Virus record (IMG/VR): IMGVR_UViG_3300014205_000183 | Reading direction: 5' to 3' (one strand) | DNA length: 64,000 nt | Origin: a virus | Lineage: Duplodnaviria > Caudoviricetes | Part shown: positions 1 to 64,000 of the stretch, piece after piece | How the letters are laid out: each line of letters opens with the position of its first letter | Position numbering within the stretch: position 1 is the stretch's first letter | Program-made: the position numbers and the translations under genes | The notes under the pieces: model-generated | What the model was told of the DNA's origin: nothing | Seen by the model: the letters and a program-made list of their open reading frames with translations, nothing else | The model's database searches: none

Positions 1-1
1 T

Positions 2-454
2 ATCGAAAGTCTTACCCACTGCCGCTGAACCTGCATCTTGCTTAAAAGTGGGGTCATTAAACACACTCTTATCGATGGCCGCCATGCGGGTGGTGCCCAC
101 AGCTTTTGCAAACTTGGCTGCTTCGATTTTCTTGTTAATTATTTTCAAAGAATCTCCGGTGAAATCTTCGAAAGTGGTGCGTTCATCCCAGTGTGTGATA
201 ATCCGACTATCTGGGTGTTGGCGAGGCTCGTGTCGTAAAACAGACACTAAATAATTCTCATACAAATCCTGAAAAAACTCGTCCACATCAAACATTGCCC
301 GAACTCGATTCATCTTGGCGACCACTGACTCACCCATATCATAAACCGATTTACCCGACCTCTGCATTTGAAACTCAGCATCCGGTGCGGACTGGACAAT
401 AGGTGTCCCCGTACCTTTAGCTGCAAACAGCTCATCCTTTTGTTTTTCGCTCAC
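2..454 (-). CDS. Partial ORF running off the window start (MSEKQKDELF...); not in the ORF track; position after terL could fit a portal/head gene
   Basis: GGAGG RBS plus GTG at 454; frame open to position 1; product not recognised. Confidence 0.6.
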   Translation of the reverse strand, partial: MSEKQKDELFAAKGTGTPIVQSAPDAEFQMQRSGKSVYDMGESVVAKMNRVRAMFDVDEFFQDLYENYLVSVLRHEPRQHPDSRIITHWDERTTFEDFTGDSLKIINKKIEAAKFAKAVGTTRMAAIDKSVFNDPTFKQDAGSAAVGKTFD

Positions 455-568
455 AGGACCTCCAATTAAATATAATTATACCTGTATTCATTAAATGCAT
501 TAGATGTTGAACTGGGTTATGGAGTTTCCAACTAATGAGATGCAGCTTTCGCGGGCTTTAGAAAACTT

Positions 569-823
569 TTAGTGTTTGCGTTTGCTATTTTTTATAAATT
601 TTTCATTTTGCTTGCGTGCCTGCCGTCGCTGTTCATGGTTCATGAATGGGTGCAATTCAGGAGTAACCTCAAATTGTGGAATCTCCGGTAAGGAAATTCC
701 GTAATCTTTTAACTGATCAGCAGTCAGTAGGATAGCTGAGTCACCGCGTAGTCGATTCAAAATTAATTCAGTCTGAAGGTCAAAAGTATCATCACCAATG
801 ATAGCTATCTTAGCTCGCGTCAT
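569..823 (-). CDS. Hypothetical protein
   Basis: ORF overlapping the terL stop (ATGA coupling). Confidence 0.6.
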   Translation of the reverse strand: MTRAKIAIIGDDTFDLQTELILNRLRGDSAILLTADQLKDYGISLPEIPQFEVTPELHPFMNHEQRRQARKQNEKFIKNSKRKH

Positions 824-2937
824 AAGCGCACTCCACGAGGAAATTTAGAACCACCACCGTTTTGTGGTTGCCGTTGCACCTGAGTTGTCCGGGGTCGAAC
901 CATATTAGACTGCCCACCACCCCTGGACATAGGTGATAACGCTCGGAACATGTCTGAATGGTCTCTTATGGCGGCTTTCTGCCCCTGCATACCGGGCTGT
1001 GACCATGGGTTAGTACCTGCTGAGTGTGCGGCCGACCCTGCGTTTAAACCACCTCCGACACCCAATCCGCCTATAGATATGCTTGAAGGTGCCCTGCCCG
1101 CTCTTAAAAACGTGTTAGGGGCTAGATTGCCCAACAACAAGGCGGTAACACCACACCAGGTATCTGCAATATCCTTCTTATGTTTGGTGGAACCGGTTGT
1201 AGCGTTTCCTGTCCTAGTGCGGCTTAAGTGTTTTACTTGTTCCACACCTTTAACAACTTGCGGACACCATGGGGCAATAAATCTGTTAGAATAGATAATC
1301 CCCTTAAAAAACTCATAATCTCCGCCGGATAAGTTATGCTTATCGCATACAATACCTGCGGTACGCAGGTCAAACAAGCCTGTACCACTGTTCCATTGAT
1401 CCCAGAATGCAACCTTTAACGTAATATATCGACGCATATCCGTACAACAGGTGGTCATACTTCCAATATCCACGATACGACGCATAGTCGGGTCTGGTTC
1501 CCATACGATGGTGTCATCTATGACAACTGCTGCCACTTCTCGCTTCTCCGCACCTTCAATAAGTGTGACAGACTCCAGATGCCCAATAGTTAATGCAGCA
1601 TCACACATGGTATCTGCGGCATCCATCCAGGCTACATAATCTACATTGGCACTAGGCGGTCTATTTATACCCACAATCTTCTTGCGGACATAGGTGACCT
1701 TATTACCTTTGCCATCCAGCGAATCAATGTAGCTTGTCTCAACCTTGAATAGTGGCTGACGGTCTTTAAACGCCACAGCATCGATCTTGTCAGTGTACTC
1801 GAAGAACGGTCCGCCTACTGCTGGTGGTCGTAACAAGTAGAAGCATTTAGCCTTTTCCGGGTGCTGATTAAAAAAGTCTTCGTCTAGCTCTGCGGGTACA
1901 TCAAACCACTCTGGAAGCTCGACGGTACCTGCATTAAACCTAAATGTTTTACCACTATAAAAACGTTTCGGTTTAACATCCCACTGGAAACCACGAGAGA
2001 AAAATATTTTGCTATTTGGTTTCTGAGACTCTTTTTCCAGGTCGAACATAATATCATCGTCTTGTCGAGGAAAGCTGATAGCCAGCCCGAGGCCAGCCAA
2101 CTTCTTAGTATTACGAGACGACTGAGATGTTCTAAGTGTACTTAAAATAGTCTCTGCTAAACGACGTTCGCTTTCCGACACCCAGGCGGATATTTCATCA
2201 CAAATAAAGAACACAATGTTATATCCTTCAAAGGAGCCAGGATCTCCAGAGTTTTCAGCAAATGCACGAATATTTTTATAAGGCCATTCCGCCGCACGGG
2301 TACCAATTTTACAGGCAGGAAAAGTGCGGCCATTATAACGGTAGCGGCGACCCTCGTCTGTAACATTGAACTTTGTGAGCATCCATTCCCACTTAAGGAG
2401 ACGAGCGCGAAACTTGGTAAAGTATACACGTTCAGCCTGCATACCTTTCTTACCCACATTCAAAATATCGCAAGGCTCACCAGGAGCAAAACCAAAGAAA
2501 TCTTGAGGGTCTTTGAGGCAGAGAAGAATATGAACAATGTAAGCCTGTAATAAAGAACAGACGAGATCTTTCCCAGAGCCTTTAGCCCAAAGTAAACCGC
2601 CAAATGTAAACTTACGAACTTCAGGGTCAAACATCTTAAGAGGGTCATCTCCCAGAATAGCAAGACAGTCATGGTATTGCTTTTTAGATAGAGCACCATC
2701 AACGTCAGATGCTTTCCAATCACTCGGTAGCATCTTCATATGATCATTAGATTCGCAGAAGACTTTAAAATTTACAGGGTCATAATCCCAGTCCGGGTGT
2801 ACAGACTTACCGGAAACTACATTAGTGCTATCTAAAGGTTGAGCACCTACAGCCTTAGCCACATCTGCCGGCAAATATATGCCATGCACCTTTTCAAACG
2901 CCGCAGATAAATCAGCTAACCCTCTGTTGTAAACCAC
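820..2937 (-). CDS. terL: Terminase large subunit
   Basis: Walker A-like WAKGSGKD, Walker B FFICDE, RNase H-like AWMDAA and KDIAD; G/Q-rich tail. Confidence 0.88.
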   Translation of the reverse strand: MVYNRGLADLSAAFEKVHGIYLPADVAKAVGAQPLDSTNVVSGKSVHPDWDYDPVNFKVFCESNDHMKMLPSDWKASDVDGALSKKQYHDCLAILGDDPLKMFDPEVRKFTFGGLLWAKGSGKDLVCSLLQAYIVHILLCLKDPQDFFGFAPGEPCDILNVGKKGMQAERVYFTKFRARLLKWEWMLTKFNVTDEGRRYRYNGRTFPACKIGTRAAEWPYKNIRAFAENSGDPGSFEGYNIVFFICDEISAWVSESERRLAETILSTLRTSQSSRNTKKLAGLGLAISFPRQDDDIMFDLEKESQKPNSKIFFSRGFQWDVKPKRFYSGKTFRFNAGTVELPEWFDVPAELDEDFFNQHPEKAKCFYLLRPPAVGGPFFEYTDKIDAVAFKDRQPLFKVETSYIDSLDGKGNKVTYVRKKIVGINRPPSANVDYVAWMDAADTMCDAALTIGHLESVTLIEGAEKREVAAVVIDDTIVWEPDPTMRRIVDIGSMTTCCTDMRRYITLKVAFWDQWNSGTGLFDLRTAGIVCDKHNLSGGDYEFFKGIIYSNRFIAPWCPQVVKGVEQVKHLSRTRTGNATTGSTKHKKDIADTWCGVTALLLGNLAPNTFLRAGRAPSSISIGGLGVGGGLNAGSAAHSAGTNPWSQPGMQGQKAAIRDHSDMFRALSPMSRGGGQSNMVRPRTTQVQRQPQNGGGSKFPRGVRL

Positions 2938-2954
2938 CCATCCCCCAGTATATA

Positions 2955-3545
2955 TTACAGTAAAATACTCTCAATATAAGTTGCAGCATCCACGATCGAA
3001 GGAACTATGGCATCAACCCGATTCTGATGTTCTATCGCACTCTCGGCCACACTCACCATAATGGTATGATGGTCATGCATATCATTCGAGGATTGAAAAG
3101 CCGACCACTGCTTAAGATTGTCAATGCAGTCATCAATAAGCACGTGACCTACAACCAAATGCTTAGGCTTACATAATATGATCCTATCAGGTTCTAGGAA
3201 TGGAAAATGCTCTGCAAAATAAAGTAGCTTACCATGAGCAATTTCATGGTGTCCACTATAGCTGGTTAAAATATAACAATCCAATTTAGGATTCTGTACC
3301 ATCTGCTCCAGAGTCTCTACCGCTCCTGGCAGGGGCTTTAAGCTGGCAAACATACCAGGCTCTTTCATAAGCTCAAAAACCTTAGCACCACATTCCGGCT
3401 TAACATACTTCTCAATCTCTAGCCAATCCCGAAAGATAGCAACCTCCAGATTATCATCGTATCTTTCATTGTAAACTTCACACCAACGACTGGCCAGGTC
3501 TGTAAGAACAGAGTCAGAATCGATTAGTACAATCAGCTTCTCCAT
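2955..3545 (-). CDS. 5'(3')-deoxyribonucleotidase (NT5C, HAD family)
   Basis: IDSDSVLTD motif I, LKPLPGAVE, VLIDD. Confidence 0.88.
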   Translation of the reverse strand: MEKLIVLIDSDSVLTDLASRWCEVYNERYDDNLEVAIFRDWLEIEKYVKPECGAKVFELMKEPGMFASLKPLPGAVETLEQMVQNPKLDCYILTSYSGHHEIAHGKLLYFAEHFPFLEPDRIILCKPKHLVVGHVLIDDCIDNLKQWSAFQSSNDMHDHHTIMVSVAESAIEHQNRVDAIVPSIVDAATYIESILL

Positions 3546-3719
3546 TTATTTTTCCTCTGTGTTTTTAAATTCACATGGGCCTGTTTTCACACATTCCTGA
3601 GCATCCCGACTGTAATTACGTCGCTTACTTTCACAAGCCCCTGTATGATCACATATTGGTGGTTTACCAAATATAGCGTCATAATTTTCAATTGAACGAT
3701 TACTACTAAATATAGACAT
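3546..3719 (-). CDS. Small hypothetical protein
   Basis: Short ORF filling the gap in a tightly packed operon. Confidence 0.45.
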   Translation of the reverse strand: MSIFSSNRSIENYDAIFGKPPICDHTGACESKRRNYSRDAQECVKTGPCEFKNTEEK

Positions 3720-4543
3720 TACACATCCTTTGATTGAGATAACCACGACTCCAGATTGTCAGTATATTTACGACTATCACAGCGCCGCACGTACTTCACA
3801 ACCAAATCTATAGCAGTATCACGGCCAACTACGGCAGTCAACTGCTTTACTAAATGAAAAATATACTCTTTGGCACGCTCTACTATCATATTTTTAATCG
3901 CGTACCCACCAACAACACTACCACTTATGAGTTGTGCAGGCTGTACTTCCATTCGCACTTTTAAATGCTCTCCTTCAGCAGAGTATGGGACAAGTGTTAC
4001 ATGCTTATCTACAAACTGCGTATCATCATAATAGCATACATGATTCATAGCATCCAACACAATCTTCATTACATTATCCAAGTCCATGTGCCGCTCATCT
4101 TTTAAATGCACCTCTAAGGTTAAAGATAGGTTCTTTCGACGCATAGTGCATGCCTGACAATCTAGGAAGTTTTTACTATTAAAATATCTTTGGCAAGGCC
4201 GTTCTTCACCCCACCATCGACAGCCTAAAAAATTATCCGCCACTGGCCAGCCTTTATCCTGCCAGTACACACCACCACAACTGGGATATGCTAAAAAGAA
4301 ATGTCGTCGAATCCAGGCTTCAAAATCATGTGTACCTTTGGGTGTAAAAACTCTACTATTTCCTTTGTTATCTCGACCAAAGCGCGGACGTTCTTTAGGT
4401 ACTATTTTGCTGACTGACATGAGCTGCATATCTTTATCTCGTTTAACAACTTGCTTACCAAAAACATTCTTAGTCTTCACAGCGAAAGACATGGCAGGTA
4501 CTTCAAATGAAACGCTCGTCAAGCCATTTATAAGGTCAGACAT
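3719..4543 (-). CDS. rusA: RusA-family Holliday junction resolvase with a Cys-rich insert
   Basis: PKERPR and DLDNVMKIVLDAM..YDDTQ motifs; start moved to the ATG overlapping the upstream stop. Confidence 0.85.
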   Translation of the reverse strand: MSDLINGLTSVSFEVPAMSFAVKTKNVFGKQVVKRDKDMQLMSVSKIVPKERPRFGRDNKGNSRVFTPKGTHDFEAWIRRHFFLAYPSCGGVYWQDKGWPVADNFLGCRWWGEERPCQRYFNSKNFLDCQACTMRRKNLSLTLEVHLKDERHMDLDNVMKIVLDAMNHVCYYDDTQFVDKHVTLVPYSAEGEHLKVRMEVQPAQLISGSVVGGYAIKNMIVERAKEYIFHLVKQLTAVVGRDTAIDLVVKYVRRCDSRKYTDNLESWLSQSKDV

Positions 4544-5417
4544 GTGCGGCATCCTTCTTGTGTAAGACCTGGCAGGTGGGACACACATAAGTGTTTCTGC
4601 CCTCGATAAGTATTTTTTGAATTGTATTGCCACACATAACACATTCGGAACCGTCTCGTCCAAAGATGGAATACAAAGCCTCTATAGGCATAGGAGATGT
4701 TAGACAGTAATCATTACGAACACACTCCAAAATACGAGTGTACAAGATTTTAAAAGATTTTATTAATGTAACTGCGCTATGGAATGATAAACTAGTCTCT
4801 ACGCTCAACATTGGATGGATGCCAGATAAAAATAACACTTCAGAAGCAATTTCATTATCAAGCCAGGCTATAACATTGGGGGACATGAGGAATGACTTAA
4901 TACACTTGGAGTCTTTTAAATGACTCAGTTTTGTAGCCTCGGCTATGAGGTACTGTGGGGTAAATCCCACATCCAAAATATCCATTCCCAAATAAGCAAA
5001 CTCCGCAGGCACCTCACCCACTGGGTACACAGTAAACTGCCCACATTCAGCAAAGTCTGCATATATGAAAAACAATGTCTGACTGTCCTGATTTGTAAAA
5101 GTTAGCATACAGCCTATATCAGTATGCCGTAGATCGGAAGGGTACTGGTTATTTGTTACCATGATAGAGGTACGATGGCCCATCTTGAACACCATAGTAC
5201 AAGTTGAAAACGTCAAAACAATGTGCCGCCCCCACCTCCCAATACCCTCTAAGCGCGGAGACATACTTATGCCGCCGATATCAATGACAGGGAAAATGGA
5301 TGCTAAAGTGAATTCATTGTGGTGAGTATATGCATCCGCAGAGTAGAACTCATCAAGAGTCCAGTCTTTTAAAACTAGCAAATCATTCGCTAAAAGGTAT
5401 GCGTTAGCCAGGGTCAT
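4536..5417 (-). CDS. Fpg/Nei-family DNA glycosylase-like protein (degenerate)
   Basis: RWGRHI (cf. RRGK), H2TH-like LDNEIASEVLF..GIHP, Zn finger CVMC..GRNTYVCPTCQ; no N-terminal Pro-Glu. Confidence 0.8.
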   Translation of the reverse strand: MTLANAYLLANDLLVLKDWTLDEFYSADAYTHHNEFTLASIFPVIDIGGISMSPRLEGIGRWGRHIVLTFSTCTMVFKMGHRTSIMVTNNQYPSDLRHTDIGCMLTFTNQDSQTLFFIYADFAECGQFTVYPVGEVPAEFAYLGMDILDVGFTPQYLIAEATKLSHLKDSKCIKSFLMSPNVIAWLDNEIASEVLFLSGIHPMLSVETSLSFHSAVTLIKSFKILYTRILECVRNDYCLTSPMPIEALYSIFGRDGSECVMCGNTIQKILIEGRNTYVCPTCQVLHKKDAAHV

Positions 5418-5427
5418 TATTATGTAC

Positions 5428-6186
5428 CTACTTCGTTAGTATACCCTTATAAATGTAAGTTAATTTTTTATATTCTCGCAAGACATCGGAAGCATAATCC
5501 TTAACTTGCTTACCTTCATGATATTTAGCTCCACCAATATATCTCTTAAACGCCTCTATAAGTCTTTCCGTTATATCATCCCGACCATTAGTGTAGCATT
5601 CATTAAAATAAGAAGACCCAATATATACATTCAGTGTTGGCTGCCATAAAGTATGATTAGGCGTGTATGGAATCCCCAGCATACGGCAATGTACAATTGC
5701 AGTGCCCGGCATTAATTGCATCAATCCACAAGCACCCACATGTGACTTAGCATCTATCCTAAATCGCGATTCGATATACATGGTGGCAGCTAAAGCCTCC
5801 CAAGGGTAACCAAATTGTTTAGCGTGCTTACGAAACAAATACACATAGTAATCCGCCATAGGCTCTGATAGTCGATATGCCATACACAGTGTTTGAACCG
5901 CGGCATCATGTTCTTGCCCATTTCTCTGCATGGTCTCTATCCTAATGTTAGCTAAAGTCAGATCTTCTCTCGTCTGATATAAATGCCAAGATAACAACCC
6001 TGCGCACCCAATAGAACCATAAAACAATAAAGCAGCCATCCACCAGGAGTAATTGCGGATATCTAATAGCTTAAAAACAGTTAGCAAAAACCATGCAATA
6101 GACAAAATAATAACAGTTATTATCATTATAAAAATTGATAATATGCCATAAACAAAGTCTTTAACTGTGGTTAGTGCCCTTAACAT
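5428..6186 (-). CDS. Membrane-anchored lytic transglycosylase (SLT)
   Basis: Two N-terminal hydrophobic segments; IESRF, GACGLMQLMPGTA. Confidence 0.9.
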   Translation of the reverse strand: MLRALTTVKDFVYGILSIFIMIITVIILSIAWFLLTVFKLLDIRNYSWWMAALLFYGSIGCAGLLSWHLYQTREDLTLANIRIETMQRNGQEHDAAVQTLCMAYRLSEPMADYYVYLFRKHAKQFGYPWEALAATMYIESRFRIDAKSHVGACGLMQLMPGTAIVHCRMLGIPYTPNHTLWQPTLNVYIGSSYFNECYTNGRDDITERLIEAFKRYIGGAKYHEGKQVKDYASDVLREYKKLTYIYKGILTK

Positions 6187-6914
6187 TTTTCGAGTATGAT
6201 GACGTTGAACCAGTTAGCCAACACTTCCCTAGGAGTATTGGTACGAAAATCTATTACCAAGTCATCTCTGAGTTTAAAACCCGCACCAATAAAAAGCTGA
6301 TCCCACCAAGAACGCTGCTCCATATTGAGGTGGCCAGCCAGCATGAAATGTTCGTATAATCGATGGACATCATTTATTGGCTTAGCTTCTTCTTTTTCAA
6401 AATCAAACACATCCTCTGGAACGTCTACGATAGGGAATTGTAAAAATACCCACTTGCGACTGATCCTCATAAACTCATTGGCTACAATATGAATTTTGGA
6501 CTTACGAATATGTTCAACCATATCACTACAGAAGATCATGTCGTAAGACTCATCAGGTTCGGGAATTCCGGCAGTAACATCTGCCTGGAAAACATGACCC
6601 TTAGCAAAGTTGTGCACAGTATCAACCGCGTATGCTGAGAAATCATAACCCTTAGCCCGGAGGCCAGCACGAAGAGCATAATCAGTGAAACTACCTTGGC
6701 CACAGCCTACATCCAAAACCGAACCCAGTTCACCTTTAAAAGTCTTTAGTAAACCCGTGACTACAGCAAGATTTCCATACCAGTCGGTACCCTTGTAACC
6801 CCAAACTTTCTCTTTACCTGTGCAGCGGTCAACAATACGTTTAGAACCGGTATCAAAGTAATCTCGGTCATAATATTTCTGATCGGTAGGTAACGATCCT
6901 GGTTGTTGTTCCAT
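6180..6914 (-). CDS. Class I SAM-dependent methyltransferase
   Basis: VLDVGCGQG, YDMIFCSDMVEH. Confidence 0.9.
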   Translation of the reverse strand: MEQQPGSLPTDQKYYDRDYFDTGSKRIVDRCTGKEKVWGYKGTDWYGNLAVVTGLLKTFKGELGSVLDVGCGQGSFTDYALRAGLRAKGYDFSAYAVDTVHNFAKGHVFQADVTAGIPEPDESYDMIFCSDMVEHIRKSKIHIVANEFMRISRKWVFLQFPIVDVPEDVFDFEKEEAKPINDVHRLYEHFMLAGHLNMEQRSWWDQLFIGAGFKLRDDLVIDFRTNTPREVLANWFNVIILEKC

Positions 6915-7432
6915 TAGGCCTCCGTCTTTGGTTCGGGTATGAAACTTAGGGATAGTTTATGACCCATCAAAGTACCAGTTGCAAAAAACTCAAGACATAA
7001 TTTTTTAATAAAATCCTGATAGAAATTATCCAGGTGCACATGCTGCACACCAAAATCCATGAAGTCTTTCTGTTCTTGAAACAACTCTATAGACTCTTTA
7101 CCTCGCTGTATTGCAAATACCGCAGCAATGATATCCCGAGTCTCCACCTTGCGCCCAGGACCATCCGTAGGAGGTACAGGAATCAAGAAATCTAGGATAT
7201 GATTAAGGTCGGCATGTAATGCCTCTAAATTGGCATAATGCAGTACTGCTTTAGGATTGAGACAAAAAGCGGGATAGATCGCCATAAAATATACCGTCTC
7301 TGGACCGTGACAATGCACCCCATATGACAAACGGTAATCACAGAAAGAAAATCCGGGGATAAAAATCTCACTGATCGGACGCTCAACATCTTGTGTGATA
7401 GCATCCAATAAATTTGCTGTAGTAAACATTAT
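6914..7432 (-). CDS. Hypothetical protein
   Basis: Coupled ORF in operon. Confidence 0.6.
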   Translation of the reverse strand: MMFTTANLLDAITQDVERPISEIFIPGFSFCDYRLSYGVHCHGPETVYFMAIYPAFCLNPKAVLHYANLEALHADLNHILDFLIPVPPTDGPGRKVETRDIIAAVFAIQRGKESIELFQEQKDFMDFGVQHVHLDNFYQDFIKKLCLEFFATGTLMGHKLSLSFIPEPKTEA

Positions 7433-8235
7433 GGCCTCCTTATATCTACTAATATCCAACCTGAGATTGGGTGTAAAGTTAACAGTTCATTCATCGCTCT
7501 ACGTACAACAGTCGAAGCCTTCATTAACCCTGCTGGCACCTGCAAACCTCTCTCGTCACGTATCTCTGAATATACTACATAATCTCCCATGAAGATCCCC
7601 CTATCATCTCGGACTTCAAGAAGTTGAACATCATCTACATGGTAAACCACTTCAAAAAAGGCTAAAAAATCAAGGCAGTCATAAGCATAATAGCCGAGGT
7701 CGGACGTGTATATGACTTGAGGAACCTCATGTGACAGCTCTATAGCTTTGGCCAACGGTTCGGAAGCATCCACATTATAAACCTCTTTAGCTATCCGCAC
7801 AAATATATCCCTAACTGCATCATTATTATTATCTAGCATGTTGGCAATTGTGTGCTGTAATGCCTGTGACTTTTCCAGTGCTAATGCACTGACATACATA
7901 CATGCTCCAGCATCCAGGTCTGCTATATTAAGATGCTGATTACCAACATCTTTAAAAATCAATGCAGAAGGATGTTCCGTAATAAATTGAGCAATCTCTA
8001 ATCGGTCAGTACCCATACTCATTGCCATAACAGGGATGCCATTCGCAGCTGTGCGAGGATTCCCCGGATAATAGTAAGTATTACATTCTCCCACCTTACT
8101 TCCGACAACCACTCCTAGGTATCCTTCAGATATACGATCGAATAATGGTAATGCCTGAAAATTCTCAAGGTTTTCCTTACAGATAGCAATAACCCTGTCT
8201 AGGGCTTGGTCTTTAGTTTCTAAAAATGTCTCCAT
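7429..8235 (-). CDS. Hypothetical protein
   Basis: 268-aa coupled ORF. Confidence 0.65.
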   Translation of the reverse strand: METFLETKDQALDRVIAICKENLENFQALPLFDRISEGYLGVVVGSKVGECNTYYYPGNPRTAANGIPVMAMSMGTDRLEIAQFITEHPSALIFKDVGNQHLNIADLDAGACMYVSALALEKSQALQHTIANMLDNNNDAVRDIFVRIAKEVYNVDASEPLAKAIELSHEVPQVIYTSDLGYYAYDCLDFLAFFEVVYHVDDVQLLEVRDDRGIFMGDYVVYSEIRDERGLQVPAGLMKASTVVRRAMNELLTLHPISGWILVDIRRP

Positions 8236-8930
8236 TAAAAATCTCCTGAATTTAGTATTTTTAAACCATATTTTATAAGTTGCGCTAACACAGCATTAAA
8301 ATCCCAAACATTATCCTCCAAATTTTGAGTAGGATTAATTATTGCTCTGAGATCCGCCTTCTCAAGCACCACTTTGGCATCTTTCTTGGTATACCCTAAT
8401 TTTATAAGCGCCAATACAGCAGTATTTACAGTCTCATTTATTTTATCCTTTACCTCTTGTGATATTTGGGAGGGATGTGACATGTTTCTAATCTGAATAG
8501 CATTTAAAGTTCCCATATCCCTGGTGGTGCTGTATTTGGGAGCATATTTCTTCTGTAGGTCAAGTACTAATTTATCAGCAGATTTACGACCAATACCCTG
8601 AGCCTCAGCCAGTAGTTCAGCACTCCCATCTGCCAAGTACATCATTATCTTCTCCGGCTCCATAGAAGACATTACTTTTATAGCCTTAGAAGGTCCTATG
8701 TTATCTACTGATATGAAGTCAATAAATAATTGCTTTGCATCTGGGGTGTCAAACCCGTATAGTCTCTGTCCTCGCTCATGCATATGGTGGTGTATATAAA
8801 ACTGGTATGGCTTATCTTCAATAACCTGGTCTGCCATGGGAGTTTCAATCTCGTAACAAACATCATTAACCCAAGCTGTAGCTATGTGGTTAACAACAGT
8901 TACTGATTTTGCTATAAGCCCTGCAATCAT
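8235..8930 (-). CDS. ruvA: Holliday junction branch migration protein RuvA
   Basis: MIAGLI N-terminus, LYGF, HhH motifs NIGPSKA and GIGRKSA, C-terminal ALIKLGY. Confidence 0.9.
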   Translation of the reverse strand: MIAGLIAKSVTVVNHIATAWVNDVCYEIETPMADQVIEDKPYQFYIHHHMHERGQRLYGFDTPDAKQLFIDFISVDNIGPSKAIKVMSSMEPEKIMMYLADGSAELLAEAQGIGRKSADKLVLDLQKKYAPKYSTTRDMGTLNAIQIRNMSHPSQISQEVKDKINETVNTAVLALIKLGYTKKDAKVVLEKADLRAIINPTQNLEDNVWDFNAVLAQLIKYGLKILNSGDF

Positions 8931-9895
8931 GCGGCCCCCTTTAAAAGACTATCTAAGCCGCCTGGCAGCCCCTCTGGTACGCGCATCTGCCTGGTTAGTT
9001 GTGTGTGCGCCATCAGTTCTGAAGGATCAACCATACCATGGGCACCACATTCTTTACAGTGTGCTATACGATAGTGCTCTTTAAATTCTATCCGTAAAAA
9101 TTCATTTTCAGGTAGCTTATTATTACCCCAAAACTTATTCTGAGTGTTAGAGATGAAAGGCTCCACATCATGAACATGGTCAAATGAGTATGTGTACGGT
9201 ATGTGTCCTGTGGCCAGATTTATAGTAGCAGCATCCGGGTTAAAGAAGCAGCCAAATCCCGCCATATGTGCCCGCATACCGAAATCACAATCTTCCAAGC
9301 CTGATTCCATTCGTGGATCAAACCCATTAATACAATCTGATATTTTTCGAGGAAACCCTAAATTACCTGTGTAAGTTATACCGACTGCCCGATATGGCCG
9401 AGAAATGACAGTATTATTACGTACAGCACGATGGTCCATGCCAATATATGGTGTATACTGCTCCAGAATATCAATAAATGGAGTGGCAACTAAAGTCGGC
9501 AAGTCGTCAATCTGCTTCTCAAGACGAAACATGTTGCCGGCACTTAAGCAACCTTGTGATATAATTTCTAAGTGCTTGGCAACAAAATTAGACTTTACCA
9601 CAGCATAATCATCTACAAAAATAATTACATCCCCAGTGGCACGAGATAGTGCTAGATTACGATTGCGAGTTATATCTCTAAAAAACTTCTGGTCATCCCG
9701 AACATTGGGAACGTGTACAAATGATAACCCTAACTCAGTAGTCAGTGCTTTCATAGTACCTGCGCGGTCTTCATACGCAAAATCAACCAGTACCCATTCT
9801 AACTCACACCCTTGCAGCTGCTGGGCAGAAAACAAGCGGGCTTGAATGTCGGTGTAACCTCTTCTGGCCGTGGTGGTACAGATAGATACTCGCAT
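8927..9895 (-). CDS. GT2-family glycosyltransferase
   Basis: RNLAL, IIFVDD, NGFD, GLEDCDFG. Confidence 0.85.
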   Translation of the reverse strand: MRVSICTTTARRGYTDIQARLFSAQQLQGCELEWVLVDFAYEDRAGTMKALTTELGLSFVHVPNVRDDQKFFRDITRNRNLALSRATGDVIIFVDDYAVVKSNFVAKHLEIISQGCLSAGNMFRLEKQIDDLPTLVATPFIDILEQYTPYIGMDHRAVRNNTVISRPYRAVGITYTGNLGFPRKISDCINGFDPRMESGLEDCDFGMRAHMAGFGCFFNPDAATINLATGHIPYTYSFDHVHDVEPFISNTQNKFWGNNKLPENEFLRIEFKEHYRIAHCKECGAHGMVDPSELMAHTQLTRQMRVPEGLPGGLDSLLKGAA

Positions 9896-9897
9896 AA

Positions 9898-10965
9898 TTA
9901 CTCCTTCAAAGCATCTGCATAATAAGTATAACCAGTTCCCGCATATAAATTTGTCAATCTCTCTAGTATCTCTCTCTTTATAGGAAATTTAGCAAAAGTC
10001 TTACGACCATCAACGGTGGTAGGAAAAACTTTTCCTTTAAATGCTCTAGTTTGTGTGGTAAAGTTAATGACCTCAATAGAATCTATAACACCTAAACCAC
10101 CACAGTTTTCACAAATGTAATACTTAATACCGTCCATATCTCGATGAGTGTATAAGGTTGCGTGTGTGGTAAGGTTATAATCCCCTGTATGATATTGATT
10201 TACTGTGAAGGGTTGTCGGTCATGATTACATCTGGAGAGGTCTATTGCTAATGGTAGGCTCTCGGTGACACGCATCATGGGTATATGATGGTGTGATATG
10301 TGGTTTATCCATGTTTCTGTAGTGAAAAATAAAACACACCCGGTATGCGATAACCGCATACCTAAATCACCGTCCTCACCACCCGTTCCACCATTGTACC
10401 GTTCATCAAACCCCACAACTTCCTGGAGGTCTGCCCTATGTACACTAGCCCCGTTTGTCCATAGACTTCGAGGGTCCATGTTAAATATGACTTGCTTTTT
10501 CTGTGGATTACGATACTCATCATGCTCAAAAGACTCAGCACCCCAATCTGGCTGATCAGCCCATATTGAATAATCCACAGTATTCCGATGATAATAACAT
10601 ACCTGTCTAGTCGCGACCATGGTTTTTGGTTTACAATATTTAATATGTGTTGCCACAAAATTAGGTGCTGGTTGTTGGTAATCATCAAAGAAGATGATAA
10701 TATCTCCTTCAGAATGTGCCAGGGCTTCATTGCGGTTTGTCGAGTGTGTGAGTTCTGTTACATAACTTAATTGTGGAAGTGGTAGATGTTTGACATTAAG
10801 GTGTAACGCATTTGCCAAACTAGCAATAGCTTCTTTACGTAATGTATAAAGACCGTCTACAATAACTATTTCAAAATCTGAACAGGTTTGCTGAGCTAGG
10901 AGTTTCAACTGCCAATCTAATCCACCTTCACGTACTGTTACTAAGTTAATTGATGCTTTATACAT
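9898..10965 (-). CDS. GT2-family glycosyltransferase
   Basis: FEIVIVDG, RNEAL, IIFFDD, GFDERY, GGEDGDLG. Confidence 0.87.
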   Translation of the reverse strand: MYKASINLVTVREGGLDWQLKLLAQQTCSDFEIVIVDGLYTLRKEAIASLANALHLNVKHLPLPQLSYVTELTHSTNRNEALAHSEGDIIIFFDDYQQPAPNFVATHIKYCKPKTMVATRQVCYYHRNTVDYSIWADQPDWGAESFEHDEYRNPQKKQVIFNMDPRSLWTNGASVHRADLQEVVGFDERYNGGTGGEDGDLGMRLSHTGCVLFFTTETWINHISHHHIPMMRVTESLPLAIDLSRCNHDRQPFTVNQYHTGDYNLTTHATLYTHRDMDGIKYYICENCGGLGVIDSIEVINFTTQTRAFKGKVFPTTVDGRKTFAKFPIKREILERLTNLYAGTGYTYYADALKE

Positions 10966-11611
10966 TTTTAATATACCAGGCTAGAATTTGATAATTGCCC
11001 ATCAATCTAACCTGATACCCTAAGTCCATTAGAGTCTCAATATTAGGTTGCCCTTTGTAATTCAAATACACATTGTTCGCACATTTCTCCATATTTAAAG
11101 GACCCATGTGATGGGACAGCCCACAGCTTGTAATAAAAGCAGTTTTACGAGTCACCTGTGTCATTTGTTTAGCAATAGCTGCGGAAACATCCTCATCAAC
11201 GTGTTCTAGCGTTTCGCAACACTGCACATGATCAAATGCATTTTGTCCAAATCGTTCCAATACCTTATCAGCCGACAATTCTATACCATCAAAGCCGGGA
11301 GTAACGTTCATGTCACTAATATGTATATCACTGGCAATGCGTGGAGGTAAAAAATTATTAACGTGCTCCCACACGCAAAGCACGCCTGCATTACCGGTGC
11401 CTAAATCAAGCACACCGGTTCCCGAAGGCATAACCCCACCAAATGCAGTAGTAAATAAGGCTGCGTGGGAAGGAGGATACGGAATCACCAGTTCTGGATG
11501 TCGTAAAAATAATTCTCTGGTCTTGTCTTCTCGGACGATAACTTCATCTGCATTATAACAAGTAGTTTTAAGTTCTTGATATACTGCTTCACGGTGTGCT
11601 GCATCAAACAT
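10958..11611 (-). CDS. Class I SAM-dependent methyltransferase
   Basis: VLDLGTG, FDHVQCCETLEH. Confidence 0.8.
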   Translation of the reverse strand: MFDAAHREAVYQELKTTCYNADEVIVREDKTRELFLRHPELVIPYPPSHAALFTTAFGGVMPSGTGVLDLGTGNAGVLCVWEHVNNFLPPRIASDIHISDMNVTPGFDGIELSADKVLERFGQNAFDHVQCCETLEHVDEDVSAAIAKQMTQVTRKTAFITSCGLSHHMGPLNMEKCANNVYLNYKGQPNIETLMDLGYQVRLMGNYQILAWYIKNV

Positions 11612-13322
11612 GTAACGCTCCTTTATTTTCTACTATTGTCCGCCAGGTATCCTGACAGAATTGGGCATAACCTGCCCTAGAATAATCACCCCTACGATCT
11701 GTAGCTACAGGAAACAGCCCTTGTAATGGAACGTGTAATCCTACTTTCTCTTCACAATCTATGATATCATCTGGAACGATACCTCTGGCAATATCTCTAA
11801 TAGCTCGCTTGGTTATAAAATTTTTACCATCAAAATGTATCTTCTGTTCATCTGGCAGCCCGAGTGCTCCTTGGTATACCTCATCATCTAAAAAAGGTGC
11901 ACGTGCCTCAATACCCGCACAACCAGCGGCACGGTCATTCATCTGCACCAGTGATGGTAGAGTAAAGGCTATTTCCATCTGGGTAACAAATTGTAAAACA
12001 GAAATGGCGTTTTTAGCTAACCCGTAAGCAGCACACAACGCCCAAGGAGGAATGACATCTCCGCCCCGTTTAATTAAATGAAGAAAGGCAGATGCCCACA
12101 TAACTCGTTCACCTAAATTCATTTCTATATTAGCAACACCACCATGATAATAGTCCATAAGCGGCTGGTAGCGTGCATACTTGGAACGGAATAGCATATC
12201 CTCATAAAACAACAAGTCTCTAAAATAACCGCAGAATAATTCATCAGCTCCTTGCCCTGTCAATACTGCCTTTACATATTTAGAGGCTTCAGCAGCCAAC
12301 GCAAAATCAGCAATTGGGGATTGCGTAGCCAAGGGACCGTCCGTATAATACACAGTTCGGGCAACGGCTTCTCTAGTAATCTCCGGTTTAACCACGTGAT
12401 GTACAGCACCTATACGTTTGGCGACCTTAGCAGCGAAGGCATACTCTCGCTTCCCAATAGAAGTATTGAAAGCACATGTAAATACGTGCTTCGGTCTAGC
12501 TATGCAGCAAATCAAGGCGGAATCTAATCCGCCAGAAAGATAAGCCCCTATTTCATGATTACCATGATCAGAACGTTCTACGATAGCATTATAGAGCAAA
12601 TCACCAACATTGGCAGTGGTCTGTGGGTTATTCCATTTTTTAAGCTGTTCAAATGCACCTCTAAAAGAAAAACCGTTATCAGTTTTCTTAAACACAACAC
12701 AGTGATTAGCGGGAACAGTAGCTATACCTGGCACCATAGATGAGAGAGGTAAACCTCCCTTTAATGCAGGCATTCCAGCGACATCAAAAACCTGAGTTTC
12801 AAGAAAATCAATATCCGAATATTCTACAGCCGCAACTTCTAAAAAAGGCAATAATGCCTTACTTTCAGAAGAAAAATAGATATGTTTAGTATTCTCATTT
12901 TGATAAAAATACAAAGGTCGTTCACCAAAAAAATCACGACATAGGGTTAATAATTGCTTTTTATTATTCCAATAAGCAAAAGCATATTGGCCATGCAATT
13001 CAGGAAGATATCTTACCCCCTGTACATTAAGGTCTTCCCATAGTAATTGATGTTGTTGAAGTACATGAAAAAGATACTCTGTGTCCGTCTTATACTGTTC
13101 TTTAGGATAACCAAAAAGTTCACCATTAAATAGTAACCAATCACCATCTCTGTGTATAATATCCGCAGTCTGCTCTTGTCCGGTAATAGCTAATCTGGCA
13201 AAACCCAATTCAAAATCCCCATACAAGGCTCTACGCATGTCATCAGGTCCACGATGTCGAACTCGCTTCAGCATCTCCGCAGATGCCCAGCCTTTTTCAG
13301 TTGTGCCAACAATACCGCACAT
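11604..13322 (-). CDS. asnB: Asparagine synthase (glutamine-hydrolysing)-like amidotransferase
   Basis: MCGIVG, HRGPD, FNGE, LSGGLDS, LTGQGADELF, EARAPFLD. Confidence 0.93.
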   Translation of the reverse strand: MCGIVGTTEKGWASAEMLKRVRHRGPDDMRRALYGDFELGFARLAITGQEQTADIIHRDGDWLLFNGELFGYPKEQYKTDTEYLFHVLQQHQLLWEDLNVQGVRYLPELHGQYAFAYWNNKKQLLTLCRDFFGERPLYFYQNENTKHIYFSSESKALLPFLEVAAVEYSDIDFLETQVFDVAGMPALKGGLPLSSMVPGIATVPANHCVVFKKTDNGFSFRGAFEQLKKWNNPQTTANVGDLLYNAIVERSDHGNHEIGAYLSGGLDSALICCIARPKHVFTCAFNTSIGKREYAFAAKVAKRIGAVHHVVKPEITREAVARTVYYTDGPLATQSPIADFALAAEASKYVKAVLTGQGADELFCGYFRDLLFYEDMLFRSKYARYQPLMDYYHGGVANIEMNLGERVMWASAFLHLIKRGGDVIPPWALCAAYGLAKNAISVLQFVTQMEIAFTLPSLVQMNDRAAGCAGIEARAPFLDDEVYQGALGLPDEQKIHFDGKNFITKRAIRDIARGIVPDDIIDCEEKVGLHVPLQGLFPVATDRRGDYSRAGYAQFCQDTWRTIVENKGALHV

Positions 13323-13326
13323 TTAA

Positions 13327-14325
13327 TTAAATCCCCACTCTATAGGTTGTTCCACGAAACTCATCACGGTCTGCACGAAGATCAAAATGAGCATTAGCCC
13401 GCCAACGAGTAGGAGTCTTCATAATCGCCCATATTCGATACTCCCCTCTTGTAACTTTGATGCCGTTAACCTCACCAATATGACCCCATAAAAATGGGTG
13501 TACGGATTGCATAACCTTATTATCATCACCAAGGTATTCATACACACAACACTGCCTATCTAAGATAGTATGCACCCCATAATTATTGAGGCGCAGGCCG
13601 TAATCACAATCCTGGGGTTCAGGAACGCCATCATAGTCCTCATCATTACCATTGATAGCTAACGAGGCTTCTAGCGACATAGACATATTACGGCCGTAGC
13701 ACCAAGCCCCGGAAACCAACTCATAATCCCCAATCATAATCGGCTTACCACTAGGCTGAGGATAGTTGGCGTATGCCCTCGGGTCGTCAGCAAGCGAAGC
13801 AGAAGTGTCTCTTAAGTTCTGTGTATTATTAGCATCAAAAGAACCTGTGCGACAAAACGCATTGTTTAAATCAAACGGCTCATGCGTAGCCAAGTCTGCA
13901 ACATTGTGCCAATCTTTAAAAGACCATCCGAGACCAACCATGTGGCAGGGGTTACCGTCGTAGGAATAGGTAACCTGGTTACCCTTATAATGTCTATACA
14001 AAAAGTCGGGCTTAAACCAAATATTATCATCTACCCAGACCAGAATATCCCCTTGTGCCTCCATGATACCGCTGTTCCTGGCGTTAGACATGGCAGGCAT
14101 ATTAAAGTCATGATAGATGGACCATTTAGGTTCTATAACTCTAACAGGGAATTTGCCTCCCACAATTCGACGTACAATATTATAATATGTCGGACGGGTA
14201 CGTAATTTCCTATCCACTATGACCCATTCAAAATCAGTAAAAGTTTGATCAACCAGGCATTGCGCCATCTTATCAAGATTGGGGTTATCCCGGCAGGTGC
14301 AAGTTATAACAGATATCTTTGGCAC
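13327..14325 (-). CDS. GT2-family glycosyltransferase
   Basis: ISVI, FEWVIVD, ARNSG, VWVDD, QDCDYG. Confidence 0.85.
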   Translation of the reverse strand: MPKISVITCTCRDNPNLDKMAQCLVDQTFTDFEWVIVDRKLRTRPTYYNIVRRIVGGKFPVRVIEPKWSIYHDFNMPAMSNARNSGIMEAQGDILVWVDDNIWFKPDFLYRHYKGNQVTYSYDGNPCHMVGLGWSFKDWHNVADLATHEPFDLNNAFCRTGSFDANNTQNLRDTSASLADDPRAYANYPQPSGKPIMIGDYELVSGAWCYGRNMSMSLEASLAINGNDEDYDGVPEPQDCDYGLRLNNYGVHTILDRQCCVYEYLGDDNKVMQSVHPFLWGHIGEVNGIKVTRGEYRIWAIMKTPTRWRANAHFDLRADRDEFRGTTYRVGI

Positions 14326-15039
14326 TTATTGTCTCCGAAATAAATTAAGAATCCAAGGTCTGTCACTTGCGGCAAGATGACCATCAAAATCCTCAGCAGC
14401 TACTACAGGTGCAATCGGCTGTGGCTTATTTTCTATCATAACAGGTACTGTTACAATAACAGGCGGCCGCATCTCTAGTGAAAGAGGCACGATCACCCTA
14501 CTACGTGTGGTGGGAGGTAATTTAGCGTAAATACGCTTCCATACCGACTCTAACCCCTCGTTAATTAATATCTGATACAAATCGGATGCTTTGAAACCAT
14601 ATCTATTCTGAGCATGCGGGTACTCTTTAAAGTTAGTCCAATTACCTGCCCACTCCATCCCCAGACTTTTAACAATCTTTCCATATGCTGCCCAATTAAC
14701 TTTTTGAGTTTTGCCTGTTGCATCAATGTATGTGTCTTTCCAACTCCATTGCATACCTATTTTAGTTTGGTCACCATCGGGGACCGCATCGAAGGCTAAT
14801 CCATATGTGTGGAAACCCATACCCGGTTTGGCGTTTGTAACCACCGCCTTAGAATTAGTAACTACCCAAATACCATTTTGCTGTGTACGACCCTGTGAAA
14901 AGCGATCAAGCTGACGCTCCAGGCTTCTATAGGTCTCAAATACATATAAATCAAGCTCAGTCATCTTGCGGGCAGCTTTTGCAACCTGCTCTGCAAATGG
15001 TGGAAATAATGTATCAAGGGAGCGTATAACCGTACTCAT
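14326..15039 (-). CDS. M15-family peptidoglycan peptidase (endolysin-like)
   Basis: ETYRS, VTNAKPG.GFHTYGLAFD, WAGNW..FKEYPH. Confidence 0.88.
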   Translation of the reverse strand: MSTVIRSLDTLFPPFAEQVAKAARKMTELDLYVFETYRSLERQLDRFSQGRTQQNGIWVVTNSKAVVTNAKPGMGFHTYGLAFDAVPDGDQTKIGMQWSWKDTYIDATGKTQKVNWAAYGKIVKSLGMEWAGNWTNFKEYPHAQNRYGFKASDLYQILINEGLESVWKRIYAKLPPTTRSRVIVPLSLEMRPPVIVTVPVMIENKPQPIAPVVAAEDFDGHLAASDRPWILNLFRRQ

Positions 15040-15106
15040 TGTAAAGGCCTCCTTATGCAAAGGAATATAAATAAAGTATTATGGAATACCAACAAAAAAA
15101 TAAATA

Positions 15107-15442
15107 TTATTCTATTCGATCTGTGTAGTGAAATCCTTGAAATCCCCTATGAGGTATAGGTGTTTTTAAATATACAGGTGGGCATGCCAAAAGTAAATTA
15201 AGACCAAACCACACTCGCCCAGTAACAGCACAAACAGGGTCTTGGATGTATCCTTTAAAAATGTGATAACAAGTAATAAAACCCTGCTCAATAAAGTATA
15301 CTCTATCGCCCACATTTAACTTAGTAGGCTTTTTTGGTACCTTCCAAAATTGCACTACTGCATCTTTAAATTGAGAAACGACTACATCTTCTTTTACTTG
15401 ATTGCCTGTTTCAGATTTTGGAATAGTTACTAGTAAATCCAT
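15107..15442 (-). CDS. Hypothetical protein, possible PUA/EVE-like fold
   Basis: GDRVYF and PIPHRGFQGF pattern. Confidence 0.5.
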   Translation of the reverse strand: MDLLVTIPKSETGNQVKEDVVVSQFKDAVVQFWKVPKKPTKLNVGDRVYFIEQGFITCYHIFKGYIQDPVCAVTGRVWFGLNLLLACPPVYLKTPIPHRGFQGFHYTDRIE

Positions 15443-16551
15443 TAGTCAACTCCTCCCATAACCCTATTAGAAAACATCATATCTTTTCCCAGATACCCGG
15501 TAGTTACAATATCCATATCTAGGTCCAACGCTGAAGGGCAGAATGTTCGTGTAACATCCGTATGCGTAAGCCCTAATAATCCGCCTAGACTACTATTAAT
15601 CATGAAACGACCTGAAAAACCCATGAGCACCGCAAACTGTGACTCGTAAGCTAAACCTGTCTTCAACATCTCGACATACAGCTTCTTAGACTGAGTATAA
15701 CATTTGAGTATCTCATCCAACAATGCCTCATCTTTGATGTAGATTTCATACTGCTCAGCGTTATTTATACCGAAAAAAGGAGTCCAGATTTGCCGTTGAA
15801 GATTCACCTGGAAAGGTGGATTAGCCTGACGGAAGCTCATGTATGCCTGAAAGTCAGAAACAAATTCATAGGTTAGCGCCTGGCCAAAATCAAGCCCTGA
15901 GCGTAACGCCATATTATCTTCTGAGGCCGGGTTCATATATTCTTTAAGCATATTATCCCACACCTCCTTATCAATAGAAGGTATAAGCAGCCTCAGCTGA
16001 TTCATTGGCTGCATTACCCAGGGATATATCAAATTGGCCAGTAAATATTCAGTATAAAAACCACTATCATTTTGTATAAATGTTGTACGGCCTACATCTC
16101 GCTGCGGTGTATATCCGGCGCACAAACGTTGACCCACCTTCTCTACCGCCTGCATCTGCTTCTTAACTGTTGCCACATCCCAAACATTGCCCGGGACCAG
16201 GGGTTCCAATATTTGATTTGTTACCGGACCGGCTAAGACCTCCAATGTTCGTGCATTAGGAACTACATCCTCTGCAACCATATCAATTTTTAATGCATTT
16301 AGTTGAGTACCTATGGGAAGAAGCGACTGGGCCACCCAAGTAGCAAGCGGATTTTTATGTCCCTGGCTCTCTAAGTGCTCCTTAACTTTGTGGTAAGTCT
16401 GAATAAAAAATGACATGTTATTAGCATAATATTCACCAACCGAGGAGTCCATGATATGCGCTGGGCGTGTAAAATCAGACATAATCAGTTCAGACAACAG
16501 TGTGAGATTGGGATTGATTACAGACGCGCCATCAAGGTCAAGTATGTGCAT
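15442..16551 (-). CDS. ThyX-like (FAD thymidylate synthase fold) protein, degenerate
   Basis: YEFVSDFQAYMSFRQ...LQRQIWTPFFG and QFAVLMGF resemble tandem-type ThyX; RHR motif absent. Confidence 0.5.
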   Translation of the reverse strand: MHILDLDGASVINPNLTLLSELIMSDFTRPAHIMDSSVGEYYANNMSFFIQTYHKVKEHLESQGHKNPLATWVAQSLLPIGTQLNALKIDMVAEDVVPNARTLEVLAGPVTNQILEPLVPGNVWDVATVKKQMQAVEKVGQRLCAGYTPQRDVGRTTFIQNDSGFYTEYLLANLIYPWVMQPMNQLRLLIPSIDKEVWDNMLKEYMNPASEDNMALRSGLDFGQALTYEFVSDFQAYMSFRQANPPFQVNLQRQIWTPFFGINNAEQYEIYIKDEALLDEILKCYTQSKKLYVEMLKTGLAYESQFAVLMGFSGRFMINSSLGGLLGLTHTDVTRTFCPSALDLDMDIVTTGYLGKDMMFSNRVMGGVD

Positions 16552-16568
16552 AGATTCTCCTATATAAT

Positions 16569-17111
16569 TTAAGTAAGCACTTTCTCCGGCTTAACAGTCG
16601 CTAGTATAAATTCAAATTGATTGTTTCTAACAATATAATCACTAAACCGTGTAACAGACAAACGGTCGGCGTACTGTTCCTCCCCTGCACCCCTATTTAC
16701 AGTAAAGTACCCAATCAAAGAAGGTGACCCTGGAGTAATAATGAATTTATACTTGACAGCATGCTTATCTATAGGCGTTACCCCTTCTAGGCTCCGTATA
16801 CTGGTCGTAGTTTTAAGCAACTGTATAATCGCTTTTGTTAACACCGTTTTTTGATCACGTTGGCGCAATCGGATCTCCTATGAGTTCGAAATCCAAATAC
16901 TTTACTTCCTGCCCACACAATACACAACGATCCTCAGCAAGTATTATGAAGGTCTTAGAATCTCGTCGGACCAACAACATACCTGTATAACAAAAAGGGC
17001 ATTCCCGTTTAAAAACAGAATCTGGTGATGAAGGAACCAATGCGCGGTGGTGTATTTCTACTGGTGGCTTATGCATATTTATGCCAGCCAGATTTTTTGT
17101 TTTATTCATGA
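16569..17111 (-). CDS. Two small hypothetical ORFs (16569-16868; 16855-~17111 with two CxxC)
   Basis: ORF track; operon packing. Confidence 0.5.
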
Positions 17112-17113
17112 TC

Positions 17114-18070
17114 TTACCGGTTATCCATCTGTGGAACATACGCATAACCTGATAAAACTTGGGAGTAGTTTCCCCAACCGTCATCCGCAATAGCCTGTGT
17201 CCTAATAGCCTCTTCAATATGTCCAAGACTGCTCACCATATAATCTGCGTGATGCACTGCTAAGGCCTCCCGGGTGGCGGGTTTAATATCACCAAACTGA
17301 CCGTGATGGGCTAAAATGCAGTGCCGAATGTGGTTTATGGTTTTGGTATCCACTAAAATGTTTCCTAACACCATAAAATGCGCAATTAATTCCAACGCCA
17401 TTACTGCGTGTGAAACCAAACGTGCTTCTGGGGCGTAGGTCATGTCACCTGTGTATTCCTTGACTTTGCCTATATCGTGATACAAGGCGCAAAAGAATAC
17501 CACGTTCATATCCATACCTTTAGACAACAATAGTTGATTATTAAGGATGGATAGTACCTCCCACGTATGCTTGGCCAAGCCACCGCGTAGAGCTTCATGA
17601 TTCTTCTTAGCCGCCGGAGTAATGGTTAAATGCGGCTCCATATATTCAAACAACATCTGTGATAATTTTAAAATACTTGGGTCAGTGAAAGCGGTGGACC
17701 ACTGTTTTAATTCTATGATATACTTTTGAAGCTCATCTGCGGGAACAGTAGGTAGACATCTATTTTTAAATTCAGATAAATCACTAACATCGGTGATTAT
17801 TCCCATGTGTGTAGCCCATACCTGTATACTACCTTTACTTTCTCCGATAACGCCTATAGCGTGTGCGACATCGCCCGGTTTAAAAACAGGCAGCGTTTTA
17901 TTATTCTCAAATAAAGTCCCCATTACTGGATTTGCCATAATGTCAAATCCTGACCAAGCAAGATATTTAGTTTGATTAGACGCCGTGCGGATAGAGGTGG
18001 TTTGAATATAAACCCAGCCATCAGCAGACGTTGCGACGGGGAGGCCCGAGAGAGCATTAGAATTTAGCAT
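17114..18070 (-). CDS. yhaM: YhaM/Cbf1-like 3'-5' exoribonuclease (OB + HD)
   Basis: PAAKKNHE..GGLAKHT, YHDIGKVKEY, ILAHHG, PATREA..VHHAD. Confidence 0.87.
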   Translation of the reverse strand: MLNSNALSGLPVATSADGWVYIQTTSIRTASNQTKYLAWSGFDIMANPVMGTLFENNKTLPVFKPGDVAHAIGVIGESKGSIQVWATHMGIITDVSDLSEFKNRCLPTVPADELQKYIIELKQWSTAFTDPSILKLSQMLFEYMEPHLTITPAAKKNHEALRGGLAKHTWEVLSILNNQLLLSKGMDMNVVFFCALYHDIGKVKEYTGDMTYAPEARLVSHAVMALELIAHFMVLGNILVDTKTINHIRHCILAHHGQFGDIKPATREALAVHHADYMVSSLGHIEEAIRTQAIADDGWGNYSQVLSGYAYVPQMDNR

Positions 18071-18152
18071 CAGTTCATCCTTTGTTAACCAGTAATTAAG
18101 ATATATCGTACAAAACCAAAAACCAATAAAAATAAATAATCTAAAACGTTAT

Positions 18153-19544
18153 TTATAATCTGCTATTTATATACGGCCAAACCTCACTACCATAACAAGC
18201 CTCCATAGCAGCCTCAAAGATATACTGACCAGTCTCCTCAACATGCTCGTGATTTTCTATACTCCCAATATATGCCTTACAAAGATCATGTACTTGCGTA
18301 AAATCAGGATTCGAGTGCAGCTCCAGTGTCTTATTAACGGGAACTGGTGGTGCCAATTGCGTATTTTTGCCAATAGCGTTCAAAATCTTTAAAGCAATCT
18401 CCGGGTCTGATTTTATTCTTCCCTCTAACTCCCAGCAGCGGTCACACAACTTCGTGCCCAACATAATTGTAGGCTCACCGCAAATGCGGCAGGGAATAGT
18501 GCTCATAGGGTACCGCCTGTTTCTAAAGGTACTGTATTCTCTTCTGGAAGGTCTTCGAACGCACCTTCATTAACAGCCATTAAACTCTTGATTTCTTGAA
18601 TTTGTAGGCTGATAGTTTTCTTGAAAACATCTGGAACAGACTGTGTTGTACCTTCGGGTATTGGAGGTCTGCGATGCGGGTCATCTACTTTAAAATTGAA
18701 TTTAGTTGTGGCATACTTCTCCTCATCACGCATTGACCGCCAGGCAGCCAATACTTTGGATTCATCTGCCACCTTAAACAGATATTTAATATCGCTCTTT
18801 GTATAAATGACTATCATAACACCTCGCTAACCAATTTAGAAAAAGACTCCGGTTCTACTATGACCTCTTTACCATCTTTTTCCCGCTCCAGAGTTACTAA
18901 TGACCGCCCATGTAACTTCTTTACTTTATAGGTGGTCTTGGCCTTACCGTGGGCTATAAAACGCATACCCTCGGTGTATGCTGTGTGCGTAAGGGTAGAG
19001 GCCATTAACGGCTCCTCTTACTGTTATAGCTATTGAACGCCTGCTGCTCAGCACGGTCGGCGAGTTCCTTCCTTCTGCGACGTTGCGCCGGGGTCAGCTG
19101 CTCATCCGGTATGGCATCCTCATCATCATGCTTGTCATACCAAGCACCGCCTTTGCCCTTCTTTGGCTTAGAATGACTAGGTGTTACTGGAGCAGGTGCG
19201 GTTGTCTGCGCCTGAACAGGTGAAATCTTCGGCGGTGGCGCCACCATAGAAACCATCTCCGCGGGTGGCAACCCCATAAAACCCTGTTTCAAAGTATGCT
19301 TATCTTCGTATCCCTCAACTGTCAGTACACTATAACTTACATCTATTAGGCCGCTGGTGTCATTAGCGTTACTTTGCAGAGTAAGATAGTGTCGCAGTGT
19401 CGATATAGTCTTGGCTCGGTCTATGCGCACGGTGCCGCTTTCTCGTTTTACTCCCAACATATCTTCCGGGGCCTGGAAGGAACCTTCGACATGCCTCTTA
19501 CCAACCAACACAGCTTTATACCTTATTGTCGCGAAACCATTCAT
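18153..19544 (-). CDS. Four hypothetical ORFs (18153-18506, 18503-18817, 18814-19005, 19005-19544)
   Basis: Overlapping start/stop codons. Confidence 0.6.
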
Positions 19545-19888
19545 TTGATCACCCTTCTTTTAAATTGTATGTAATAAACTCGCCCGAGAGTCAGTTTTCA
19601 CAGGGAACCCTCGGACGAGTAACCCAGGGGAGGTAGTCCACCCAGATTTGTTAAAAATTTGAAAACCACAATAATAAACCATCTAATTGTCCTGCCTGTA
19701 TTGATAGACCGAGTACTTGTAAACAAAAAAGAAGTGCAAATCCCCAGGCCATAAAAGCCTCCCTATTACCATCTTGAAAAGATAGCATTAGCCCTAATAT
19801 TATCACAATCAACAATAAAGCATTTATTATAATCTGGTAGTGCATATCAAAGCTCCTAAAGAGGCCGGTATTACCCGGCCACATGTTT

Positions 19889-20818
19889 TTAAAGTGCCAT
19901 TGCAGTTTCAAATGCCAACTGTTTAACATCCGCCCCGTGTCCAAGCAGTACAGAAGAATAGCGACGATCTTCGTCATTACGATTCGTATAATGATCAATA
20001 TATTCTGTAGTGCCATTGAATAAATCCCATGCGCTACCTTGACCATTACCTTTACCGTTCTCAAACAGATTGGTGATATCTACTCGTTTAGCCCCGACCT
20101 TTGGGCGACGAACCTTTCTCGAAACACCATCTATCTCCTGTATCTCAATCGGCTTACCTACAACAGTATCCAGGAATCTTTCAACCATTGCGCGGTCAAG
20201 CTGCTTCTGAGCGAGGTATTGACATTTTTCTTGAAAAGCTACAAAAGTATCCTGAGACATATTAAAGACCTTAACAGCCTCAGAAAAACGCTCAGCCAAC
20301 GTGGTGCCTTTATGCTGAATACGAATCTCATCTTTACGACCCGCCCACATCAAGCGAAACTGATTAGCACACCATGCGCGAAGAGTTCCACTGAATGCCA
20401 ATACTGAACCACCACCATCATGGTGATTAGAAAGATTGATGTATTTATCAACATGGTCGCCTGGGCGTACATCAAAACCGCCATTAATCTTCATCTGAAG
20501 TAAGATATTAGCACCACCATTGAGACAGTAGGCATGCTCATATGTTGCACCATAGCGTTCAACAAGTGTATCTGCAAAGGCAAATGCCTCATGGTTCTGG
20601 AGTGGAGTATACTTGAGACCTACGACGCCAATTACCGCCTGATTATCAGAGCGATAGAGAGCCTTGCGCTGAGGGACAGGCAAACCATTAGTGGTTATTA
20701 ATTCAGACTGTTCCACAGTCCAATTAAGACCAGCAATAGACATTGCCTCCTCTGCCGTTTTAGCTGACTGAAGTGCTGCGTGTACAACCTGAGTCTGAAT
20801 TGTGCTTGGTGTGTTCAT
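19889..20818 (-). CDS. DUF932 / LGT_TIGR03299-family protein
   Basis: AGLNWTV, YTPLQNHEAF, NHHDG, R..CANQ, SAWDLFNGTTEYIDH. Confidence 0.85.
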   Translation of the reverse strand: MNTPSTIQTQVVHAALQSAKTAEEAMSIAGLNWTVEQSELITTNGLPVPQRKALYRSDNQAVIGVVGLKYTPLQNHEAFAFADTLVERYGATYEHAYCLNGGANILLQMKINGGFDVRPGDHVDKYINLSNHHDGGGSVLAFSGTLRAWCANQFRLMWAGRKDEIRIQHKGTTLAERFSEAVKVFNMSQDTFVAFQEKCQYLAQKQLDRAMVERFLDTVVGKPIEIQEIDGVSRKVRRPKVGAKRVDITNLFENGKGNGQGSAWDLFNGTTEYIDHYTNRNDEDRRYSSVLLGHGADVKQLAFETAMAL

Positions 20819-20875
20819 GATACTACCTCCTAAAATGTTTTTGTCGAGCAGACCCTGTATCCGTCCGACAATTAT

Positions 20876-20904
20876 AATATAATGATTCTAAAATTCAAAG
20901 TCAA
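20876..20904 (-). promoter_or_regulatory. Sigma70-type promoter
   Basis: TTGACT-17-TATATT with T-rich upstream tract. Confidence 0.7.
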
Positions 20905-21266
20905 CAAAAAAATATAAAAATAAGTGACGCTATGGTGATAAGAGTACATAAGCTAGCACGAGATGAAGGTGGCTTGCTATTGTAATACTCTCGCCAATCT
21001 GGGAGATCTGCTGCTCTACAGCTTTTAGGAACATCAACAGTTACATTAAAATGATTCTCAATTTTAACCTGTACCAAGATCTCACCGCTAATCTCATTAG
21101 TCACTGCACGACAAATCACCTTTTGCGTGTTTGGCTTCCTGGTGCTATTTTTTACATACTGAGCATTAACGACGCGCATAACATCCTCGGCACAGTTAGC
21201 GGACTTAAGAGCATCGCGTAAGGCCTCTACATCGCGTAAGGCTTCTGCTTCAATTGCTGCGTTCAT
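20901..21266 (-). CDS. Hypothetical protein
   Basis: AGGAGG RBS; own promoter. Confidence 0.6.
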   Translation of the reverse strand: MNAAIEAEALRDVEALRDALKSANCAEDVMRVVNAQYVKNSTRKPNTQKVICRAVTNEISGEILVQVKIENHFNVTVDVPKSCRAADLPDWREYYNSKPPSSRASLCTLITIASLIFIFFC

Positions 21267-21323
21267 CTGTTACCTCCTTAGTTATGCTTGCCAGATAAAC
21301 CCTGTATTCATCCGACACTATAT

Positions 21324-21352
21324 AATTTAATATATAGCATAATAAAAGTCAA
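21324..21352 (-). promoter_or_regulatory. Sigma70-type promoter
   Basis: TTGACT-17-TAAATT; same upstream motif TTTTTATGTTGACTTTT. Confidence 0.7.
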
Positions 21353-21371
21353 CATAAAAATAAAAAAATAA

Positions 21372-22920
21372 TTATAGTTTATTAACCAATTTCTCTAACA
21401 AAGATAGCCTGCGGGCAACCAGCAGATTCTTGCTCTCCAGGAGCTTAAATAGCTTGCGAACAGTAGATAACTTCAATCGAATAAGGTCGCCTGTATCCGG
21501 CTTATGCAGCACAACAGTCAAATAAGGCGATCTGCCGGTCTTTGAATGCGGGTAGTATAATGTCTCGGCTGTGGCCAGATCCTGCCCCAGATACGCTGTT
21601 ACCTTGTCTGACAGCTGCCTCGTAGCCATTACATTAAAATTCTTTAACCGTACAGGTTTAGGCATTTTAATACCCTTTCTAAAATTTTACATTAAAGTTA
21701 TACCATGAGGGCTATTTGTATCATGACATCGATTAGGACAGGTTAAATCTCGTCCGCATGCAGTACATTGTGCGCCGTCTTCCTTATTCACCTGTCGTAC
21801 CTCCCATACTCGGTTAGAGAGGTCATGCATAGTTAGTAGGTCAACTATCCTGCCTAGCACATATTTGTCTGTATACTCGTTAGTAGACTCAATCACCGCC
21901 ATTTTTATCTGGGGGTGCTCTCTCGGACTGTCCTTATTAGAACAAAATAATTCGTAGTTCATTTAATAGTATCTCCGGGATTATAGGTATCTAACATAGC
22001 GGAGCCAAATAAATTAGCATACACATTATTTGCATCTCGCACATAAAGATGCTCTACGTGATTCTCAGAAGTTGCATGCTTTGCGATAACAATAATTGGG
22101 CGAGTTAAAGAATTTAATTTGACTATGTCCTGCTCCATATCCGAACAACCCTGGCAGCCACTCAAGCAAAATAACATACCTCCGTAAATAACTAACTTTT
22201 TCATTCAGTACCCCCAAGAATAATATCTATACAACTATGGTTTGCGTGCTATTCTAAGCCGCCACCAACCTAAACGCACCTGGACACCTAAGAACTTAGT
22301 AACCTGCCCCTTTACAACTGCGCGGTAAAAGTATCCCTCACCCTTAGAGACATCCCACCATATAGTTTCAAATCCAAACCCGCAGTAGTTCATATATTAT
22401 GATTCTTTCTTTTCATCTTGCATTTGTGGGTGTACCTTATCAGGTGTCGCTGTAAAATTTACGGTAACAGAGTATTTTTCTGGAGTATGGGACTCCATTA
22501 TCATATGAGGTTGCAGGTTGTGCGTCACCCCTCTCCTTAAATCCGGCGCCAGACTGCGAGTATCGAGGCAAAGCCGCTCAATACGAACATCCACAAGGTC
22601 AGCCCCTCTGTTCTTTAACAACAAGGCTAGGTCATCTACTCGCATAAGCATTATTTTACTCTCCGCTTCTCACTATTGACTTTATTAGACTTGGTATCCT
22701 TGCGTTTCTTAACTATCTCACATGAATATTCATGCGGAGGTTTAGGCAGTTGAGTAGTCATTATAAAACCATTGGATTCCTTGCCTTTTTCTATTATCTC
22801 AAACATACCATACCAAGCATCCAACCATCTGCACAACAGCGTACCGCTAATCGTCACCAGCCTAAATTCAAATTTATCATCTCCCTCTTTTGCTTTTTTC
22901 TGACATTCAACTAGTGTCAT
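21372..22920 (-). CDS. Run of small hypothetical ORFs (21372-21665, 21687-21962, 21959-22204 lipoprotein-like, 22397-22651, 22651-22920)
   Basis: ORF track; LSGC lipobox in 21959-22204. Confidence 0.55.
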
Positions 22921-23333
22921 AACTCCTCCCGCAGCTCATAAAAAGTTGGTGGTGCATCTAAATTAAAAATTGAAGGTTCAGGCTCTGTACGGCCCAACAT
23001 ACGAACAAACACTGTTTTGTTAAGTTTACTTGCGCGGTCAATCATATCCTTGGTACCTTTACTACGCCCATCCCACACCGCGATAAGAGCGTCGGCGTAA
23101 TCAGCCATCTGCTGATTGCGCACCGGTCCGGCAAGTTTTCCATGCTTGTTCCACTCAGCAGGAAATCTTTTAACGGGTATCCCAGAGGCAGCTGCCCACT
23201 GTTCACCCAGCGTATCAACACCTCTAGCGCAACCACTGACTACTTCTGTAATATTGAAGTTAGCCGCCTTAATGACAGCACATACTTTTTCATATTCAAT
23301 AACTGTTCGACTACCTGCAATAATAGTTCTCAT
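22917..23333 (-). CDS. SLOG-superfamily (DUF2493/YspA-like) protein
   Basis: IIAGSR, VVSGCARGVD, AGPVRNQQMA, WDGRSKGT. Confidence 0.88.
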   Translation of the reverse strand: MRTIIAGSRTVIEYEKVCAVIKAANFNITEVVSGCARGVDTLGEQWAAASGIPVKRFPAEWNKHGKLAGPVRNQQMADYADALIAVWDGRSKGTKDMIDRASKLNKTVFVRMLGRTEPEPSIFNLDAPPTFYELREEL

Positions 23334-24558
23334 TTAGCTAACTCTCCTGCCTTCCATGAATCTATAAGCCGGATTGTTAAAGACATAAGTGCTGCATGTC
23401 GCTCTAGCTGGGCATCCTGTTCTTCTTTAATTCTACTCAATATCCACTGCGATACCTCTTGAAGGTCAGATGGGGTTATATGTGGATTGGGATTTTTTAT
23501 CAACCCAATGATAGGGTTAACCACCCCATGGACTGGCGTTAGCTTCAACGCTTCCAGACGGTCCCACAGCTGCATCCTAGTAAGTATATAGGTTTCAATG
23601 TGCGGTGCCGGGGTCTCGGCTTGCTCAGGTAGTATAGCCGGATAACCTGGCTCTTCCGGTTTATTAGCACAATTACACTCCTCAAGCGGCTCATGCCAAT
23701 TACCATAAGCACAAAGACGTGAATCATTGTACTGCGAATATTGCCTATATTGCCTGGCCGTATCTAATATATCCTGCAACTCTTTTTGAGTCTTCTTACG
23801 CATCTGTGCTCCTTATAAATTACATCAGTCCGCCAGGCTTATCAGGTTTCCCCGGATGTCGTTCTTCCCTAATAGTATGTTTAGCTATTGAACTTAATGT
23901 TCCACCAAATACGTTGGCCAACACCCGTAATTCCTCACCATATGTCAACTCTTTACAAGCCTCTATTAATACCCCTTTGATTTTAAACTCTGCTTCCTGT
24001 ACCAAAGATTCTCGATCGTGAATTCGAGGTAGATCACCAAACGCCATTGTCCCCTCCTCTTTCCTATCAGGTATGTATCTTTGTTTTGCAAGCTAAAACA
24101 TTCTCCAATTCGGAGATGATTGTTTCCGCTCTACGCAGCCTCTTTAGTAACAGCATAAATGAGGCAGAATGTTTAATTTTGTGAAAATTAACCTGATGAA
24201 AATGCTCAATTTCTTTTAATGTACCCTGCTGTATTATTTTTTCATACTCTCGCTGGTCAACTAAGTATCTTTCGGCAGATGTGGGATTAGGAATAACACC
24301 CAGACCTTCACAACGTTCACAAGGCATGCCGTGAGATACATGCGGTTGATCCCCTGTTCCTCTGCACGATGGACATGTTTTTAGTTGTGTTTCAGAATCT
24401 GTGTCTTTTACTTCCATAGAGACTGCACCCAGAAAACCAAAACCCTTTACCGCAGCATCAAACTGTGCTTCTGTTATTTGAACCAAATCAGGTGATGTGT
24501 CAGATAATTGTGCAGTCATAGTTCTTCCCGAGGGGGTTATCAAATTTACTTGCTTCAT
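23330..24558 (-). CDS. Three hypothetical ORFs (23330-23803, 23820-24047, 24067-24558 with DnaJ-like CxxCxGxG repeats)
   Basis: ORF track; RBSs; CPSCRGTG and CERCEGLG. Confidence 0.6.
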
Positions 24559-24971
24559 TTATGCCTCCACAACAATAGTTAAAAATCTGCGGGGTTTTAA
24601 GTGGACCCCGCAAGAAACCACCAACAACTTGTACGCTCTTACGAGGCGTGTGCCAGCGAGGCAGTGATAAAATCCACCTTGCATACCCGTGTTGCACCTG
24701 GAGCACGGTACAGGTCGGGGGAGGGTTATAAGCTCCTCCGAAGAAATGCCTTTATTATGAGGCATACGCTGGATATCAATCAGCATTTTATTTTTAAAAC
24801 CCCAGCCGGGCTGCCTATTTCCCGTGAAGCCAGTTATAGACGTCCGCCTTTCAGCGTCGGCCACTGGGGAGTATTTAAAGCAGCCGCCCCCTTGGGTATG
24901 AGCCATTACCCTCAGTACCAAAAACCTTTACAAGAGACTCACTAGTTTTAGCGGCTGCTAATTTTCTCATT

Positions 24972-25151
24972 TTAGTCTATCCGTGTGAATGCGTCAACAA
25001 TATGTGCATCCCTCTCATCGTCATAAGATATCGTGTCATGTAAAGAGGCACGTTCATTTCTCCCACCTGCATCATACCCTGCACTAAACGCAGCCTCCAG
25101 CATAGCTTTTAATTTACTCTCTTCTATTGTGTGTAATTTGGTGGCCGACAT
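24972..25151 (-). CDS. 59-aa hypothetical protein (below ORF-track cutoff)
   Basis: GGAGG RBS; ATG at 25151; TTGACT promoter at 25205. Confidence 0.55.
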   Translation of the reverse strand: MSATKLHTIEESKLKAMLEAAFSAGYDAGGRNERASLHDTISYDDERDAHIVDAFTRID

Positions 25152-25220
25152 AATAACCTCCCGTTAAACAGTTATTAAAATAAATACTGTAATAATGAAA
25201 GTCAACAAAAAAATAAAATA

Positions 25221-25466
25221 TTATTGTAATAGCCCTTTAGCTACTGCATTGTGCACTTCATATGTCCAAGCAATGGCTGCATCCTCAAACTTATTAAAGG
25301 CAGCCTTTCTAACTTCTATAGCTCTGTGAACTGCTGCGTAACATTGTTGCAATTCAGCATCTGTAACAGTGTGTATATTTTGAACAATGCCTTGAGGACT
25401 GCCGCCTATATCACCAAATATAGCACGCCCTTTATTAAATAACTCCTCGAATATCTTATCATTCAT
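25221..25466 (-). CDS. Hypothetical protein
   Basis: ORF with AAGGA RBS. Confidence 0.55.
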   Translation of the reverse strand: MNDKIFEELFNKGRAIFGDIGGSPQGIVQNIHTVTDAELQQCYAAVHRAIEVRKAAFNKFEDAAIAWTYEVHNAVAKGLLQ

Positions 25467-25492
25467 CGCGTGTATCCTTTGATTAGATTCAA

Positions 25493-25522
25493 TAAAAAAC
25501 CCCAACCAAGTATGGCTGGGGT
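25493..25522 (-). terminator. Intrinsic terminator after the Ro60 gene
   Basis: AACCCCAGCCA/TGGTTGGGGTT hairpin plus U tract. Confidence 0.75.
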
Positions 25523-25533
25523 TGTGTTACTTC

Positions 25534-26997
25534 TTATCTGAGATTTTCAACCTCTCTAATATAAGACAAGATACCCTCGCTGAAGCCGCTGATATGGTTC
25601 CAAGTTCCCCTAGGACCTACACCGTGCTCTGCTGAAGCCACGTTAACCATGTAAGCCAGCGGCGTTCTGGCGTTTGGAACTGATGTCCTGGACTGCTCAT
25701 CGGTGAACACTATAAGCCGGTCATAATCCTTCTTCTCTGCTGCGGATACTGCATAGGCGATGTCAGTGCCACCACCGAATACAGCGCCTGCCAAGGCATC
25801 CCGCAAAGCGAATCCTTTGCGTGGTGGCAACAGCAGTAACTCACCCCTATTGCCAAAGCTGTAAATATCTACATCATCACAAACCCATCGCAACACCATG
25901 GCCAACCCGAAGGCAGCCTCGTATCGCATAAGTTCTGACTTATCAGATAGAGGGTCTTTCATCGAACCACTAGTATCTACCAGCAACGCTGTACGACCAG
26001 CCAATTTAACCTGGCTTAATATAGACTTCTCCATAACGGCCTCTAACTCTGGCTCAAAAGCCGGCGCATGCTTGGCTGCGGCGATGAATCTGAATGGCAA
26101 TATCTTGCTAGTCTTCATAGCAAGCAACGCCTCCTTTATTAACGCCCGGTCAACACCTGCCTGCTCCATGTTACGCAAGTTGCGTAACAAGGCCATCCCA
26201 CCAAGCAGCTCCTCCTTTATCAGGCGAGTGAAGGTCTTCTTCTTATCTGCACCTGCACTTAAAGCGGTCTCCCAGGTATCTGGGATAGGTAATACAGCCT
26301 CCTCATAGTTGGTGCATGGCTCACCTGGCTTACGCCGCTTTACTGGCTTCTTAGCCTTCTTGCGAGCCTGTTCAGCCTTCTTTATAGCTGCTGGAGAGGC
26401 ATGGTCGTCACACTTACACCAACAATGCTTACAGAAGTTACCACTAAGGGTCTTGAACAGTCTGTCCTGCTCCTTATCAACTGCCTTTGGTCTAGCCAAA
26501 AACAACACGTCACGCAACTTCACAGCTGCATTGTTGAAGTCCCACTTAGACAGACGCTCAAGATCAAACTTACCGAGACCGGCAGCCAATCCTCGCTTAA
26601 GCTGCTTGGATAGCATCTTGCGGTCACCGTTTACTGACCAGTAAAGGCTTACCAACTCGCCCAGCTCATCTGGGCGCTGAATCACAGCCTCTGCGGTCTT
26701 GGCCACAAACTCAGGATGAAACTTGCACATAGCAACGACAATCATGAGTGGGGCATGCCGCATATGCCACTTTGACCGAACCTCTATAGCCCAATCACTG
26801 GCAAACTGACCAGACACCTTGGCCACTGCATCATATATAGCAGTCTTTATGGTCTTACCATCTACATAGAACTGATCCTCTCCCAGGAAGCAACAGGCAG
26901 TTAGCCGTTGTAGTAGCTGCTCTGGAGTATTTCTGATAGCTACCGCACCCTCGTGGGTGTGTGGAGCTGGGGTTACGATTTTACGATTTGACTTCAT
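25534..26997 (-). CDS. rsr: Ro60/TROVE-domain RNA-binding protein with C-terminal vWA domain
   Basis: THEG, QRPDE, PDTWETALS, MALLRNLRNM, PFRF, VDTSGSM MIDAS, GGGTD, FTDEQ. Confidence 0.93.
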   Translation of the reverse strand: MKSNRKIVTPAPHTHEGAVAIRNTPEQLLQRLTACCFLGEDQFYVDGKTIKTAIYDAVAKVSGQFASDWAIEVRSKWHMRHAPLMIVVAMCKFHPEFVAKTAEAVIQRPDELGELVSLYWSVNGDRKMLSKQLKRGLAAGLGKFDLERLSKWDFNNAAVKLRDVLFLARPKAVDKEQDRLFKTLSGNFCKHCWCKCDDHASPAAIKKAEQARKKAKKPVKRRKPGEPCTNYEEAVLPIPDTWETALSAGADKKKTFTRLIKEELLGGMALLRNLRNMEQAGVDRALIKEALLAMKTSKILPFRFIAAAKHAPAFEPELEAVMEKSILSQVKLAGRTALLVDTSGSMKDPLSDKSELMRYEAAFGLAMVLRWVCDDVDIYSFGNRGELLLLPPRKGFALRDALAGAVFGGGTDIAYAVSAAEKKDYDRLIVFTDEQSRTSVPNARTPLAYMVNVASAEHGVGPRGTWNHISGFSEGILSYIREVENLR

Positions 26998-27245
26998 TGG
27001 ATATCCTTTCTTTTATATGAAACAATTCTTTCAAGAGGTTTCTCATCCTCATTAGCGGCTCTAATCGCAGCTGTACACACATATTGACAATGATACATAT
27101 GTACAGAAGCAGTGTCATACAACTCAGCAAATCCGTCTACTGTGCTAGCTAGGGCGTGTTCTGTTATATCTTTGGGTATATGTACTAATCTACGTTCTAA
27201 CTCGTTGTCTGCATTCACTAATAGAATTGTACCTTCGATAGCCAT
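26994..27245 (-). CDS. Small hypothetical protein coupled to Ro60
   Basis: AGGAGG RBS before ATG 27245; ATGA overlap with the Ro60 start. Confidence 0.6.
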   Translation of the reverse strand: MAIEGTILLVNADNELERRLVHIPKDITEHALASTVDGFAELYDTASVHMYHCQYVCTAAIRAANEDEKPLERIVSYKRKDIQ

Positions 27246-27270
27246 TACATACCTCCTGTTAAGTACAAAT

Positions 27271-27300
27271 AAAAAAGCCACGGACAATATGTTCGTGGCT
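27271..27300 (-). terminator. Intrinsic terminator between the Y RNAs and the Ro60 operon
   Basis: AGCCACGAACA/TGTCCGTGGCT plus U6. Confidence 0.7.
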
Positions 27301-27315
27301 AGATTTATAAAGTAT

Positions 27316-27447
27316 TGCGGGTAACGCATGAAACGAGCTTTTTTTGACGGTTGCTCTGCCAACTGAGCTACAGCAGCCTAAGCCGCTGATGGGACTCGAA
27401 CCCATGACCTACTGTGTGGTTGAAGTATTCGTCTCTCCAACACCGCA
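27316..27447 (-). ncRNA. yrlA: YrlA-type Y RNA 1
   Basis: Paired termini, UACUUC motif, T arm (GGUUCGAGUCC) preceding D arm (GUAGCUCAGUUGGCAGAGC); adjacent to Ro60. Confidence 0.85.
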
Positions 27448-27455
27448 AATTATAA

Positions 27456-27541
27456 ATCCGGGAACGTTCGACTGCCGTTAGTGGGTTACCCCACGGTCAT
27501 ACCAAAAAAGAATGAAGTAACGGATGTCTATCACCACGGAT
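27456..27541 (-). ncRNA. Short Y RNA 2 (no tRNA-like module)
   Basis: Same terminal motifs CGUGGUGAUAG..UACUUC / CGUUCCCGG. Confidence 0.75.
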
Positions 27542-27557
27542 CATTTTTCTTATTAAT

Positions 27558-27671
27558 AAGTCGGGAACGGGCACTGCACGTTAGCCCTTACCAAATAGGG
27601 CGAGGCATCTGGCGTTAACCAGGTGCACTGGGATTTGAACCTAGAAGTAGGTGCAATAATCACCACGACTT
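27558..27671 (-). ncRNA. Y RNA 3 (divergent tRNA-like module)
   Basis: Same terminal motifs; GGUUCAAAUCC T arm. Confidence 0.75.
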
Positions 27672-28444
27672 GAATATGTGAAAGAACAAATAGACCAATT
27701 TATAAACCCAGTTAGAGGAAAAATAGAGGTAAAAAATAACCCCTACCGTGGCTGTTGCCAGTACCGCCCTCCAACCAAGCAATTTTTAAGAGTAGCTTGA
27801 GTGTCGGTACCGGTACTAATGATCTGTCCATATGAACAAACCCGTTCTCAGCCCTTGTTCTCTCACTACTCAACGTTTAAGGTTACCTTGATAATATTAG
27901 CTAACATTAATGTGGCCACAAAGAACGTCGAATACCAGGTACTGGTTATGAGCCAGCAGTCCAATATCACCTTTAAGACCTTCTTGCTACCAAAATATTA
28001 TCAAAGAACCAGTTTCTGTGTTCACGGGAGTGTCAGGCATCATCAGTGCAGGATTGAGAGCTACCCGGGCAGAATCGATTCTACTTGACCGGACAATCCT
28101 AACTGCACCCAACACAAGAAACTCCCGAGAACACACAATCAATTTGGAGCCAGACGCCCCCGGTTGATTAGACCGAAGGTTTGCTACGGAATCACCCGTA
28201 TGCTGGCAAGTTTTTACCTCTCTTCGTATCTCTACAGGCAGGAGGAGATCCCGGGAGCTGTTTTACCAGCCGCCACCCACCACCGTATTTTGTTAAATAC
28301 GGAAAATATTTCTCGTCGTAAGAATAAAGAGGCTTGTGGCCCCGCCTGGTCCCCGGCCTTACAACGAAATTTTAAAGGGGGTATATCCTTATCTTTTAGG
28401 GATAAGTGCCCTCGGGTGGAGTCTATATACCCTTTAATTTATAA

Positions 28445-28579
28445 TGCCGGTAACGTGCGAAACACTGACGTGTGCGCTCTACCACTGAGCTACGTTCGGC
28501 ATGAATGGGCCAAACGACAGGATTCGAACCTGTGACCTCACCCTCCAAAAGGGAAGTAAGTGTATCTATCAACACGGCA
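28445..28579 (-). ncRNA. yrlA: YrlA-type Y RNA 4
   Basis: GCCGUGUUGAUAG..UACUUC, T arm GGUUCGAAUCC, then D arm GUAGCUCAGUGGUAGAGC, CGUUACCGGC. Confidence 0.85.
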
Positions 28580-28615
28580 AATTTTATATCAAAGAACAAG
28601 CTAATCTACAAACCT

Positions 28616-28738
28616 CAGCAGAAGTGGGAGTCGAACCCACAGAACCCAGAGAGATAACAGACTCTCTAAGTAACCTCTTTTCGCTTGCCGTTATCGCAGC
28701 TACTCGAAAGCGCGGCTGCCAATTTTCGCCATTCTGCT
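28616..28738 (-). ncRNA. tRNA-like RNA with an expanded anticodon/variable region
   Basis: AGCAGAA/UUCUGCU acceptor, D arm, GUGGG-UUCGACU-CCCAC T arm; no 7-nt anticodon loop. Confidence 0.65.
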
Positions 28739-29639
28739 GATTTCTTTTTAACGATCATAGAGGGGCATGGTCAGCACGGAGGTTTATAAGCCCCTCACCG
28801 CTGAGTATTTAATTCAGCTTCAACCAACTATGCTTGTCCTCTACAATCTACATGTCAAAGTCATGGGTCAGAATTTAGTCAAAAACTTAACCTAAACCCT
28901 AAGTCTCTGCTTCTGTTTGGACTGGCTACCGTCCATGCAAATATGGCGCCCCTACAATAGAGTGACTATTCACAACACTTGCCCTAATGCCTTGCAGTTA
29001 CCCCGGGTGCGGCACCTACTCTAGTGTCATTGCAGCATCTCTTCGCTGCGTAGAGGACTTTTAATAAGTGCTACTAGATCCGGTTGTTGGAGCTGCATTA
29101 GCGCCTAGAGAGGATGTGTTCGCACGGTTTAAAGATTCTCACAAGGTTGGGCAGGTAGTGTCTCCTGCTCTGACTGGTCAAGCCTCTTTATTCTCGGCCC
29201 TTCCCACGTAACCAACGGGTGAGCTTCCGAGTTCATCAACGTGTTTCAACGCTGCACCAACCCTGTCAGAATCCTTAACTCTTTTACAAGTGAGGTTGGC
29301 TAACACGCACTTGTGTCCGAGTTGTTTACCGAGTTCGCTCGGTGGTCCACGGGCAACCCTGCGTTGCTCCTCACTTATTTTTTAAGGGTGTCCTGAACTT
29401 TAGACGAACTGCGTCAAGCAAGCCGGATCGTGACCCCGGATTTCCCTAAGTTTGAAGACACAGCCAAGGGTCGCGCCCTTCTCGACGGTCTCTCACCGCA
29501 AGCCATGCCAAATTTATAAACCAACAGGAGATATATCCATAAGGATATAACAAAGTTACTGGAGCAATTACGCTTCATCACAACGGTAGCGACCTTACGG
29601 TGCGCCCATCCTGTTGATAATTTATTTCAAAGAACAAAA

Positions 29640-29838
29640 ATCATATATCGATGGAGTCGAACCACCTAGTCTGCCTACTTACATTTACCTACCGGATTTT
29701 CATGTCCGTTCCAGTGTAGGCCGTGCACCAGTTGTTTAGACCGCACACGTACAGGATTTGAACCCGCAATAAATGTGTGCTTCAACAGCATTTGCAGCTT
29801 ACGAGGCTACTGCGTTCACCATGACGCCCCACATATGA
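29640..29838 (-). ncRNA. ~200-nt tRNA-like RNA (anticodon CGU, very large variable region)
   Basis: UCAUAUG/UAUAUGA termini, D arm, GUAGC-CUCGUAA-GCUGC arm, two T-loop hairpins. Confidence 0.6.
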
Positions 29839-29867
29839 TTTTAAAAGAACATTTTAATTTCCTAAAT

Positions 29868-29896
29868 AACATAAACTATTAAAAATTAAAAGTCAA
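29868..29896 (-). promoter_or_regulatory. Promoter for the ncRNA island/Ro60 unit
   Basis: TTGACT-17-TATGTT with the shared upstream T tract; boxA-like site just downstream. Confidence 0.7.
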
Positions 29897-30035
29897 CATA
29901 AAAATAAAAAAAAATTATCACACTCGGTACGATTATTCTTTACATCTCATTTTTAACACTATATATTAGCAGCATCATCGACCAACGGAGTTTAACCATT
30001 TTGATATCTACTCCGTATATCAAGAAAGGACATGT

Positions 30036-30740
30036 ATGATGCATTCAAATTCTTTTGTCTTAGCTGTCAAGTCGGCGGACAACAAAATCCTTCGTGAAAT
30101 CGGAGGACAGGTTTTCCTCACATTCAATTCAGAGTATTCTCTCCTGCTGAAGAACCTTAACAATGTAAAAAGCTGTTGCACAGTTAGCATTGACGGAACG
30201 GATGTTCTAGGTGGTCACGAGTTGATCGTCGAAGCACATTCCAGTATTGACCTAGAGAGATTTGTGGTAGATGGCAACTTTGGAAGTGGTCGCCGCTTCA
30301 AATTTGTACCACTTACGGACTCTAAGGTACAAGACCCCTCTTCTGCTGAAAATGGTATCGTGGAAGTGCGGTTCTGGAAAGAGAAAGTTATTCAACCTAT
30401 CTTCATAGGGAGTAACTCTCTTCTTCGATCAAGCGGGGTGATCCATCCTAACTCCAGCAGTTGCTTCTATTCAGCTCCTATAGGTACTGCCTGCTGTGAT
30501 AGTATGGCTACTCCAGCGGCTGCGGGGGCTACTGTAGAAGGTGCATATAGCAATCAGCAGTTTGGCAGCGGATACTTCGGAGAAAAAGACGGGGCACCCA
30601 CCGTGCTGCGGCTTAAGTTGGTTGGTCAGGTAGATAAACCACTAACAGTAGAAGCTACTAAAAATAAACACTGCACTAACTGTGGCCGAAAAGCCAAGTT
30701 CAATGATTATTTCTGTGGTGGCTGCGGTAAAGCTCTATAA
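30036..30740 (+). CDS. Hypothetical protein with C-terminal Zn ribbon
   Basis: AAGGA RBS; CTNC..CGGC. Confidence 0.75.
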   Translation: MMHSNSFVLAVKSADNKILREIGGQVFLTFNSEYSLLLKNLNNVKSCCTVSIDGTDVLGGHELIVEAHSSIDLERFVVDGNFGSGRRFKFVPLTDSKVQDPSSAENGIVEVRFWKEKVIQPIFIGSNSLLRSSGVIHPNSSSCFYSAPIGTACCDSMATPAAAGATVEGAYSNQQFGSGYFGEKDGAPTVLRLKLVGQVDKPLTVEATKNKHCTNCGRKAKFNDYFCGGCGKAL

Positions 30741-30763
30741 GATCCAGTTACTCGGTCGATGAC

Positions 30764-30795
30764 AGCCCGGCTTCCATGGTGGAGGCCGGGTTTTT
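30764..30795. terminator. Terminator hairpin between the convergent CDS and tRNA array
   Basis: CCCGGCTTCCA/TGGAGGCCGGG, U tract on + strand. Confidence 0.75.
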
Positions 30796-30802
30796 AATTT
30801 AA

Positions 30803-30925
30803 TGCCGGTAACGTGCGTTTTCGGATGTTTTTTGTTTTACCATTAAACTACACCTTACGGCGTCGGGATTCGAACCCGAATCTTTCTTTAGACAGAAGAA
30901 GTATCCGATAACTATCAACACGGCA
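30803..30925 (-). ncRNA. yrlA: YrlA-type Y RNA 5 (last RNA of the tRNA array)
   Basis: Termini identical to Y RNA 4; T arm then D arm. Confidence 0.82.
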
Positions 30926-30929
30926 ATTT

Positions 30930-31018
30930 TGGCGGATGAAGTGAGACTCGAACTCACAACGCCGTCTCTGGCGCTACTGCTTTTCAAGAGCAGCTCCCGT
31001 TCCAGCAGGAACTCATCC
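30930..31018 (-). tRNA. tRNA-Ser(UGA)
   Basis: CUGCU-CUUGAAA-AGCAG; long variable arm; CCA. Confidence 0.85.
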
Positions 31019-31026
31019 ATATATTT

Positions 31027-31103
31027 TGGAGCACCCTCCCGGAATTGCACCGAGGTATTAATCGGGTTGCGACCGACCGCCTTACTGTCTTGGCTAAGAG
31101 TGC
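31027..31103 (-). tRNA. tRNA-Cys(GCA)
   Basis: Loop UCGCAAC; U73; CCA. Confidence 0.85.
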
Positions 31104-31113
31104 ATATAAATTT

Positions 31114-31194
31114 TGGTGCGCTAGGAGGGACTTGCACCCCCACGATTTCTCGGCAGATCCTAAGTCTGCTGCGTCTGCATTCCGCCACAAGCGC
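31114..31194 (-). tRNA. tRNA-Leu(UAG)
   Basis: GCAGA-CUUAGGA-UCUGC; CCA. Confidence 0.9.
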
Positions 31195-31200
31195 ATAATC

Positions 31201-31277
31201 TGGTATCCTCGGTTGGATTCTAACCAACGACATCCTCTTTAGGAAAGAAGAACTCTGAACAGCTGAGCTACGAGGAT
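31201..31277 (-). tRNA. tRNA-Arg(CCU)
   Basis: Loop UUCCUAA; CCA. Confidence 0.85.
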
Positions 31278-31278
31278 A

Positions 31279-31355
31279 TGGTGCTTCGAGTCGGACTTAA
31301 ACCGACGGCATCAGCCTTCGGAAAGCTGCGCTCTATTCATCTGAGCTATCGAAGC
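31279..31355 (-). tRNA. tRNA-Arg(CCG)
   Basis: Loop UUCCGAA; CCA. Confidence 0.88.
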
Positions 31356-31360
31356 CTGTT

Positions 31361-31437
31361 TGGCGTTCATGGAAGGACTTGAACCTTCAGCCTCCTGGTC
31401 CGTAGCCAGGTGCTCTATCCAATTGAGCTACACGAAC
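31361..31437 (-). tRNA. tRNA-Arg(ACG)
   Basis: Loop CUACGGA; CCA. Confidence 0.92.
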
Positions 31438-31443
31438 ATATTT

Positions 31444-31519
31444 TGGCAGGAGAGGCCGGAGTTGAACCGACGACATCCAGCTCCAGAGGCTGGCGTTCTA
31501 CCAACTGAACTACTCTCCA
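31444..31519 (-). tRNA. tRNA-Gln(CUG)
   Basis: Loop CUCUGGA; CCA. Confidence 0.9.
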
Positions 31520-31526
31520 ACGATTT

Positions 31527-31600
31527 TGGCTGAGGTGCATCGACTTGCACGATGATAACAGGCTCCAAAGGCCTGGGTCCTACTATTGAACGACACCCCA
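31527..31600 (-). tRNA. tRNA-Gln(UUG)
   Basis: Loop CUUUGGA; CCA. Confidence 0.9.
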
Positions 31601-31634
31601 AAATTTTTAAAAGAGCCGGGTGGTTGTCCCCGGC

Positions 31635-32195
31635 TTATGCTTCAAGTTCAACATCCCAATAAACAAAGTCTTTCCAACTCTCGTGCGGCAGGTGCTTAAG
31701 AGCCTGAATCTTCAGGGTTATTTCACGCTCAAGAGAGAGGTCGTACTTCGGCGCCTGGGGTGTGCACCACAAGTGCATTCCAGCTTGTGCCGGCGTTCGG
31801 TTAGCCTTCTTGCCGTTGCAAGCTAAGCAGCAGCATACAAGATTACGCCAATGACTTGTTCCACCCTGGTCACGAGGAACCACGTGGTCCCAGTGCATCT
31901 TCTGGATAGGTAAAAACGTCCGGCAATACTGACAATGCCCCCGGTCACGAATCCACAGATTCTTACGGGACAGCCGCATAACACGGCCACGCTTCTGGAC
32001 ATTGCCCGCAAAGTAAAGCAATCTGATAATAGCTGGGGCTTCCATAGCCTGCTTCCAGGAACGCAGATGCTTATCGGGGTAACTGGCAATGATTTCAGCG
32101 CGACCAGCTTCCACTTTCGTGATAGCATCTTCCCAACTAGCATACATATTCACAGGCGCATAGTTGCGGCTCAACACTAAACAAGTTGTACTCAT
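31635..32195 (-). CDS. HNH endonuclease (McrA-like)
   Basis: RDRGHCQYC, DHVVPRDQGG, WRNLV..C..CN..K; AGGAGG RBS. Confidence 0.92.
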   Translation of the reverse strand: MSTTCLVLSRNYAPVNMYASWEDAITKVEAGRAEIIASYPDKHLRSWKQAMEAPAIIRLLYFAGNVQKRGRVMRLSRKNLWIRDRGHCQYCRTFLPIQKMHWDHVVPRDQGGTSHWRNLVCCCLACNGKKANRTPAQAGMHLWCTPQAPKYDLSLEREITLKIQALKHLPHESWKDFVYWDVELEA

Positions 32196-32224
32196 TGAAT
32201 TACCTCCTTTCTGTGATTAAGTTT

Positions 32225-32299
32225 TGGAGCGGCAAGCGGGCATCGCACCCGCGACATTCACCTTGGCAAGGTGACATTCTACTACTGAATTATTGCCGC
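32225..32299 (-). tRNA. tRNA-Gly(GCC)
   Basis: Loop UUGCCAA; CCA. Confidence 0.9.
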
Positions 32300-32311
32300 A
32301 TATTATAAATT

Positions 32312-32385
32312 TGGTACCCCTACTTGGAATCGGACCAAGGTCCACGGATTAAGAGTCCGCTGCACTACCACTGTGCTATAGAGGC
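32312..32385 (-). tRNA. tRNA-Lys(CUU)
   Basis: Loop CUCUUAA; CCA. Confidence 0.88.
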
Positions 32386-32386
32386 A

Positions 32387-32463
32387 TGGTGCTTCCGGTG
32401 AGTATCGCACTCACGACCCCCTCATTAAAAGTGAGGTGCTCTAACTAGCTGAGCTACGGAGGC
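32387..32463 (-). tRNA. tRNA-Lys(UUU)
   Basis: Loop CUUUUAA; CCA. Confidence 0.9.
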
Positions 32464-32478
32464 ATAATTTTAAATTTG

Positions 32479-32551
32479 AGCCTTCTGCCGGAGTCGCGCC
32501 GGCGACCTGCTGCTTACGAAACAGCTGCTCTACTGACTGAGCTAAGAAGGC
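32479..32551 (-). tRNA. tRNA-Thr(CGU)
   Basis: Loop UUCGUAA; no encoded CCA. Confidence 0.85.
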
Positions 32552-32577
32552 ACGCCTGATGGCGCTTGGCTGTTATT

Positions 32578-32653
32578 TGGAGCCTGCGACCGGAGTTGCA
32601 CCGATGACTTCCACATTACAAGTATGGCGCTCTACTGACTGAGCTACGCAGGC
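32578..32653 (-). tRNA. tRNA-Thr(UGU)
   Basis: Loop CUUGUAA; CCA. Confidence 0.9.
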
Positions 32654-32794
32654 AAGTTTAAACCCACTACCGTCCTCCCCCGCCCCTCGTACGAATTTCA
32701 CGTAGCCGCTTGGGTCAACCCGGCAGCAGATGACTTAATGACTCTATAAATCCGAGAAATGACAACATAAAACTTTTAAATGACAATATAAAAA

Positions 32795-32865
32795 TGGAAC
32801 TGCGGGGAGTCGCACCCCGGTCTCGACTATGCCATAGTCGGATTCTACTGCTGAAATACAGCCCC
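32795..32865 (-). tRNA. tRNA-Ala(GGC)
   Basis: Loop AUGGCAU; G3-U70. Confidence 0.85.
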
Positions 32866-32875
32866 AGATTGATTT

Positions 32876-32951
32876 TGGTGGAATCGAAGGGCATCGAACC
32901 CTCAACCCCTAGCTTGCAAAGCTAGTGCTCTCCCAATTGAGCTACGACCCC
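32876..32951 (-). tRNA. tRNA-Ala(UGC)
   Basis: Loop UUUGCAA; G3-U70; CCA. Confidence 0.92.
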
Positions 32952-32956
32952 ATATT

Positions 32957-33030
32957 TGGTACCCCTACGCGGTTATGCTCCGCGGTCAGATGGCTGAAAA
33001 CCACCGGTTCTACTATTAAACTATAGGGGC
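32957..33030 (-). tRNA. tRNA-Glu(UUC)
   Basis: Loop UUUUCAG; atypical T loop; CCA. Confidence 0.85.
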
Positions 33031-33038
33031 ATGAATTT

Positions 33039-33113
33039 TGGTACTCATATGGGGAATTGCACCCCAGTCAGACGGCTGAGAACCGCCGATCCTAACTACT
33101 GGACGATATGAGT
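33039..33113 (-). tRNA. tRNA-Glu(CUC)
   Basis: Loop UUCUCAG; CCA. Confidence 0.88.
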
Positions 33114-33121
33114 ATGTATTT

Positions 33122-33197
33122 TGGTGCGAACTCCCGGAATCGCACCGGGGACGCCAGCCTTTTCAGGGCTGCGCTCTACTGTCTGAGCTAAGTCCGC
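33122..33197 (-). tRNA. tRNA-Phe(GAA)
   Basis: Loop CUGAAAA; CCA. Confidence 0.9.
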
Positions 33198-33207
33198 ATA
33201 ATAATTT

Positions 33208-33283
33208 TGGCACGGGTAGTAGGATTTGCACCCACATCTCCAGGCTTAGAAAACCTGCACACTATCTATTGTGCTATACCCGT
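33208..33283 (-). tRNA. tRNA-Arg(UCU)
   Basis: Loop UUUCUAA; CCA. Confidence 0.88.
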
Positions 33284-33288
33284 AAGAT

Positions 33289-33410
33289 TGGAGGATTCCG
33301 CCAGGCTATTCTGGACCGCCCGGCAATGCCCGCACGTCATACAGGCTTAGATACCGGTTACACACCGATGACGTCGGTGCAGTGGCGGAGCATTGCAACT
33401 CCCGGAACTC
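33289..33410 (-). ncRNA. Unassigned ~120-nt CCA-ending structured RNA
   Basis: UUCCG/CGGAA paired termini followed by UCCUCCA; internal ACGUCAU/AUGACGU stem. Confidence 0.55.
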
Positions 33411-33414
33411 TTTT

Positions 33415-33489
33415 TGGAGCGCCTGGCCGGATTCCCACCGGCGTAAGTCAGCTTGGAAGGCTGGTGGACAAGTACTATCCCACAGACGC
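33415..33489 (-). tRNA. tRNA-Gly(UCC)
   Basis: Loop CUUCCAA; T loop UGGGAAU; CCA. Confidence 0.85.
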
Positions 33490-33571
33490 ATAATGTTAAC
33501 AAAGGTGTGGTGGGCGCCCCGGATTCTCAGGTCCTGGCCGACCAGATTCCACTTCACCTTCAAATTTTAAA

Positions 33572-33647
33572 ATCTCCGGTAGCCCGACTCGAACGGACTC
33601 AGGCGCCCGCTAAGGCCCCCTGCTACCCTTACATCATTCCCGAAGAT
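33572..33647 (-). pseudogene. Degenerate tRNA-like element
   Basis: Paired termini and GUCCG-UUCGAGU-CGGGC T arm; poor D and anticodon arms. Confidence 0.5.
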
Positions 33648-33722
33648 ATTGTACAGGAGACCATCCGCGTTGTCACGTAGAAGCCAGTTTTACCGCGTTT
33701 GCAGCCCGAACCTGTTTACTTT

Positions 33723-33798
33723 TGGTAGCGCAGGTGAGAATCCAACTCACCGCCCCAGGCTTATGAGACCCGGATGCCCAGCAGGGCACCTCCGCGCA
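33723..33798 (-). tRNA. tRNA-Met(CAU), initiator-like, aberrant D arm
   Basis: Loop CUCAUAA; 1-72 mismatch; CCA. Confidence 0.75.
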
Positions 33799-33801
33799 AT
33801 T

Positions 33802-33877
33802 TGGTATCGCCAGCTCGATTCGCACGAGCGACATCAGCCTTATGAGAGCTGCGTTCTTCTACCTGAACTATGGCGAT
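33802..33877 (-). tRNA. tRNA-Met/Ile2(CAU)
   Basis: Loop CUCAUAA; CCA. Confidence 0.85.
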
Positions 33878-33885
33878 ATGAATTT

Positions 33886-33961
33886 TGGCTGTCCGGGCAA
33901 GGATCGAACTTGCGACCTTCTCATTAACAGTGAGTTGCTCTGCCTACTGAGCTACTGGACA
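33886..33961 (-). tRNA. tRNA-Asn(GUU)
   Basis: Loop CUGUUAA; CCA. Confidence 0.9.
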
Positions 33962-33992
33962 ATGAATTACTGTTATATTTATATGCGTGTTA

Positions 33993-34970
33993 CTAATTAT
34001 TTTTTAAACTTGTTCTGTACGCTTGATAATGGGATAAGGAACAGAAAAAATGAGATTGATTACATTTTTCTTTTTCTTTTATTCTCTTAACTTTTATAGC
34101 AAATAAGCTATGACAATATGCACAGGATATTTGTGTATACGCGGCTCTTTTTATTCGACCCTGCTTTCCTTGTTCTACAAATGCCACACGGTGTGTGAGA
34201 TTATTCTTAGTCCAATATCCGCGCCCTATTTTTGTATGTATCCCGTACAATTTACACCATTTTCTTATGGAATTTCCAGTTACTCCGTAAACCTGCGCTA
34301 TTTTTGTGATGGGCGAGGATTTAACTAATAATTGTAATTGCTCCATACTAGGTCTGTTCGTAATTTTTTTTACTGCATGCTGTCTGGCAGCACACGAGAG
34401 ACATCGGGTGCTTACTTTTGAAATTATCGAACCACAATCAATGCAATTTTTGATCTTTCGTCTATTTTTACCGTTGGTGGTGGGTAGCTGCATATTACAA
34501 TTAGGACATACTATTCTTAAATTTTCTATACGATAATCATCTCGATGTCCATTTATATGGTCAAGTATTAACGTTAATGGTTTTTCAAACCATTCTGGTC
34601 TTTGTCCACATAATGCACATATATTTTTTAAAATACCCTCTTTCAATAATCGATGTTTAAGTCCTCGATTATCTTTACACGGAGAGTGGTTTATAAGTAA
34701 TTCACTAAGAGGTCTAGCAGGAACTCTGAACTTTAAATCCGCTCCTTGTTTAGCTTTAAAATGTTCAATATTTATTTTATCATAATCTAATCGTTCTTTT
34801 AACGCACGAAGTGCCGCGCCGTTCTTAACCCTACCAAAGTAAGACAGTATAGCTGAAAAGGACGAACATTTTTTAACAACCTGCTCAAAAGTATCCCGGT
34901 CTAAAGACCAGAACACTCCATTACGCTTTAGTTGTCTTTCTTTACTATAATGTTCTTGGTTCATATCCAT
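33993..34970 (-). CDS. HNH homing endonuclease with Zn-finger/HTH DNA-binding tail
   Basis: CALC..LILDHINGHRDDYRIENLRIVCPNC; KIAQVYGVTGNSIRKW. Confidence 0.88.
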   Translation of the reverse strand: MDMNQEHYSKERQLKRNGVFWSLDRDTFEQVVKKCSSFSAILSYFGRVKNGAALRALKERLDYDKINIEHFKAKQGADLKFRVPARPLSELLINHSPCKDNRGLKHRLLKEGILKNICALCGQRPEWFEKPLTLILDHINGHRDDYRIENLRIVCPNCNMQLPTTNGKNRRKIKNCIDCGSIISKVSTRCLSCAARQHAVKKITNRPSMEQLQLLVKSSPITKIAQVYGVTGNSIRKWCKLYGIHTKIGRGYWTKNNLTHRVAFVEQGKQGRIKRAAYTQISCAYCHSLFAIKVKRIKEKEKCNQSHFFCSLSHYQAYRTSLKNN

Positions 34971-35010
34971 AATAAACTAAATAAAACAAAATAACAAAGC
35001 AAGAAAAATA

Positions 35011-35087
35011 CAGGGCTGACGGGACTTGCACCCGCAAAAACCTCCCGCGTGACAGGCGGGCGCTCTAACTATTTGAGCTACAGCCCT
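35011..35087 (-). tRNA. tRNA-Asp(GUC)
   Basis: Loop CUGUCAC; no encoded CCA. Confidence 0.88.
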
Positions 35088-35099
35088 ATGAATTTTAAA

Positions 35100-35175
35100 T
35101 GGAGCCTTCAAGGAGAATCGCACTCCTGACCTCGTCCTTACCAAGGACGTGCTCTACTAACTAAGCTATGAAGGC
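35100..35175 (-). tRNA. tRNA-Thr(GGU)
   Basis: Loop UUGGUAA; CCA. Confidence 0.9.
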
Positions 35176-35176
35176 A

Positions 35177-35262
35177 TGGCGGAGAAGGTGAGATTTGCAC
35201 TCACAGACCATCGCTGGTTGCGGCGTTTCCAACACCGTGCTCGACTACTGAGCGACTTCTCC
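35177..35262 (-). tRNA. tRNA-Ser(GGA)
   Basis: Loop UUGGAAA; long variable arm; CCA. Confidence 0.87.
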
Positions 35263-35266
35263 ATTT

Positions 35267-35353
35267 TGGCGGAAGTAGAAAGACTTGAACTTTCATACCC
35301 TTTCGGGTTTGCCAGTTTTCGAGGCTGGTGACCTACCATTGGTCGATACTTCC
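35267..35353 (-). tRNA. tRNA-Ser(CGA)
   Basis: Loop CUCGAAA; long variable arm; CCA. Confidence 0.87.
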
Positions 35354-35404
35354 ATCTTCACGTCTTCACGTTTACGTGAAACCATGATATTTCGTGAATA
35401 ATAT

Positions 35405-35494
35405 TGGCGGAAGAGACAGGACTTGCACCTGCAAGACGGTTTTAACCGCCGGATGGTTAGCAACCACCTGCCTTACTGATTAGACTACTCTTCC
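35405..35494 (-). tRNA. tRNA-Ser(GCU)
   Basis: Loop UUGCUAA; long variable arm; CCA. Confidence 0.88.
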
Positions 35495-35499
35495 ATATT

Positions 35500-35576
35500 T
35501 GGTACTCCGTAATCGAGTTGCACGATTGACCTTCGCCTTATCAGAGCGACGTTCTAACTAACTGAACTAACGGAGC
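35500..35576 (-). tRNA. tRNA-Ile(GAU)
   Basis: Loop CUGAUAA; CCA. Confidence 0.9.
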
Positions 35577-35580
35577 AAGT

Positions 35581-35657
35581 TGGTACGGGAGATACGATTT
35601 GCACGTACATATGTCACCTTATAAGAGTGATGCCTTAACTAGTCGAGCCACTCCCGT
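35581..35657 (-). tRNA. tRNA-Ile(UAU)
   Basis: UCACU-CUUAUAA-GGUGA; CCA. Confidence 0.87.
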
Positions 35658-35665
35658 GAGAATAT

Positions 35666-35740
35666 TGGCAGGCCGACTCGGACTCGAACCGAGGTCAATG
35701 GTTTTGGAGACCACCACACTAACCGCTGTGCTATCAGCCT
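35666..35740 (-). tRNA. tRNA-Trp(CCA)
   Basis: Loop CUCCAAA; CCA. Confidence 0.9.
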
Positions 35741-35747
35741 ATGAAAT

Positions 35748-35824
35748 TGGTCAGCATGACAGGATTTGCACCTGCGGTCTCTCGGTCCCGAACCGAGCGC
35801 ACTACTGGGCTGTGCTACATGCTG
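35748..35824 (-). tRNA. tRNA-Pro(CGG)
   Basis: Loop UUCGGGA; CCA. Confidence 0.9.
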
Positions 35825-35907
35825 ATGATTTTAGCGGACACACCGGCGCAGACAACCGCAGAGAGGGTACTACCCATTGGAGCTGACTGTCCGACATGTC
35901 CTGGATT

Positions 35908-35984
35908 TGGTCGGGTAAGCCGGAATCGCACCGACGACATTCTGGTCCCAAACCAGACGCTCTACTTGGCTGAGCTACTACCCG
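35908..35984 (-). tRNA. tRNA-Pro(UGG)
   Basis: Loop UUUGGGA; CCA. Confidence 0.9.
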
Positions 35985-36000
35985 TAATACTTTAGAGTTG

Positions 36001-36675
36001 TTAATTTGTTTTTGTCTTAATCAAATTATGTAAAGTTTTTCTTCCTTTACCATGATTAAGACCACCCCACGTGGGTGTCATAGCATGACAATTAGGACAT
36101 AAAACTTCATGATTACCTGGTGTTTGATTGAAGGCATTGCCATCTTTGTGGTTTACTTGCAGTACACTTTTATTTGATGAGGGATTTGGCTTATTAAATC
36201 CACATTGTTGGCATTTGTAACCTGCTTCTTTTATTAGATAGTTTCGTAAGATACGAGGTATGGGCATCGGCCCGTTTTTTAAACCGGCTTTCCATTCAGT
36301 TATATATTTTTGTTGCCTATATTTTACTTGACAACTATGCGAACAATATTTTTGATTACCTGGTATCTCTTTTTGGCATTCTACACATTTTGAAATACTT
36401 GATTTTCTTTTAGGAAACATCCTGTTATTATACACCGCAGCACACGATCTGCTGCAAAAGATATTTTTACTTTTCTTTCTACGTGCCCTGTATTGTGTTA
36501 GTGTAAGTTCTTTTCCGCAGTTTATGCAATTAAGTTTTTCCCTAACCTTAAACCACTTATCCTGATTTAATTGAATGAGGCATTTTTTAGAACATACGGA
36601 CTTTGGTCGATATTTTAATCGAAAGTTACTTCTAACTATTGGTGCTTGGCAAACACAACATTTAACAACAGGCAT
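36001..36675 (-). CDS. HNH homing endonuclease with N-terminal Zn-finger repeats
   Basis: Three CxxC..CSxxC repeats; CQQC..LQVNHKDGNAFN...LCPNCH; start uncertain. Confidence 0.85.
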   Translation of the reverse strand: MPVVKCCVCQAPIVRSNFRLKYRPKSVCSKKCLIQLNQDKWFKVREKLNCINCGKELTLTQYRARRKKSKNIFCSRSCAAVYNNRMFPKRKSSISKCVECQKEIPGNQKYCSHSCQVKYRQQKYITEWKAGLKNGPMPIPRILRNYLIKEAGYKCQQCGFNKPNPSSNKSVLQVNHKDGNAFNQTPGNHEVLCPNCHAMTPTWGGLNHGKGRKTLHNLIKTKTN

Positions 36676-36765
36676 ACCTATAATATATCTTAAAGGAGTC
36701 GAAAAAGCTAATACAATACACCATATTAAGATATTACTATGTTCGAATCCCAATATACTTTAAAA

Positions 36766-36841
36766 TGGGGTGTCGTACGGGTTCTGCCCCCGTGCCGCAT
36801 CCTCCACAGGGATGTGTGCTTCTAGTTACACTAACGACACC
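36766..36841 (-). tRNA. tRNA-His(GUG)
   Basis: Loop CUGUGGA; G-1:C73; CCA. Confidence 0.87.
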
Positions 36842-36863
36842 ATGATTTCATATGAGTATTTCC

Positions 36864-36941
36864 TGAAGGGGACCCACCGCTGTGGATGCCGGGTATCACC
36901 CCGGTTCAGGCAATGCGCCGCCTGATTTTAAGTCCCCTTCA
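36864..36941 (-). ncRNA. Unassigned four-way-junction RNA
   Basis: UGAAGGGGAC/GUCCCCUUCA closing stem with three internal hairpins. Confidence 0.55.
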
Positions 36942-36958
36942 AGAAACAAATTTTAATT

Positions 36959-37038
36959 TACCCCCACTGAGACTTGCACTCAGAAGCCGAAGCATAGAGG
37001 CTTAAACTCTACGTGTTTTCTAATTTCACCATGGGGGC
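36959..37038 (-). tRNA. tRNA-Leu(UAA)
   Basis: Loop UUUAAGC; no encoded CCA. Confidence 0.85.
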
Positions 37039-37050
37039 AAGGGCTAGTTT

Positions 37051-37126
37051 TGGTGCCGTCGGAGGTGGTTGCAACCTCACTGGGTGGCTTTTGAGACCAC
37101 TATCTCTGCTCTTGGATTACGACGGC
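37051..37126 (-). tRNA. tRNA-Leu(CAA), short variable loop
   Basis: Loop CUCAAAA; CCA. Confidence 0.82.
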
Positions 37127-37131
37127 AAATT

Positions 37132-37210
37132 TGGTGCCGCCAGGACTCTCCCTAGGGGCAGTGGTCACACCACTGACATTCCACGAATGAATGCGATGAG
37201 CAGGTGTCGC
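37132..37210 (-). pseudogene. Degenerate tRNA-like element ending in CCA
   Basis: CAGUGG/CCACUG and CUAGG/CCUGG hairpins then CGGCACCA; 5' half unrecognisable. Confidence 0.4.
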
Positions 37211-37223
37211 TGATACATATGCA

Positions 37224-37311
37224 TGGTACTTCGGGTGGGACTTGCACCCACAGGTGAGCTTGCGCTCGCGTGCACCTCAAGCACGTAGCTATGCTATTCG
37301 CCTACCGAAGT
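37224..37311 (-). tRNA. tRNA-Leu(GAG)
   Basis: Loop UUGAGGU; long variable arm; CCA. Confidence 0.87.
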
Positions 37312-37318
37312 ATGATTT

Positions 37319-37402
37319 TGGTGCGCCGTGATGGAATCGAACCACCTGTCCGTTAAGAACGCCGGGTTACAACCGGTTACCCCGCCATGGAGAATACGAC
37401 GC
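37319..37402 (-). tRNA. tRNA-Tyr(GUA)
   Basis: Loop UUGUAAC; variable arm; CCA. Confidence 0.85.
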
Positions 37403-37425
37403 ATGAATTTTAAAAAGAAAAATAA

Positions 37426-37497
37426 TAGGGCCAGAAAGACTTGCACTTTCAACCTTCTGGATGTAAGCCAGCTGCGCTGCTATTGCGCCATGGCCCC
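37426..37497 (-). tRNA. tRNA-Val(UAC)
   Basis: Loop CUUACAU; no encoded CCA. Confidence 0.87.
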
Positions 37498-37521
37498 ATA
37501 TTTGAATAATCGTACCTGAAA

Positions 37522-37532
37522 TGTCAAAGATC
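37522..37532 (-). promoter_or_regulatory. boxA-like antitermination site before the first tRNA
   Basis: GATCTTTGACA about 25 nt upstream of tRNA-Val. Confidence 0.6.
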
Positions 37533-37746
37533 TTATCACCCGGACGTTCCCCGTGTGCCAGTAGCTCCAGCGCGGCTTACGCGGCTTACGGAGTTCCCAG
37601 TATATCAATTAGCTATCGACAAAAAAAGAACGCGCAGGCTAGTGTGTTGGCACCAACATGCGCGTTCTAATTTATACCTGATGGTTTGGATGGCCGTCCG
37701 TGCCACCAGGCTGTCGAAAATTTTCTAACTCTATCCTACTAAACCC

Positions 37747-37810
37747 AAAACAAAAAACCCTCGGTTTTGGCCGAGGGTTCTTCTTTTATCTGTGCAAGAA
37801 AAAACCCTCG
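37747..37810 (-). promoter_or_regulatory. Transcription attenuator (antiterminator/terminator)
   Basis: CGAGGGUUUUUUCUU pairs with AAGAAGAACCCUCG; alternatively AACCCUCGG pairs with CCGAGGGUU followed by a U tract. Confidence 0.85.
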
Positions 37811-37948
37811 TTAGGTTCGGTGTCCTTCCATATCATTATTGCCTAGTGTGGCAACAGTCATATAGACTGACAAACAAATGGGCTGCGCCCATACGCCTGT
37901 GCGTCTTTGACTTTTGGATATAAATGGGGTTTTTAATAACGAAGACAT
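37811..37948 (-). CDS. 45-aa leader peptide MSSLLKTPFISKSQRRTGVWAQPICLSVYMTVATLGNNDMEGHRT
   Basis: AGAGG RBS; lies between promoter and attenuator; stop codon abuts the antiterminator strand. Confidence 0.8.
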   Translation of the reverse strand: MSSLLKTPFISKSQRRTGVWAQPICLSVYMTVATLGNNDMEGHRT

Positions 37949-37995
37949 TTTTCCTCTTTTAACTTTTTAATGTTTCTAAATCTACAAGCTCCCTT

Positions 37996-38024
37996 AATAT
38001 AGCACATGAAATATGGAATGTCAA
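37996..38024 (-). promoter_or_regulatory. Promoter of the tRNA array
   Basis: TTGACA-17-TATATT with extended -10 TG and A-tract UP element. Confidence 0.85.
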
Positions 38025-38085
38025 TAGTTTTTTTTATTAAATCGTAAAATAAATTTATTACTTATTTTATTTTGTTATTTTTATG

Positions 38086-38115
38086 TTGACTTTTAATATT
38101 TGCATAGAGTATACT
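38086..38115 (+). promoter_or_regulatory. Divergent promoter
   Basis: TTGACT-18-TATACT with the shared upstream motif. Confidence 0.75.
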
Positions 38116-38147
38116 ATAAAGGTAAACAATTTAAAAGGAGGCTCGTA

Positions 38148-38591
38148 ATGGCAGATATAATGATACCGTATAGAAATCAAATCATAAGACACGATCGCAG
38201 TTTGGATAAATTTTATATCCTTAAGTCAAACATCATATCGCGCACAGGAGGATTTGACAGCCTAACAGAGGCACTTGATTACATTAAGGAAATAAAACGC
38301 AAGCCACTTAACATCCCAGTTGCCATTGTTGAGTATCATGGGAGCAAGGTAGTTAGAGGCCTCGTACAAGAGCATAGAAATGGATGGGTAACTGTGCGGG
38401 TGAATCCCGAGAGAGAAATCACTACAATACTGGAAAACGTATATCTGGATAATGAAACTAACCGTGAACAACTAAATTTACTGGATTGGGCATATACGAT
38501 TATTAACGCTAACGCTCAAGAAATACCCAGCATGCGTAAGAAATTGGTACCTTTCACGCCAACAACTAAAAAAAGTAAAAAAGCATTATAA
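38148..38591 (+). CDS. Hypothetical protein (paralog of next gene)
   Basis: AGGAGG RBS; GGF...DYI and VYLD motifs. Confidence 0.7.
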   Translation: MADIMIPYRNQIIRHDRSLDKFYILKSNIISRTGGFDSLTEALDYIKEIKRKPLNIPVAIVEYHGSKVVRGLVQEHRNGWVTVRVNPEREITTILENVYLDNETNREQLNLLDWAYTIINANAQEIPSMRKKLVPFTPTTKKSKKAL

Positions 38592-38602
38592 GGAGGTTCA
38601 TA

Positions 38603-39046
38603 ATGTCAGAAATAGAAATCCCTCACAAAAAACACACGATCAAATATAACCGGCATATTGAGTCATTTCAGGTGTACTCTGATAAAACTGGTAAGAGGAT
38701 AGGTGGCTTCAAGAAGCTACACACAGCTATAGACTATATTGACTCCCTCAGCCACAAGACAACGAACACCCCGGTTGTAGTCATATTTAACGATCGTTAT
38801 AAAGCTATGAGAGGCGTCGCAAAAAAATACAGTAGAGGGGTTGTGACTGTCGCTTTAGAAGGCGCACAAAAAGTCAATGTTAATGCGTCTTGTGTATATT
38901 TAGACGATGACAGTAATCACGATGAATTACAGTTCCTAGACAAGGTGTATGATGTCATCCACGTTAATCTGGCTACTGTGGATAAAATCAAAGCATATCT
39001 GACTCCTTTTAAGGCCACACACCGTGCCGTGGCCAGAGGTAAGTAA
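38603..39046 (+). CDS. Hypothetical protein (paralog of previous gene)
   Basis: AGGAGG RBS; shared motifs. Confidence 0.7.
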   Translation: MSEIEIPHKKHTIKYNRHIESFQVYSDKTGKRIGGFKKLHTAIDYIDSLSHKTTNTPVVVIFNDRYKAMRGVAKKYSRGVVTVALEGAQKVNVNASCVYLDDDSNHDELQFLDKVYDVIHVNLATVDKIKAYLTPFKATHRAVARGK

Positions 39047-39570
39047 TGGCAACATATACTCCGATTAATTTACCAGAAATGCAAGAACTGCTTAAAGTAG
39101 AGAAAGGTTGGGTCCTGGTGGAGCCGCCCGGCGCTGAATGTTACTTTGACTTTATACCCAAAAAATTAGCGGCGCTTCAAAGGCCACCCATAAAAAACCT
39201 AAAGGCTTCTGTAAAACCTCAGCAAGAGGTCACGGCCATAACTATTAGAGTGTACAGCACTATCGTGCATGGAGCTTCCAGAAGCTGCGGCACAGATGCT
39301 ATTAGAGTTTGTATTGTAGCAGCCATTACTAACAAGGATGCGGGAATTCTTAAAGGCATTCAAAGTTTTAAACGAGTACACCGCACCCAGAATTGGCGAG
39401 AAAATCTAACTGCGCGGGTAACCGAGGCATACGACTGGGCTAATAATAATATTCGATTCTGCCCAGACTGCGGGTCTGTATTAACGGTGCGACTTAGTAA
39501 CCAAGGTAAGCAGTTCTTCGGCTGCATACAATACCCACAATGTAAACACACAGAATCTATGAGGAAATAA
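39046..39570 (+). CDS. Protein with C-terminal topoisomerase-type C4 Zn ribbon
   Basis: GTDAIRV, RVHRT.NW; CPDCG..FFGCIQYPQC. Confidence 0.75.
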   Translation: MATYTPINLPEMQELLKVEKGWVLVEPPGAECYFDFIPKKLAALQRPPIKNLKASVKPQQEVTAITIRVYSTIVHGASRSCGTDAIRVCIVAAITNKDAGILKGIQSFKRVHRTQNWRENLTARVTEAYDWANNNIRFCPDCGSVLTVRLSNQGKQFFGCIQYPQCKHTESMRK

Positions 39571-39572
39571 CA

Positions 39573-40407
39573 ATGGGACTTAATCTAAGCATAGATAACA
39601 TATTTAAGCAGGCGTTAAATCGTGCCTGTAGAACGACTGCCTTAAAACAGGTTGGGGCACCCGCAGAGATCGTCGAGAGTGCCAGTCGCTTACTGTCAGA
39701 CTCTGTCGCAGCTGCCCGGGTGCTAACTTCCATCATAATGGCAGATATGAAGGCCCAGGCCATATATGCAATTAAACATAGTAACCCCTGCTGTTATTGC
39801 GGACATCATCAAGAAAAGCATCCTGGTATGGATATAGAAAACACTGACAGCTATGAATTCATATGCTATAAAGGGCATGAAATCCACAGTGATGAGGCAA
39901 TAATGGAGAAATCTGAGGGTTGCCTGGATTACACTCCTGAAGGGGCTATTTTAGACCGTGGGCACATTAAAGGTGAACTCGAGCGAGAAGAACAATATCA
40001 CTCAGAAACCTCTGCTGCCAGGGCATTCAGGGCCATAGGTCAAGCAATGGTGGATATGGCAAATAAAGAACTCGGAGAGTAATAAGATGGTAACCTTTAA
40101 AAACGAATTTACAAGAAGGCTTACCGCTATAGGGTTATATAAGCCTTTATCCGAAATAAAAGGTGTTGCTCTTGATCTATTTAAGGATATGGTCTCCGAG
40201 TTAAACCTCACAAATATTGATTTTAATAAAGTTAATTTTATAGTACCTGAAATGCGCACCATCGTTTTAAAAGGTAATGAGGAATTAGGCAGATACCCCT
40301 GTTATCAATGTGTGCCCGGGTGTCAAGTTTATCACACTGTGTATATGGATAAAATATTTGATATGTTACTTCCTGATGTAAATCAGAATTTTAAGGAGGC
40401 AGTATGA
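39573..40407 (+). CDS. Two hypothetical ORFs (39573-40082, 40087-40407)
   Basis: ORF track; RBSs. Confidence 0.6.
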
Positions 40408-42041
40408 AGTGGTTTCTTCGCTTAAGACAGAGATTAGCTGATCTAATTAAACCAGAACCTGAACAGCTAATTCAAATAGAACCTGCGGAAACGGAAATTG
40501 ATGTAACCTTGAAAGACGCGCAGTATGCTGATAAATGTATAAAAGAATTACAGCAAATGTCACCTGGAAACGCTGCGACGTCCGCAGAAACCTTGACGGA
40601 AAGCACAATACAACAAAATGCTGAAGGACCTACCAGCGAATCTAAAACAAAAAGGGAAAAAAAGAAAGCAGACCCAAATCAACAAAACTTATTTGAACCT
40701 CATGACGAAGAAGCCGCCCAAAAAGAAAGACGAGCAAAAACTCATAAAAATGCCTGGGATACATTTGCTGCGGCGGTTAACAATAAAGATATTGCACTCA
40801 TTGAAGATTCCCCAGACGAGCAGATAAATAAGGTAAAGAGTATCAATGCAATAAAACCAGGAGATCTACTAAAAAATATAGTCACCCCCAAAAAACCTAG
40901 TGCGGATGCTACTCCGCCAATACCCATTACTGTTGACAAGGAAGAACAAAATAAAGAAGAAAATAAGATATCCACAAACTGTCGTAAGTGGTCTATCAAA
41001 TGGCTAGCCAATAACAATGAAGGATGCATAGCTAATAAACAAATACCTCTCAAATATGCAATTATACATGTATCAGAAACGAGTATCACCATCACCCACA
41101 AATTGTACACCCTATTTTTTAAAAATACGGACGGGCGATTTAATGTTTACTTGACCGACGACAAACAAGTTTTAAAAATAGCGCCCAATATAATGGGTAG
41201 GTTCAAATGGCTTAAAAAAGAGAAGAGACGTAAGTATGTCCATAATATATCTATATCGTCACGTGGGTTAATATCACATATAGTCCCAGGTACTGGTTAT
41301 GTGCCTGAAGAAATTGAAAACCAGTTAGTTGTTAAATTGGTATTAAAAAACCCAGTAAGAGACTCGATAGTCCAAGAAGAAGAAGAAGAAGAAGAACAAC
41401 CTAAGCCAATAGTATCCTCGTCAACGGAGGTCATGACACAAAGACCGGCAGTAAAAACAGTATTCACACCCGAAGTGTCGGTAATGCCCCCATCTAAGGC
41501 ATACCCTACAACTACAGAAGAAACTGTTATACCCCCACCTCCCCAATGTGAGCCAGAAAGATCTAAAAACCACGGTTGGGATAAGCCATATGTACCCCCC
41601 ACAACAATAAAAAATAACGAACCAGTCAGCACAAACACCACAAGCACACCAGCTAAGGAAGCTGAGACCACGGTAGTAGCTGCGTATGCACCAAAACTAG
41701 ATCCTGTAACTAAACGAGTTGTGCATCTCACAAAATGCGAGGCATATAATCAAGATACACCTCTAAACCCCTTGCAACTTGAGATCGTGCGTGGGCATCC
41801 TGAATTTCAAGCATTTATAGAATGCTACCCAAAAAAAGAGGATATAGAGCCTGCGTTAAGGGAATGGAATAAACTGATTAAAAATAAGGGTAAGGATGCT
41901 GCTATTATACTGTTACAAACTATCCTACCTATATTAGCAAAACAAAATGCGTCTATCTCCTGGAATGAAGCCTTTCCTAAATATATAAAATCTCCTAAAA
42001 GCTATTTAGCAGATAAGCTCTGGACAAACACAGTAAGGTAA
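40404..42041 (+). CDS. Large low-complexity protein with a phage replication-protein-like C-terminus
   Basis: F..F..CYPKK...A...W...YIKSPKSYL. Confidence 0.6.
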   Translation: MKWFLRLRQRLADLIKPEPEQLIQIEPAETEIDVTLKDAQYADKCIKELQQMSPGNAATSAETLTESTIQQNAEGPTSESKTKREKKKADPNQQNLFEPHDEEAAQKERRAKTHKNAWDTFAAAVNNKDIALIEDSPDEQINKVKSINAIKPGDLLKNIVTPKKPSADATPPIPITVDKEEQNKEENKISTNCRKWSIKWLANNNEGCIANKQIPLKYAIIHVSETSITITHKLYTLFFKNTDGRFNVYLTDDKQVLKIAPNIMGRFKWLKKEKRRKYVHNISISSRGLISHIVPGTGYVPEEIENQLVVKLVLKNPVRDSIVQEEEEEEEQPKPIVSSSTEVMTQRPAVKTVFTPEVSVMPPSKAYPTTTEETVIPPPPQCEPERSKNHGWDKPYVPPTTIKNNEPVSTNTTSTPAKEAETTVVAAYAPKLDPVTKRVVHLTKCEAYNQDTPLNPLQLEIVRGHPEFQAFIECYPKKEDIEPALREWNKLIKNKGKDAAIILLQTILPILAKQNASISWNEAFPKYIKSPKSYLADKLWTNTVR

Positions 42042-42249
42042 GCATGGAATTCTTTAATCACACACAAAAACAGTATATCCAAGATGTAGTTACGCTGCCT
42101 ATGCGGGACTTCTTGCAGAAGCACCTTAAGTTAACCAAAACACAACGAGGATGCCCTAAACTTAAATTACGTATTCAACTGGCTATTGCAGATGCTCTGG
42201 CCACAGAAGAAGCCCGACAAGAACAACAGAACAGATAAAGGAAAATAGT

Positions 42250-43122
42250 ATGAAAGATAAATTTACAGCTAAATGGATCATGGAAGTTGGTATCCCTATT
42301 GTGGAATCCTATGGGGGCAATATCACACTACGCGCCCTACACTACCAGCTTGTAGCTTTAGGTATGACTAATGATGTATCCCACTATAAGAAAGTTGTTT
42401 CTGCGATGATAACCGCCCGCTGGGAAGGTCGCGTGGCTTTTGATGCCTTCTTAGACCATGAACGTGGCTCCATAGGTACCACTGAGTACGAGCAAACCAA
42501 TGTGAAAGATTCCGCGGATACCGCCAAAAAGCAGATCCAAGCATGGGCAACCAGCTACAGAAAGAATCGCTGGGAAAATCAGCCGATATATCCTGAAGTT
42601 TTTATCGAAAAAAAGGCACTACAAGGCGTGTTCTCGGCCCCTTGTAAGTCCTGGGACGTGGCACTCAACCCTTGCAAAGGTTACCCATCCTTAACCTTCT
42701 TGTATGATTGTAAAAAACGTTTTGATACCGCTATAGATTTGAAAAAAACTCCTATTATTCTATACTTTGGTGATTATGATTGTTCGGGAGAAGATATTCC
42801 TCGAAGCATTGCCAATACCCTCGACAGAATGGGCACACCTGTAGAGGTGCGACGTATTGCACTAATGGAAGAACAGGTTGTCGCCTGGAAACTCCCGCCG
42901 GCCCCCACAAAAACACAAGATACTAGAAGCCATAACTGGTCAGGGTTAGGGCAAGTAGAGTTAGATGCTGTAGAACCCAGGAAAATAGTAAAACTATGTG
43001 AAGAAGCTCTTGAAGGTATTTTTGATGCAGATCTGTATGCGGATCTATTGGAGTTAGAGTTGACTGAAAAGAATGCATTTAAAAAGATCTTAAAAAAAGA
43101 TTTTAAGTCATTACTTGATTAA
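42250..43122 (+). CDS. Topo VI-A/JetD-like TOPRIM protein with N-terminal winged helix
   Basis: TLRALHYQL, EVFIEKKAL, KGYPS, ILYFGDYDCSGEDI, ELDA. Confidence 0.78.
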   Translation: MKDKFTAKWIMEVGIPIVESYGGNITLRALHYQLVALGMTNDVSHYKKVVSAMITARWEGRVAFDAFLDHERGSIGTTEYEQTNVKDSADTAKKQIQAWATSYRKNRWENQPIYPEVFIEKKALQGVFSAPCKSWDVALNPCKGYPSLTFLYDCKKRFDTAIDLKKTPIILYFGDYDCSGEDIPRSIANTLDRMGTPVEVRRIALMEEQVVAWKLPPAPTKTQDTRSHNWSGLGQVELDAVEPRKIVKLCEEALEGIFDADLYADLLELELTEKNAFKKILKKDFKSLLD

Positions 43123-43136
43123 AGAGGATAATAGCT

Positions 43137-43451
43137 ATGGCTGATGGATTAAGAGGTAGGTTGTACTATGTACAAGATTCTCGCAGTTATGTCGGAAATG
43201 ATGTTCTATGGTGGGGCCGCAATAGCGCGGGCTACACCACCAATATTGATGAGGCCGAGGTGTATACTGATTTAGAGATAGGCACCTTCAGGGATACCGA
43301 TATTCCCTGGCCATTTGATTACATCAATCGCATTGCCCGACGAGCGGTAGACCACCAAAAACTGGAAAGACGCATGAGTCCTGCGCTTAATAAGCTGGAT
43401 AATAAAACGGTAAAACTAAATAAAGCAGATACCAAAAAGAGGCAAAGATAA
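43137..43451 (+). CDS. Hypothetical phage protein
   Basis: QDSRSYVGNDVLWW..GYTT. Confidence 0.65.
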   Translation: MADGLRGRLYYVQDSRSYVGNDVLWWGRNSAGYTTNIDEAEVYTDLEIGTFRDTDIPWPFDYINRIARRAVDHQKLERRMSPALNKLDNKTVKLNKADTKKRQR

Positions 43452-44044
43452 TGGAGAAGGTGTCTTTACCAGATATGGAGCAGGGGCAATGGCGAGTTGA
43501 GAAATTTACCACCGTCAAAATCTGCTGGGCATCCGAGAAAGCTGGGCGGCATGTACCGGTAGGACAAACCTTTACTCGACTATTATTTGACGGACAGCTC
43601 CTCATGTCAGACACTCCAGCAGAACAGAACGATCATCGTCTACCTATAATAAAAGCTACAGGGGACTGTATGCTGCATGGACTGGGTTTAGGCCTCGTCT
43701 TAAAAAACATATTATTGAAACCCGAAGTACAAACAGTCACAGTTATTGAGTCCAGTCAGACTCTGATAGACTTAATTGCACCGCATTACTCAGACCCCCG
43801 GGTAGTATTTATCAATGCTGATGCCTTGACTTATAAACCTCCCAAATGTCAAAGATACCACATGGTATGGTCTGATATCTGGCCAACGATAACAATGGAT
43901 AATCTTAAAACCATGGGTATTTTGCACCGAAAATACGGTAAGCGTGCTGATTGGCATGGCTGCTGGTGTCATTATGAATGCCTACGCTTAAAACGTAAGC
44001 ATAACGAACGGATTAACTTTTTACGTCAGATAGGACTAGAGTAA
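43451..44044 (+). CDS. Spermidine-synthase-like SAM-binding protein
   Basis: LMSDTPAE, GLGLG, VTVIE, ADAL, WSDIW. Confidence 0.8.
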   Translation: MEKVSLPDMEQGQWRVEKFTTVKICWASEKAGRHVPVGQTFTRLLFDGQLLMSDTPAEQNDHRLPIIKATGDCMLHGLGLGLVLKNILLKPEVQTVTVIESSQTLIDLIAPHYSDPRVVFINADALTYKPPKCQRYHMVWSDIWPTITMDNLKTMGILHRKYGKRADWHGCWCHYECLRLKRKHNERINFLRQIGLE

Positions 44045-44055
44045 TTAATATGAAC

Positions 44056-45004
44056 GAATTATTAGAAGATGATTGCCCACCTTGGTGAAAGACGCAGACA
44101 CAATAAATATTAACTTTATGAGGTGAACACATGTTAACAAATACAGGCATAAAACCCCACCATAGTGGAGACTATTTAGACTATTTACTTAAAGATCACA
44201 CTCCCCAACTACAACAAGGAAAGTTTACATACAGTTGCTGCGGAAGACTAGCCCAGGAAGGTATCAACCAGTGGCCACAAGAAGCTAGCTGCCCCGTCTG
44301 CGTAGCGAAGGTATCTTTTATTGGTGTGGGTGGTTATCGCACATATGAGCGAGATGGTGACGGTTGGAGAGACGACGCGGCCTGGTGGTCAGAAGTACTG
44401 GACCCCAAAACATTCCCAAGCACTCGAGACCTTTTAAACTATATCCATATTGGACGACATCAGGAATGGTTCCGACTATTCAAACAAGTATGTGCAGAAA
44501 TAACAGACACAAAATCTAACTGGTGTAATCTTAACGACTATGCAAATTATAAAAAACTCAAGGAAAATAAAAATCGCGGTCAAGAGTGGGAATATAAGGC
44601 GGTCGCGCTATTGGAAAAACTATTAATCATAGAGCCGCAATTAATAGGCGAGCAAACCAAGGTAAAACCTTACAAAGTAACACATAAAAAAGATGTTAAC
44701 TGGTCTCTTCAGGCCTACTATGATGCACACATGCAGCTACTATCTTTACTAAATCAATATACAGTTTTCACACAAGCTCCTCTGGATGCCAAAATTACTG
44801 TAGTAGAGCTATCAGAGGATGCCCTGTTACTGTTGGATGAAATGGATATTCGAGAATCGTTCTTATGGGTGATTTTAAGTAATCAACAAAAAATAAACCA
44901 AGTCTTATTTAACACAATGCAAACTGTGATAGAACACATGCGCCGAGCCGGTATGGAGTTAATAGGATGAGTGAATTATTAGAAGATGATTGCCCACCTT
45001 GGTG
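44056..45004 (+). repeat. 32-bp exact direct repeat (44056-44087 and 44973-45004) flanking one gene
   Basis: GAATTATTAGAAGATGATTGCCCACCTTGGTG occurs twice. Confidence 0.9.
44131..44970 (+). CDS. Hypothetical protein
   Basis: GAGGTG RBS; 279 aa. Confidence 0.7.
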   Translation: MLTNTGIKPHHSGDYLDYLLKDHTPQLQQGKFTYSCCGRLAQEGINQWPQEASCPVCVAKVSFIGVGGYRTYERDGDGWRDDAAWWSEVLDPKTFPSTRDLLNYIHIGRHQEWFRLFKQVCAEITDTKSNWCNLNDYANYKKLKENKNRGQEWEYKAVALLEKLLIIEPQLIGEQTKVKPYKVTHKKDVNWSLQAYYDAHMQLLSLLNQYTVFTQAPLDAKITVVELSEDALLLLDEMDIRESFLWVILSNQQKINQVLFNTMQTVIEHMRRAGMELIG

Positions 45005-46367
45005 TAAGGGTCACGGCAAACCAGAGTATATACTATGTGCTGCAAACCATTACGACGATGGACTCAAATATGACCACCAACCAAGAAACATACAGCAAGG
45101 GTTCGTTATTACGGGAAGGCGTCATCACAACTGCATATTGACATTCTCAGTTATAGCTAAATTAAAAGACCCTGAAGGAATGAAAAAACTACCTTGTATA
45201 CAAGGGTTCTTAACTAGCAAAGATAGATTCTTAAATAGACAAGATAGCTATGATCTGGCCATCACATGTGGCCAACTTAAAGGTGAAGCAATTAAAAAAG
45301 TACGCACAGTGTTAATGAGTGAAGACTTATGGTAAGGAGATTTCATGGGTAAACTAAAAAAAGAAACAGCAACCTGCCGAAAGTGTAAAAATGTACTACA
45401 CTTCGCGCAATTTCAAGGTATGCGGATTATTGAAGATGGCTTGTTAGCTGCGCGATGCATCATCTGTGGCGCACATTATACGATGCCCCCTGCACCCCCG
45501 AACGAAAAAGAGGAGGGTATAAAATCTAAGTCATGGGCACAAGGAGATAAACGTGTAAACGCTTATATGCCTCCCATAACCAGGGCACTAAACGCTGCGG
45601 GCTTAACTGAATTTGATGCTCGCCGAAAGGGAGTATATAATGCATGCTACCAAGCGGTATTCAAAGCAATAAGAGACTATACAGGAGATATAGGATGAGA
45701 CATAACTTTGCAGATAAAAAATACACCGTTGTATTTGACGAAGAGACAGCTTTATTTGAAGCACTTCGACATGGGGAACCTTGGCGAGACTTATGCGGTG
45801 ACGGGCTAATCTTAGCCATGCTACAAGAAGTGGATCATCTCAAAGAACAATTAGCGGCGGCCAATGCCTGGATACCTTGTGCAGACAGACTACCAGAAGC
45901 AGATGGTGAATATATTGCACACTATAAGTGGTCGGACAAAAGTCCCTTCGCAGCGTTCAACGACAGCGCCCAGGCTAATAACTGTGTACTGGCAATATTT
46001 AGAAATGGACATTGGCAGACTGATACCCGGCGCATCACACACTGGCGAGCAAAACCAACACCTCCACCAAGGAGCACAAATGAAACTGGTAATTGAGATA
46101 GAAACTAAAAATCAAAAAATTATTCTACAGGAACTACAAGATATCTATATACAAGTTAAGCAGGAACTAGCATCTCCTGCCTGCAAAGGTTGTAAGGCTT
46201 GTAAGGACCCTAAAAAAGGTTGTATCGTAGGAGGAGGTAACTCTGAACCCCGCGTGGCGCTGGAATCTAGGTGGCAGCTTTCTCGAAAATATATAGAACA
46301 CAAGAAAATATGTACGTCGAAAAATAAAAAACCAGGGGTGGTAGTATACACTATATATACTAGTTGA
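44967..46367 (+). CDS. Four hypothetical ORFs (44967-45335; 45345-45698; 45695-46096 DUF551-like C-terminus; 46080-46367)
   Basis: Coupled ORFs; WIPCADRLPE...ITHW. Confidence 0.6.
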
Positions 46368-46421
46368 CATTTGCTGCATATTGATTATATTATAATCTGA
46401 CTGCTATTTGAAATAATTGAC

Positions 46422-46772
46422 GTGGGCGCATTGGTTTCGACTGGTAAGGGAGATCAGGGCTTGCATGCAGAGGATGATAGTTGGCCTCTTTAATCACTCT
46501 ATTAAGTAATAACTAACAACGATAAAGTTGTTTCTTTGGCTATACGCCAGAGCGCAGCGATTGAAGCCTGCTTCATGGCTTCTCTTGCCAGTGTAAAAGC
46601 AAATGAAGAATTCCGCGCAGCTGCCTAAGCTCGTGTAGGTCTTATCAAATAGTGCTGCTGAGGGTCAGGTTTTGTCCGAAACACCACCTCAGAGTAAGCT
46701 AAGAATCGGAATAAGCATGTAGAAGTTTTGGTTAAAGTTAACAGGACGCGAGTTCGATTCTCGCCGCCTACA
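46422..46772 (+). ncRNA. ssrA: tmRNA
   Basis: GUGGGCG...UUCGAC 5' end; GGACGCGAGUUCGAUUCUCGCCGCCUACA 3' end with G3-U70; pk1; AUAACU resume context; tag ORF 46515-46628 ending RAAA; TTGACA upstream. Confidence 0.92.
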
Positions 46773-46783
46773 TTTTTCTCATT

Positions 46784-46829
46784 AGCCTGGGCTGCCTAAG
46801 TAAACAATAAGCAGCTTCCAGGCTTTTTT
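46784..46829 (+). terminator. Terminator after tmRNA
   Basis: AGCCTGG/CCAGGCT stem plus U tract. Confidence 0.7.
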
Positions 46830-49800
46830 ATTTTATAGCCATCTCTTCGGGGTCAGAGGATATACCTCGCAAATTATCTGTGCGGCCACAACCTGGACCT
46901 GGTAATTTTGAAAACAACTTAAGCAGCTTCATGTCCAGCCTAGACGGACTACGATAGAAGGTATCACAGCGACACATGCAGGTGTCTGCCTGCCTGTTGC
47001 CCCAATCAAAAGGAGGCTGGGTATTAATTAACTCTGTCACTGAATACTCGCATGAGTATCAAATTTTATTTTACTAATAGCGGCTGGATTGCCGTAGCCT
47101 ATATTCACCCATTCAGCGTATTCCAGATCATAACTGAGCGGCAATATATAATTACCGCACATGGCGCACGCCCCATCCCCGGAATTAAGGCCGATACTGG
47201 TTACAACCGCCTTAACAATGCCTCGAAAGGTTATACAACCTACCTCCATACCTAACATCAGGTCTTCTCGACCGAGCTTACTATTTATATTGGTAAAAGC
47301 AGCATGCGGATTCTCAAAAGCAGCATCGGCCTCCACTAAACCCCACCGCACAATTCGACAACCAATCCTCTCCTTTACTGTCCAATTTAGAATACCCATG
47401 TCAGTACCAACGAGTATGCCCTGCCGGGGAGGTATATCACCCACAAATTCACCGGGTTCTGGGACCATCTCGACCTTATGAACTGTTTTATCGTACACGA
47501 GTCGTCTCCTTTGTTAGCTTCTCATATTCAAGCTCACAGCAATCCCATACGCCACACTTAGGACATTTGGTACTCGTACATGAACCCTCAAAAGAGGCGT
47601 CAGCTTGCAAATCTGTGTGTGTGAAAGTAGCCCCACATTTGTAACACTCCACCTTCGTAGGCACGTACTTACACAGAAAATCAGGTGCAGGCGTCAACCA
47701 AGCTATATTCTGAGTATCTTTCTCTTCTCTTTTATCAAGCTGCCACACATCTATTTTGCCATCCCATAACTGTCGCAAGCATTCATGCCTGCCCCCATAT
47801 GGTTTAAGCGCCATATCTATATCCCTCTCAGTTGATAAAATCTTATAGCTAGTAACCCGGCCATCCACCAAATCTTGTAGTACAAACTCTCTGGAGGTAG
47901 GAGGTGTTGTGGGTGTATTTTTCCCTTTTAATATTGTCTGTTCTATATCCTGAACCACAAGCTGTGTAATATATACATGTGATTTTCCTTGTACTGTTTT
48001 ATTAGTTCTGCCTGCATCTGGGTTGCGCTTTATTGACTTTTTGTTAATCCTTATTAGGTATGCTATTGGCGTTCGATCTTTAAACTTTTTCATCACGTGC
48101 TCTCTCTGTAGATTGATATTTCCAGCAGGTTAATATTTAAAAATAATAAATGTATTGAGAATTTAGGGTTAGGCTCCATGTCAAACAAATCCAGGTTTAT
48201 ATTAAACTCAAAGAAAGATACCCCATCCTTAAAGTCTCTAATAAAATAAAATCCCGCCAGCTCAAAAACCCAACCACCAGGTAATGGGAACCATATGACA
48301 TTCATAATTAACACGAGAAGTGGGTTTGCGCTGTGGGTTCATAAAATCGGAAAGTGGTACTGCGCAGAAACTCCTCCCATATGGATAAAGGCATAGTATC
48401 AGTACACCCATCAAGCAAGTTGACTATCCGCAGCTCCTCCAGGCGAGGCATACTTCCCGTATTTTGCAATAACAGCTCTTGAAATTTGTTGCGTGCCATA
48501 ATGTCAACTCTCTTCTTTTGGTAACTCTTCAACCTCAACACTAATTGTCACCTGCTTATTATTGAGAATACCTGTGCCCTCAACTTTAAACTCAGACCAA
48601 TTTACACCTGCTCCGGCCACTCCGGCCAGAATGTCATTAACGCTTTTCTGTTCATCCGCCATATTAGCTCCTTATTTATAAATACTAATTAGTAAACAAT
48701 CAAGTGCACACACTAATCCTACAATAGTTGCCAGGATCATCATCCGATACAACCGCCTGTACCAAAACACAATCGACATTAAAAATCAGCTACTGCGGCT
48801 ATAGGAAGCAACTGTAGTAAATCTTCTGGGGTTAACAAGGTCATTGAGTCATCACCATCCTCGTCACCATCTCCGCAGTAGTGTGGACGTGTTCCCTGAT
48901 GGCTTGTAGTTCCTTTATAATATCATTAACAGCAGCCTCTATGTTGTAACCCTCTTCATTCATAACAGTGCTAGGGGCGACTACTTTTGCTTGTGCATCT
49001 GCAATACGTGCATGCAGCTCTTCCTCAGATACTCCTACAAGCCTCAAGGTATGCCCATTTTTAAATGATAATACAAGGTCTGATTTAAAATCAAATGCAG
49101 CACCCAACACTGGCTTTGCCTGCGGCTCTAACTCGGTTACTGTGGATATATCGGTAGGGTCAAAACTCTGCTGACCGTTGATTCTAATTAACATCGACTC
49201 CCCTTACTTAGATAAGCGTTTAGCCTGCTATTGAATTCATATCTGCATTAAGCCCTATGTTAATATCATGTATGACTGAATGTAGTAACTGCTGCTGTAT
49301 GGCCGGGTCTTGAGAACTGGCCTCAATGGTTCGAATAGCTCCACTCTTCATACTAATATTGATCACTTTCACCTTTGTAGATGAGGTCACCATACCTTCT
49401 CGCTTGGTTTCCTGAACTTCCTCCGCCTCCTCGACTGCTTCTATATTAAGTGGATTGACAAACATTCCACCTAAGTTAACCATTGCTGCCATGGGCTTGC
49501 TCCTTAGATCTAATATTTACAACCGGTGCAGGTGTCGCCTGGGGCTTAGGTGCAGAGGGTGGAGTACCTACTCCCTGACTATTCTCTTTTGGAGGTTGTT
49601 GTCTCCTGTTATAAGTAGATTTGGCCGGGCGCTCCTGTTGAATGTGGGTGTCAGGGTAATCAGGAACCCACATAGCGGTCTCATTATTCATTATTTTTAA
49701 TATTACTTGTTCACCAACTTTTAAGGAGTCAATCACTTTAACAGGTGAGCGGTCATCCCAGATCTCCGTGATAAAGCCAGCCTGAGCCATAAGCTCTATA

Positions 49801-50139
49801 ATGATATACCGCTGATTTTTAAAACCACTTATCCGACCGCAGGCTACTATACGCCCCCTATTGGTGCGATCCAATACCAGGTCAAATGCTCGACGGAGAT
49901 TATTGCTCATCCGCATCATCCTCGTCAACCGGAATTGGCAATTCTCCTAGACCCCGTATGGAAAGCTCTTCGGGGTCTGCATCATCATCGTAGTTGCCTG
50001 CTGATGCCATAGCGTCATCTTCAGCAGCCAGAGCATCGATCTCCTCCTCAATATCTTGTGGATCGATGTCATCAATATCCATACTTGAAAAATCATCAGG
50101 GTCACGTGGCATATATCCTCCTATTAAAATAATGTTCAC
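46828..50139 (-). CDS. Block of about 10 small hypothetical ORFs (46828-47040, 47037-47498, 47488-48096, 48093-48314, 48308-~48500, 48841-49194, 49220-49492, 49476-~49909, 49900-50112 acidic)
   Basis: ORF track; overlapping starts/stops. Confidence 0.55.
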
Positions 50140-50286
50140 TGATGAGTATAAATTTCAAAACTTCTGAAGTCAAGTATTTTTATAATGTTAAAAATAATAT
50201 ATCCTTTTATTTTTTTGTTGACTTTTACTGTTTTATTTTATTACTTTAACTTTACACAAATATTCACACTAATAATAGGAGTTGGT

Positions 50287-51024
50287 ATGCACAATCGTTA
50301 CCCCGAGAAGTTTGCCAAAATTACCCAAGACACTACGGTTCTACGTAAAATATCTACTGAAGTAGATATAGGCGATGCCACTCAGATAGAGCACTGCCGA
50401 GTCCTCGCAGAAGAAATGTCTGAAATTTTACTCATAAACAAAATAGAGCAGAATACCCTAGGCAAAACCCTCTCCTATGCAGACATAAACTCACTCGCTG
50501 ATTGCTTCAAAAATATACAACTTGATGCAGGAAACATAATAGGATACGGACTAGCAGCTCGGCAGCTCAAATCCCAGGAAGCTGTAGACACTCCACGCTT
50601 ATCTGTAGCAGTGCTACCTAGAGCAGTTAGAGGCAGTCGCACCCTCCAGGCCGGACAACTACTCTGGATGGTCAATCCCACCCTACTCCGCAGCTCCATC
50701 ATGAAGAGGTACAAAGGAGAAGGCTGCTTAAGTATGCCTGGAGTATATCATAACACCGACCGGCATATGCTGGCTACTGTGGGCTTCATCGACCTTATAA
50801 AGCTATTAGAGAACCCCACAGACCCCCTCAAAGCCGCACGTGAGATAGAGTTCGCAGGTGTTGAAGCGGTGGTCATGCAACATGAGTTAGACCACCATGA
50901 TGGTAAACTATTCACTGATAAAGCACGGGTCCCCGCTGTAAAGCAAGACAAGATAGGTATGAATGAACCCTGTCCTTGTGGCTCAGGTAAAAAGTATAAG
51001 AAATGCTGCGCGGGTAAAATATAA
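50287..51024 (+). CDS. def: Peptide deformylase fused to a C-terminal SEC-C motif
   Basis: [19 protein letters not shown]; [16 protein letters not shown]; TTGACT promoter at 50218. Confidence 0.9.
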
Positions 51025-51026
51025 TT

Positions 51027-54000
51027 ATGAGCCAAAAACAGAAAACAATCAAATTTATACCGATAAGTAAGATACTAGCAATGTATAAAAAAGGAGTAAC
51101 GTGTACAAACATTGCACAACAATGTGGCACATATGGTGCCATAATTACCGGTATACTACGGACCGCAGGTATTCGTATACGCACTAGGTCAGAAATTTCT
51201 TCAGCGCCTCGACTAAAGGGTAAATGGGCTAGAAAATATGATGCATGTATCGATTGTGGAGGTACTGATAAAAAGCATGTTGGAAAAGGATTATGCTGCA
51301 ATTGTTATCAACTCAGAATCGTAGTTGAAAAAAGAGGATATACCTGCGAGTACAAGGCAGGAAAACGAATATTTAATCAAGAACATAAAGCTAAATTAAG
51401 TAAAGCTGCGTATAAGAGACATAACAAAAAGGATTCACATGATTCGTAACGCTGTAAAGAAAACTAAGGCTGGGAAAGTAAAAAACACAAAAATCATAAG
51501 CCGTGTCGCCAGGATCTCAGAAGAGTACCCAGATGCACTTAAGATGGCCGGCTATGATGATTGTATTCTTGGTATATGCACCCGCTTCGGACAAGAGCCT
51601 ATAATAGCCTACGATAGAGCTAAGGTTTTAGCCAACCTTCAGCGCGATGGAATGTCGTATGAAGATGCAGAAGAATTTTTTGAGTTTAATCAAATCGGTG
51701 CTTGGATGGGTGATGCAACACCATGCTTCGTTGATCTTTACTAATACAGAAGGGAGTTAACATGGCCACCACAATATTAAATTCATCAAAAGACGGCAAA
51801 GTGGTATTGGAGATGGACACGCAATTCATCGTCCGGGCACCAGGCTGTATTACCCGTACTTATTCTGACCTCTCTCAAGTGGTATTTGATTTCGGTATAA
51901 AGGTAATAGATCACGAGGCGGGAATTAAACGTACATCACCAACTGAAGATGCTCCCAAACCATCACCCATAACAACGCCAGATACTCGTCCATATATCCT
52001 CGATGAAGAACTTGTAGAAGACGCAATATTCCGAAATATAAAAACAAAAGCTAGTTATCAGATTGTGGGAATAGTAAAAAATACCACTAATGATCATGAT
52101 GGCCAAACAATGGTGGCGTATCGACAATTGGGGGTACTCGCCCGTAAGGAGTTCTTTGTCCGTGAAAAAGAAGAATTCAAATGTAAGTTTATAAAGGTAC
52201 CTGGGCTATGATGAAACGCAGTCATTATGAGCGGCTGCTCAGCATTGTGGACCATAACCTGCTACAGATTTTTGACCAGGCGAATGCCCGAAACTTTGAA
52301 GAATTTGTAGAGATTCCAGCTATGCGAATTATGGTGGGGGATGAAAATAACCCGCAGTTTGCCAGCATGAACTCCACGCTACAACTGCTATTTCACCTAT
52401 ACTCCATGCGTAAGCACGGTGAAAAAATATTTGTGCTTGAACCAGATATTACCTTGATGTTGTCCAACACTGACATCAAAGGTGTGATAGGAAATCAATT
52501 AAGAACTCCTTATCAAGAACAACTATTTGTATTACCTGAAAATCAAACTCTGTTAGAACTGTACAATCCTGATACTGGGTACCACCGGCTATCTGAAATA
52601 TATGTGTCTTATCTTGATGGCGAACTGAGGCTAATGGCTGTGGGCGCAGCCAATGGAAACTCAATAGATGAACATGATGACACTTTTGCATACTTCCGGT
52701 TTGTAATCACAGGCGACCAAGACCTTAAAGCACAGATCACGGCCCAAATTGATCATCACAGTAAAGACAGCCTCCTGGTACTGTCAGGTGGCGTACATAA
52801 TCTGGATAAGGCCGCATACTTATTTAATTTCATCCTCAATACATTGCTATATGTGTGCTCACCAGACGCAGAGACCTACTACGAAGGTTGGGCGGACGTA
52901 GATCGTAAAATTAGCAAGCTGAGTGGGAAAGCTAAAAAAGCGGCCATAAGCAAGCTAAAAGCACGACACCACTTCCTCAAAATACGCCTGGGGGCTAATG
53001 TTAAATTAACTGCTGAACAGCGACAGTATTATGCCAGTGGTTCTACCAGTAAACGCACCTTAGTTATGGGGCACTGGATGCATTATCATATTGGTGTAGG
53101 CCGCACAGAGATAGTGCTAAAATGGCGACAACCCTTCTGGCGCGGTGTCGGTGAATTATCGAACGTACCTCATCTTTTATAAGGAGTCTGCATGGAAAAC
53201 GAAGAGTACAAACAATTATTGGGTTTCGGTGAAATTTATAAGAGTGGCATGCCAGTAGCGGCTCTTTCGGATATAATCGCAGCAATTGGTGAAAGCGAAC
53301 CTTTAAATGTAAACTTCTTCAATCGACATAAAATACCCCAACAGGATCTTGAAACTAGTATGCCTATAGGTATTATGACGGACAACGGAGTGGTTAATGC
53401 AGTAGTCAAGAGTATTGAGAAAAATGCTAAGACCGCCACAGCAGTAAACTCCGGGCATATATACCCGCTGGAATACTGCCCGGATAAAGAATGTTGGGTA
53501 AATCACACCGCCATGAGTACTCGTGGCGTAAATACAAGTCGATTCCTACAGGAGCAGATATAAACGTATGGCTAAGTTAACAAGATTAATACACACCATT
53601 TATGATGTAGGTGGTTCTCGAAAAATAGCAACTATGATAGACCTGCCAATAAAAGTGGATACTAAAGGTCGGTTTGCATGTAAAACCGAAGATCCCCAGG
53701 TTATAGCTTATGCAGACCAGTCCCTGCCAGACATCTCAGCATACCGACAGGGTGTATTTTATTCTCATAATTTAGAAGATTTAAAATCCCTAGTTATTAG
53801 AACATATAAAGAGGCTTATTGTACAACCAGTAAAGAAGAGTTAGTTATACGATACACCGTGAAAGCCAAGATGTCATTTGTTCGGGATGGGGCTGACTAT
53901 AGACCTAATGCCTGTAGCCCACAAAACCCCAATGATTGGGAGTGGGAAAAGCACCCTTTTTTCGGAGATATCCATGCTGGCTCTAATCGGGAGGCTTACT

Positions 54001-57000
54001 CAATATCTCTTGGAGCATATATCCTGACACGTGTCACCGTGTATCGGGCAAATGGTACTTCTTACTATACTTACACCTCTGCCGAGGACACGTTACTTGG
54101 CCATTGGGGAAAAGAGTTAGAAAGCTGGTGCGGTCTACGTCGTCATATGGCTGAGGTGGATGAAACAGAACAAGAAATACCATACTCTGAAGAAGCGGCA
54201 AAGTTTTTCCATCTAAGCATGTTATCACTGGTTAAACTGGCAGATAGTATGTTTCAATTCTTTAACAAACCACAAAATGAACTGCTGGCAATAATAAAAA
54301 CCGGTACTCAAAGGGTATTAACCAACAAGGGGAATGCTGATGTCTGAATCTATAAAACAACCTCGCCAACCCTGCATGGACGTTCGTGTCGGGGCAGAGT
54401 GTATGAATAAACAGACCACCCGTAAAGACGTATGTGACGCCTGCGGTACCTGTAATAATCATTTTGGATTCTTCTTAGATGATTTAATGGGTGAACTATT
54501 TTATGAGTTAGAACGAATACAGGATGGTCAAGCTGGACACCGAGTAGCCTTTAAAGCACCCTCTAAAGAAAAGGCCATACAGATTATGTGTGAACGGTTA
54601 AAACCCTTCTTGTTGAAGGCTATGTATGCATGTGATGCCCATGGAAGAGAGGTGCAGCATGGCTGACGCCGAATGCCCCTACTGCTCTGCCGCAGTAGAA
54701 ATCAATCATGACGATGGATATGGTTATAGTGAAAATGAAACCTATACACAAGAATGTCACGCATGTGGTAAAACTTTTGTGTTCACTACCTGTATAAGTT
54801 TTGACTATGAAACATTTGAAGCTCCTTGTCAAAATGGCGGTGAGCATGCTTGGGTTCCTGTTAAAGGACATCCGCCTGAAGCATATCAATACAAAAAACG
54901 ATGTAGCTACTGTTCTGAAGAAATTATAACTGACCAGGCAGCATATGATGCCGCGTGGAATGTATATCTTGATAGTTTTAAAAATAGGCCACCACCTACT
55001 AAGAATTGTCCGCCTTTTGAAAAGATATCTACCCCTGATAAAAAGGAGATATAAAATGAGCGCATTCCAACAAGTTCCTGCGGATGATCCTCTAATGATT
55101 GCATGGGCAGCCTTTAAAGAAACTGACAAATATCGCAACATTATGTATTGGATTGAAAGAGAACACTATGCAGGAGAAACATGGGCGTTATTTGTTGCAG
55201 GGTATGAAGCGGCTACAAAGGATCATACTAAAACTATAACACTTATTCCACAAAAACTACCAATCGCACCAGCAACCTGTCAATACCATGAGTGGTTACG
55301 CCTTGGAAAAGAATTTACCGGTTTTGTGACCTGCCCATATTGTAGTCAACCATTGTAAAAGGAAAACAGTATGATTAAATTATTTTTATCTTTATTTATT
55401 CCAGGGGTGCTACTCATTATCCTGGGTAAACTGGATTTAGATCCTAATTCTATTGCACTCATCACGTTCGGGGGTGGTCTGGTGATATCCGCGTTCTTTT
55501 TAATCTGGTTATATCATGGGCTGCCATTCCCCTTTATAAATATAGCCTGCAAATTAAATATACATCACTGGCTTGGTACGGGGAATATAGGGTCATCTCA
55601 AGTCTTCTGGTACGGACACCGAGATGCACAGCACAAAAAAGTTTTTAAATATGTCGAAGGTAAAGAGGTCTGTTGTAAAAAATGCGGAGCATATGCTACA
55701 GAGCTGCTACACAAAAGAGAAAACTGGGAATATGTCAAACGGGCAGTAGGTGAACAGAGAACAAGGGAGATCTGCTTCCCTTATATGTATAACAATCAAA
55801 ATGATTAATGGAGGCGGTATGAGAGCATGGTATAATAATAGTGCAGAAGCTGTGCATGTCCTATTAGGTGAGGGAGAAGAGCTGCTAATGTCCGTAGCTA
55901 AAGCAAAACAATATATCGAGCAGCTTAACAAGGCGGTAGCTGAGGCTGAAAACCTTACAATAAAAACTTCACCCTCCGGTCTATTTGATTTCGGTGCTAA
56001 TGACACTGATTATCGATTCATGGTATTGACGGTGCGTAATGAAGGGGCAGCTGATAAACATGTGACTGTATATGTACATAAAAGTCAACTACCTAAAAAC
56101 ATGCAAAAAAGCCTAGTGCCTGCGGATTTCGACTGGTTGCAGAGCTTGCTTCCACCGCGGCTGGCAGGAACAGTTATCGCTATGGAGGCCATAGAAGCAA
56201 GCCTAACCTATATCAAGTCAACCAGTGAGGAGTAATATGGAACACAATCTTGAATTAAACCGATGGCATGTCAATGAAGACCAAACTTGCTTTGTTAAAC
56301 CATTAGAAGAATTAGGTCCAGATAAACGAGCACTATGTATCTTTATTGCGACCAGTCATTCGCATGTACAAGTAACCCGAAGCCGCCGAGATGCCCTATT
56401 ATTAAAACAAGACGCATATACCCCCTGCGAAGCTAAACCGATCGAACTATACACGTCGCAGCTAGCATCTAAGTTGATGGGCGCCTATCAGCCTGGAGAA
56501 CGTAACAGTTACCCCTTTAAAAACAGTAAGCAGACACCCGGCATATTGAAATTTTTTGGGCAGGCAGATTGAGGAGCATACATGCAAAATGATATGTATA
56601 CTAAAGTAAATATAGAGTTATTGATACTGAATGATAAGCAGACCAATAAACCTTTAATGCAGCTTCCCGTAATGGAATCTATTACGAAAGGTAGTCCTAT
56701 TGAATTGCGGGTAATATTCACCACTCCTGAAGGTGCCGCGTATATTACACCTGCTGATGAAGGAAAACCTATACGAGCACATCTGGTGGGATTTGCAATA
56801 CCTTCAAAATCTGGTAAATCTTAAATAAAATCGGAGGGACAATGTGTGCGCCTAAGTATGTAAGAAAAATAAAACCATTTACCTGGTATGATGCCACAAA
56901 GGTGACTCCTCCTCCAGAAATGTGGGGAGGTGCGCACCCGCTACTAATTATACGAAAAGGACAACCAGAATGGGAAAAAGGCTGGTACACCACAACGGCG

Positions 57001-57755
57001 GACTCCCAACCACTCTGGATAATTCCACAGAGACCGGGGGACACAGCGGAGGTTGCGTATTGGATGGATATAACTACTGATGATGTCACACTAATTAATG
57101 ACGGACTACATCGACATGTTAAACATGAAGACCCTAGATGGTCACCACATACATATACCTGCATCTGCGGCTTCGAGACACCAGAAAATGCTGTATGGAG
57201 TATACACCTTAAAAATAAAAAATAATGTAAAGGAACAACATGCAGTACATAAAATGGTTTGCGCAACTAAATTTATTTCAACCTCAAAAAGCTAAATCTC
57301 TAGCTGAACTTGAATTAAATGTGGGAGACAAGATAGTTGTATTACAAGACGATGGTAGTCCATATGCTATGTGCGGGGCTGTATATCCTCCAGTCCAGAA
57401 TACATTAGTACAGAGAAAGAATAAACTTCTAGGAAAACCGTTATTAGCATAACAAAGTATGATACTCACTCAACTAAAGTCGCAAAGATTCGGGTCTAAA
57501 GCCCATGTATTAATATTCCCACCGGATGCTAAACACCCTTCGGAATATTCCACTTGCTTAGAATGGGATGCAATAACTGCAAAAACTCCTCCGACTAAAA
57601 TGCAGGCTTATCTGCAAGATAGAACGAATGCCCGTAAATACCAAGAAAGTTGTACAGATACTTTCATTTCACATGGATTAACAGAACGAAATATAACACC
57701 CAAAGAACTAAACGCTACTCGATTAAAATTAAAACAAAGGAAACTACATGGCTGA
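51027..57755 (+). CDS. Run of about 17 hypothetical ORFs (incl. 51027-51449 HTH/Zn, 51762-52211 DUF1653-like C-terminus, 52208-53182, 53192-53563, 53568-54347)
   Basis: ORF track; RBSs; dense packing; no confident function. Confidence 0.55.
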
Positions 57756-58089
57756 TAAAGTACACACTGTCAGAGGCACTCTGTTCATCGACATTGACGG
57801 CACTATAATAAGTAGTGAGTCGGGTGAGCCACTATCCCAGGCCGTTGAAAAAATTAACAAAGCACATGCAGACGGGTATCTTATTATACTGACTACGCTG
57901 CGTGGTGCATGGTTTGCACCTGATTCTATATATTCTACAACCGAAACCCTGAGACTGTTAAAATCTATAGGTCTTATCTATGACCACATTATATGGGACT
58001 GCCCTTCACCTAGAAAAATAATAAATGATGATGGTGCTGCGGCCATAAACCATCCTCGCAATAGTGGCTGGGAAAACTATAACTTTTAA
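57748..58089 (+). CDS. Small HAD-family phosphatase
   Basis: FIDIDGT, IILTT, INDD. Confidence 0.75.
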   Translation: MADKVHTVRGTLFIDIDGTIISSESGEPLSQAVEKINKAHADGYLIILTTLRGAWFAPDSIYSTTETLRLLKSIGLIYDHIIWDCPSPRKIINDDGAAAINHPRNSGWENYNF

Positions 58090-58103
58090 CCTGTTGGGGG
58101 AAC

Positions 58104-58648
58104 ATGCATATACATAAATTCAAACACATACCCTTAACCTTGGGGTTAGTAAAACGTGGAGTCTTGGCTAGACGCGGTTGTGTTAAGTGTGGTCGCACCT
58201 TCATAAAAAAATATATTTATCGTAATATTTTCGGTGGGCTTAAGTGGGTAGAAACCCGGCAGCTGCCGCTCGAAGAGGCAGAGGCGGCCTGCGGCGTAAT
58301 AAAAAATAATACAAATTAGAATAGGAGTCCTCAATGAGTAAACCAGAAATCAAAATCAGTAAACCAGTAGAGACACCGCCAAGTAATAACGCGGAGTTCG
58401 TAGATACTTTAACATATAAGTCGGTCAGCTTCGGCGACCGAACCGGGCATGCAAAAGATGCTCGCTATTTAGCAATATCAAAGTACGGTGAAAAGGAAGT
58501 AGCCGCCTTGACTGACCGTGAGATTGGAGAAAGGTTTATAGAAGACGGGCTTATACCTGTCAAGATTAATTCGAATACACAGGATGATGAAACCATCTTC
58601 TTAATATCCAAAGCAGTGTTACGCCGAGTAAATGTTTTGTCAAGATAA
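58104..58648 (+). CDS. Two hypothetical ORFs (58104-58319, 58334-58648)
   Basis: ORF track; RBSs. Confidence 0.55.
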
Positions 58649-59263
58649 GTAAAGATTGTAGTATTCAATATATCCCGCCACCGAGGGGTGTAGCATCGCA
58701 CATGCCTGTTTAAGATTCTTATTTACCAGATTATCTCGCACAGCCGTGGAGGAGGTATCTGATATATGGGCGTGCGGAAAAACTTGATGAGGAGGATTTC
58801 TGTACCACTCCTGTAGACCTCCCTCTCCCACTCGGGGAAATACCAAAAAGGGAATCATCTTCAGCAAATCCTCATACCTATACCAAGAATTTATAGTGTC
58901 TGCATTGTCTTGTCCAATAATGTAGCTAAACTCATAAGCAGCGAACAGAGGGTCAGCCAACAACTGCGTTATAAAATCATAAGTGTGCCCTGATGTTAGA
59001 TTAAGTGTCTCCTCATAACTAAACACGGACATCTTAGATGGGGAGTTTAAAGAGGATATAGGCAACATAAGCGCACACATTTTGACTCTGTGATCGTAAT
59101 CCACAAGCTGCTTACCGAAGGCATGACCAAGGCAAGGGGTGATCCATACCTCATCTACTGCCTTACGAGCTACAGCCGCCTGTGCAAGCTCCAGGTGGCC
59201 TATGGTGGGAGGATTAAAGGCACCTCCTAATATGCCTACTCGTGTTTTTACAGCAGTATCCAT
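58640..59263 (-). CDS. nadD: Nicotinate-nucleotide adenylyltransferase
   Basis: GGAFNPPTIGH, IIGQDN, SW, SSTAVR. Confidence 0.92.
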   Translation of the reverse strand: MDTAVKTRVGILGGAFNPPTIGHLELAQAAVARKAVDEVWITPCLGHAFGKQLVDYDHRVKMCALMLPISSLNSPSKMSVFSYEETLNLTSGHTYDFITQLLADPLFAAYEFSYIIGQDNADTINSWYRYEDLLKMIPFLVFPRVGEGGLQEWYRNPPHQVFPHAHISDTSSTAVRDNLVNKNLKQACAMLHPSVAGYIEYYNLYLS

Positions 59264-59661
59264 TTACGACTCCTTTTCTTACGCTCAGCGCGAGCATGCT
59301 GGAGAACATCTGGGGGGAGTGGAAATCCTTTAGATTTGAATCGACACTTGATGGGAAGTTTAGGCAACGCCACCCAGTATATTACATCGACCCAAGCTCC
59401 GCTATACCCCTCTTGCCAACACTTGGCCAGATCATTAAAATGAACAAACGCCTTCCGAAACAGTATATCACCTACGTCGTGTGTAAAAAATTTAGGTTTA
59501 TTCTCAGCCGTAACTACTTCTTGAATAATCCCAATAACCATGGCATGTTCTGGTAGTAGTTTGTCTGCCTTAATCCATCCCCGACCATACAACTGAGGAA
59601 CGTTATGATACCGCTGCATAGCCACGCGGCGGCGGTCATCTCTTTCAATTTTTTCTTTCAT
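59248..59661 (-). CDS. Hypothetical protein (DUF551-like)
   Basis: WIKADKLLPE...VIYWVALP. Confidence 0.55.
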   Translation of the reverse strand: MKEKIERDDRRRVAMQRYHNVPQLYGRGWIKADKLLPEHAMVIGIIQEVVTAENKPKFFTHDVGDILFRKAFVHFNDLAKCWQEGYSGAWVDVIYWVALPKLPIKCRFKSKGFPLPPDVLQHARAERKKRSRKWILL

Positions 59662-60845
59662 CGGTCACCCTTGAAGCAATTTTTAGGATTAAGTTGTGCG
59701 TAGTTAGGTGTTAATTTGCCTGTCCAGCCGTTGTAAGTTAAAGAAACAACTCTCCCAATCCAATCTTGCTTATTGATTAGTATCTCAGCGGCTGTAGCCA
59801 TAGGCCCCTTCAAAGTAGCATCAAATACCTTACCCGCACCATCCATTTTATTACCATTCACATCATAGAGTTTACCTGCAATCATCTGCACTGTAATAAC
59901 CTTGGCTTTACCTGCCCAGTTACCTTCCCCTTCTTTAATATCCAGAATAAAGAATTCATCATCATCTTCAGGCTTCATTTTCAACAGCGCATTTGTCCGC
60001 TTGTGTTTGTACCCCACATTCATCCTGACAATAGCACCCTCGTACCCATCCTCCAGATATTCCTTATATATGGCTTCGATCTCAGCCTCATTATTAGCCC
60101 ACCGATAGTCTGCTACCTGGTACATAGGAGGAGCATCTTTAAACAGTATCTTAAGAGCTTCACGGCGTTCCGCACAAGGCATATCTTCTGTAATCTCCTG
60201 TCCTGTTACAGGATGAGTGAATCCGTAACCATCATATACGTAATATTTTACAATCTCAGCACTACGTCGTAACAGTTCCGGTGTGATGTTAACATATGTC
60301 CTAACGATACTAACCAGTTCATTAAGCTCGTATCTCAGGTCATGGTTATAGAGTTCACCATCCACATAGAGTAAAGGAAATACTTTAAGTAATTTTTTAT
60401 TCATTCCTTCAAAAATATGCGGAGCGGAAAGAATGTCCTCGCCGGTGCGCGTCCGTGGCCCTTCTTCAATAGTGATCTGTCGCATACCGTTATATTTCCG
60501 GTCCACCATTACAGGATACACCACTTTATGCTTATGCTCCTTGAATTTGTTAGCCAACATAGGCTCATTAAACAAAACTATATCAATATCTGTCTGGTTC
60601 TCCCAGTAACCCTTACTCTTCTTCTTCTTCTTCCACTGCGCTTCGGCATCCTTAAGCGCCTGCTCTTCAGCAGTAGTGGCGTTGGCTTTACCTATACTTT
60701 TTGGTTTGCAGGTAGTCCAGGCGCTGGTAGTCTTCTGACCTCCCTGCTGCCCTGTAATAGTGCGGTAATTAGCACCCTCAATTTCAATTTCCCATTCAAG
60801 AACTTTGCCAGTCTCAGCCCTGGCATATAAAATCGGTAGTTTCAT
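59658..60845 (-). CDS. ATP-dependent DNA ligase with WGR-like N-terminal domain
   Basis: PMLA, KYNGMR, VDGELY, YVYD, EGAIVR, LLKMK. Confidence 0.92.
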   Translation of the reverse strand: MKLPILYARAETGKVLEWEIEIEGANYRTITGQQGGQKTTSAWTTCKPKSIGKANATTAEEQALKDAEAQWKKKKKSKGYWENQTDIDIVLFNEPMLANKFKEHKHKVVYPVMVDRKYNGMRQITIEEGPRTRTGEDILSAPHIFEGMNKKLLKVFPLLYVDGELYNHDLRYELNELVSIVRTYVNITPELLRRSAEIVKYYVYDGYGFTHPVTGQEITEDMPCAERREALKILFKDAPPMYQVADYRWANNEAEIEAIYKEYLEDGYEGAIVRMNVGYKHKRTNALLKMKPEDDDEFFILDIKEGEGNWAGKAKVITVQMIAGKLYDVNGNKMDGAGKVFDATLKGPMATAAEILINKQDWIGRVVSLTYNGWTGKLTPNYAQLNPKNCFKGDR

Positions 60846-60952
60846 TGTTCATCCTTTAGTAATATCCTCAGTTAATGCGAGGACAGTTTAATATATTCGA
60901 TTTGTGATAAAGGCTATGATACCTATTATCCCACCTCTAAGCCCTTGATATT

Positions 60953-61621
60953 TCAAGCATCTTCGCCACTCCATCGAGAAGAGGCAGATATTCTTTCTTT
61001 ATATGTGCTATCACCTAAAACAGAAACCTCGGCATCCCCTGTCGCCCTTAAAAATAACTGCCTCGGTTGACATAATGAAGACCATCCCTTATGTTCATGT
61101 GCACAAAAAGAACCACGACAACCATTAAATTCATTAGTGTGCTGCAAGCAAAAAACATTCTCACAACCTCGTTCATGCCACATATCTGTAGTTATGGGAT
61201 ATTGCATAGGCTCTCTTAAGAGTAGTGCCGGCACAGATTTTGATAACACATCAAATGTAGGATTCTGATTTATTTTTTTAATCAGGCCTTTACAAGAAAC
61301 ACAGTAGGGTAAGCCCATTGGAGGTGCCGCTGTCTTACATAGTTTACACAACACATTATCTGTTTTTAAAGATGATTTTATTGTACTGTCATCCACAGTG
61401 TCTAAGTCTGCAATACTCCCAAGAGGTTCCCACCTAAGAAGGCTGGTAGATGAGCAATCTTTACATTCATCCACTATAATATCAACTTTAGTATCTACCT
61501 GCAAGGGTTCCTGCCTCCGGTCACATATGCGCTGTATATCAGCAATTCTGGTGTCTATATTTGCATGCTTTTGACAAGTAAGACAAGACCGAGCAGGCGT
61601 GTTTGGAGGACTCTTGGCCAT
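60953..61621 (-). CDS. Cys-rich hypothetical protein
   Basis: Several CxxC motifs. Confidence 0.6.
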   Translation of the reverse strand: MAKSPPNTPARSCLTCQKHANIDTRIADIQRICDRRQEPLQVDTKVDIIVDECKDCSSTSLLRWEPLGSIADLDTVDDSTIKSSLKTDNVLCKLCKTAAPPMGLPYCVSCKGLIKKINQNPTFDVLSKSVPALLLREPMQYPITTDMWHERGCENVFCLQHTNEFNGCRGSFCAHEHKGWSSLCQPRQLFLRATGDAEVSVLGDSTYKERISASSRWSGEDA

Positions 61622-61736
61622 ATAAATGCTCTCTTTCTTTATTTAACACTATCTTTAACCACTGTAACCTAATAAAATTAAATATTAAAAAACAACAAAA
61701 AAATAAATAAACCACCTTCAGTGTGCTAATGAAAGT

Positions 61737-62453
61737 TTAAAACTCTTTCTCATCTACAAACTTCAACAGCTGCCCGGGACGCCCCCTCGTTGGGTGTGCG
61801 GGGTGTGATAATACAGCTATTTGGAACCTCCGCATGATTTTACGACGAAAGTTAGTAGCGGTATATTCAACACCTGTAATCGTCGTGTAAGCATCCTGCA
61901 ACTGTGTCCAGGTAAACCACTCAGGAAGCAATCTGAATATAACAGATGAATACCAGGCCTTACCGCGTAGTCTAGCAAGAAGGTCAGAGACAATCTTGGA
62001 ATGGTCAAACGCCAGGTCCATCTTTACCAATGTCATACTAAACCACTCCGCAGCGGCAGCATCATCGCCTGCTTTTGGTTTAATTCGTTGCAGAGAAGCG
62101 TGCGAGAGTAGCGCAAAGTAAGCGACTGTCACCACACGTTTACGCGGGTCCCTCCGCTTATCCCCGTAAGTACCCAGTTGTTCTAAGTATACTGTACCGC
62201 CTTGAATAGCAGTCTCCTCTAAAAGTTCACGAGAAGCAGCGTCATATAGCGTCTCATCCTTATCTACATCTAGGAAACCTCCGGGTAAAGCCCATTTACC
62301 TCTAAAGGGTGCTTCCCCACGCTTAATGAGTAACACCTGGAGAGTATTAGCATACAAACGGCAGATAGCAACATCAACAGTTACGGACGGATCTTTGTAT
62401 ATCTCTGGGCGGTAGTTTGAGAGGTCATCTTTTAATTTAGGGTGTTTTTTCAT
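61737..62453 (-). CDS. nrtR: NrtR-type Nudix-wHTH protein
   Basis: PSVTVD, WALPGGF, RELLEET, RDPR, LAFDH, NFRRK, GRP. Confidence 0.92.
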   Translation of the reverse strand: MKKHPKLKDDLSNYRPEIYKDPSVTVDVAICRLYANTLQVLLIKRGEAPFRGKWALPGGFLDVDKDETLYDAASRELLEETAIQGGTVYLEQLGTYGDKRRDPRKRVVTVAYFALLSHASLQRIKPKAGDDAAAAEWFSMTLVKMDLAFDHSKIVSDLLARLRGKAWYSSVIFRLLPEWFTWTQLQDAYTTITGVEYTATNFRRKIMRRFQIAVLSHPAHPTRGRPGQLLKFVDEKEF

Positions 62454-62461
62454 GTTATGCC

Positions 62462-63034
62462 TTACCGGTCATCATTTGCATGACCAAAAAAGAAAAAGCT
62501 GTCTCCCACCGATACTTTGGCTGCATACATCTCAGCTAATGCGGTAACTGTGGTGGCTGGAGAAATTGCAGCAGTAAAATTAGAAGCTATATAGGTATTA
62601 ATACCACGATGTGCCAAACCTACAGCCGCAGCCTTGACACAATAATCAAATGCAACACCTACCAACATTACCGTCTCAATTCCCTCCTCTTTTAACCACG
62701 GTTCTAAATTTTTGTTCCCGAACTGTGGGTCAAAAACATCGTAACACCTCTTAGTAAACACTACCTGATTATCGTCTAACTCTGGTGTGATGATAGATTT
62801 AGCGCCTTCGGTATTCATCATAGCATGTCTCGGGAAAGGACCGCCATTCTCTTGCATCTCAACCTCTGTGCCATCGTGCAGGTCACTAACAAAGAATGTT
62901 GGAATATCCTCATCGATTGCAGAGGAATATAACTTCCTGAGCGGAGTGATTAATTCCTTAGCTCCCTGAACATACAAGGCACCATCTTCTTTCATAAAGT
63001 CATTCAAAACATCAATGAATCCAATAGCAATCAT
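62462..63034 (-). CDS. pncA: Nicotinamidase
   Basis: IDVLNDF..GAL, DLH, FPRH, K, GVAFDYCV. Confidence 0.9.
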   Translation of the reverse strand: MIAIGFIDVLNDFMKEDGALYVQGAKELITPLRKLYSSAIDEDIPTFFVSDLHDGTEVEMQENGGPFPRHAMMNTEGAKSIITPELDDNQVVFTKRCYDVFDPQFGNKNLEPWLKEEGIETVMLVGVAFDYCVKAAAVGLAHRGINTYIASNFTAAISPATTVTALAEMYAAKVSVGDSFFFFGHANDDR

Positions 63035-63036
63035 AA

Positions 63037-63963
63037 TTAGCTCCCCTCTAAGTTAATACCAGCAAACAGATCAACACGGCTAAGATTACATGGGTCCTGC
63101 CGCTTGAAATGAGTACGTTCGTAACGCTGCACAACTGGGTGTGTAGCGAGTGTGTCTCTATATTCTTTAAACGTATCGTAGTCCTCTGTTCGCCCCTCGT
63201 ATTTCAGATCAAGGCTATCCGTAAACATTAAATAATTATTCGTAAGCCAGGTCTTAAGGATCTTATCCACCTCTGTGTAACTCGAAGCACCAAGTTGTTC
63301 CAAATCTGAATCGGTGATACCGAGACCATCTGTTGGTGTAGCAGTGATACATGCCGTAAGTGCCTTGGCTGCACATTTGTTGTTGGCATTCTCATTGGTC
63401 ACCATCCACTGTGCTAGGTCATAAACCTCCGTCTTCCACAAATTTTGAATGAGGCCATAATTCCCAACATCCCCATGCAGCGTCCAGAAACCCAAATACA
63501 ATTCTGTCAATACATCAGTCCCCAGAACCATACCGTTAAAATCAAACGCTTTGTCAAACAGCATAATCATACGAATACGCGCCTTGATATTACCAAAAGC
63601 AACACGAGTCTTTAGAGACTCCGAACTTAGCGTATTTGAATTCCGCAGACACGCTGATATAAGCGGAGTGACTAGGTCAGATATATCATAGTAATGATAA
63701 GAGTGACAAAACTCATGACCAATAGCAACAGAACGTACTTCCTCGTCAGCCTGATTAGACGATGTCGGTAGGTAGAACCCAATTAAAGGAATCTTTAGCT
63801 CATAACACACCGGACTTGCAATAGCGGCTACTAATGCCGAGTCGATACCACCGGACACACCAAGTACTAGGGATTTCAAATTACAACCTACGACGTAATC
63901 CCGCAACTTACTGCGCATATTGTTTAAAACGGGTTCCCAATTAAATCCTGACTTCATAATCAC
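63037..63963 (-). CDS. nadE: NH3-dependent NAD+ synthetase
   Basis: GVSGGIDSA, GNIKARIRM, GFWTLHGD, KTEVY, PTDGL. Confidence 0.93.
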   Translation of the reverse strand: MIMKSGFNWEPVLNNMRSKLRDYVVGCNLKSLVLGVSGGIDSALVAAIASPVCYELKIPLIGFYLPTSSNQADEEVRSVAIGHEFCHSYHYYDISDLVTPLISACLRNSNTLSSESLKTRVAFGNIKARIRMIMLFDKAFDFNGMVLGTDVLTELYLGFWTLHGDVGNYGLIQNLWKTEVYDLAQWMVTNENANNKCAAKALTACITATPTDGLGITDSDLEQLGASSYTEVDKILKTWLTNNYLMFTDSLDLKYEGRTEDYDTFKEYRDTLATHPVVQRYERTHFKRQDPCNLSRVDLFAGINLEGS

Positions 63964-64000
63964 TCCTTATGGTTAGTTAATATTTTATACTGCTTATTTT

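What the first reader, a model, noticed from the sequence alone, without database searches (positions are those of the whole stretch)
27690..29620. About 2-kb island of discrete, unassigned structured RNAs
Seen in sequence: no credible ORF. GC-richer units closed by terminal helices are separated by AU-rich spacers like those between the tRNAs: 28018-28134, 28145-28272 (ends UCCA), 28311-28368, 28373-28436, 28758-28843, 28901-29060, 29134-29273, 29288-29376, 29523-29614, and an unresolved 27700-28000. They lie downstream of the 29896 promoter and upstream of Ro60. Inference: a polycistronic precursor of roughly ten ncRNAs I cannot assign, possibly decoys or sponges.
Basis: partly seen in the sequence, partly recalled or inferred. 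Interest (0 to 1): 0.75.

Follow-up and report, generated by a model that had tools for sequence, protein, structure and literature searches.

The report
Orphan structured RNAs in phage Ro60 operon
A large phage carries, just upstream of its Ro60 gene, a 2.6-kb protein-free operon that mixes recognisable Y RNAs and tRNA look-alikes with about eight strongly folded RNA modules matching no known family; it is real non-coding RNA, but whether the modules are separate functional RNAs is still unproven.

Summary
Window 27690-29620 has no credible ORF. It is GC-richer than true intergenic DNA and folds far better than shuffles on the minus strand (z -5.15).

It lies inside a minus-strand RNA-only operon. 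A promoter (29896-29868) and an intrinsic terminator (27300-27268) bracket it, and both are conserved in the only related phage found (Ro60 57% identical). Ro60 follows downstream.

Two elements in the range are assignable: a YrlA-type Y RNA (28445-28580) and a tRNA-shaped RNA (28615-28740).

Two listed units (28145-28272 and 28901-29060) do not hold up.

The number of long closing helices is only marginally above chance (7 against 1-7 in shuffles).

No Rfam family, paralogue or homologue was found. The relative carries different orphan modules in the same bracket.

Best reading: a polycistronic precursor, read through by five boxA-like antitermination motifs, that yields lineage-specific small RNAs linked to the Ro60/Y RNA system. 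Their function is unknown.

Other first-stage readers of this scan flagged the same stretch.

The parts
29868..29896 (-). Sigma-70-type promoter of the RNA operon (TTGACT, 17 nt, TATGTT). Lies outside the finding, upstream of it.
   Evidence: A 25-nt block around the -35 element is identical in relative L014.
29842..29850 (-). boxA-like leader motif M1 (GTTCTTTTA), at the same place after the promoter as GCTCTTTCA in L014.
29637..29842 (-). tRNA-like complex TL1. It contains a 95-nt tRNA-like element (29743-29837), a second T-arm at about 29649-29667, and an outer 12-bp helix. It lies just outside the finding.
   Evidence: ARAGORN. Rfam tRNA 27.6 bits, below the gathering score of 29. Fold z -2.0. 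Outer helix probability 0.87-0.89.
29627..29635 (-). boxA-like motif M2 (GTTCTTTGA).
29520..29618 (-).
   Evidence: z -2.3. Closing-helix probability 0.83.
29384..29510 (-). GC-rich stretch with no stable fold of its own.
   Evidence: z +1.0.
29286..29378 (-).
   Evidence: z -3.9 as an MFE domain. Closing-helix probability 0.82.
29129..29278 (-). It carries AGAAUAAAGAGGCUUG, which is complementary to a stretch of U3.
   Evidence: z -4.2 to -4.65. Closing-helix probability 0.90-1.00. Inverted repeat I2.
28901..29060 (-). Not supported as a discrete closed unit.
   Evidence: z -0.3. The overlapping MFE domain 28950-29127 has z -0.28 and closing-helix probability 0.01.
28753..28848 (-).
   Evidence: Closing-helix probability 0.99 and 0.88. 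The fold z is only -1.2.
28615..28740 (-). tRNA-shaped RNA TL2: a 9-bp acceptor-like stem, a canonical T-arm (GGTTCGACTCC) and two long extra arms.
   Evidence: Fold z -3.1. T-loop motif. ARAGORN calls it only at relaxed thresholds.
28589..28597 (-). boxA-like motif M3.
28445..28580 (-). YrlA-type Y RNA inside the finding: Ro-handle stem plus T-arm, acceptor-like hairpin and D-arm.
   Evidence: Rfam YrlA 30.9 bits, E 4.6e-4, below the gathering score of 69. Handle motifs present. Paralogue of the Y RNA at 30807-30925.
28372..28437 (-).
   Evidence: Closing-helix probability 0.90. z -1.4 on the minus strand and -2.6 on the plus strand.
28311..28369 (-). It holds a terminator-like hairpin plus U-tract, and the 16-mer complementary to U7.
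   Evidence: z -3.0. Closing-helix probability 0.70..
28145..28272 (-). Not supported as one closed unit. Its core 28170-28231 folds on its own as a bulged helix containing AUACGAAG.
   Evidence: Whole unit z -1.35 and closing-helix probability 0.00. Core z -3.6.
28017..28135 (-).
   Evidence: z -4.6 to -5.9. Closing-helix probability 0.94-0.97. MFE -49.6 on the minus strand against -35.9 on the plus strand.
28001..28009 (-). boxA-like motif M4. It overlaps the 5' strand of the next module's closing helix.
27886..28006 (-).
   Evidence: z -4.0. Closing-helix probability 0.93 and 0.88.
27706..27871 (-). Structured but context-dependent stretch. It includes a terminator-like hairpin at 27722-27747.
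   Evidence: z -3 to -4 in one sequence context, but closing-helix probability 0.00 with flanks..
27679..27687 (-). boxA-like motif M5, at the low edge of the finding.
27315..27670 (-). Three Y RNAs just outside the finding: 27559-27670, 27455-27542 (no tRNA-like part) and 27315-27448 (YrlA, 45.5 bits).
27268..27300 (-). Intrinsic terminator that closes the RNA operon.
   Evidence: Read directly from the sequence. Its 3' half plus U-tract, 18 nt, is identical in L014.
25534..27245 (-). An 83-aa ORF (26994-27245) followed by the Ro60/Rsr orthologue (25534-26997).
   Evidence: Pfam TROVE, E 4e-10, plus vWA. Homologues found.

Best explanation
The finding is the middle of a roughly 2.6-kb RNA-only operon on the minus strand of a large phage.

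Proposed mechanism:
- Transcription starts at a sigma-70-type promoter (29896-29868).
- RNA polymerase crosses a conserved leader carrying a boxA-like motif. The motif recurs four more times inside the operon. I infer that this recruits rrn-type Nus antitermination, so that polymerase passes more than 25 stable hairpins, some followed by U-tracts.
- Transcription ends at, or leaks through, a conserved terminator (27300-27268) into an 83-aa ORF and the Ro60 gene.

The precursor carries:
- four Y RNAs with a shared Ro-binding handle;
- two tRNA-shaped RNAs;
- about eight further stem-closed modules of 59-150 nt, joined by short AU-rich linkers.

I infer that host endonucleases cut in the linkers and that RNase P acts at the tRNA-like parts. 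This would release the modules as small stable RNAs whose closing stems protect their ends.

The modules belong to no known family and are specific to this lineage. Their most likely role is as accessory RNAs of the phage Ro60/Y RNA particle, either as extra partners or as substrates/competitors.

Shown here: the stretch is non-coding, the strand is minus, the promoter-terminator bracket is conserved, Y RNAs are interleaved with the modules, and there is excess folding.

Inferred only: antitermination, processing into discrete RNAs, and any function.
For: - No ORFs and no recoded ORFs.
- The promoter block and terminator are conserved in L014, although its Ro60 is only 57% identical and its tRNAs about 75-82% identical.
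- Five Y RNAs on the same strand share a handle, one of them inside the finding. The handle's inner helix covaries among nine copies in the two phages.
- The exact motif GTTCTTTSA occurs 5 times in the 64-kb window, and 4 of those are in this island on the minus strand. A leader copy sits at the same position in L014.
- Folding z-scores are -5.15 for the whole finding and -4.5 / -5.0 for the blocks lacking Y or tRNA-like parts. The sense strand folds better than the antisense strand.
- MFE-domain z-scores are well below those of shuffles and coding controls.
- Closing helices of eight modules are as probable as those of the Y RNAs.
- Linkers have GC 0.21 against 0.47 inside domains.
- L014 has its own orphan folded modules between its Y RNAs: 8268-8374 (z -4.4) and 7885-8118 (z -4.05).
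- Precedent from PMC4201824: bacterial Y RNAs are made as polycistronic precursors upstream of rsr, together with a tRNA and with further small RNAs that are not Y RNAs.
Against: - No module has a detectable homologue. I searched the relative L014, the rest of the phage record, 50,697 phage records, IMG/VR, JGI metagenomes and GTDB genomes. There is therefore no covariation evidence.
- The count of long-range closing helices is only marginally above shuffles.
- Four modules fold as well or better on the plus strand.
- There are no expression or end-mapping data.
Confidence: 0.5

Rival explanations
1. The stretch is transcribed spacer or leader. It is co-transcribed with the Y RNAs, but it serves only as processing stems, protective structure or a long regulatory leader for the 83-aa ORF and Ro60. 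It yields no independent functional RNAs.
For: - The modules are not conserved in the only relative, which has different filler in the same bracket.
- The count of closing helices is near chance.
- Terminator-like hairpins lie inside the island at 28329-28343 and 27722-27747.
- A 16-nt upstream complement could compete with the first of these hairpins. That arrangement resembles attenuator logic.
Against: - About 1.6 kb of spacer is very long for a compact phage genome.
- Its GC (0.47) is that of the tRNA and Y genes, not of intergenic DNA (0.27).
- Module z-scores of -4 to -6 equal or exceed those of the bona fide Y RNAs.
Confidence: 0.22
2. The stretch encodes one or a few large structured RNAs of 0.5-1 kb, in the manner of GOLLD or ROOL, which sit near tRNA genes in phages. 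It would not be about ten small RNAs.
For: - A perfect 16-nt complementarity bridges 842 nt (28321-28336 with 29179-29194). By my estimate the chance expectation is about 1e-3.
- Some stretches, such as 29384-29510 and 28901-29127, fold poorly on their own and could pair at long range.
Against: - No Rfam hit to GOLLD, ROOL or any other large RNA, even at E up to 10.
- boxA-like motifs, a Y RNA and a tRNA-like RNA interrupt the stretch.
- Most of the stable structure is local.
Confidence: 0.1
3. The stretch is decaying or selectively neutral DNA, such as relics of lost genes, tRNAs or Y RNAs. The hairpins would be chance products.
For: - No homologues, no paralogues and no known family.
- Simple helix counts are only about 2 sd above shuffles.
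Against: - The region folds much better than shuffles and coding controls.
- GC is above the genome mean in a phage whose intergenic DNA is AT-rich.
- It lies inside a conserved transcription unit and is interleaved with intact Y RNAs.
- No T-loop or handle relics occur in the modules.
- The sequence is identical in an independent 236-kb assembly.
Confidence: 0.1

Closest known systems
Bacterial rsr (Ro60) loci with polycistronic Y RNAs: D. radiodurans Yrn1/Yrn2 plus further small RNAs and tRNA-Asp; M. smegmatis and S. Typhimurium YrlA/YrlB (Chen et al. 2014, PMC4201824)
   Same: - Non-coding RNAs lie within about 2 kb upstream of Ro60 on the same strand.
- They are made as one precursor.
- They include tRNA-mimic Y RNAs.
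- The D. radiodurans locus also holds small RNAs that are not classed as Y RNAs.
   Different: - This operon is far larger: 2.6 kb with about 15-20 elements.
- It is phage-borne.
- It is punctuated by five boxA-like motifs.
- Most of its length consists of modules without a Ro handle, T-arm or D-arm.
Phage YrlA RNAs (Rfam RF02553), reported in 22 phages by Chen et al. 2014
   Same: The island contains YrlA-type RNAs next to a phage Ro60 gene.
   Different: - The orphan modules give no YrlA hit.
- Even the Y RNAs here score below the family's gathering threshold (45.5 and 30.9 bits against 69).
- They use a lineage-specific handle.
Small stable RNAs of unknown function co-transcribed in the phage T4 tRNA gene cluster (species 1 and 2, also called RNA C and D). 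Recalled from my own knowledge; not checked in a paper here.
   Same: Non-tRNA structured RNAs sit inside a phage RNA operon and are presumed to be released by the tRNA-processing machinery.
   Different: - T4 has two such RNAs, not eight or more.
- T4 has no Ro60 or Y RNAs.
- No sequence model was available for a test.
GOLLD and ROOL large RNAs, found near tRNA genes in phages (Rfam families)
   Same: Orphan structured RNA in a phage, next to tRNA arrays.
   Different: - No Rfam match at E up to 10.
- The structure here is mostly local and modular.
rrn-type boxA antitermination leaders. The E. coli boxA GCUCUUUA is recalled from my own knowledge. The Mollicutes 16S-23S spacer sequence GTTCTTTGAAAACTGAAT is a primer in PMC4312986.
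   Same: - The GYTCTTT(S)A motif sits just downstream of the promoter in both phages.
- It is repeated inside a highly structured RNA-only operon.
   Different: - There are five copies in 2.6 kb.
- Binding of NusB/NusE is untested.
- One copy is predicted to be sequestered in a module's closing helix.
Phage Ro60-like proteins with 'handle' RNA arrays, noted earlier in this scan (for example e1-1919706 and e1-5756767)
   Same: Phage Ro60-type protein beside an array of modular small RNAs.
   Different: - Those arrays share one handle (ACAGCAA-type). That motif is absent from this island.
- The orphan modules here share no handle.

Membership tests
YrlA / bacterial Y RNA (RF02553): the orphan modules | Match to the Rfam covariance model at or above the gathering score (69 bits) | tested here: not met
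   No module gives any hit. Inside the finding, only 28471-28541 hits, at 30.9 bits.
YrlA / bacterial Y RNA (RF02553): the orphan modules | tRNA-like domain (T-arm, acceptor-like hairpin, D-arm) | tested here: not met
   Within the finding, T-loop motifs occur only at 28530 (the Y RNA) and 28637 (the tRNA-shaped RNA).
YrlA / bacterial Y RNA (RF02553): the orphan modules | Ro-binding stem or handle: GNCGAAN0-1G, or this lineage's CSGKGKUGR ... GUUMCCSR | tested here: not met
   The 3' handle motif occurs exactly five times, once in each of the five Y RNAs. The only look-alikes are weak: CGGUGGUGG at 28285 and AUACGAAG in 28170-28231.
YrlA / bacterial Y RNA (RF02553): the orphan modules | Encoded near Ro60 on the same strand | tested here: met
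   The modules lie 0.45-2.4 kb upstream of the 83-aa ORF and Ro60 genes, on the minus strand.
YrlA (RF02553): element 28445-28580 | Handle stem plus T-arm, acceptor-like hairpin and D-arm, near Ro60 | tested here: inconclusive
   All features can be read in the sequence. The CM score of 30.9 bits is below the gathering score.
tRNA (RF00005): element 28615-28740 | Cloverleaf scoring at or above 29 bits, or a standard ARAGORN call | tested here: not met
   It has only an acceptor-like stem and a T-arm. ARAGORN calls it only at relaxed thresholds and with an 'intron'.
Known structured RNAs (GOLLD, ROOL, 6S, SRP, RNase P, group I/II introns, small ribozymes, riboswitches) | Match to any of the 4227 Rfam 15 models | tested here: not met
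   with permissive filters and E up to 10. The only matches were YrlA, tRNA and three weak chance-level matches outside the finding.
Polycistronic RNA operon | One promoter and one terminator bracket the RNAs on one strand | tested here: met
   Both signals are conserved in L014. Transcription itself was not tested.
Discrete processed small RNAs | Defined 5' and 3' ends, and stable accumulation | not testable with these tools
Conserved structured RNA family | Compensatory base changes across homologues | not testable with these tools
   No homologues were found. All copies of L014 are nearly identical to one another.
rrn-type boxA element | GCUCUUUA-like motif in the transcribed leader, bound by NusB/NusE | tested here: inconclusive
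   Motif, position and clustering fit. Binding and antitermination cannot be tested here.

The most novel reading that the evidence does not exclude
The island encodes eight or more previously undescribed small RNA families. They are co-expressed with a phage Ro60 and its Y RNAs and work with or alongside that particle, for example as interchangeable adaptor, substrate or decoy RNAs. Their complete turnover between two related phages, inside a conserved promoter-terminator bracket, would point to fast, conflict-driven evolution of a viral RNA toolkit.
Probability: 0.3. Interest if true: 0.75.

Novelty: new variant of a known kind. Interest (0 to 1): 0.5.

Why it matters
Ro60/Y RNA particles are conserved from bacteria to humans, yet their roles in bacteria and phages are poorly understood.

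This phage devotes 2.6 kb to an RNA-only operon placed in front of its Ro60 gene. The operon mixes Y RNAs, tRNA mimics and many orphan folded modules.

It would give a compact, testable system for three questions:
- which RNAs a viral Ro60 binds;
- how such precursors are transcribed through dense structure (repeated boxA-like signals);
- how such precursors are then processed into separate RNAs.

If the modules are real RNAs, they add several new viral RNA families. If they are not, the locus still shows how much structured 'filler' can ride in such operons.

Tried and rejected
Homologue and similarity searches that found nothing
- blastn of the island against 50,697 phage records: no match.
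- Ro60-anchored scans of IMG/VR, JGI metagenomes and GTDB genomes gave only one related lineage, at 57% identity. A search of 5.8 billion proteins found nothing above 61%.
- nhmmer of 15 island segments against the relatives and the rest of the phage record: nothing below E 0.49.
- A covariance model of module U1 found no homologue, even with filters off.
- A two-sequence structural alignment of U9 with L014 8268-8374 was unconvincing.

IMG/VR pattern scans
- GTGGGGTAACCCAC and the 16-mer returned only chance hits.
- Scans with the two flanking proteins found nothing.

Hypotheses tested and rejected
- Coding or recoded ORFs.
- Antisense targets within the phage record.
- The ACAGCAA handle seen in other phages.

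Analyses that proved uninformative
- A fixed-window z-score scan: known tRNA arrays also score near zero.
- ARAGORN at relaxed thresholds: mostly noise.
- Analogy with Caulobacter phages: only CcrPW shares the island of CcrColossus.

Full report
CONTEXT

The window is the second half of a 132-kb IMG/VR virus record. The same sequence, identical over 25000-31500, lies in an independent 236-kb ENA contig.

The window carries 36 tRNA genes and a tmRNA. Gene 25534-26997 (minus) is a Ro60/Rsr orthologue with TROVE and vWA domains. An 83-aa ORF precedes it.

THE OBSERVATION

Window 27250-29900 has no credible ORF.
- On the minus strand, the longest ORF with a start codon is 58 aa.
- Stops occur about every 17 codons in all three frames.
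- No single stop reassignment opens a long frame.
- The stop-to-stop translations hit nothing credible in Pfam or PHROGs.

The finding has GC 0.470. The genome is 0.433 and the true intergenic stretch 29863-30035 is 0.266. In an unbiased MFE fold, nucleotides inside folded domains have GC 0.47 and the 91 exterior-loop nucleotides have GC 0.21.

STRAND AND TRANSCRIPTION UNIT

Every recognisable element is on the minus strand.
- A sigma-70-type promoter lies at 29896-29868. An intrinsic terminator lies at 27300-27268.
- Both are conserved in the only related phage found, L014. A 25-nt block around the -35 element is identical, and so are 18 nt of the terminator's 3' half plus U-tract.
- That conservation stands out, because the two Ro60 proteins are only 57% identical and the shared tRNAs about 75-82% identical.
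- The RBS and start codon of the 83-aa ORF follow the terminator directly. Ro60 expression therefore probably depends on read-through.

WHAT CAN BE ASSIGNED

Rfam at gathering thresholds finds only tRNAs and the tmRNA in the window. A permissive scan of 27200-30000 adds two sub-threshold YrlA hits, at 27327-27435 (45.5 bits) and 28471-28541 (30.9 bits), and a tRNA-like hit at 29743-29837 (27.6 bits). Nothing else is credible; in particular there is no GOLLD, ROOL, 6S, SRP, intron or ribozyme.

A lineage-specific Ro handle marks exactly five Y RNAs. The handle is 5' CSGKGKUGR ... UACUUC and 3' GUUMCCSR. The five Y RNAs are:
- 27315-27448
- 27455-27542
- 27559-27670
- 28445-28580
- 30807-30925

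L014 has four Y RNAs with the same handle. The inner helix differs in sequence but stays paired in all nine copies.

Inside the finding's coordinates there are therefore two assignable elements: the Y RNA at 28445-28580, and a tRNA-shaped RNA at 28615-28740 with a 9-bp acceptor-like stem and a canonical T-arm.

THE ORPHAN MODULES

Fold energies on the minus strand clearly exceed chance.
- The whole finding has z -5.15. The plus strand gives -3.3, the Ro60 CDS -2.7, and a tRNA array plus HNH gene -0.95.
- The two blocks free of Y and tRNA-like elements give z -4.5 and -5.0. Their antisense strands give -1.9 and -3.8.

I also used a like-for-like test that corrects for choosing the boundaries. 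It scores the z of each exterior domain of the MFE fold.
- The island's 14 domains average -3.24, with 8 below -3.
- Six shuffled islands averaged -0.4 to -1.7, with 0-2 below -3.
- Two coding regions averaged -1.3, and the Ro60 region -2.4.

The three Y RNAs at the 3' end come out of the same fold as exact domains, which validates the method.

With 80-nt flanks, eight modules have closing helices about as probable as those of the Y RNAs (0.82-0.98):

| Module | Closing-helix probability |
|---|---|
| 29520-29618 | 0.83 |
| 29286-29378 | 0.82 |
| 29129-29278 | 0.90-1.00 |
| 28753-28848 | 0.99 |
| 28372-28437 | 0.90 |
| 28311-28369 | 0.70 |
| 28017-28135 | 0.94 |
| 27886-28006 | 0.93 |

Two cautions apply.
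- Simple counts of closing helices are only about 2 sd above shuffles. A window-averaged count gives 7, against 1-7 in shuffles.
- Four modules fold as well or better on the plus strand.

boxA-LIKE MOTIFS

The exact motif GTTCTTTSA occurs five times in the 64-kb window. Four of those are in this island on the minus strand, at 29635, 28597, 28009 and 27687. A one-mismatch copy at 29850 follows the promoter.

L014 has GCTCTTTCA at the same leader position. That is close to the E. coli rrn boxA (from my own knowledge). GTTCTTTGAAAACTGAAT is a conserved primer site in the Mollicutes 16S-23S spacer (PMC4312986).

I infer rrn-type antitermination. It would explain how polymerase crosses dense structure, including the terminator-like hairpins at 28329-28343 and 27722-27747. 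This is not shown.

COMPARATIVE EVIDENCE

None could be obtained for the modules. The searches that found no homologue were:
- phage records;
- IMG/VR;
- JGI metagenomes;
- GTDB genomes;
- 5.8 billion proteins, for closer Ro60 genes;
- nhmmer;
- a covariance model of module 28017-28135.

Absence of a BLAST hit is weak evidence against function. The clearly homologous handle-only Y RNAs of the two phages are also invisible to BLAST.

L014's shorter island, about 850 nt, has its own orphan folded modules between its Y RNAs: 8268-8374 (z -4.4) and 7885-8118 (z -4.05 on the sense strand). Rfam gives no hit for them. So the bracket and the Y RNAs are conserved while the filling turns over.

CcrColossus likewise has a 1.35-kb gene-free stretch in front of its Ro60 gene, shared in full only with CcrPW.

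INTERPRETATION

The best reading is a polycistronic RNA precursor, as known for bacterial rsr loci. There, Y RNAs are processed from a precursor together with a tRNA, and further small RNAs that are not Y RNAs are encoded nearby (PMC4201824). Here the arrangement is expanded to about 15-20 elements, of which about eight are orphan stem-closed modules.

Their release as discrete RNAs and their function are inferred, not shown.

The 'sponge' idea finds no target in the phage record. The only striking complementarity is internal: a perfect 16-mer between modules 29129-29278 and 28311-28369.

Rival readings remain open: structured spacer or leader, one or a few large RNAs, or neutral DNA.

VERDICT

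I class it as a new variant of a known kind of locus. It is interesting but unproven for lack of covariation and expression data.

Noticed in passing
window 28321-28336 and 29179-29194: A perfect 16-nt complementarity links two modules 842 nt apart. The chance expectation is about 1e-3 by my estimate. The downstream copy overlaps the 3' half and U-tract of a terminator-like hairpin, so pairing would disrupt that hairpin.
   Followed up: partly
window 29850, 29635, 28597, 28009, 27687 (minus strand); L014 about 7773-7787: A boxA-like motif, GTTCTTTSA, is repeated five times in the RNA operon and conserved in the leader of the related phage. A similar GATCTTTGA sits at 37524-37532, just upstream of the first tRNA of the big array.
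   Followed up: partly
window 30807-30925 (minus strand), terminator 30764-30792: A fifth, YrlA-type Y RNA closes the long tRNA operon, right after tRNA-Ser(UGA). It shares 18-nt and 15-nt exact blocks with the Y RNA at 28445-28580.
   Followed up: partly
window 28245-28292 (minus strand): A short hairpin carries look-alikes of both strands of the Y handle (CGGUGGUGG ... GCUCCCGG). It may be a degenerate or minimal handle.
   Followed up: no
window 28170-28231 (minus strand): A 62-nt element folds as a bulged helix containing AUACGAAG (z -3.6). The motif is one base off the bacterial Ro-binding motif GNCGAAN0-1G.
   Followed up: no
window 25740-25900 and 25420-25540 (minus strand): Strong local folding signals (z about -4 to -4.7) lie inside the Ro60 coding sequence and just downstream of it.
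   Followed up: no
window 31641-32195 (minus strand); L014 3851-4411: An HNH endonuclease gene is embedded in the tRNA array at the same position in both phages (63% identity). tRNA gene order is largely syntenic between them.
   Followed up: partly
window 32960-33030 (minus strand): Rfam reports a tRNA here (45 bits) that ARAGORN does not call. L014 2727-2811 is similar to it.
   Followed up: no
L014 16139-16903: The related phage encodes an Apyc1-type (anti-Pycsar) metallo-beta-lactamase-fold protein a few kb from its Ro60 gene.
   Followed up: no
window 24067-24558 (minus strand): A 163-aa protein gives a weak, sub-threshold Anti-TRAP match downstream of Ro60.
   Followed up: no

Follow-up and report, generated by a model that had tools for sequence, protein, structure and literature searches.

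The DNA analyzed here (the window) is a 64,000-nucleotide stretch from a large uncultured phage (IMG/VR record IMGVR_UViG_3300014205_000183), the full record being 132 kb long and 68% complete. Its minus strand carries an array of 37 tRNA genes (positions 30930-37498; ARAGORN and Infernal/Rfam) in which all 20 amino acids are represented. ARAGORN alone called 35 of the 37; tRNA-Glu(UUC) (32960..33030) and tRNA-His(GUG) (36769..36840) were added by Infernal only, and the loops of both were read by hand. Several features point to working genes: Infernal scores were 42 to 68 bits, CCA was encoded in 32 genes, both tRNA-Ala genes had G3-U70, and tRNA-His had G-1.

G55 was found in 26 of the 37 tRNAs (70%), all 26 of which had A18; every one of the other 11, which carry U55 or C55, had G18. 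A predominance of G55 had been predicted from the letters of the array at about 27 of 39 tRNAs; the predominance stood, with the counts corrected as above. The T-loop of the G55 class was UGCRA in 22 cases. UGCAA accompanied A18 G19 in tRNA-Leu(GAG) (37224..37311), Leu(UAA) (36958..37039), Pro(CGG) (35748..35824), Ile(UAU) (35581..35657), Ile(GAU) (35500..35576), Ser(GCU) (35405..35494), Ser(GGA) (35177..35262), Asp(GUC) (35010..35088), Arg(UCU) (33208..33283), Glu(CUC) (33039..33113), Thr(UGU) (32578..32653), Gln(UUG) (31527..31600), and Cys(GCA) (31027..31103). UGCGA accompanied A18 G19 in tRNA-Pro(UGG) (35908..35984), Thr(GGU) (35100..35175), Met(CAU) (33802..33877), Phe(GAA) (33122..33197), Ala(GGC) (32794..32866), Lys(UUU) (32387..32463), and Gly(GCC) (32225..32299). 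tRNA-Val(UAC) (37425..37498) had A18 G19 with U54 G55 C56 A57, and tRNA-Leu(UAG) (31114..31194) had UGCAA with the D-loop GAAUGCAGA, which gives A18 G19 only with a 1-base stretch after G19 and is thus ambiguous.

The other G55 loops were CGCGA in tRNA-Thr(CGU) (32478..32551; A18 G19), GGCAG in tRNA-His (A18 G19), AGCAU in tRNA-Glu(UUC) (A18 G19), where the 54-58 pair was swapped too, and UGGGA in tRNA-Gly(UCC) (33415..33489; A18 C19), where both tertiary pairs were altered (A18-G55 and C19-G56). Apart from this swap, G19-C56 was retained throughout the G55 class, with normal anticodon loops and intact cloverleaves.

The eight tRNAs singled out in the original prediction as keeping GG with UUC were all correctly named, namely, tRNA-Tyr(GUA) (37319..37402), Trp(CCA) (35666..35740; UUCGA), Ser(CGA) (35267..35353; UUCAA), Asn(GUU) (33886..33961; UUCGA), Ala(UGC) (32876..32951; UUCGA), Gln(CUG) (31444..31519; UUCAA), Arg(ACG) (31361..31437; UUCAA), and Ser(UGA) (30930..31018; UUCGA). 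tRNA-Lys(CUU) (32312..32385) had GG with UCC, a G18-C55 variant. The 19-56 exchanges proposed at the same time were confirmed as Watson-Crick swaps in tRNA-Arg(CCU) (31201..31277; GU with UUA, U19-A56), tRNA-Arg(CCG) (31279..31355; GA with UUU, A19-U56), and tRNA-Gly(UCC) (AC with UGG, C19-G56).

The predicted association of A18 with G55 was tabulated using a rule that assigns positions 18 and 19 from the D-loop only, is blind to the T-loop, and reads the loops without any alignment. This rule gave 25 A18/G55, 9 G18/Y55, no A18/Y55, and 1 G18/G55 tRNAs (Fisher P = 1.4e-7), the lone G18/G55 case being tRNA-Leu(UAG), whose 9-nucleotide D-loop also contains AG. tRNA-Tyr and tRNA-Ser(UGA) were left unplaced only through the D-stem register of ARAGORN, GG being plain in both; with a sensible assignment of positions 18 and 19, the table became 26 A18/G55, no A18/Y55, no G18/G55, and 11 G18/Y55.

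The covariation is real, broad, and independent of tRNA relatedness. The G55 class comprised 17 amino acid families, and its members were no closer to each other than to the canonical tRNAs (stem likeness, 0.370 within the class versus 0.376 between classes). Because it spans so many families with stems no more alike, the covariation reflects structural constraint and not recent duplication, nor decay, which the original prediction had also rejected. Elsewhere in the window, the transfer-messenger RNA (46422..46772, plus strand) had a canonical elbow (GG with UUCGA), and a Ro60/Y-RNA region (27400..30874, minus strand) contained six tRNA-like T-arms with UUCRA loops, counting that of a 95-nucleotide tRNA-like RNA (29743-29837), and a seventh hairpin (29995) with a UUAAA loop. 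Since the tmRNA and the six T-arms keep UUC, there has been no genome-wide mutational drift toward UGC.

For comparison, 1,045 other, non-identical tRNAs were collected from viral contigs and bacterial genomes using an A18-specific D-arm probe, a sample that gives association and not prevalence. In this set, A18G19 occurred with G55C56 in 162 tRNAs and with U55C56 in 22, and G18G19 occurred with U55C56 in 759 and with G55C56 in 1; A57 was present in 66% of the A18-G55 class versus 23% of the canonical class. One Patescibacteria genome had A18-G55 in 4 of 43 tRNAs (its sole tRNA-Phe, tRNA-Ala(GGC), and both tRNA-Met(CAU)), and because a sole tRNA-Phe and both tRNA-Met have it, the form must be functional in translation. 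Other sampled phage arrays ranged from 0/31 to 10/11, mostly with zero, one, or two such tRNAs and with no evident correlate. Among cellular and viral tRNAs at large, A18-G55 is in the minority. The rewiring suggested at first is not phage-specific, the pair also being present in cellular tRNAs and in many other phages; the unusual point of this array is its dose. No paper describing A18-G55 covariation in tRNA was found in the literature library searched.

The canonical elbow consists of a 7-nucleotide T-loop with a reverse-Hoogsteen 54-58 pair and a purine at position 57, touched at positions 55 and 56 by D-loop positions 18 and 19, and the 18-55 contact is given as one between G18 and a "universally conserved" Psi55 (PMC4810234). 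The array shares this architecture, and its 19-56 swaps are ordinary Watson-Crick covariation; it departs from it in having A18 with G55 in place of G18-Psi55. In riboswitches, T-loops have a G at loop position 2 and the consensus YGNRA, with UGHAA favored; the intercalator is almost exclusively adenosine, which contacts the position-2 G at its sugar edge through two hydrogen bonds (bioRxiv 10.1101/2022.12.26.521914). U54-G55-N-A57-A58 with A18 thus resembles the generic T-loop/receptor modules of riboswitches, RNase P, and rRNA in its position-2 G, its preferred position-4 A, and its intercalating A, although those modules join helices within one large RNA, whereas the phage case lies inside tRNAs with the adjacent 19-56 pair kept. 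We infer the geometry of the A18-G55 pair in tRNA, and the fold is probably kept, because a U-G-N-R-A loop with an intercalating A and enriched A57 is this generic solution.

Natural tRNAs without T-Psi-C have been described. The non-proteogenic tRNA-Gly of Staphylococcus aureus and Staphylococcus epidermidis, which serves the cell wall, is without U55 and G18G19 and has UGC or UGU instead of UUC (PMC7826273, PMC13443448), and the tRNA-Pyl of Desulfitobacterium hafniense has G55 and is without G18G19 (PMC1851642). They resemble the G55 class in this respect but are single specialized tRNAs whose D-loop is degenerate and lacks a compensating A18-G19, whereas the phage array is a whole decoding set with G19-C56 kept and a strict A18-G55 rule. 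A role of the G55 tRNAs outside translation, as nonribosomal amino acid donors, decoys, or regulators, for which the staphylococcal tRNA-Gly is the precedent, is very improbable given a class that spans 17 amino acids and has G19-C56, normal anticodon loops, encoded CCA, and identity elements, and given a bacterium that depends on A18-G55 for its sole tRNA-Phe. Least probable of all are decaying pseudogenes or an alignment artifact; G55-class Infernal scores (42 to 65 bits) were somewhat below those of the best canonical tRNAs, as expected from two nonconsensus positions in intact cloverleaves, and the covariation, read directly from the loops and seen again in over 160 further tRNAs, refutes this reading in practice. 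The A18-G55 tRNAs of the array are likely to function in translation.

Several drivers could have brought so many genes to this state. Near-neutral compensatory drift, in which A18-G55 is an acceptable alternative reached from G18-U55 via A18/U55, its frequency wandering between lineages with no defense role and further in phage tRNAs under weaker modification and quality-control constraints, has an appreciable chance of being right, if well short of even. The A18/U55 intermediates (22 of 184 A18G19 tRNAs), with G18/G55 nearly absent, suggest an easy mutational path; cellular tRNAs also carry A18-G55, and fractions among phage arrays scatter from 0 to 91%. Drift fits less well with 26 unrelated genes of one 6.6-kb array being in a rare state while the genome's tmRNA and six tRNA-like T-arms are canonical; starting from canonical tRNAs, pure drift would have had to make 26 double changes, unless the changes were directionally biased. 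That the tRNAs were instead taken from a host lineage already rich in A18-G55 is unlikely. The nearest sampled tRNAs for Phe, Thr, Ala(GGC), Gly(GCC), and Pro(UGG) were A18-G55 genes of bacterial metagenome-assembled genomes (Omnitrophota, Patescibacteria, and others; 71 to 82% identity in a sample biased toward A18 D-arms), and the D- and T-loop letters of Ala(GGC) were identical to those of a Patescibacteria gene; but the only fully read cellular genome had the form in just 4 of 43 tRNAs, the neighbors of cellular A18-G55 genes were canonical, and so were the nearest relatives for Asp, Gln(UUG), Arg(UCU), Ser, Leu, and Ile(UAU). Still less likely, the phage's own UUC- or elbow-reading nuclease would destroy host tRNAs and spare the G55 tRNAs as replacements. 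Coverage of all 20 amino acids is as expected of a replacement set, but 11 phage tRNAs retain UUC, as do the tmRNA and the Y-RNA mimics, and all of these would be hit too; a Schlafen domain, the only nuclease family searched for, was absent from the 132-kb record (68% complete).

The 26 genes may have been driven to A18-G55 because selection favored evasion of a factor reading or cutting the UUC T-loop, a proposal to which we give a chance well short of even; candidate factors would be a toxin that cuts the T-loop or a Schlafen tRNase of the Cash type. Cash, a CRISPR-associated Schlafen nuclease of bacterial immunity, cuts the tRNA T-loop 5' of U55 and targets UUC, and its cleavage is abolished by single U54 or U55 substitutions (PMC13462974), which makes nuclease escape plausible. 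Exactly this target site is missing from the G55 tRNAs; however, Cash has been found in Chloroflexi, with Escherichia coli as the test organism, the paper's authors leave it open whether phage tRNAs are targeted (PMC13462974), and nothing ties Cash to the host of this phage. Phage tRNAs that evade tRNA-targeting defenses include mycobacteriophage anticodon-loop variants, T5 tRNA-Lys against PARIS, and T5 tRNA-Tyr against Retron-Eco7 (PMC10264068, PMC11464382, PMC12673091). They share with the array a departure from consensus at nuclease-read sites but are altered in the anticodon loop or arm, whereas the array is altered at the elbow; the eLife 2023 paper on phage tRNA evasion makes no mention of T- or D-loops. 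Several observations run against escape. A18-G55 also occurs in essential cellular tRNAs, where an anti-defense role is not obvious; its fractions in phage arrays are scattered without evident correlate; and translation could still be crippled by a UUC-directed nuclease, since the sole tRNAs for Tyr, Trp, and Asn are among the 11 of the array that remain canonical.

Our best overall reading, held tentatively and at slightly under even confidence, is that of working elongator tRNAs with a substituted A18-G55 contact, for which escape from a UUC reader would be the likeliest driver. The array would then supply elongator tRNAs in which a covarying A18-G55 contact takes the place of G18-Psi55. In sequence, the T-loop becomes U-G-C-R-A, mostly with A57, and the base that would intercalate between 57 and 58 becomes an adenosine; the flat outer face would still be formed by G19-C56 or its Watson-Crick swaps. 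The L-shape should persist, as should docking to RNase P, the ribosome, and synthetases. The U54-U55-C56 (T-Psi-C) signature is lost, leaving no U55 for TruB to convert and no G18 for 2'-O-methylation, and proteins that require U55 lose their site on the G55 tRNAs.

Results

The tRNA array lies on a 132-kb virus record (G+C content, 42.8%; 68% complete by CheckV estimate; classed as a provirus in IMG/VR) that came from a landfill metagenome, with near-identical pieces in a groundwater metagenome. Between 30930 and 37498, ARAGORN called 35 tRNA genes, all on the minus strand, and both ARAGORN and Infernal detected a 95-nt tRNA-like RNA (29743-29837) and a tmRNA (46422-46772, plus strand). Two genes missed by ARAGORN, tRNA-Glu(UUC) (32960-33030) and tRNA-His(GUG) with G-1 (36769-36840), were added with Infernal and read by hand, giving a total of 37 array tRNAs in which all 20 amino acids are represented. 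Scored with Infernal against the tRNA model RF00005 (gathering score, 29 bits), 36 of the 37 reached 42 to 68 bits; Ser-UGA, called by ARAGORN, matched the related tRNA-Sec model (45.5 bits). Of the array tRNAs, the 26 with A18 and G55 and the three with a changed 19-56 pair depart from the conserved G18 G19 and T54-Psi55-C56, yet they stay in family RF00005. CCA is encoded by 32 of the 37 genes, and the identity elements G3-U70 (both tRNA-Ala), G-1 (tRNA-His), and U1-A72 with G73 (Gln-UUG) are present. Judged from the gene sequences, these identity elements, together with the anticodon loop and the discriminator/CCA end, appear fit for charging.

Three HNH homing-endonuclease genes (31635-32195, 33993-34970, and 36001-36753, all minus strand) split the array into blocks, and the annotation of Leptolyngbya phage Lbo-JY46 has the same arrangement of HNH genes between tRNA blocks. 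In the predicted fold of tRNA-Cys(GCA) (31027-31103), the anticodon stem has 6 bp, and position 33 is C, not U. A near-identity search of the array against cultured phages gave no match, and a distant search with tRNA-Phe against cultured phages returned two phages only.

The D-loop and T-loop of every array gene were read. G55 was found in 26 of the 37 tRNAs (the G55 class), with T-loops UGCRA (22 tRNAs), CGCGA (Thr-CGU), UGGGA (Gly-UCC), AGCAU (Glu-UUC), and GGCAG (His). In all 26, A stands in place of G18; the next base is G19 in 25 of them and C19, matched by G56, in Gly-UCC. All 11 tRNAs with U55 or C55 carry G18 (GG with UUC in eight, GG with UCC in Lys-CUU, GU with UUA in Arg-CCU, and GA with UUU in Arg-CCG), and the 19-56 pair is changed in three array tRNAs. 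The original prediction had described these loops as they are; its totals (27 of 39) are corrected here to 26 of 37.

A MAFFT alignment of 29 class-I tRNAs misplaced the D-loop gap for 9-nt loops, and pair counts were therefore taken from a T-loop-blind rule, in which positions 18-19 were assigned from the D-loop only and Fisher's test was then applied. The rule gave A18/G55 in 25 tRNAs, G18/Y55 in 9, A18/Y55 in 0, and G18/G55 in 1 (p = 1.4e-7), with 2 tRNAs lacking an assignment owing to the ARAGORN stem register. The sole discordant case is Leu-UAG, whose 9-nt D-loop offers AG as well. A tabulation of positions 18, 19, 55, and 56, the check proposed with the original prediction, thus finds A18 with G55, and the two positions covary as a real structural rule. 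When contigs from four other DNA metagenomes were compared with the array, most were canonical tRNAs of other organisms; no variant at positions 18, 19, 55, or 56 was seen, a result that says little about the array itself. In the same contigs, tRNA-Ala UGC has a compensatory change from U27-A43 to C27-G43 (window positions 32910 and 32924), which may reflect other organisms' tRNA-Ala.

The G55 class covers 17 amino acids, and its stems are no more alike than those of the remaining tRNAs. Over 34 gap-free comparable stem positions, mean identity was 0.370 among G55 tRNAs, 0.379 among the others, and 0.376 between classes, and the most similar pair of the whole array joins Ser-UGA (U55) with Ser-GGA (G55). 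Stem identity speaks against an origin of the class by gene conversion or by recent duplication, and both were rejected; together with the breadth of amino acids and the identity elements, stem identity bears out the claim that the swap is not decay. The tmRNA of the same genome retains GG and UUCGA, and six tRNA-like T-arms in the Ro60/Y-RNA region (27400-30874, minus strand) retain UUCRA, which argues that there is no genome-wide drift toward UGC.

For comparison outside the window, a D-arm pattern requiring A18 (TAGCTCAGNNAGTAGAGC) was used as a probe and matched more than 119 contigs in IMG/VR and more than 120 contigs in species-representative genomes. ARAGORN was run on all fetched loci and identical sequences were removed, leaving 1,045 pooled tRNAs which, drawn with an A18 probe, give association and not prevalence. 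A18 G19 occurred with G55 C56 in 162 tRNAs and with U55 C56 in 22, and G18 G19 occurred with U55 C56 in 759 and with G55 C56 in 1; further combinations were G18 A19 with U55 U56 (12 tRNAs) and G18 G19 with C55 C56 (21 tRNAs). These counts make the 18-55 pairing rule a general one. A18/U55 is tolerated and G18/G55 almost never occurs, which suggests the path of the switch.

A second minority elbow combines G18 G19 with U54 C55 C56, that is, C55 for U55; it is found in Lys-CUU of the window (32312-32385), in 4 of the 43 tRNAs of a Patescibacteria genome (see below), and in the 21 pooled tRNAs just mentioned, with comparison loci L253, L257, L259, and L264 and many viral loci among its sites. The 54-58 pair is likewise variable in the window (G54/G58 in tRNA-His; A54/U58 in tRNA-Glu[UUC]). 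Among the 1,045 pooled tRNAs, 54/58 was U/A in 989, A/U in 25, A/A in 12, and G/G in 6, and G54-G58 is a recurrent rare form.

Among the cellular matches listed, most were single A18-G55 genes with canonical neighbors, chiefly Phe-GAA, Thr-GGU/CGU, Met, and Ile, in Patescibacteria, Omnitrophota, Elusimicrobia, Planctomycetales, and some Bacilli metagenome-assembled genomes. In the full set of 43 tRNAs fetched from one Patescibacteria (Zambryskibacteria) genome, A18-G55 was present in four, which are its only tRNA-Phe, Ala-GGC, and both Met-CAU, and four other tRNAs had G18-C55. An organism reliant on A18-G55 for Phe and Met must, almost certainly, charge such tRNAs and translate with them. The A18-G55 pair is unique neither to the phage of the window nor to phages.

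Most phage arrays sampled had 0, 1, or 2 A18-G55 tRNAs; the cultured Aeromonas phage avDM12-TAAL had 1 of 23, its tRNA-Phe. Three complete Ro60-bearing phages (G003 to G005), found by protein similarity and therefore an unbiased sample with regard to tRNA, had 0/29, 0/28, and 0/31, and two further Ro60 relatives had 4/18 and 5/20. Given the three zero counts, a link between Ro60 and a high share of G55 was rejected. Arrays resembling that of the window were found in the viral contig L116 (10/11) and the comparison genomes G006 (12/27) and G007 (10/24), which have at most a distant Ro60 or HNH gene in common with the phage of the window; the high-dose state therefore arose in unrelated phages. 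L116 repeats rarer combinations as well (AC with UGG and GA with UUU). The standout feature of the window is a complete decoding set of which 70% is in A18-G55 form.

L116 is a 15-kb contig (IMGVR_UViG_3300025913_000660) in which the array adjoins an HNH gene and a distant homologue of Ro60 that is 23% identical to the Ro60 of the window. The array of G005 (locus L274), a complete 118.8-kb phage with terminal repeats, is without G55 and has several 19-56 swaps (Arg-CCU and Gln-CUG combine GC with UUG, and Gln-UUG combines GU with UUA) and four G18-C55 tRNAs.

Discussion

In standard teaching, nearly all tRNAs have the G18-Psi55 contact. In the canonical elbow, residue 18 intercalates between 57 and 58 and is joined by one hydrogen bond to Psi55, described as "universally conserved," and 19-56 forms an exposed flat face (PMC4810234). 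In riboswitch T-loops (consensus YGNRA, with UGHAA functionally favored), position 2 is G almost exclusively in one receptor context and preferentially elsewhere, and the intercalator is almost exclusively A, held to the sugar edge of the position-2 G by two hydrogen bonds (bioRxiv 10.1101/2022.12.26.521914). The U54-G55-C56-A57-A58 of the window with A18 corresponds in sequence to this generic solution of YGNRA plus an intercalating A: 22 of the 26 G55 tRNAs are UGCRA, a pentaloop whose positions 1 and 5 can pair, and loop position 4 is A (A57) in 17 of the 26. In the pooled set, A57 is present in 66% of A18-G55 tRNAs versus 23% of canonical ones, a shift in keeping with the bias toward UGHAA in T-loops outside tRNA. 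Given this match and the A57 enrichment, we read the swap as one from a tRNA-specific to a generic T-loop contact, and we infer from the covariation a geometry in which A18 would enter the gap between loop positions 4 and 5 and bond to the G of position 2, and the outer face of 19-56 would remain intact. A18-G55 is very probably a structure-preserving compensatory pair, and the G55 tRNAs are probably translationally active.

No description of A18-G55 covariation in tRNA was found in the literature searched; older comparative-analysis papers may mention it. Staphylococcal cell-wall tRNA-Gly species have UGC/UGU without G18G19 (PMC7826273, PMC13443448), and tRNA-Pyl is without both motifs, with G55 in D. 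hafniense (PMC1851642); these are single specialized tRNAs without a compensating A18-G19. The G55 class shares with the nonproteogenic (cell-wall) tRNA a UGC T-loop without U55. Unlike that tRNA, which has lost G18 and G19, has a short anticodon loop, and serves one amino acid, it keeps G19 in 25 of 26 members, has 7-nt anticodon loops, and serves its 17 amino acids.

As for a driver, G55 could not be made into Psi55, nor A18 into Gm18, and proteins requiring U55 would lose their site on G55 tRNAs. A Burkholderia CDI toxin cuts between T54 and Psi55. The one enzyme of direct relevance in the literature searched, the CRISPR-associated Schlafen tRNase (Cash), cleaves tRNAs mainly in the T-loop, directly 5' of U55 (target, UUC), and single U54 or U55 substitutions abolish cleavage; its action on phage tRNAs is an open question according to its authors (PMC13462974). 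The change of U55 to G in the 26 G55 tRNAs would remove the site needed by Cash. Since Cash needs U54 and U55, escape from a UUC-reading nuclease would be a reasonable driver, and the selective force may come from a nuclease directed at the T-loop or from some other reader of U55, although this is somewhat unlikely. Against nuclease escape stand the 11 canonical array tRNAs, among them the sole tRNAs for Tyr, Trp, and Asn, and the same A18-G55 pair in cellular tRNAs. The 132-kb record (68% complete) gave no match for RtcB, TruB, the Schlafen domain, or a CCA-adding enzyme, and thus no phage gene for a tRNase or for tRNA repair, which also speaks against it. The main rival to such a driver, near-neutral drift, is possible without being probable.

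Elbow recoding as a counter-defense is unlikely. In that scheme, most phage tRNAs would have moved to A18-G55 (UGCRA), making a near-complete decoding set invisible to T-loop-reading tRNases and toxins (Cash-type Schlafens and T-loop-cutting CDI toxins) that read U54-U55-C56, and the numerous T-arms with a canonical UUC in its Y RNAs and tRNA mimics could serve as a sink for these enzymes. The T-arms of the Y RNAs and tRNA mimics and the tmRNA keep UUC while most true array tRNAs do not, and the mimics are candidate decoys for U55-reading proteins. Known phage tRNA countermeasures are all in the anticodon arm (PMC10264068, PMC11464382, PMC12673091, PMC13056530); if true, elbow recoding would be the first tRNA-based immune evasion outside it and would explain the scattered phages with arrays that are 40 to 90% A18-G55.

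Together, the window and about 1,000 other tRNAs present a clean, recurrent alternative elbow (A18-G55, with A57) under a strict pairing rule, one that cells use in essential tRNAs and that can spread through the greater part of the tRNA set of a phage. It offers a natural test bed for how far the elbow accepts the generic solution of T-loops, an easily read sequence signature of tRNAs unable to carry Psi55, and a direct and cheap test of whether phage tRNAs evade newly described T-loop-cutting immune nucleases, the question left by their discoverers.

Follow-up and report, generated by a model that had tools for sequence, protein, structure and literature searches.

A candidate leader-peptide attenuator at the head of a phage tRNA operon

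The tRNA operon of a phage could be headed by a ribosome-mediated (leader-peptide) transcription attenuator. The window, by which we mean the whole stretch of 64,000 nucleotides that was analysed, makes up the second half of a phage genome of 132,324 bp. On its minus strand, a strong promoter is followed by a 45-codon open reading frame (ORF), three short strands that can pair in two mutually exclusive ways, a second terminator-like hairpin and a long array of tRNA genes. Fold predictions and a ribosome footprint model suggest that a ribosome translating the ORF could influence which of the two pairings forms first. We regard attenuation as plausible and as the best single reading of this arrangement, although we would give it less than an even chance of being correct.

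The start of the leader contains the following features:

38025-38055, minus strand: A+T-rich, UP-element-like stretch of 31 nt (90% A+T), upstream of the -35 hexamer
37996-38024, minus strand: sigma70-type promoter TTGACA-17-TATATT with a TG extended -10 (score 11/12)
37953-37957, minus strand: Shine-Dalgarno (SD) sequence AGAGG, 4 nt ahead of the ATG at 37948
37811-37948, minus strand: leader ORF of 45 sense codons plus TAA (TAA at 37813-37811)
37868-37892, minus strand: GC-rich hairpin of 6 bp within the ORF (-8.2 kcal/mol), then a U-rich tail

The original prediction called for a strong promoter, an AGAGG ribosome-binding site and a 45-codon ORF, and all three are found. The promoter is the best sigma70 site in 10 kb and the sole site in the 132-kb genome that combines a score of 11/12 with the TG extension, and the predicted transcription start lies near 37989 (minus strand). 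The A+T-rich stretch upstream might serve as an UP element, by analogy with promoters of the rrn and tRNA type. The ORF lies on the minus strand at the coordinates given above, and the first tRNA gene, for tRNA-Val, is on the same strand 313 nt downstream of it.

Several properties of the genome bear on how such signals would be read. SD-led initiation is the norm, with an SD motif in front of 49% of the long ORFs, compared with a background of 9%. The phage also encodes a tmRNA (46364-46775, plus strand; tag ANEEFRAAA) with its own 11/12 sigma70-type promoter, TTGACA-16-TATATT, and so host-type promoters appear to drive the stable RNAs of this phage. A topoisomerase-like protein (42250-43122, plus strand) has its best matches, at 56-57%, in phages of Bacteroidota. 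These matches hint at a host from that phylum, in which SD sequences are not used, but we rejected such a host given the strong enrichment of SD motifs. The likeness of the topoisomerase may instead be due to horizontal transfer.

The leader ORF is probably translated, judging from its sequence, because its codon usage is gene-like and because it is the sole SD-led ORF in the leader. Ranked among gene windows, its synonymous codon usage (RSCU) is at the 28th percentile; ranked among off-frame open windows, it is at the 95th. The hairpin and U-rich tail inside the ORF could possibly act as an RNA polymerase pause site that synchronises the ribosome with the polymerase. Protein searches with the 45-aa peptide found no homologue. 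We also considered whether the transcript might be a type I toxin mRNA of the hok/tisB kind and rejected this, since the peptide has no clear transmembrane segment; its best 19-residue Kyte-Doolittle mean is 1.18, and the customary threshold is about 1.6.

The alternative pairings involve three strands downstream of the stop codon and the last codons of the ORF:

37814-37830, minus strand: region 1, the last ORF codons, with weak pairing to A (-8.2 kcal/mol)
37796-37810, minus strand: strand A, whose first base immediately follows the stop codon; it forms the 5' arm of the anti-terminator and contains a 12-nt copy of C
37771-37785, minus strand: strand B, common to the anti-terminator A:B and the terminator B:C
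37744-37764, minus strand: strand C (37752-37764) plus U tract; 3' arm and tail of the intrinsic terminator T1

Folding agreed with the two alternative hairpins that had been proposed. A:B pairing takes up all of B and has a predicted energy of -17.6 kcal/mol, whereas B:C forms a 13-bp stem with a 6-nt loop (-19.5 kcal/mol) that is followed by UUUUUUGUUUU. The two are mutually exclusive and nearly equal in energy. A and C have in common a 12-mer, CGAGGGTTTTTT, of which there is no other copy in the 132-kb genome. We looked at whether this energy relation is unusual by comparing anti-terminator and terminator energies across the terminator-like sites of the genome, and the comparison was too noisy for use. 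Two further pairings of A can be drawn. The hairpin between region 1 and A is weak and terminator-like, with arms that resemble B and C. The ribosome-binding (SD/AUG) region can also pair with A (17 bp, -16.0 kcal/mol), and we rejected this pairing as a designed counterpart of region 1 because it did not stand out from shuffled controls (P = 0.055).

In trp- and his-type attenuation, the position of the ribosome selects between hairpins of this kind, and the leaders repeat one codon type. In trp, the terminator (about -20) is more stable than the anti-terminator (about -12), and regulation is kinetic. To see what a ribosome could do here, we placed a 28-nt footprint at successive leader codons. 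Once B is out, the modelled probability of A:B pairing is 0.81 for a stall at any codon up to 42. When the A site is at codon 44, codon 45 or the stop codon, the value is lower, at 0.42, 0.20 and 0.09, respectively. Thus A:B is blocked in the model only when the ribosome is on codons 44-46, and in untranslated RNA A:B forms first. The geometry fits ribosome-mediated attenuation, and the model supports the view that A would be freed by a stall at nearly any position in the ORF. Once C is present, the equilibrium probability of the terminator is 0.94 in every modelled ribosome state, and therefore any switching would have to be purely kinetic. The claim that a ribosome at the stop codon masks A and a ribosome stalled earlier frees it is upheld by the geometry and the footprint model.

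If the leader is an attenuator, host sigma70 RNA polymerase would initiate at the strong promoter at 38024, and a ribosome would load at AGAGG and trail the polymerase through the 45-codon ORF, whose translation we infer. With fast decoding, the ribosome would be at or near the UAA as B emerges; its footprint would hide A, B:C would form and transcription would stop at T1. If the lead ribosome lagged within the first ~42 codons, A would be free and could pair with newly made B, the terminator would be delayed and the polymerase would continue in the direction of the tRNA genes. Slow decoding of almost any codon could trigger such read-through, because the ORF contains all 20 amino acids and 37 different codons. 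The tRNAs produced might then restore decoding and re-close the switch, which would amount to feedback. This scheme presumes that the two hairpins compete kinetically and that the polymerase also reads through the second terminator, T2, which would have to be leaky or otherwise handled.

The composition of the ORF is also unusual. The codon count bore out the description in the original prediction: 20 amino acids and 37 distinct codons among 45, with five Ser codons that are all different and three different codons each for Arg, Val, Leu and Thr. A comparison with 45-codon windows of the phage's long ORFs, which had been suggested as a check, found this diversity to be rare. The probability of all 20 amino acids in such a window is 0.0057, that of at least 37 codons is 0.0012, and the two properties occur jointly in none of 5837 gene windows. 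Random-like sequence has a higher codon diversity than genes do, and in random open frames of the same base composition the joint property occurs at about 0.001. Among the 136 ATG ORFs of 40-50 codons in the genome, the leader ORF alone has both properties. The diversity statistic was picked post hoc, after the ORF had been seen, so these P values overstate the significance; the diversity is still notable after a discount of at least an order of magnitude.

This diversity could mean that the ORF is a test sequence for the translation system as a whole. By covering every amino acid and the majority of the phage's own anticodons, the ORF might gauge overall decoding capacity, and the near-complete tRNA set would be transcribed only when tRNAs are depleted, cleaved (by anticodon-nuclease defences or toxins) or uncharged. 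We consider this pan-codon form of attenuation distinctly unlikely, and its link to anticodon nucleases is pure conjecture. It is established that tRNAs encoded by phages can rescue infection in the face of tRNA-cleaving host defences (PMC11555353, PMC11464382). If the idea were true, the leader would provide a self-limiting, demand-driven counter-defence; it would broaden trp-type attenuation, which senses single amino acids and controls biosynthetic genes, into a control of tRNA supply that senses the translation system as a whole, and it would offer synthetic biology a compact natural sensor of translation capacity. If the locus is merely a small gene with tandem terminators, the element is ordinary. 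The ORF lacks a regulatory codon cluster of the kind found in the trp, his and phe leaders, and no codon occurs more than three times. Since each codon is present just once or twice, sensitivity to a mild shortage should be low, and a single hungry codon should cause little delay unless depletion is severe. We also asked how the leader codons relate to the phage's anticodons. Of the 35 phage anticodons, 28 can read leader codons (P = 0.014), no more than the general diversity predicts, and we therefore rejected a special match between the leader and the anticodon set.

Between the switch and the tRNA genes there is a second barrier to transcription:

37617-37717, minus strand: unclassified structured RNA (z = -6.05) made up of a closing stem, hairpin I (9 bp) and the hairpin of T2
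37621-37668, minus strand: T2, a second terminator-like barrier with a 17-bp hairpin (37668-37627; -26.3 kcal/mol), then U7
37425-37498, minus strand: tRNA-Val(UAC), the first gene of the array
29743-37498, minus strand: tRNA array of about 39 tRNAs, extending down to about 29743

T2 lies about 100 nt beyond T1 and ahead of the first tRNA. A fold search found no alternative partner for its 5' arm before its 3' arm is made. With a terminator that has no competitor between the switch and the first tRNA, the A/B/C switch cannot gate the array alone, as had been proposed; it accounts for the first terminator only. The original prediction also had read-through continue into a Y RNA. We rejected a Y RNA identity for the structured RNA that follows the switch, because it lacks the UGAUAG, ACUUC and CGUUACC-type motifs that are common to the five Y RNAs of the phage. 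No Rfam family matched it, and its candidate roles include an sRNA, a second attenuator or a processing site.

The spacer between T2 and tRNA-Val (37500-37612, minus strand) contains the tandem 9-mer GTAAGCCGC twice and folds to -31 kcal/mol. It also has a perfect TTGACA (37527-37522) without a usable -10, and we rejected this hexamer as part of an internal promoter because any -10 would put the start inside tRNA-Val. No good sigma70 promoter was found between T1 and tRNA-Val or ahead of the first four tRNAs, and a search by k-mer recurrence for a phage-specific promoter ahead of tRNA-Val gave chance-level repeats only. No further leader cassette was found within the array. With no other promoter and no inner cassette, the promoter at 38024 likely drives the array, and both terminators would have to be passed.

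The array itself covers 19 amino acids. The figure of 39 tRNAs that had been put forward holds, approximately, at relaxed ARAGORN settings but not at default settings, which miss tRNA-Glu(UUC) at 32957-33030, tRNA-Leu(CAA) at 37051-37126 and a second CAU tRNA at 33727-33795. ARAGORN found no tRNA-His in the array, even though the leader has a His codon. The array also includes an odd tRNA-like unit (33573-33645) and is broken up by three ORFs of the HNH-endonuclease type (36001-36753, 33993-34970 and about 31635-32195).

The leader resembles classical attenuators in several respects. Like trpL, hisL, pheL, thrL and ilvL of E. coli and Salmonella, it has a short, promoter-proximal, SD-led ORF followed by a terminator whose 5' arm has an alternative partner upstream. 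A ribosome at the stop codon would cover the upstream strand, and the energy balance is similar to that of trp. The differences are equally clear. The ORF contains all 20 amino acids and 37 codons instead of a run for one amino acid, tRNAs are found downstream instead of biosynthetic enzymes, and a second terminator follows. In addition, and unlike in trp, there is no clear 1:2 hairpin, and without translation the anti-terminator is expected from the model to form before the terminator. All of the curated Rfam leader models failed on this sequence, with sub-threshold best matches to Phe_leader (25.7 bits, compared with the 55 needed) and His_leader (17.9, compared with 49).

Ribosome-mediated attenuators that sense the general speed of translation are established. 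In bmrB of B. subtilis, faster translation as a result of codon optimisation leads to more termination and less read-through (PMC4191407). For toiL of E. coli, it has been proposed that a stall anywhere in the ORF relieves repression, although toiL acts via occlusion of the ribosome-binding site and Rho rather than through an intrinsic terminator (PMC12121999). The uORF of actinobacterial whiB7 also responds to amino-acid starvation (PMC12121999). In each of these systems, as perhaps in the phage leader, the rate of translation of a short ORF sets the fate of the transcript and no specific amino acid is involved; the modelled effect of stalls at codons 2-42, all of which leave A free, corresponds to the property described for toiL. 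However, bmrB, toiL and whiB7 belong to bacteria and not to phages, and the genes under their control serve resistance, stress or toxin functions. Maximised codon diversity or control over tRNA genes has been reported for none of them. A keyword search of the literature found no description of attenuation of phage tRNA genes or of the timing or dosing of phage tRNA expression.

A similar layout is found in an unrelated group, the phages akin to the Caulobacter phage phiCbK. In phiCbK, an anti-terminator and a terminator come after the 45-codon ORF phiCbK_235 and immediately precede a block of tRNA genes (Pro, Pro, Lys, three Leu and two Ser). Across five Shapiroviruses, a 9-nt indel leaves the frame of this ORF intact, and the RNA that follows it shows almost no variation. 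In Magneto, one compensatory pair change occurs in a hairpin that lies ahead of the ORF. The phiCbK-type cassettes have no sequence homology to the present leader, but they share with it a short ORF led by an SD, a near-copy of a terminator's 3' arm lying upstream of that arm, and an intrinsic terminator ahead of tRNA genes. This supports the view that the layout of leader ORF and terminator is a recurring, conserved feature of phage tRNA operons. The two cases differ in that here the near-copy adjoins the stop codon, a second terminator intervenes, and one leader heads a near-complete tRNA set and contains all 20 amino acids. The phiCbK-type layout also offers a reason why a leader with all 20 amino acids would head an array that is nearly complete. 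A literature keyword search found no published description of leader-ORF/terminator cassettes before phage tRNA blocks.

Explanations without translational control have to be weighed against attenuation. The leader could be a self-contained early unit in which a very strong promoter expresses a 45-aa gene and perhaps a structured RNA of ~100 nt, and tandem terminators (the weak 1:A, T1 and T2) insulate what lies beyond. Transcription of the array would then depend on a low level of constitutive read-through or on a phage-specific promoter that escaped recognition. Tandem terminators are typical behind very strong promoters, and here two strong ones are found 100 nt apart. Because A and the last ORF codons, which together form a weak terminator-like hairpin with arms like B and C, resemble a degenerate copy of B:C, the layout could be a remnant of a duplication. 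Tandem copies of one hairpin give rise automatically to pairing of the A:B type, so that strand A may be left over from a partly duplicated terminator and A:B would be a by-product without a regulatory role. The codon usage of the ORF looks coding, as would be expected of a small gene, and small ORFs beside tRNA genes are common in other phages, for example in Vibrio phage Achelous. If this were all, however, the combination of 20 amino acids and 37 codons, absent from all 5837 gene windows, would be pure chance, and the product would be a peptide with neither a homologue nor a clear transmembrane segment. The 1:A hairpin is also weak (-8.2), and no sigma70 promoter lies before the first four tRNAs; a start from the TTGACA at 37527 would fall inside tRNA-Val. 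On this evidence we consider the self-contained unit somewhat unlikely.

A different way past the terminators would be for the polymerase to become termination-resistant, through a phage or host factor or a cis-acting RNA as in lambda Q and HK022 put, or for the terminators simply to throttle the promoter by a fixed fraction, in either case making translation of the ORF irrelevant. A strong promoter with close terminators before a long operon is the classical layout for antitermination, and in lambda Q and HK022 put antitermination the leader need not be translated. The phage leader has this layout, with a strong constitutive promoter and a short terminated leader before a long operon, much as in lambda pR'-tR'/Q and HK022 put. 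Antitermination would also provide the common solution that two successive terminators need, given that T2 has no alternative structure of its own, and a structured RNA (z = -6) lies between the two. Yet Rfam and boxA searches of the leader recognised no Q-binding, nut, boxA or put-like element, and Rfam yielded no known antiterminator RNA family. Even with 3 mismatches allowed, the leader had no match to boxA of rrn or of B. subtilis, and for the 8-mer lambda boxA it gave 2-mismatch matches only; we rejected boxA-dependent antitermination on these grounds. Termination resistance also leaves unexplained both the unique A/C repeat at the stop codon and the codon diversity, and we think it unlikely. 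It is very unlikely, in our estimation, that the frame is accidental and that the transcript of ~240 nt ending at T1 is a non-coding early RNA, either an sRNA or a decoy. Gene callers did skip the ORF on two identical public contigs, random-like sequence exceeds genes in codon diversity, and the ribosome-binding region pairs with A in the terminated RNA. But that pairing is not significant, the RSCU is at the 95th percentile of off-frame windows, and the joint diversity has a P of about 0.001 even in random open frames. A 45-codon frame with a well-placed SD that ends exactly at the hairpin is also unlikely to arise by chance. We favor attenuation by a translating ribosome over each of these explanations, though at less than even odds.

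Relatives that might show whether the leader is conserved are scarce. A blastn search of phages with 1.2 kb of leader DNA found none, the exact A-B pattern had no match in viral contigs, and no relatives of the neighbouring gene, the peptide or the DNA were found in the phage, IMG/VR and JGI collections or in sets of 5.8 and 1.8 billion proteins. Two public contigs carry the region and are identical over 6.4 kb. The phage is an orphan. It is a myovirus by gene content (major head protein, portal and tail sheath), and a Ro60 homologue, an asparagine synthase and a DNA ligase are encoded in the window in addition to the tmRNA. By its major capsid protein, its closest isolate is Bacillus phage G (36%), and the closest metagenomic match (60%) is on an 85-kb fragment in which we found no tRNA and no homologue of a 545-aa protein encoded near the leader. 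In the Ro60 relatives, tRNA arrays are organised differently.

The neighbours of the leader gave one distant lead. Divergent from the leader promoter are two adjoining ORFs of 147 aa (38148-38591 and 38603-39046, plus strand), which by eye resemble paralogues; a search of viral contigs and 5.8 billion proteins with the first of them found only itself. The neighbouring 545-aa protein has a sole distant homologue (28%), on an 18.7-kb ENA contig from sample ERZ1426815, and a profile made from the two had no match in viral or metagenome contigs. The ERZ1426815 contig also has a syntenic Zn-ribbon gene, and its first 3.8 kb, flanked by IS605 OrfB genes, are gene-free and might be a tRNA array.
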